Shown piece by piece: positions 1 through 40,124 of a stretch of 40,124 nucleotides of DNA. The notes under the pieces were generated by a model that ran no database searches, was not told the origin of the DNA, and saw nothing but the letters and a program-made list of their open reading frames with translations. The translations under genes and the position numbers were made by a program. This stretch comes from Collodictyon triciliatum (taxonomy: Eukaryota). The number at the start of each line of letters is the position of its first letter. Positions within the stretch are counted from its first letter, which is position 1. The stretch covers positions 1 to 40,124 of the forward strand of contig JBHJMP010000865.1 in the NCBI GenBank assembly GCA_043381765.1, read 5' to 3'.

Positions 1-98
<98 letters not shown>

Positions 99-99
99 G
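1..99. repeat. Compound microsatellite (TTA)n(TTG)n, intronic in FARSB
   Basis: Directly visible. Confidence 0.97.
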
Positions 100-253
100 G
101 ATGCACGCTCCTTCATGTGCCCTTACTGTGATTCATCGAGTCTGATTCCTCAGCTGAGATAAATGAGTACTACATGGAATTATTCTGACCACAAAATTAT
201 TCTCACGATGATGATGGTGATTATGATGATTACATGTCTAATCCCGATGATAG

Positions 254-1231
254 ACTGCCCAGATCCGTCCTTTTGTCGTTTGTGCTGTTCTTCGAGGAGT
301 CGAGTTTAATTCTCTCAGCTACAATAGCTTCATCGAGTTGCAAGATAAGCTCCACAACAACATTTGTCGGTAAGTGTTAGCGTTTTGGTTGTAGAGAAAG
401 TTGTATTTTTAAGGACTTAAAGTCTGCACATTGCCTCGCTGTAGAAAGAGAACTGTCGTTGCCATCGGCACGCACGACTTGGATACACTGAAGGGTCCTT
501 TCACCTATGAAGCACTCGCGCCAAAGGACATTCGCTTCAAGCCTCTGAACCAAGAGAAGGAATTTAGTGCTGATGAGCTGATGGTGCATTATGAGGTAAT
601 ATAGTTGTATTTCCCCCACCTGATATTATATTTGCTTTATGTCCCTGGTCATACACATATACTCATCAAAATAGTGCTTAAATTAAGCCACCTTTTGAAT
701 TCTTTCATCTGAGTGGAAGGTCAGTCGTAATATTAAGTTTTGAGTGCTCTGAAAAATACGTAATTCCGCTCATCGTACAAATATTTGTAGTCTGATTTGA
801 AGTTGCGGAAATATTTGGACATCATCCGCACAAGTCCAGTTTACCCTGTGATCTATGACTCCAATCGCACTGTTCTTTCCCTCCCTCCCATTATCAACTC
901 CGACCACTCAAAGATTACGCTCAAGACAAAGAACGTCTTTATTGAGTGCACAGCAACTGACCTCACAAAGGCAAAAACAACCCTCAACATCATCGTCACC
1001 ATGTTCTCGCAGTACTGCACAAAACCTTTCACGTAATTTGCTTACAATTATCACAGCTTTGCGATAGAGGTTTGCTGATTAAGGGATTATTGTTTTTTAC
1101 ATACAAAAATACGATAAATTAAATTCGTAATATATATCTTTCTTTTATGAAGAGCTGAGTCAGTTGAGATTGTGTACCAAGCAAGCGGTGAAACCCAGGT
1201 ATTTGTTTCCCTTGTCCCATTCAATCCAAAA

Positions 1232-1306
<75 letters not shown>

Positions 1307-3480
1307 GGGAAAAATAGAGGTAAAATTCACATTTAATCAATTAAAACATTTCGCAGGTTCTTCCTGACCTTTCTGCTAGAACTGTCGAGTTGGATGTCCC
1401 CAAAACCAACAAAAGTATATTTCCCCTTACTTTAACACCATGTATTACTTGCACATGAATTAACATTTCATCATCTCCTGACTCATTTGCAGCCATCGGT
1501 ATTTCGGTGACTGCGGATGAAGTAGTGTCTCTGATTGCCAGGATGCAGTTTGTTTCGGAAAAGAAGGACGAAAACACAGTCGTGGTGACCATTCCGCCAT
1601 CTCGCCCTGATGTGCTACACATTTGCGATGTGATTGAAGATGTCGCTGTTGCTTACGGTAGGGAATTAACACACGTTTATGCACTTTTACATTCAAATAT
1701 TAATATATTAACTCACTTGTAAATTTACATGCGGATATGTGTATTCAATGATACTTATTCTCATCTTTGTCTTTGATTCAGGATATAATAATATCGTCAA
1801 GACCATCCCCAAAACGTTGACCACTGGACGACAACTCCCCTTGAACAAGCTCTCTGATATGCTTCGTCAAGAGTTTGCCTTCTCTGGGTACACTGAAATC
1901 CTTAACTTGACACTCGTACGTGGATCAGTTTCTCGTTTCATTGCCTTTCATCTATCGTTAACCTGAACCTCTGGAAAATTAAAATATGAATTTACTCAAA
2001 CCATCTATATCATATTGAATTGATGGACTGCTTCATATCGACTCATCTGGGTGTGGGTTTTTTTCTCTTTTCTATACTTCAAAAAGTGTTCGTTCGATGA
2101 TAACTACACAAACCTTCGCCGTCCCTCTGATAGCAAAGCTGTGTGCATCGCCAATCCACAAACACCTGAATTCCAGGTACGCCCATTTCTCTATAATATT
2201 GAGACTTTCCCATCGCCCTCTAATATATCTACACATACAATATACGACCTGTTGATGTATTTTGCATCGTTTTTGCTTTTATCGAAGTTCAAGGCCACTG
2301 TGCTTGATATTCCATATGTGAAGGATTCCTTAATGATTTCTTTAAAATAATAATAATTGTAATGCAAAGGTTATTCGCACCTCGTTGATTCCCGGTATCT
2401 TGAAAACTTTGAGCGCGAACAAAAAGACACCCCTTCCTATTCAGATTTTCGAAGTTGGTGATGTGGTAGGTTTCATATGATATCTGTGCCAGTGCACACG
2501 AAACAAATGAGCCTGTTTAATAAATGTGGGAAGATTCTTAAATTTACTCGATTTCTTGCATATTAAAAATCTTGCACGCTTGGAGGTTCTGAAAGATGCG
2601 TCAAAAGATGTTGGGTCTGCTAATCACAGGAGAATGCTTGCTGCATATGCTGGAACTGGCTCTGGGTTCGAGGTCGATTATACAGCCTTTACTATTAATT
2701 TGTTTAAATATTTTTGAAAGAAAGCTATTACTGGATGAGAAAATTTGTGTATATTTTTTATTCCTTTATCTCACCCGACACAATTGTGAGCCATGAATTC
2801 ATAGACAGCGGAGAATGTATAGTTTACACAAATCTCATGTGTTTTTAAACCATCTACCAGAACGTGCACGGGTTGATGGACCGAATCTTCAAAATGCTTC
2901 GCGTTCCGTGGAGCCAGAACGGCGGGTCTACTGGCTACTTCATCAAGCCATCAGAAGGTTGGTTAGTTAATAAAACCATAAGGAGAAACCATGATGTCCG
3001 TCGCACGCACTTCCCTTTCTGCTATCCTGATTCTATCCATGCTTTGGCTGACACCACAAATGTTCCAACATCTACCGATATTGACCATGTCCCAAAATCC
3101 CCAGACCCTGCCTTCTTTGATGGTCGGTGTGCTGACGTTATCTACAATGGTTCGAAGGCTAGTTATTTGATTTGATTTGATTTGATTTGATTTGATTTGA
3201 TTTGATTTGATTTGATTTGATTTGATTTGATTTAATTTGATTTGATTTGCGTGAAACGAACACACTGATAGCCACGCTAAAGCATGTCGATATTTTTTCT
3301 ATCCGGAGTATTTTCGTTTAGCTTGTGAAATTTATTTCTGTATGTGCGCTCTAACGATGAAGCTCATGATTATTGCCACAGGTTGGTGTTATCGGAATCA
3401 TCCACCCTTTCGTGCTGGAGAAGTTTGAGGTTCCTTTCTCTTGCTCGCTTTTCGAATTGGACGTCGAGGCTTTCTTGTAA
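254..3480 (+). CDS. FARSB: Cytosolic phenylalanyl-tRNA synthetase beta subunit; 5'-partial, 13 exons visible
   Basis: Spliced translation: [176 protein letters not shown], ending at TAA 3478-3480. These are eukaryotic PheRS-beta B3/4, B5 and core motifs. The N-terminus lies upstream of the window. Confidence 0.96.
1231..1306. repeat. (AAAG)n microsatellite, intronic
   Basis: Directly visible. Confidence 0.97.
3158..3381 (+). other. GC-AG intron (last intron of FARSB)
   Basis: AAG|GCTAGT...CACAG|GTT restores [15 protein letters not shown] found no phase-0 GT donor that preserves the conserved sequence. Confidence 0.75.
3165..3249. repeat. (ATTTG)n pentanucleotide microsatellite, intronic
   Basis: Directly visible, starting just after the GC donor. 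Confidence 0.97.
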
Positions 3481-4262
3481 AAGCCAAACACCATTTCGGC
3501 TCCCCCTCCTTACTTTTTCCAACCGAACGACAACAATGCAATATCGGTCAAAACATAAAGAAAAATGGGCGAACCAAGCAGACGGAAAATGAAGCAAGAA
3601 TTAAGGAAATGGTCAAAGCAAGAAGGTAGACAACAGCAAGCAGAATCCCCGACAAGCGAAGATGGAAAAAACACAAGTGCCTGACTAGCGACAACCGAGG
3701 TTGCTCTCGACGTTTTCTTTCTGTATTTGGATCGACGAATCCAGACAATCCTTAGACTTTCCAAATTTGCCAAAGACCAACATTCAATCCATAACCATAT
3801 CATTTCTTTGAACAGGCAATGTGCTGTGGCGCGATTAGTTTCTATTTGTGGAATATACGTTCGGAACATTTGTCCTTATTTTTTTTGTTTTCTTGAGACA
3901 ATCCGTCAGCGCGTCAGTTTCGGACGGGTTGGTTACAAGGCGAGTTTCGGGTTGCGCTTCTTTTCTCCCTTTTCTTCTATTTCTTCTTTTTCTTCTTTTC
4001 TTTCACATGCACATTCTGGTTGAATGCCGCACTCCACAAACGATTCGAGTCACCCGCCCAAGAGGCACTTGTGGTAATTCGACTCTTTGTCAACTGATGG
4101 AGCAGCGTTTGCACTCGATAAGTGTTTTTTTTTGTTTTTTTCTTTTTCTTCTTCTTTTTCTTTTTCTTTTTCTTTTCTTTTATTTTTTCTTTCTTTGTGA
4201 CCTGGATTAAAGAAATTGGCTGCTTAATGCAAAGGTTAGCGTCGAGTCTTGCGGCGGGGGCA

Positions 4263-8433
<4,171 letters not shown>

Positions 8434-9454
8434 ACGCCTGTATTCAGTTATCATTATGGGTGCATATGTCATCAAGGAGTCGTTTTTGCATATGAGGTAT
8501 GAATCAGTCGACACACCTTCACTTTCTTTGCATTGTGGACGTGCCAAAATAGGCATTTGCCGTTTTTCTCTCCCTCTTTTAAACGCGTTCTATCCGTTTG
8601 CACAAACCAACGGAAGGATCAGATGGCATCCAGAACACGTTTTGCTGTTTTCTTTTTTTTGCTATATACCTGCCTCTACTATTTTATTTATTTTTTTGTT
8701 TAATTGGGCAATCGCAATTACTTTTGCTGTTCAGTGAGTGAAGTTGCTTATCCAGAAACATTCCATTCTCTCTCCCTCACTCATTTTTTTTTTTTTTTTT
8801 ACTTTATACTTTATACTTTATCTTTTTTTTTCACACTTTACGGGTGGCGCAGGTGGGACCGAAACTCATGGGCTGCTGCTTGGTTAAGCAAAGAATAACC
8901 GTGTGATGTCTCGAAAAGAAGCAGCTCTCAGAATGCTGTTCCTGTGACTTTCTCTCTTTCTCTCCTTCTGTAACGCTTTTGTTACTTTCTGTATGACTTC
9001 TGCATTTAAAGCCATTATGGTTGAAAATCACGTTGCTTTCTTTCTCGTGCCATTCCCATCCTTGCGCGCTTTTTTTTGTTTTTTGTTTTGTTTGTCTCCT
9101 ATGTGTTTGTGTTTCTATTTGACTCTTTGTTTCGCAACTGCCCTCAGAATGACCGATGTTCTGCCCATTTATGCGGATGATTTCTGAAACCCGCTCTTCG
9201 CATGTCCTTTTTTTTTATTTTATTTTATTTTTTATTTGGCTTGTTTGTTTTCTTTTTCGCTTTGTACAATGTTCCGTTCTCATCTCCCATTCTGCCACTT
9301 TGCCCATAGAGCAGTCAACCATGATTATAAAGAAAAACTTACCAAAAAAAAGAAAAAGAAAGGCTTACGCCCTTGTACTCCCTTTAACAACCCTCACTAT
9401 TGGTTGCACAAAGCATCATAGCAAACCCTGCGCTCAGGCAGATTCCCCCAAGGA

Positions 9455-15638
<6,184 letters not shown>

Positions 15639-16121
15639 CCTCCTCTGCTGTCTCTCTTTCTCTCTATCCCAATTGTGCATCTGATGAACAAATGTACCAT
15701 CATTTTTTGCATGCCTAGATTCACCGTGTATAGTTGTTGTTTTTTTATGTCTTCGAGATGATTCTAATAGCGGTGTACCCATGAAATACTTCTCTCACTG
15801 CTCTCTGCTCTTTTTTTTTTTCTCTTCCTTTTATTAAAAAAAAAATAATCTCCGATTCACGCAACTGATTTCACTATCAGCCATTAAATTTTAATTCATC
15901 ATTTATAATTTACTTGCGTGTTTCACCTGCGTTCTGCATGTATCTTCTATCTGCTCACCGATTTCTCTTGTTGGTTGTACACAATCTCCATCAAGAACAT
16001 CAAAGCCATCACTTCTGTCGATGATGGCATCACAGCGGAGGTGGTTGTCGTCCTCTGTACCTCGGGCAGCTGCTATGCAGAGGAACGAACTGTCATCAAA
16101 TCCGCTCCTGTGGGATTGGCA

Positions 16122-18072
16122 CTACTGACTCTTTTCTGTATCACCCGCATCAAGGAATGCAGGGATTGTATTGGAGGTGTCGTTATACGAGGATTCAACC
16201 ATCAGAGCCCCACCCACTCCTGGTGCCTGGTATGGCACCGCATTCGTCCGAGCAAGTGTCTTGCATTCCTCGACGATTGTTTCTGCGCCGATCGGCTTAA
16301 TATCCGGTCTGTATCTTGCAATTTCGGACTGTTGTTCGTAATACTGTAAAAACAGATGATATTGGCCATTAGTATGCGTAACGTAGATATGCGTAGCGTA
16401 GATATATCTTTGAAACATCAAACAGAATAGACATGTAATTGAATATATATATTCGTAAGTTTCCTCTTCCTCCTTTTCTTTCTTCCTATTTCAGAGCAGA
16501 GAGTTCGGTATAGTTTCTTGCATGGAGAATAATATATGTGAGCGAAATACCTGTCTGTAGGAAGGTGCATTCGAAGCGTTCTTTTCCAACCACTCTTTTG
16601 CTGGCAGCACGTGGTTGCCCCAGAAATCGGCCAGATGAGGAATCAGCCTCTTTTCGGTCCACTCCTTGTTGTAAGTGACTTTGAAAAGCACAGACCTGTA
16701 TGAGACTGTCAAATAATTGTATGCATAAAGCTGTCACATGATTATGTGCCCAAATGCGTTGTTGAGAGGAGGCGGCGGTTAAAAAAATAAATAAATATAT
16801 ACATGTATAAAAAAGGTGATTCTTGACTTTGTGTGTGAGAGAGAGGGGCGTGAAAAGCACTATAAAACGAACTTTGTTTTGGTCCAATTGATGAAATAGC
16901 AGTGCTCTCTCCCGGTGACATACAGCTGCCCCATAACCTAAGAAAAAGGAATATGAATGAGCAAGTTATGTATAGGATTAATTGCCATGAAGAATCCCTG
17001 ATTGGATGATGACCTGGGGGATGTGCAAATAGCTGAAGCTCTTGTTTAGCCTCTCGAAGGGGCATTTGACCTCCAACAGAGATACTCCGTCCTCCAACAA
17101 CCCATCTGGCGAGCATCCCAACCATGGTTTTTCAAAGCGTTTGTCCTAACCTCATAACAAACGCTTGTCAAAGCCAACATTCTGATGAACAAGAGGAATG
17201 CTCTATTCTTGGTAGAGTATTTACCAACGATGCCAACAGCATTATCTCTTCTATTCGTGTATCTAATGCCTTGATATATAGAGATAGGGGAATGAGTATT
17301 TGTTGAGCGAGCATACGTCGATCGTCCAGTAGTGTCCATTCAAAACTTTTTTGCCTGTTTGCATCGAGAATTCTCGTCGGCCTTTTTCTTCGTTATCCAC
17401 GCCGTGTTTCATTCGCTGCAAAACAAACAGATGAATGCTCGTTCACACCCAGCGCAAAGAAAGAAGGAAAAAAATGAAAATGAAAATGAAAAGGAATACA
17501 ATATAACAGAACATAATCATGGCGACTGCAATAACCAATGAATAAAGACATATATGTGAATAAAAAGAGCAAAAGAGTTTTTTTTTTAAAAAAAAAAAAT
17601 AAGCCGCATACTTCACCCGCTTTCGGCGTTGTAAGCTCGGGTGTGTCCATGAAAACCTGCCTCACAGCATGCAAAGACAGAAAAGGGGGGAGAACTATGT
17701 TTCAATATCAAACAACTAGCCGGATAACAATAGCTGCGGGTCTGTGTGAATGGCTGCGTATTGAAACGTGTGCTTTCTTTGTATTTCTTTCTGAAATGAG
17801 CCACTAAATGCATGCAAAAAAGAAAAAAAAGGAAAAAAGGAAAAAAAAGGGAAAAAAAAGGAAAAAAAAAAGGGAAAAAAAGGAACCTTCTTTTCCCACA
17901 AACGGGCACGGCCGAAAGTCTCCTGCCAAGTGATGAGACCAGCAGCCAAGGCGAACTCTGAAGCATTGAGATAGTTTGCGCGCAGTTTGAGCCACTCGGG
18001 AGTTCGTTGCTGGACGTTTTGGAGATGCTGCCGAACCAAAGTCTGCCCGCCTTTGACACCCGCACCCGCCAT
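16122..18072 (-). CDS. YqaJ-like viral recombinase / lambda-exonuclease-like PD-(D/E)XK nuclease, about 9 exons
   Basis: Spliced translation: QQRTPEWLKLRANYLNASEFALAAG..RMKHGVDNEEKGRREFSMQTGKKV..PWLGCSPDGLLEDGVSLLEVKCPF (exon 17014-17145)..IPQVMGQLYVTGREHCYFINWT..LADFWGNHVLPAKEWL. All family motifs are present in order. First stop is TAG at 16124-16122. Confidence 0.88.
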
Positions 18073-18533
18073 CCTTCTGTCTGGCCCACCGCAGAATCAA
18101 AGGGGCGTAAGTCAGACTCTGCCTTCTGTGCGCGACTTCGAATCCTTGTTCGTCTTTTGCTGCCCCGCCCAAACGCCGCACCCGGCTTGTTTGCGGATCT
18201 CAGCGGAAATATATATTCCAGTTATGTGTATTGGCCGTTGCGGTTGCGGTTTGTGTCTGGCAAAGGGTGTTGCTTGGGTGGGAGAGATAACAAAAAAATA
18301 AAAATAAAATGATTTGGTAGCCCACACCCTTGATTGGACAGGCGAAGCCGGGGTGCTTGTGTCGTGCGGCCGGCGGTGTTTGTGATGGTGAAATGGGCGG
18401 TGTATTGCGGTGAATGATGGGAGGGGCAAACAAGGACGAGGAGAAGAGGCGGGGGATGTCGAACTAATTTTCACAAAATTAGCAGAGTGGCACAAGAAGA
18501 TGGTGCGGGTGGAAGATGAGAAGAGAAAGAGGA

Positions 18534-18649
18534 AAGAGAAAAGAAAAAGAGAAAAAGAGAAAAAGAGAAAAAGAGAAAAAGAGAAAAAGAGAAAAAGAGA
18601 AAAAGAGAAAAAGAGAAAAAGAGAAAAAGAGAAAAAGAGAAAAAGAGAA
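18534..18649. repeat. (GAGAAAAA/GAGAAAA)n purine tandem repeat between CK1 and the nuclease gene
   Basis: Directly visible. Confidence 0.93.
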
Positions 18650-18830
18650 AGGGAGGGCAGGTCAGGGGAGAATAGGAGTGGGTGAATCAACAAATCGAAA
18701 ACAAGCAAAGAAAGAAGAGAAAAAGATGGAATGAAAGCAGTAGGCGGGTCTTCATCTCTCGTCAGGTTGAATGGGCTCCCGCTTGCTCGGAGAACGGCAG
18801 AAGTGTGTGATTCCTACAGCCGTGCGTCCG

Positions 18831-20941
18831 TTACTCTGCCTTGGGCGGGGACGTGGGAGGCTGTGCTTGTGCTGTGCTGGGTGCTTCGCCAGGCTTGGAC
18901 TGCGTGGCCCACACATGGATTGCGTTAGAGCGTCCGACGCGATGGAGGAGTGGATGGATGGAGCTAATAGAAACAGAGAAGAGAGTGTATAGATGCCAAA
19001 GCAGAGTTGAATTAAAAGAGAGAATACTTGTGAACGCAAAAAGATCCAGTCGTAGTAGTAGTCGCAGCTGTACAGTTCGCGGACCATGCAGTCGCGGAAG
19101 AGCTTTCTCACGTATGCGTAGTCAGGCTTGTCTTCGAAGCGCAGCGAGCGGCAGTAGAGGAGGAATGTGGAGAATACATCTAAGTGTCATTATGGTCGCG
19201 TGGTCGCATTTAGTCTTCCTTATGATGATTTTGGGATATGGCGCTCTCTCACGTGCTTCTTTCATGTTAGTGGTGTCTTCTCATAGATGGCAATAGATGG
19301 CGTATATTGCCGTATGGCGATGAGAAAACATTGCAGATAGATGCCGTATTTGTTTTGCTTGAGAATTATGCTTACGAGGAAGCCCCTTGCAGAGGGTCTC
19401 GATTGAGGTGGACATCTTGACCTGGCCGATCTTTTCGTACTTTTGCTGCTTCGTGTTTGCGTTGAGTCCTTGCCACGGCAGAGAACCCTTCAAGAAGTAG
19501 ATCAGGACGTATCCCAGAGCCTCCAGATCGTCTCGTCGACTTTGTTCTGTAAATGGTCGTGTTGAGTGGAAGATAATTTCTCTCTCTATCTCTATTCTTT
19601 TTCGCCGATTCTCAGTCTCGGATAATGAAAAGGCTGCAATGGGGTTAATATGATTATGGTTTGCCAGCTTTCAAATTCATCTTGGCTCTTACCAATTCCC
19701 ATGTGGGCATTGACAGAGGCGTATCGTGCTGTTCCTGTCAGGCTTTTGTTCTCTCGATAGGGTATGTGCTGGTGAGTGTGGGGGTCGCGATACTTCTTTG
19801 CAAGGCCCATATCGATCATATAGACGATGTGGCTGCGCTTCCCCACACCCATGAGAAAGTTGTCCGGCTTGATGTCACGATGAATGAAGCATTTGGAGTG
19901 GAGAAACTCGATGCGGAGAATCTGCACAGATTGATAGCAAATAAGACATTGTTTGTTGTGCTCATATGTTTCAGGGTTTTGTTATTGACCATCGTATGAG
20001 TGAGTTGCGTCCAAAGGGGGTTTCTTTTTTAGCGTTTTTTTTTTTTTTGTAAACTAGGTGTACCATTTGGTCGGCAAGCATAAGAACAGTTTTTAAGGAA
20101 AATCGACGACCACAGCAGTTAAAAAGATCCTCCAAGCTTGGCCCGAGCAGATCCATGACTAGAAAGTTGTGTTCATTTTCACAACCATAATATCGGACAT
20201 AGGGGAATCCAGCTAAGTTGAGAAATACAGTGTCAGTATCTTTCTTCGCATGGTTTCCAGATATTTTAAATAAGTTCACAAATTCAAAAAGAAAAAGTGC
20301 TCGGAGAGCACTGAGAGTAGCTTTAGGTGTAAAGAACGTAGTTGTTACTAGGTAAGGCATTGAAGGAATGCTGGAGCAGTTTGCTTTGAGGGAATAAAGA
20401 CAAGATTTCATGAGGAAAAAAAACTCACTTCCGCCTGCAAGAATGCGATAAAGCTTGTACTCATACTCCAGCTGGGGGTAACGTGTGTTTGCGGCTTCCA
20501 CTTTGACGGCAACTTCCTCATTCTCCTCAGTGACACCTGCCAAGGAAGAAATCAACGCATGTTTGGCTTAGGGTGACATGATAAAAAGGAGGCCACGTGA
20601 ATATGCTGGCGTGAATTCTTGTTTAATAGGTATTGTGTACCGTGGTAAATGTCGCCGAAAGCGCCACTGCCGATTCTTTTAACGAGGCGGTAACGCCCAG
20701 CGATTTTATAATCAACCAGCGATCCTGTGTGTTGTGGAGTTGAGGGCTTCGTTTTTAGTTTTGTTATCTTTTTGTTTTCTTTTGCTTTTGGTTTGCCATG
20801 TTAGGTTTTAGTATAGACGATCACTAAGAGCATCATGATAGCAAACGAGCTTTCCTTTTCTTCTCACTCGATTTTGTCTCATCCAAAATATTTTCTTTTT
20901 TAAAAGATCGCTGTAAGAAACTCACGTGTAACTGGTGGCAT
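18831..20941 (-). CDS. Casein kinase I (delta/epsilon/alpha-like), 8 exons; N-terminus may extend to 21488
   Basis: Motifs: [122 protein letters not shown]. Short tail ends ..PPTSPPKAE* (TAA 18833-18831). Confidence 0.96.
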
Positions 20942-21930
20942 TCTATCTGGGGTTGTGCAGTGTTTGAGGGGGTTTCTTGTCTTTGCGGGTGCTTGTTGGG
21001 GATATCGGCTGCTGTAGTAAGCCTTGGCCTATATTATGGGTGGCTTTTCTGTTACACTCTGACAATAGAAAAGCTAAGATGAAAAGAAACAAAATAGTAG
21101 GAAGGGGAGAGGCCGCGACACAAGGCAGGCAGAATCTGTGGGAAGACAAAAGGCTGTCCAGTGCCACACTGTCCTGCTTTGGCCTCCTTTGATTTCTTCT
21201 TTTTAACAGAGTCTCTCGTGGCTGTTTTTTTTTTTTGTTCTTCAGGGTTTCGGGTCGCAACAACTTCCCCGGAGAATGCGTGTGTCTGTGCCGGTGGCAT
21301 GTGAACGAGAAAGCGAAAAAACGATTTGCGCTTGTGAATAATACATCACAGCTTTGCGGCATAACAAACTCTCTCCTCCTTTTCGCTGCCCATTGTTTGG
21401 CTCGGGCTTTGCTTTGATCCGATCGGAGGTCTTGCCTGGCACTCATCTGATTCAATTCTGTCGCAAATGTTGCAGGTTTCGGTTGCATACTAGTCTTGGA
21501 CTGGAAAATCTTGTGGCATTACTTTATTTGACAATTCAATTAAATTGAATTATTTTAATCCTTTTTAATGAATATTAACTAAATATGCATATATATGTAT
21601 ATTAGATTGCATAGATCAGATATCATTCGTTAATTTACGATGCATTTGGATTTTTCTCTGCGCCTTAGCGCACCACAACAGGTGGAAACAGGGTGGAAAC
21701 TACACGATTATATGTGGAATATATAGATATAATCGTATTTATCCACCGGACGGCTCGATGTGCAATTACACTAGCATATTATTGTATATATATGTATCAT
21801 GCGCATGTCTTTATTTTGAAGAAGAGACAGGTTCGATTTGGTTGAGGTTTACGCCATTTTGAACATTCGAACATTTAAAACATCCTCATCCACACCGAAG
21901 TTTAGGCGCATCGCACCAAAAATAAATGTC

Positions 21931-21931
<1 letters not shown>

Positions 21932-22018
<87 letters not shown>
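21932..22018. repeat. Poly-A tract (about 87 nt) between CK1 and MSH6
   Basis: Directly visible. Confidence 0.97.
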
Positions 22019-22020
<2 letters not shown>

Positions 22021-22772
22021 AGAAAAAGATTGAAAAAAAAAGAAAAAAAATCAACAAAAACCAATAATACACAAGGGTAGCAAAGATTCTGCCGATCACA
22101 CACCAGCCAGAGTTTATTGCGAGGAGATTTTGTGTCATGATGTGACTTTGATCATTCTCGCAAAGAAATCTACTCAACTAAATAAAGTTCACCCGATCAC
22201 AACCAATCTATCGGTATGTGTCTAAAAAAAAAAAAGAAATATTAAGCGTCGCAAATAGATTAGTATTAATATTATATTTTGATTCTGCTCCGGCGTGTGG
22301 CTTTCCCGTGAAAGTTCGGCGAATAATTTGCGAGTGTGTGTGTGACTTTCAAAGGACACAACAAGGAGTGGCGCCTTTTGAGAGACCTCATATAACGATA
22401 ACATTACGGGAGTTATACAATTTTTTTGTAATCAAACCAAGCAGGGTACTAATATTCGATTTCTATCCAACTCTATGAATTTTAAATTCGACGACATTAT
22501 CGGGCTCAAACACAAACTTTTACATGGATCATCACGTCGCTGTAACGATCGCTTCTTCCCTTCTATGCTCTTTTTTTTATTTTTTTTTATTTTTTTATTT
22601 TTATATTGGGTTATTCGCTGTGATTCCGAAATGTAATCAAATGCAACCCATATGTGCTTTGCATCGCTCCAAATCCTCAACAATATGTTTTATTTTCTTT
22701 TCAAATCCGGAAATATATTTTCATGAAAAAAAGAAGAGGAGAAAGACGGGTATATCTGTAAAACATTATACG

Positions 22773-25700
22773 ATGCAGAAGACTCTATTTTCGTTCTTCT
22801 CAGGGGCATCACAATCCACCTCTTCTCAGAGTAAGTCTTCTGTATTTTTCTTTCAGTTCAGTTTGTGGAGCTACTTTTTTTTAAATGTGCTTTGGTATAT
22901 AGGAGATTGAATAATAACACTACAAACGTTATATACACACTCACTCAAATATATATCTGCGTGTCATTTTCTAATAATCAGTGCGGTATAACCATATTCA
23001 AAACTATACAATGCTCTTAAAAGATATGATTTATAACAAGGAAAATATAAGTCCACTTATTTCCCACTATCAAAGAATCAATATTTCCATCGCATTTTTA
23101 ATTAACCCAATTTCTTCCTTTTCATTCAAATAATTCCCACCAGAGTCCTCATCTACCGTCTCAGACTCACCACAAGGTAATATCCAGATAAACATCTATT
23201 CATATCCTTGTTGTACGGTCTTACATTTTCCTCATGACATATTCTTTCGTTCATAAGTGGTAGAAGATCAAATACAAGGAACATAATATATGTTACATTC
23301 GCAGCCGATCTTATCAACACTTTCAACCGCAATCTTCGACTGCTTATCAATCATGAAAAAAAAACTTTTCCTTCTCGACTGACATACAAATAATTTAAGG
23401 TCAGGTGTCGGCGTCTCAACCATCGCCCAGCAAACCGACAGGACTCTTTTCACCGCACCAAAATCTGTCCACAAACCAGAGCAAAGTAATGGGTTCACCA
23501 ACAAAATCGAGCACGCTGTTTTCATTAAAACAGGCGTCCCCAAAAGTCTCTCAGACCATTCAGCCCGAGTCACAAACGCATTCACCAATGCGCTCCGAGA
23601 TATCCAGAATCAGTGGAACTTCGACACAGCCATCACCAGTTTTGCCCATAGCGAGATACGGAGAATCTGCACAAAAACAAGCCAGCCACGCCTCCCACAA
23701 GCGAAAAATCGAGTTTCATGAAGGCGAAAACGATCTTGAAGAAGATGACGCACCAATATTCAGTTCCAATCCCGCAGTGATGACAATCAAACCAAAGCAG
23801 TAATTTCCCCTCATTTTACTTGATTTGACTTCTTTTCAGAAAGGAACCCCTTCTTTTCTTTTTATACATTTACTTTAGTACTGTGCACTGAGTTTCATAG
23901 ATACCACATACAAGATTTTTTTTTGAAAATGTATTCAAGAGCGATTTATTCAATCTAGTTGACATTCTTTATAGAATAAACACTGGGAAGCTGAATATTG
24001 AGAATACACCTATCTCCACTCAAAAAACTCCAACAAAAATTGCAAGAACTAATTCGGGCCGAACTATCAAGAAAATCTCCCAGAAAATCGAGGATGATGA
24101 GGAAAGTGACAGTGGCGACTTTGATGATAATGACGATGACCTTGACTATGGTGCTGCCAAAGGCACAGAAAACATGGATAACGAAGATGATGATGACAGT
24201 TCGCTGATTGGTGAAGTAGACGAAAATGACGGGGGAGATTATGACATCGATGATGACGCTGAGATCGAATTCAGCACGCCATCAAAAAAAGGAGCTAGAG
24301 CCCAATCAACACCAAAGAAGTCCACGCCCTCACGAACTCCTGTAGTTGATTATTGGAATCTTCCATTTTATACCATTTTCATATCATCATATCATCATAA
24401 ATACTTATATATATCCTTTCACTTGTTTGATGTTTTTTTTTTATTTTACCTAATCTTTCTTATCCTCAGGGAAAAGGCTTCGCTTCGTCAAAGCCAGTCC
24501 CGATGCAAGGTTTTCCCTTTCAAACTCAAAAAACTAAATGTTTTGCAAACAGTATATCACAAGTATATACCTAGTTGGGATATGCCTGTTTCCTTTGTTA
24601 GATTTTTTTTAATTCAGTTCTTTCATACTTAGTGCTGGCAAAAGGAGAGAACCCTTATCGAAGTAGCACATATGACAATTCCAGATTTGAATGGCTCGAG
24701 AATCTTAGAGATGCCAAAGGCGTGAAGAAAGGTGATTACCAATTATATGATACTCTCGATACTTTCTTTTTCTTAATTTAATCACATATTTAATAGTCTC
24801 CTCAAATTGTAATATATACATTTGCTATTGCTTCTGATGTGGATATTAGGGGACCCTGCATATGACCCGTCATCGTTGTATATCCCCCCGGCTGCGATGC
24901 AAAGACTTACCGCCTTCGAAAAGGTCGATTTTAGAGCCTCACCTATTAATTGCTACCCATTAAAAGAACAACAATACTAACTAACCTTTGAATCGAATAA
25001 GGAAAAAAAAACAATACTAATTAGCAATATCATAGCCTGTCTTTGAATGCTATTGAAATGTCCTTTTTAATGAATCAACTTACATTTTTTTCAAACCACA
25101 GCAATATTGGGAGGTAAAAAAAGCACATTTTGATACGGTGGTGTTTTTCAAGAAAGGGAAATTTTACGAGCTTTATGAACAAGATGCTGGTGAGTTATCT
25201 TTCTTTTCGTTTCCTTAACTGTTAGTCTCACCTAAATTTAGTCCCTGAAAATTCCTTTTTTTTTTAAACCAGTTTAATTATAAATATCAATATCCTCTTC
25301 GGTTGGTTGCTTAATGAAAAAAAAAAAAAAACGATATATTCTTTAAGACCTTGGAAATCAGTTACTTGGACTTAAATTGACCGACCGAGTCAATATGCGA
25401 ATGGCTGGTGTCCCTGAAGCTTCGTTTAACATGTGGGCGAGTCAGCTTATTAAAGCAGGGTATTAAGAACTTTAATAGCTACAAGACGAATCACTAGTTC
25501 AAACAATGATTCACCAAGGGCATATTTGAGTTGGCCCAGAGCCAATCAATTCATCCTTAAATCATAATTTTTTTAGATACAAGGTTGCCAAAGTGGATGA
25601 AGTGGAGAGTAACCTCTCTATGCAAAAGCGCAAGAAGGAGAACCCAAAGGATGGAAAATTCGGAAGCGTTAAATCAGTGATGCAGCGCGAACTGACTTCC

Positions 25701-28391
25701 ATATTAACAGGTAGGCAATTGACTGGGTGTAATGTTTCTCGGTCAGGTCTTATTTATTAGTTAATAGATTCAGTGTCAAAAGTTTGAGTAAACTTCATAC
25801 CATCGCTCTAGTGGGAACCATATCCGATCCAGACCTCATTCAGAATATGGACTCAAACTTTTTGTTAGCCATCAAAGTGAGTCATAATTCAGATTTTTCC
25901 CAGGTTACACAATTGAAATGTAATTTCTGTATGTTATGTGTTAAATATATTCATTTTTTTTTGAAGTGGACTGACTATATATGTATGAATGTAACAGGAG
26001 TTTGAAGGATTAAACAAAGTTGGTGTGTGTTTGGTGGATGTTTCGACTTCCACGTTCCATATTGCACAATTTGATGATGACGCTCGTCGAACACAAATCG
26101 AGACTCTTTGCCTGCAAATGAAACCAAAAGAAATCCTTGTTGAAAAGGTTAGACTGTCTTTAATGTCACTTTTTGAATTATCAAACTAATAGATTGAATG
26201 AATGATGACACAGTCATGACAAGTGACAATTTTTCTGCACTTACCATATAGGTTGTTCTTTAGGCATCAATTCATATTCTAAAGTTTTTTTTTCTTAATC
26301 TTTCTATCGTGGTTGTGGCATCAACTTAGAAAAATTTGAGCACTTTGACAAACCGTACCATCCGTTTAAGTGTTCCTTCAGCCACGGTCACTGCGATGGA
26401 ACCTGAAAAGTATTGCACGATTCAATTAAACGTTCCATTATATCACCACAGAAGGATTCCTTTTCTACAATAATAAACATCATCTAGATTGAACTCTCAA
26501 TGCACACCATCTAAATTTTAATAACCGACGGCATCCAAATTCTAAACAGACAGTTTTGGGGCTCTCAAGAGACTATTGATTATTTGTCAAGAAGTTCCAT
26601 GTATGGAGTAGACACTCCAAAAGCATGTACTATGTTTTCCTTTCATAGACAGATGCAATATCTACTTTAAACAAGGGGGTTTCTATTCAAACCGGACAAA
26701 ATTTTTGAACGTGATTGTTTCGTTTTAATTGTATATTAATTTATTTACTATTTTCTTGTCGAAGCGAAATGGCCACCAGTTTTGAAGAAAATGATAACCA
26801 ACGAATTGGCAATATCGTGCCTTGGAGCTGTTATTTCATACTTGATATCAGTTTGTCATTCATAAGGACAGTTACATAAATCGAAAAAAGAAAAAAAAAC
26901 TCCATACCTATGAAAACCAACTCGTTATTACTAACCAAACTCTTTTCACATTATGGCTTCATCGTCTCACAAAAGGTCAAAAGTGACCCATCCATTATAC
27001 TATTGAACCGAATTCAAGAGTACAGCGCCACGACTTCATCAACATCAATGGTATTTTCAGCCTATACGTCTCACCCATTGGTTGTCGAGCATTCATTTTT
27101 TTTGTTCATTATTATCTTTCCTTTTTATTTTCATATTTTTTCTCATGGATAGGTTCTTGACGGTCAAACTCTACTGAATCTCGAAATATTGGAAAACACA
27201 TACGATGGGGGCTCTGAAGGGACTCTGCTTAATCTCCTTGATTACACATCGACTCCATTCGGTAGTTTTTCTCCACTATTTTTCTCTCTCAAATTTTTCT
27301 TGCTCATGCATTTTAGGGAATTCAAGTAAAGACATACCATTTTTACATGAGAATGTAATATCTGTCTGTTTTATTGACAGCAAAAGAGAAAAGAGGATGA
27401 TGAAGAAGAAAGGGCAATTTAGAATCTACTCTAAAGTGGTATTTATATATATATATATATATATTAAGGTCGCCGATTGTTTCGGTCGTGGGTATGTCAT
27501 CCTCTCCGTCATCCGGGCATGATTAGTGCTCGCCTGGATGCTGTTCAATGCTTGATGAACATTGGCGAACAAAAGGGTATTTTGTCCTTCAATTGATCCC
27601 CGCATGCGTAATCATAATGCATATCAAAGCAAAGGAAAAAAAATAATGCATATCAACATGTTTACCTTTAAACATTTTTTTCTATTTTTATCTAAAAATG
27701 TCACATTTTAATCAGGACAAAAACAGCCAAAATCATAGAATCACGTCAATTATACCTTGATTTGACACATGCTTTTTCCATATGTTTTGTTTTCTTTTCA
27801 TTTTGGACATCCTCCTGCTAGAGCTATATCAGCATTTGAAAAAACTTCCCGATCTGGAGCGTTTGCTTTCACGCGTGCAAACAAAGTCGTGCAGAGTTCC
27901 CGAATTTCTCTCTGTTATCGAGGGATTTGGCAAAATACAGGTTCGTTCCTATTCATTTACTGTCCTGTTACTTTTTTAATCGTTATTGGTAGATGTTGCT
28001 ACTTACATACTTGCCTTCTCTTACATATATCCTGTGGTTTGAGTGATGTCTTTAACTACTTTGAATGTACTGCTTTAATCAAGAAGTAATCATTATAGAG
28101 AATAAGGGCAATGATGATCGATCTGTTTGCAGACACACCCAGTGAGGTTGATGCCTTTCATGCCTTTCCCTACCTCTTCTCTAGTTTCTATTCAAAAGCA
28201 TATATTTTTTCAGTGATTAAAAAGCAGACACGCTAATAATTATGTAAATTATTTAAATTAGATACTCAAGAATATGGTTTCACCAATGGGGGTATTTAGG
28301 GATTTAGATGAAAATATTGCAGTGTTTGAAAAGTCATTTGATTTGACTGTTGCCCGTGAGCAAGGTATTAGAGAACGGAACCGCCTTATTG

Positions 28392-28448
<57 letters not shown>

Positions 28449-31400
28449 TAGCCGCAACAATGGTAAATACCACTCATAAATTCAATGATTGTATTTGCTT
28501 GCATGACAGGGGTTATTTCTCCCTCTCTTGGAGCGGACTCAGAGTACGACAAAGTTGTTGCGGAGGTTCGTGATTTCTTTTGTTCGGCATGTAATATTTA
28601 GATGACATTTCGATACACATGCATGACTTGTCATTTAACGAAACCCATATTGATAATAAGAGTTCTTAAATTAATCACTCTCAGTTGCCTTTTTATTATA
28701 ATTTTTAATAGGTGAAGTTTTATTCTATTTCTAAAGCAACCTTTTCTTTTATTTATCACAGGTCAATACTTTACAAGAAAAGTTAGATAATCACTTGGAA
28801 GAACAGAAGAAGATATTGAAGGTAAGATGCTTTTGTAATCACATGATTCAAATTAATTTACTCTAGAGATAAAAAAACAAAAAACAAACAAATGCCATCA
28901 AACTGTACCTAGATATCTTCTATTGTTTACAAGAATGTCGGAAAGGAGTTATACCAGATTGAAATCCCAAACAAGGCACTTGAAAAGACCAAGATTCCAT
29001 CGCATTACATTTTGATGTCCCAAACAAAAACAGCGAAGCGATATTGGACGCCATTTATCCAGACATGTTTTGCCCCTCTCAAAGAAGCTGAGGAGAAGCA
29101 AAGTGGTAAATACTTCTCCATTCTAAAAAGTGGGGAAAAATAACCACACACACTATCTGCACTATTGTAGCTTTTTTCCCCCTTGTATGTATACGAAATT
29201 TTAGGAAAAAATATACTCGTTTCAAATAACTAGAAATACTTTTTCACACAATGTGCATTTGTAATATTTGGATGTTATGTTATCTTTAATTCAAATAAAC
29301 ATATTCTCTTACATGTTTATCCGTCATATAAAAAACCCAATTAACCATTTTGCTATATGGAATGATAGATATTCGAGATAACTTTCTGACCCTCTTACAG
29401 GAGAAAGTAATTTATTCAGAATATATGGTTTTATTTGACCGACGGATTAAGTTACACTCGGTGTCCTTACATCAGATAATAGGAGGCTCAAAATAAAAAT
29501 TATATTGACTAGTTCGACCAACGTCGTCGTGTTTGGAGGACAATTGTGGATTCTGTTGCAGAGTTTGATGCCTTGTTGTCTCTTGCCCGTGCATCCGTCT
29601 CGTTCGGCGGTAGTTTCAGAACATCGATTACATTTATTTTAATCCCTGCACTCCACATCATTATCTCTTTTTTCTCTTTTAAAAAAAACAAAGAAACAAA
29701 GCAAAATAGTAATTCAAAATTAAACTTAACGCAGCGCCCTCATGCCGCCCTAACATAATTGACGCCCAAGAACCACAAATTCATCTGAAATCAATGCGCC
29801 ATCCTTTTGCAAAGACAACTGGGTAAGTTCATATTATAAAATTTTTGAATATTTTATTTTAATTCCATATTTACGAAATATGACTATATTTCGCTGTTAG
29901 GGATTCATCGACTTTCATCCCAAACGATACAATTATCGGAGGGAAAAAAAAGCCACATGGAGAGAACGCCAAAGCATGTTTTCAATCCATAATTAGTTTT
30001 CCGAGTACTATTTGATCATGAAAAATAGGAGATAGAACAAAAGAAACTCATATTTCATTTTTTTTTACTCTCCCTATTAACCGTCATGGGTTTTTTTTCT
30101 TTCATTCAAAAATTAATACCCTTTCTTAGACAATTCTTCTCACCGGCCCAAATATGGGAGGAAAATCGACACTACTGCGACAAGTGTGATATCAAACAAT
30201 CTATGCGTCTATGGTCAAAAATAATTGCATTTTTTTTTTTTTACTTATGCAGTATTACATGTCTCCCCCTGTTATTTCAACAATAGACCAGTCTTGCCGT
30301 TATTCTTGCGCAGTTGGGATGCTATGTTCCTGCAGAAGAATGCACGATTACTCCCGTCGACCGCATCTTTACTCGACTCGGTGCGCGTGACAACATCATC
30401 GCCGGCCAATCAACATTCATGGTTGAACTACAAGAAACTTCCAGTATTTTAGTATGTCTTTTCTTTCTCTACTTCTGATGGCATGGTTGTAAATATGAAT
30501 CGCTGTTGTAAGTGATACGCACATCTGCTAAATTCCATATCATAACTTGCGATTACCGCACATTATCATAAACTTAATTATGTTACGTCTTAAAGAAACA
30601 CGCGACAAAAAATTCGTTGGTAATCTTGGATGAGCTTGGAAGAGGAACAAGCACGTTTGATGGGTACTTTTGCATGAATAGCCGTAATTTTACGGGATAT
30701 TTACATCTTTAATACAAGAGCGATTATTGATTTAGTGGATTTATATGTGTGTCTGGCGCTCCGCAGATTCTTACAGTTGTATTAGATTCTCGATTGCATA
30801 CGCTGTGCTCCAGTACATCGCATCGAACATCAGCTGCAGATGTCTCTTTTCCACTCACTATCACATGCTTACAGGTAAATATATTATTTCCTTTTCACAA
30901 TCCGATTATGCACGAAAAAAATGTAGAAATCTGTCGATTTGGATGTATTTGCGAACCCTCGAAATTGAAAATCTCACAACCTTGAATGCATATGAAACAA
31001 TTATCATTATCATTATCATTATCATTATCATTATCATTATCATTATCATTATCATTATCATTATCATTATCATTATCATTATCATTATCATTATCATTAT
31101 CATTATCATTATCATTACTTTACTGAAAAATTTTATACAACGCAATGAAACAATGATTATCCCTATTTTTAAAAGATGAGTTTATAAACCATCCTGTGGT
31201 GGCACTGAAACATATGGCATGTCACGTCGATGAAGAGAGGTTTCTTGCGTTATTCCTTCCTCTTTTATCTCCCACAATTATGCATTCCTTTTTGAATACA
31301 TAACAGAATTCACCTTTGCTGGGTTTGACTATGCCCTAAGAATAATATTCACGTTTGCTCCCATCCACTTTTCAGCCATAAAGTCACCTTCCTATATCGC

Positions 31401-31982
31401 CTGTCGGACGGAATCTGCCCGAAAAGCTACGGCATGAACGTGGCAGGCATGGCCGGAATTCCAAAGCAGGTTTGCATTTTCAATTAGAAGTGGACATTAC
31501 TTCTCATCTCCGCTTATACTCTTACTACTGTGGCTGTCATTTCCCCCATATATCAATTACAACAATTGATTATATACATATATTTTGTCTGCCTGGTTTC
31601 TCTTTAGTTGATCGATAGAGCTGATTCCATCGCCACAAGTTTCGAGGAAGCCACTCTAGAATCAATTCAGTATTCAATTATTATTTTTTTTTTTAATATT
31701 CATTTCTAATACATCGCACAAATGCACCCACGGTCAACTTCTTTAATCACACGCATTTACCAAAACTTCAATTCGGCACTATTTAAATCGCATACGTGAT
31801 GCGTATGAATTGAAAAATGAATGCTTCCCGGATGACGATTTAACCTCCTCGAATCACCCCACAGAAAACGCAGGGACTTTATCCAGCTTGACTTGGAAGC
31901 GAAAAGCAACTACCAGTTCATATCCACAGCGATTCGCAACGAATCATCGCAAAAGGCTTACGAGGTTTTCAATTCTATATGA
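22773..31982 (+). CDS. MSH6: DNA mismatch repair protein MSH6 (MutS-alpha subunit), about 36 exons
   Basis: N-terminal PCNA PIP box [18 protein letters not shown]; mismatch-binding [15 protein letters not shown] with the Phe-X-Glu motif; [20 protein letters not shown]; Walker [36 protein letters not shown]; Walker [39 protein letters not shown]. The 3' end is approximate. Confidence 0.95.
28392..28447. repeat. (TCAA)n microsatellite, intronic in MSH6
   Basis: Directly visible. Confidence 0.97.
29974..30129 (+). other. GC-AG intron (MSH6, just before the Walker A exon)
   Basis: AAA|GCATGT...CTTAG|ACAATT gives [18 protein letters not shown]. Every GT before the next in-frame stop is phase 1, while the acceptor needs phase 0. 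Confidence 0.75.
31000..31116. repeat. (ATCATT)n hexanucleotide microsatellite, intronic in MSH6
   Basis: Directly visible. Confidence 0.97.
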
Positions 31983-32773
31983 AGTATTCAATATTCCCCC
32001 GATGCTATCCCCTTACTTCCATCGTATTTTTTTTGATTTTATTAGAAAATATAAAAAAATAAATCAGAAAAAAAAGATACATAAAGAAAAAAAAAAGGAA
32101 AATTGAGTATAAAAAGGAACACAGCTCTTTGCGTGGTGAGGCTGACTTATTCATTTTTAATAATGAGTTGTGAGCAACACCTCTATTTTATGAGATTAAT
32201 CACTGGAAAACATAGGGGATTATTTCAGCATGGTACACAATTCTCGCTGCGTCGGTGGGTGAGGATGAATTCGGAGCACTTTGATACGAAAGCCAGCAAG
32301 AGATTGCGAGCGTATCTCTGGGTTGATTGCCGAATGTTCTTTTCTTTCTTTTCTTTCTTTTTCTTCCTTTCAGTTTGTGCAAGATTTTTTTTTTGGATGT
32401 TCTTATATACGAGGGTTTGCCTTTCTCTTTAACGGTGCATGTTCTCCGCTTTTTTCGGTGACGCAATTATGCCAGAAAAACAATACACTCACAGCTGAGA
32501 TTTCTAACCCGGTTGTCGGTCTCGCAGTCACAAACAAACATTCTTTCTGCACTGAACCACATCTATTCCCCTTTTAAATCAAGTTTCATAATGTTTTTTT
32601 TTTAATTTAACCCTGAATAATAAAGAATCGTAAATACGTCATTTATCGGTTGACAGGCGCAATTCTTAGTTGATCAAATGCCTTGAAAGATGAAAAGAGA
32701 TAATAATCATCATTAAGATTTAGAAAGCGGAAAATAAAAAATAAAATAAAATAAAATAAAATAAAATAAAAAA

Positions 32774-32850
32774 NNNNNNNNNNNNNNNNNNNNNNNNNNN
32801 NNNNNNNNNNNNNNNNNNNNNNNNNNNNNNNNNNNNNNNNNNNNNNNNNN
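32774..32850. other. Assembly gap (77 N) flanked by A-rich repeats
   Basis: Run of N. Confidence 0.99.
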
Positions 32851-32858
32851 ATAAATTA

Positions 32859-32990
32859 ATAAAAAACCAAAAAATAAAAAACCAAAAAATAAAAAACCAA
32901 AAAAATAAAAAACCAAAAAATAAAAAACCAAAAAATAAAAAACCAAAAAATAAAAAACCAAAAAATAAAAAACCAAAAAATAAAAAACCA
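32859..32990. repeat. About 15-nt tandem repeat (ATAAAAAACCAAAAA)n
   Basis: Directly visible, about 8-9 copies. Confidence 0.93.
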
Positions 32991-33475
32991 TCTTTTTTCT
33001 TCATACGCTCTGTGAGGTGGTGTTCAGCTTGTTCATCAAACCGATTCATCAGCATCATAAACTTGAAGGGAATCGAAGACGGGAGATAAATTTTTTGGTG
33101 TTGAAAAAAAAAGAGAACAGATAGATAGCAGATATGATATGTTATCCCGCATGTCGAGTTGCGGATGGGGACGTTTTAATCTCATGATTTCTTACGAGGA
33201 GCTTTCTCTCTTTTCTTTTCGAAAACCTTGTAAAATAGAAAACTGTTTTCCTAACTGGATGATTTTTTTTTTTAAAAAAAGAGAAAAGAGAAGAAAAATA
33301 GAGAAAGAGACAAAACAAAACAAAACAAAACAAAACATGAACATAAACATAGACGTAGACAAAAAAAAGTAGAGAAAGGGAAATATACAGACAGCAGGAG
33401 GTTCTTAGATGTATATGGAGAGTAAATATATGTGACTACGATATAAAATGAGCAATGCGAGTGCCGCATGACGAT

Positions 33476-33704
33476 TCACTTCGCTTTTGCTTTTCCGTTT
33501 GCCTTTGTCTTTGTCTTTTTGAGATAGTCTGCGAGCTTTGCATCCAGACCGATGAGGAGCCGGTTTGTCTCATCCAGGCGCGTCTTTGTATCGCGTGTGA
33601 AGGGCACGAGATAGTCCAGCAAGATGGCGAGGTAGTTTGGATCGGGGTCTGTGGGGTTGAGAAGGGTCGTGAAGAAGCGGTCCCAGAGTTCGTGGTTCCA
33701 ATAC
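33476..33704 (-). CDS. Coding exon beyond the gap, either the NOT2 C-terminus or part of a separate gene
   Basis: Acceptor aaacag at 33705, then an exon-like GC-rich frame YWNHELWDRFFTTLLNPTDPDPNYLAILLDYLVPFTRDTKTRLDETNRLLIGLDAKLADYLKKTKTKANGKAKAK*. It could instead splice at aa|gtgaat to further small exons near 33200-33230 and 33010-33060. Confidence 0.6.
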
Positions 33705-33818
33705 CTGTTTTTTCAAGCACAGTGGCGTGAGAGGAGCGGCGGGAAGGTCACAGGACAAGAATGTGTGTGTATTCGAGAAGGGAAAGAGAAAAGAGAAAAG
33801 AAGAAAAGAAGAAGAAAA

Positions 33819-34030
33819 NNNNNNNNNNNNNNNNNNNNNNNNNNNNNNNNNNNNNNNNNNNNNNNNNNNNNNNNNNNNNNNNNNNNNNNNNNNNNNNNNN
33901 NNNNNNNNNNNNNNNNNNNNNNNNNNNNNNNNNNNNNNNNNNNNNNNNNNNNNNNNNNNNNNNNNNNNNNNNNNNNNNNNNNNNNNNNNNNNNNNNNNNN
34001 NNNNNNNNNNNNNNNNNNNNNNNNNNNNNN
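33819..34030. other. Assembly gap (212 N) interrupting the NOT2-like gene
   Basis: Run of N. Confidence 0.99.
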
Positions 34031-35412
34031 CTCTTGATTATATCCAAGAAACCCAACAGCCCATATGGATCCGGTCCGGTTTTGGATGATGGAGTTGTTA
34101 TTTGTAATGACTGGTGTTTGACGGGACATGTTTAATATTATCATTACGCGGACTGCAATATGGATAACAATGGTGCATAATTAACAGCATAATGGTCTTA
34201 TTCTTGGAGTATTTTTCTCGTCGACATTATATCTACAGACCTTTGGTTGACCAGGAAGTTGTATAGTCAAGCCTTGCATTTGGGCCTGCTGCTGAAATGC
34301 TTGTAGTTGTGAACTGACCGACGCCTGTGAATTCGTAGGCGCAGTATTGAAGCTTTGCAGTCCTGGCGCCGGAGACTGAGACGATGGGGAGGTAATCGAG
34401 AGGATATTCCCGGTGCCTGCCCCAGGACTCATATTCAAACTTGGATTCGCATTTGCTGGCGATGAGTACTGATTCCCATATCCACTGTACGAGTGATTCA
34501 TAGCTGTCATAGAGCCCGGGTGTGACCCCACTCCAGCTGGCAGCGGTCCGGTCGATGGTGCAGATGCAGATGCAGAAGCAGAGGCGGAGGCAGTGGCAGC
34601 GGCAGCATTCATTTGGTTACTGAGCTGCATGATGATGCTATTGGCTGCACTCGACGGGCCAGGGGAACGGAATATTCCAGGGCTGTTTGTTGCGCGCGGG
34701 TCAAATAATCCTGGAACTGAGCTTCCGGAAGCTGACAGATTCGCAGTGATCCCTGAAGATGCACCGAGTCCCGATGCTGCAGATAGGTTAGGAATTCCTG
34801 GTGGTCCACTGCGTCCATATGACCCGCTATCAAAAGGCACTTTTTTTTTCGACATCGTTTATTATAGTTGTTAATTATAGTTGTTTGGTATACTGCGAGG
34901 GACTTAAGTCATTTGATGGACATAATTAAGCAAGTATAGCGTGATTCCTTTACATATTCATACGTTCTTTAATTAATATACGTACAAACGAATTAGTAGA
35001 ATGTATACGCAATATAAAAAAATTATTCAATACTTTGAAACGATGCAGGAATGCCAGGATAATTATCAGCACCACCAACCCCGTTCTGATAAAGAATTGT
35101 GTATTTATTGATATTTACACGATGAGTGCGAAAAAAATTCGACGTAAGGCACAAATATGGGGAAAAAAGCATACCGATCGGCTGACATATTCCATAGGCA
35201 TACCTACATAGCGTTGATAAGTAGAGTTCAAAAATATATGAAGTTAGTTCCATTACCATTTACTCCAAACTAGTATTGTATAATACAAAAAAGCTGAAAC
35301 CTCCCATGCGAAGACCATACTCTGGACCATAACCATCATGGAGCATTTCTCCTTCAAGCCCCATTACCAGATGAGCAGAGCCACCCATATTCACATGCTT
35401 GGGCACAATACC

Positions 35413-35507
<95 letters not shown>

Positions 35508-36016
35508 GAAGCCCGTCAATATTTGACATAATCCCTAACACTATTAAAATACCTGGTGGATGAGACATGTTCATCATCCCATTGGGCTGCTGCGGTTTCG
35601 CAGGTACCTGTAATAAGTACGATTAGAAACAGAGAAAATCATTACATGACACGCCCTGTGTTGAGTTTTCTAATGAAAGATAAATAGATCTATGTGTAAA
35701 TATATATTTAAACAAACAAACAAACAAACATACAAACAAACAAATGTAATGAATTGAAAGAGGGGAAATGCGATAGAGTGCGTGGCTGCACCTGGGACTG
35801 TCCCAAAGGCCGACTCATCCCATTCATCTGGCGCAACTGAGCAGCAGCTGGCATTTGCGGACTTGGCCGGGACATTGCGCTCTGCATTCCAGTCGGAGCA
35901 TTCATACCACTATTGGGCAACCCTCGAGAGTACGGGTTCGTCGGCATTGCACCTTCGTTGGGGATATACATCCGGTGGGGAAATACTCCGCTTGGGTTTG
36001 TTTGGATCGGCTGCAT
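34031..36016 (-). CDS. CNOT2: Probable CCR4-NOT complex subunit NOT2; the 3' part runs into an assembly gap
   Basis: Long M/P/G/S/Q/N-rich low-complexity N-terminus over several exons (e.g. 34240-34855). The next exon, 34110-34031, reads SLQITTPSSKTGPDPYGLLGFLDIIK, matching the D-x-[FY]-G-[LM]-x-G-L-L-x-x-I motif that starts the conserved NOT2 region. Only this one motif is visible before the gap. Confidence 0.7.
35413..35506. repeat. (TAA)n microsatellite, intronic in the NOT2-like gene
   Basis: Directly visible. Confidence 0.97.
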
Positions 36017-36196
36017 TTGTGTGGCCCTCGCAAGACTGCAGATGCGTCGCTCGTCTGAAATTCAGAGGGGGGAGGGGGAGGGGAGAGCGGACCTGCTTTG
36101 TTCCTTTTAGGAAGAGGAGGAAAGAAAAAAAAGAGTAAACCTTAAGCCGCAATACAAAAACAAGACTTGGGAAAGAGTGTAGACGCATAATTCATG

Positions 36197-36251
<55 letters not shown>

Positions 36252-36266
36252 AATAAATAAATAAAT
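36197..36266. repeat. (TAAA)n microsatellite
   Basis: Directly visible. Confidence 0.96.
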
Positions 36267-37064
36267 ATGAAGATCAGGTATTTGTGCTAGAGAGCGATCG
36301 GGAAAGGCCTGATCGGCCAGCCTCTCCTAATTCCACCTCCTGCGTTGTCTCGTGGGCGTCTCTGATAAAGTGAGTATGACTTGCGATCGGCAGAGTTGCA
36401 GCAAGTGGCTCGCTGGTAAGAGCAGATCAGCCCTGCGGAACAGTTATTCTTCGCTCGAAGAGAAGGCGCTTTTGGAGCGGAAAAGTCAAAGAAAAGTATC
36501 GATCACGGCTTCGCTGCGATTCGGTGGGAAAAGACCAATAGGGAAGAATTCGATGGCAAAAAACACACGAACGCGCACCGCTTAAATTAGGAAAAGATCA
36601 TCTATATTATATTTTTGGAATATATACATTTTATTATTTTTTCAGTATATAATAGACATGATATAATTTATGTTGATATATTTTTTATATTTATTTATAA
36701 TTAAATGATATAAATATGTCAGTAATCACTTTGTTAATTAATCTGTACTCCCACCGCGCACTTGACACCTTCGTGCATCTCTCGGCCGCGATTGTCCAAC
36801 GCGTAACGATTCTCCACACAAAGCGAAAGATCGGCACGCACAGAGGGCAAAGAGAAGCGTAGGCCACGCCATACACACAAACACACTAGCTTCACGACGA
36901 GACAAAGACAAAAAGAAAAGTACAGAAAAGATACTTACCGTGGACCGCCTCTTTTCCTACTAACCTTCTTCTGGGTTACAGCGGCCTGGGAAACTCTACA
37001 GGCTTGCGAGGGTTCCTCTACCTTAGGACGCCAACAAAAGCAAACAGCCGAGAAAGGAGAGCAG

Positions 37065-39256
37065 ATGAGTTGGCTTCTTGCGTTTAAAAAAACAAGGGAC
37101 GAGCCTCTTGATTTCGAAGTCGACTCAGAACTAAAGAAGGAAAAGGATAAGTTTGAAAAAGAGCACAAACTACTGATACTAGGTTTCTGAATGCCATCCA
37201 CTCCCTTACACTGCCTGACAGTACTCTCTATTATTATACTTTAATTCCTTTAGATGTTTCAGAAAATTGTACGGCATGCCAAAAAACAAAAAACAAAAAA
37301 CAAAAAACAAAAAACAAAAAACAAAAAACAAAAAACAAAAAACAAAAAACAAAAAACAAAAAACAAAAAACAAAAAACAAAAAAGTCATCCTTTTTCATA
37401 TTTATGCATGACTATCAACTCTTGAACAAAATTCTCTCTTTATTTTTTTATTTATTTTGTTTATTCATTCTTTGTGTTCTCAAATATTTCTTTTCCTTTT
37501 TGTATTTGAAATAAAATCGAGGTAAAGTACCAATCAATTTATATCATTACTAGGGACGGAAGATTCCGGCAAAAGTGCAGTGATGAGACAAATCAAAAGC
37601 ATATACCAGGGTTTTAACGCGTCAGAAAGGGCTTCCTACAGGGACTTAATTCATCAAAAAATAATAGCATACATGAAAACACTGATTGCAAACTGTATTC
37701 AATTACAAATTACTATGGAGAATCCTGATAGCATGGTGAATTTGCGATTTATTTGAGCTCTATAAAACAAAAAGCTGTACTCTCAAACCTATGCATGATT
37801 TTTTAATATTAATTGGAACAATTATGCTATCACTCCACTCCGGATTCGAAATGACCCTTCTTTATGAACCTACACCCCTGTAATTGATTAGGACTTGATG
37901 AGTCAGATTCTATCACTTGAAGACAAAGAAAGATGGACGTATGATATTGGACAAAAAATCACGTGTCTTTGGAAGGATTCAGGCATAAAAGAAGCATTTT
38001 CTCGACGTTCAGAGTTCAAACTCAGAGAATCGGCTAAATGGTTTTGTTTCTCTATCTTGGAATACATATATATATATCTATTATTACCATCATGAACCAT
38101 ATCCTACACCAATATACCGCCTTATACGTACCATTTTAATGCTATTTAGTTTCTTCGATAGCATGGAGAGAATTAACTCTCCGACTTATGTTCCGGATGA
38201 TAATGACATTATTCTATGTGAAGGTCGATTACTTGGTATTGAGGAGACTCAATTTGAACTAGGAGACTTAAAAGTCCGGTATCGCTTATATTCTAAGGAT
38301 TTAAATAATATCTCCATTTTATAGATAGTTGCGATCTTTCAAACACAGTGCCTTTGGTCAATTTATTTATCATATTTTTATGGGCATTTGTGTCATTCAT
38401 ATTCTAGTACCTCGTTTGTAAAATGAAATTATATGCACTCATAGGATACTAGAGGTTGGGAATCAACACAAAGACTGCAAAAAATGGATTCATCTATTTA
38501 CCGACGTGGCGCCCATCCTATTCTGTGTGGACATAAGCAAATATCCTTAGTCGTAATTATTTACATGTGACTTAAATTGATCTCTAAGCGCTCTGAAAAG
38601 CTTGTATGCATGTGAGCGATTCCTTCAAAAATTAAATTGTCAATATTTTTTTTAACTCCCGATACGTATGACCAGAGAACTACGGGAAATGATTCCCAAA
38701 ATCATGTCATCGAATCAACTGTATTATTTGAAAAAGTCTGCAACAGCCCTTTACATATGAATACAGACTTTATTTTGATACTCAATAAGGCCGATGCATT
38801 TAGAGAAAAATTATACCACACAGACCTTAGTGTTTGCTTTCCATCTTATAGGGGTAAATAGCACAATTTTTTATTTTCTTTTAGTTTATCTGAATCAAAT
38901 AAAGGAAAACTATTCGTGTTGTTTATGCATTTGATTAACCACGAGAATAGTAAATTCAAGCGAATGAAAAATGGAAGCGATAATGAGAAATATAATTTTT
39001 TTTTATTGAGGCACTAACGTGACCAAGAATGTTTGCTCGCTGTATATACCTAATTGATATCAATTGCGTAGGCGGACGAGATTATGACAGAGCCATACTG
39101 TTCATACGTCATGCATTTGAAAGTCTAAACAAGAAGGGGACTAAGGGCATTCATACGCGCCTCGCATATACGACAGATACCATTTACATGAAGTTTGTCA
39201 TGAAAACTGTGCAGGATGTTATATTAAGCAAATACTCGCACACCGTCGGGCTGTAG
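37065..39256 (+). CDS. Divergent heterotrimeric G-protein alpha subunit, 7 exons
   Basis: Spliced translation: [150 protein letters not shown]. Colinear with the G-alpha Ras-like plus helical domains. Confidence 0.93.
37281..37384. repeat. (AAAAAAC)n heptamer repeat in G-alpha intron 1
   Basis: Directly visible. Confidence 0.96.
38541..38665 (+). other. U12-type (minor spliceosome) AT-AC intron in the G-alpha gene
   Basis: 5' end ATATCCTT; branch site TTTTTAAC about 10 nt from the 3' end; terminal AC. Removal joins agc aa|g tat gac cag to give the conserved ISKYDQ with no indel. Confidence 0.93.
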
Positions 39257-39869
39257 GATGCCAGGGATTCGTTACGAAAATCTTACGTTGAATTGTATGG
39301 TGCATGTATCTTTATGTGCTTTGAGTCCATTCAATTATTTTTAAAAAAAGGAGAGAAAAAATATGGACCATGTCATGTGCGCTTCGCTTTTCGTCACTTA
39401 TTGTTCTTTTTACTTCACTATAGCATCCCCCTTTTTTTTTCAATCGCTCCTAGGTCTTTTGTTTACACTTTCGATTAAATAAAAAAAACAAACTTATTGC
39501 AAGTATGCAGATTCCTAACATAAAGCGTATACAATTCTTATTGAACTTCATATCGAATGAAGGATAATTCTTTTTTGTCAAAACCAATTGTATTAGCTTT
39601 TGCTGATTGCCTTGGTCGTCTGTGAAGCTCTGTGGTGATTAAAAACAAACTCGGTTGCCAACAGAGCATTAACAAACTCCATCGATAATCTAAAAACTGT
39701 ATCGCATCTTCTAAATATGCTCATGAAAAGAATCGGATGCTGCTCTTTCTGCTCGTTTACACCACCCGTCTTTTGTCCGACTATGGCGACCACCAACGCA
39801 AACACACAAGCCACACCGACCTTCGTTGGAGTGCCCAATCCTGTTTCTAGGCTGTCCAAAGTAGGGCAA

Positions 39870-39939
39870 TCAAATAGACTCAGCAATAGCTCTCTTTAGA
39901 ATATCCGAATGTCCTTTATCCACACCGATTTTCCCTGCT
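39870..39939 (-). CDS. Possible terminal exon of a minus-strand gene entering from the right edge
   Basis: A long T tract on the minus strand, then gaag|, then AGKIGVDKGHSDILKRAIAESI*. It loosely resembles the last helix of a SAM domain but is too short to assign. Confidence 0.35.
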
Positions 39940-39944
39940 CTTCA

Positions 39945-39970
39945 CAAAAAAGCAAAAAAAACAAAAAAAA

Positions 39971-40058
<88 letters not shown>

Positions 40059-40124
40059 AAAAAAAACCAAAAAAACCAAAAAAACCAAAAAAAACCAAAA
40101 AAAACCAAAAAAACCAAAAAAACC
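39945..40124. repeat. Poly-A tract and (A7-8CC)n repeat
   Basis: Directly visible. Confidence 0.95.

What the first reader, a model, noticed from the sequence alone, without database searches (positions are those of the whole stretch)
38541..38665. AT-AC U12-type intron in a G-alpha gene implies a working minor spliceosome in this organism
Seen: the 125-nt insert starts with the U12 donor ATATCCTT, has TTTTTAAC with its adenines 10-11 nt from the end, and ends in AC. Excision restores [10 protein letters not shown] exactly, and no GT-AG pair does so. It is the only such intron among the roughly 100+ I traced here. Established: these signals are read by the U11/U12/U4atac/U6atac snRNPs, which are patchily distributed in protists (kept in Acanthamoeba and Physarum, lost in Dictyostelium discoideum and Entamoeba). 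Inference: this lineage has a minor spliceosome, and standard gene predictors will mis-model this gene. The branch site is T-shifted from the TTCCTTAAC consensus, which may be mirrored in its U12 snRNA.
Basis: partly seen in the sequence, partly recalled or inferred. Interest (0 to 1): 0.75.

Follow-up and report, generated by a model that had tools for sequence, protein, structure and literature searches.

The report
Minor-spliceosome intron in protist G-alpha
A G-protein alpha gene of a little-studied protist related to Diphylleia has a real, spliced intron of the rare "minor" type, and the genome encodes the standard minor-splicing RNAs, so this is a sound new example of a known system, not a rewired one.

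Summary
Confirmed. 38541-38665 is a 125-nt phase-2 AT-AC intron (ATATCCTT ... TTTTTTAAC ... AC). One contig of public run X1 skips exactly this stretch. The genome holds U11, U12, U6atac and a sub-threshold U4atac that pairs with U6atac, plus CENATAC-like and SNRNP25-like genes, so a working minor spliceosome is very likely. The proposed co-evolution fails: the U12 branch-binding site is canonical, two sister G-alpha genes keep CCTTAAC, and T-rich branch sites show no genome-wide excess. All 6 of 6 distinct G-alpha paralogues that cover the site have an intron there: 3 AT-AC and 3 GT-AG in a separate clade, most simply a U12-to-U2 conversion. The lineage is Diphylleia-like (CRuMs), not amoebozoan. 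I found no paper on a CRuMs minor spliceosome, but it is expected from LECA. This scan had already noted many U12 introns in this genome. Rough motif counts suggest no Physarum-like expansion and hint at AT-AC predominance. New member of a known kind.

The parts
38541..38665 (+). U12-type AT-AC intron, phase 2, intron 5 of the G-alpha gene (splits Lys225, AA|G)
   Evidence: joint 38540^38666 AT..AC in a run X1 contig
38541..38548 (+). U12 5' splice site ATATCCTT
   Evidence: consensus [G/A]TATCCTT as given in 10.1101/2020.10.12.336362
38648..38656 (+). Branch-site motif TTTTTTAAC; adenines at 38654 (-12) and 38655 (-11); two C-to-T changes from TTCCTTAAC, which pair with U12 through G-U
   Evidence: which adenine branches is not shown
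38664..38665 (+). AC acceptor
37065..37182 (+). G-alpha coding exon 1 (start ATG inferred)
   Evidence: the loose end of the X1 contig matches the end of this exon
37554..37735 (+). G-alpha exon 2
37892..38040 (+). G-alpha exon 3
38150..38278 (+). G-alpha exon 4
38445..38540 (+). G-alpha exon 5 (upstream of the U12 intron)
38666..38853 (+). G-alpha exon 6 (downstream of the U12 intron)
39072..39256 (+). G-alpha exon 7, coding part to the TAG stop

Best explanation
This is an inherited U12-type (minor) intron of the AT-AC subtype, removed by a conventional minor spliceosome. Shown: the exact junction is made, and the genes for U11, U12, U4atac and U6atac exist with the expected pairings. Inferred from established mechanism: U11 reads ATATCCTT; U12 pairs its canonical GUAAGGAA with the TTTTTTAAC branch site using two G-U wobbles and bulges the -11 or -12 adenine; U6atac/U4atac/U5 then complete catalysis, and the AC 11-12 nt downstream is the acceptor. 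The T-rich branch site is local drift in a fast-evolving paralogue, not a lineage-wide signal change. The intron position predates the split of two G-alpha subfamilies in this genome. It stayed AT-AC in the Diphylleia-like subfamily and is GT-AG in the other, most simply through one U12-to-U2 conversion (direction inferred). The organism is a Diphyllatea-like member of CRuMs.
For: Signals and frame. Spliced joint with AT..AC ends in 1 of 1 contigs laid. snRNA genes: U12 72.1 bits (cut-off 53), U11 55.3 (39), U6atac 75.7 (33), U4atac 47.4 (53; E 1.7e-5). U4atac/U6atac stems II and I fold at -26.1 and -14.6 kcal/mol; U11/donor and U12/branch-site duplexes form. CCDC84 (CENATAC) family E 6.7e-20 and Ubiquitin_4 family E 2.1e-5. 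Paralogues C2718 and C3208 have AT-AC introns with CCTTAAC at the same phase-2 site; C1461, C10867 and C1571 have GT-AG introns there. The tree separates the two sets (SH-aLRT 100) and puts the AT-AC set with Diphylleia proteins (SH-aLRT 95). Other strict-motif minor introns join consecutive Pfam positions, e.g. a class I tRNA synthetase, two dynein heavy-chain domains, RPL5 and WDR19. Conversion runs from U12 to U2 according to PMC7367187 and PMC3584512.
Against: Dependence on U11/U12 is not shown directly. RNA support is one assembled contig of depth 6 from a run whose RNA status is a guess; it cannot measure retention. U4atac is below the Rfam cut-off. The protein assignments rest on Pfam families without reciprocal orthology tests, and RNPC3, SNRNP35 and ZRSR2 were not searched. 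The paralogue introns are inferred from translation only. The tree is the quick version, the window gene sits on a very long branch (2.85), and the GT-AG paralogues could come from a second organism in the assembly. Two metagenome scans found no other G-alpha gene with a U12 donor at this site, so age beyond this genome is not shown. The lineage rests on G-alpha proteins alone.
Confidence: 0.88

Rival explanations
1. The lineage has a transformed minor spliceosome, with a T-shifted branch-site consensus matched by a changed U12 snRNA, as in Physarum.
For: This intron's branch site is TTTTTTAAC. Only 42 of 5783 U12 candidates were scored, so a second, divergent U12 is not excluded.
Against: The U12 gene found is canonical at the branch-binding site. 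Sister paralogues keep CCTTAAC. TTTTAAC pattern: 21 matches against 37-44 expected; CTTAAC: 88 against 44-58; CCTTAAC: 49 against 18-24.
Confidence: 0.04
2. The intron is an AT-AC intron handled by the major (U2) spliceosome, with its U12-like signals vestigial.
For: The branch site is off-consensus and is preceded by a T tract that could act as a pyrimidine tract. U2-type AT-AC introns exist at very low frequency (table).
Against: The donor is the full U12 octamer, the branch adenines lie at the U12 optimum of 11-13 nt, AT-AC introns are poorly recognised by the U2 spliceosome, and the minor machinery is encoded.
Confidence: 0.04
3. The AT-AC and GT-AG introns at this site are not one ancestral intron: the U12 intron was gained or converted recently in the Diphyllatea G-alpha subfamily, or the GT-AG genes belong to another organism.
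For: Animal G-alpha genes have only GT-AG sites apart from two other exceptions (PMC5896119, passages). No U12 donor at this site was found in metagenome contigs. No paper held all of 'AT-AC', 'heterotrimeric G', 'intron' and 'U12'.
Against: Position and phase are identical in 6 of 6 distinct paralogues that cover the site. De novo U12 gain is rare outside Physarum and conversion is thought to run U12 to U2. The metagenome collection may hold little eukaryotic genomic DNA, so those blanks are weak.
Confidence: 0.15

Closest known systems
Canonical U12-type AT-AC introns of animals, plants and several protists (PMC3584512; PMC7367187)
   Same: ATATCCTT donor, TTAAC branch core with adenines 11-12 nt from the end, AC acceptor, non-zero phase, and a U11/U12/U4atac/U6atac set in the genome.
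   Different: The branch site has TT in place of CC. The host is a G-alpha gene, for which my searches found no published U12 intron. The lineage (CRuMs-like) was not found in the survey supplements I searched.
Transformed, expanded minor system of Physarum polycephalum (10.1101/2020.10.12.336362)
   Same: A protist with U12 introns whose branch site departs from consensus; U6atac of the CC variant, as also reported for Physarum.
   Different: Physarum has TTTGA branch sites, a co-evolved U12 (GCAAAGAA) and more than 20,000 minor introns. Here U12 is canonical and strict-motif excesses are tens per genome.
U6atac 'CC variant' (PMC2396436)
   Same: GCCGA replaces AAGGA in the donor-binding box of this genome's U6atac.
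   Different: Reported for Trichoplax, cnidarians, a sponge, Acanthamoeba, Physarum, a moss and oomycetes; this adds a CRuMs-like lineage.
AT-AC-rich minor intron set of Blastocystis (PMC10639083)
   Same: Possible predominance of the AT-AC subtype: excess about 30-45 AT-AC against about 9-13 GT-AG matches with matched patterns.
   Different: Blastocystis is 77% AT-AC from annotated introns of about 42 nt. Here the ratio is a rough motif estimate, and the introns seen are about 85-220 nt.

Membership tests
U12-type intron | 5' splice site [AG]TATCCTT | tested here: met
   ATATCCTT at 38541-38548
U12-type intron | Branch site like TTCCTTRAC close to the 3' end (optimum 11-13 nt) | tested here: met
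   TTTTTTAAC with adenines at -12/-11; 7 of 9 positions match; pairs with this genome's U12 in duplexfold. Branch use not mapped.
U12-type intron | Excised at the AT and AC termini in transcripts | tested here: met
   Joint 38540^38666 AT..AC in one contig of run X1, depth 6
U12-type intron | Splicing depends on U11/U12/U6atac snRNPs | not testable with these tools
   Needs knock-down or antisense block
Minor spliceosome | U11, U12 and U6atac snRNA genes | tested here: met
   55.3, 72.1 and 75.7 bits, all over the Rfam cut-off, full length
Minor spliceosome | U4atac snRNA gene able to pair with U6atac | tested here: met
   47.4 bits, below the cut-off of 53 but E 1.7e-5 and full length; stems I and II form with this U6atac
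Minor spliceosome | Minor-specific proteins | tested here: inconclusive
   CCDC84 (PF14968) N- and C-terminal hits on one contig and one PF18036 hit. That CCDC84 is CENATAC and PF18036 marks SNRNP25 is recalled; no reciprocal test. RNPC3, SNRNP35 and ZRSR2 not searched.
Physarum-type transformed minor system | U12 branch-binding site changed to match a changed branch site | tested here: not met
   GUAAGGAA, as in the Rfam consensus, against GCAAAGAA in Physarum
Physarum-type transformed minor system | Thousands of minor introns | tested here: inconclusive
   Strict TTAAC-type patterns give only 21-88 matches each; introns with another branch motif would be missed
U2-type AT-AC intron | U2-like donor instead of the U12 octamer | tested here: not met
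   The donor is the full U12 octamer
Canonical catalytic G-alpha subunit | G1 GAGESGKS, switch I Arg and Thr, G3 DVGGQ, N-terminal Gly2 (motif names recalled) | tested here: not met
   Aligned to Diphylleia P0001 the window protein reads [15 protein letters not shown] for SRVRTTG, EVGNQ, and starts MSW; NKAD is kept

The most novel reading that the evidence does not exclude
A CRuMs protist, from a supergroup absent from the minor-intron surveys I searched, has a complete minor spliceosome with the CC-variant U6atac and a minor-intron set dominated by the AT-AC subtype (perhaps three quarters or more, as known for Blastocystis). Its G-alpha family preserves an ancient U12 intron, not reported in animal G-alpha genes, caught after U12-to-U2 conversion in one paralogue clade.
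Probability: 0.35. Interest if true: 0.5.

Novelty: new member of a known kind. Interest (0 to 1): 0.32.

Why it matters
It fills a gap in the map of the minor spliceosome. No CRuMs name that I searched for appears in the survey supplements. With the snRNA set in hand, the many U12 introns that this scan noted in this genome now have their machinery. Retention is what descent from LECA predicts, so a specialist would not be very surprised. The G-alpha family gives a tidy case of one intron position in U12 and U2 states. An AT-AC-heavy set, if real, bears on how the two subtypes evolve. In practice, annotation of this genome must allow AT-AC sites.

Tried and rejected
1) Co-evolved U12 snRNA: rejected. 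2) GT-AG or GC-AG alternatives around the insert: 10 in-frame pairs, none restores the motif. 3) Conservation of the U12 donor in G-alpha genes elsewhere: two degenerate-pattern scans of metagenome contigs gave 0 and 1 hits; the one hit (L062) is not a G-alpha gene. Uninformative. 4) Search for full-length relatives of the window's exon 6: 1 candidate, none at E <= 1e-10, so no orthologue of this divergent paralogue was found. 6) The loose pattern ATATCCTT-N60-90-TTAAC-N6-10-AC gave 33 matches, below its reversed control (59) and below the Markov expectation (37-43), although it holds real introns; the GT-AG pattern (33) is also below its reversed control (60). The Markov model predicts the controls only within 0.75-1.62-fold, so all genome-wide estimates are rough. 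7) A novel U6atac box: it is the published CC variant. 8) An amoebozoan lineage, my starting guess: dropped. 9) The first gene model had the exon 2 start wrong by one base; corrected. The strand handling of C1571 was wrong; corrected. 10) The careful tree did not finish; the quick tree is reported. 11) Literature searches for a U12 intron in G-alpha genes and for a CRuMs minor spliceosome found nothing on point. Most subscription papers are outside the library and bioRxiv supplements were not available, so absence from print is not established.

Full report
Observation. The stretch 38541-38665 is 125 nt, begins ATATCCTTAG and ends TTTTTTTTAACTCCCGATAC. The two adenines of TTAAC are at 38654 and 38655, positions -12 and -11. 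It is intron 5 of a seven-exon G-alpha gene (ATG 37065 to stop 39256). The other five introns are GT-AG. The spliced product is 348 aa without internal stops and reads [10 protein letters not shown] across the junction, with Lys225 split AA|G in phase 2. The flanking exons match Pfam G-alpha positions 187-217 and 219-279. Retention gives a stop after two codons. Of the 10 in-frame, stop-free GT/GC-AG pairs in the range examined, none restores the motif.

RNA evidence. The run search listed three runs, none on record as RNA; X1 held 0.37 of the sampled words. Laying X1 on 37400-39900 gave one contig of 1287 nt, depth 6, with five joints: four GT..AG and 38540^38666 AT..AC with no ambiguity. Its loose end matches the end of exon 1. 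This shows that the junction is made. A single contig cannot measure efficiency or retention.

Machinery. Rfam searches of the own genome (75.4 Mb, 14,576 contigs) each gave one full-length match: U12 at C2237:21672-21821 (72.1 bits, cut-off 53), U11 at C2904:2019-2151 (55.3, cut-off 39), U6atac at C2465:9630-9745 (75.7, cut-off 33) and U4atac at C7969:602-729 (47.4, cut-off 53, E 1.7e-5). Only 40-50 of several thousand first-look candidates were scored each time, so these are not copy numbers. The U4atac candidate pairs with this U6atac through stem II (-26.1 kcal/mol) and stem I (-14.6), which supports it. U6atac has GCCGA in place of AAGGA in the donor-binding box. This is the published CC variant (PMC2396436, passages and section 16). 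Two protein families were sought and both found: CCDC84 (two hits on C3040, best E 6.7e-20) and Ubiquitin_4 (C390, E 2.1e-5). That these are CENATAC and SNRNP25 is my recall. CENATAC and SNRNP25 are named as minor-spliceosome proteins in passages of PMC11039992 and PMC3584512.

The T-shift idea fails. U12 reads GAGUAAGGAAAA at its branch-binding site, as in the Rfam consensus. Physarum's co-evolved U12 reads GCAAAGAA (10.1101/2020.10.12.336362, parts 1 and 3 of 4 read). The T-rich site still pairs with U12 through G-U pairs. Genome-wide, donor plus TTTTAAC plus AC gives 21 matches against 37-44 expected from Markov models. Donor plus CTTAAC gives 88 against 44-58, and donor plus CCTTAAC 49 against 18-24. 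The window gene is also the fastest-evolving paralogue (branch 2.85), so local drift is the simpler reading.

Paralogues. A PF00503 search gave 36 matches. Six distinct G-alpha genes cover the site, and all six have an intron there in the same phase. Three are AT-AC: the window's C865 (125 nt), C2718 (131 nt, ATATCCTCC ... CCCCTTAAC ... CAC) and C3208 (162 nt, ATATCCTTT ... ATCCTTAAC ... CAC). Three are GT-AG: C1461 (214 nt, GTACCTTTT), C10867 (103 nt) and C1571 (194 nt); no CTTAAC is seen near the 3' ends. C775 ends before the site. C9362, C10828 and C13864 are 85-98% identical to C2718 or C3208 and were left out as likely alleles or duplicates. A quick maximum-likelihood tree of 36 rows (7 paralogues and 29 of the 120 listed hits, chosen by length, name or id number) groups the three AT-AC genes with two Diphylleia rotans proteins (SH-aLRT 95). 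It puts the GT-AG genes with C775 in a separate long-branch clade (100). The position therefore predates that split. Given that conversion is thought to run from U12 to U2 (passages of PMC7367187 and PMC3584512), one conversion in the GT-AG clade is the simplest account. The direction is inferred, the paralogue junctions lack RNA support, and a second organism in the assembly is not excluded. Outside this genome I could not trace the site. Two metagenome scans gave nothing relevant, and passages of PMC5896119 report only GT-AG sites in animal G-alpha genes apart from two other exceptions.

Lineage. The 62-aa exon of paralogue C2718 is 95% identical to two EukProt proteins named Diphylleia rotans. 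Among the named hits I looked up, the next is 84% (Fabomonas); unnamed environmental proteins reach 89%. The window protein's best matches among the fetched proteins are the same two, at 47-48%. Earlier notes of this scan pointed me to this lineage. My test rests on G-alpha alone.

How many minor introns. With matched patterns, AT..AC gave 88 matches and GT..AG 33, against expectations of 44-58 and 20-24. That is an excess of about 30-45 against 9-13. Of 63 AT-AC candidate loci examined, 11 had Pfam support on both flanks or on a flank reaching the junction (L036, L047, L048, L049, L066, L067, L073, L080, L081, L082, L138). Only frames with open flanks were scanned, and only 14 of 38 references. 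Of 25 distinct GT-AG loci, 2 had such support (L107 RPL5, L119 WDR19). The T-rich set was not scanned against Pfam. Against these estimates: the Markov model fits the reversed controls only within 0.75-1.62-fold, the loose pattern shows no excess, and duplicated contigs inflate counts. The fair reading is tens of strict-motif minor introns, perhaps a few hundred in all (inference), no sign of a Physarum-scale expansion, and a hint of AT-AC predominance. For comparison, AT-AC is about 26% in human and 77% in Blastocystis (PMC10639083, section 24).

Comparison and novelty. The intron meets every U12-type feature that could be tested and works like a textbook minor intron. It does not meet the features of the Physarum-type transformed system. 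Full-text searches found no paper joining CRuMs with the minor spliceosome (listings) or G-alpha genes with U12 introns (listings). The CRuMs names searched were absent from the supplements of PMC10639083, PMC9887622 and PMC11347168; the held supplement of PMC11039992 was only 851 characters. In PMC9120149 I saw passages and part 1 of supplement 6, which report U12-U2 pairs between paralogues as common and do not name G-alpha; two of its files were not searched. A preprint naming Diphylleia has no splicing terms. Subscription papers and bioRxiv supplements could hold a prior report. The minor spliceosome was in LECA (passages), so retention is expected. This scan had already noted many U12 introns on other contigs of this genome: 132 of 692 notes fit the look-up. 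None was on a look-alike of this exon.

Verdict. Observation confirmed, main inference supported, co-evolution idea not supported. New member of a known kind; interest 0.32.

Noticed in passing
window 37065-39256 (+): The G-alpha is an expressed but degenerate paralogue: P-loop GTEDSGKS, switch I lacks the usual Arg and Thr (CEGRLLG), switch II reads EVGNQ, and there is no Gly2; NKAD is kept. It may be a catalytically atypical or pseudo-GTPase subunit (motif roles recalled). No full-length relative was found.
   Followed up: partly
L003:1501-1616 (G000:C2465:9630-9745): U6atac is of the CC variant (GCCGA), which pairs poorly with the canonical donor; this puzzle is stated in PMC2396436 and now extends to a CRuMs-like lineage.
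   Followed up: yes
L036, L047, L048, L049, L067, L073, L080, L082, L138 (each at about position 1501 on the matched strand): Further likely AT-AC U12 introns in a Glu/Leu/Phe/Val dehydrogenase, a class I tRNA synthetase, a C2-domain gene, two dynein heavy-chain domains, an ATP_bind_1 (GPN-type) GTPase, a DUF4457 gene, a Ras-family GTPase and an RTC-family gene. No RNA check.
   Followed up: partly
L107 and L119: GT-AG U12-type introns in RPL5 and WDR19, each joining consecutive Pfam positions.
   Followed up: partly
L096 (G000:C1461), intron after S-E in the G-alpha gene: The GT-AG intron begins GTACCTTTT, close to the U12 donor GTATCCTT, but has no CTTAAC branch motif; possibly a remnant of its U12 past.
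   Followed up: partly
G000 contigs C9362, C10828, C13864 against C2718, C3208: Short contigs are 85-98% identical to longer ones, which suggests two haplotypes or strains in the assembly. This inflates motif counts.
   Followed up: no
window 37183-37553, 37736-37891, 38041-38149, 38279-38444, 38854-39071: The five GT-AG introns sit at positions and phases that I recall from vertebrate GNAI genes (recalled, not tested), which would make the gene structure ancient.
   Followed up: no
window 4900-5900, 9900-11800, 18750-20200 (-), 23000-31200: By eye from translations: a NEK-like kinase, a class III nucleotide cyclase with membrane helices, casein kinase 1 and a MutS-family gene. Not tested.
   Followed up: no
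window 37280-37384 and 39950-40124: An (A6C)n repeat inside intron 1, and a poly-A / A6C2 repeat at the contig end.
   Followed up: no
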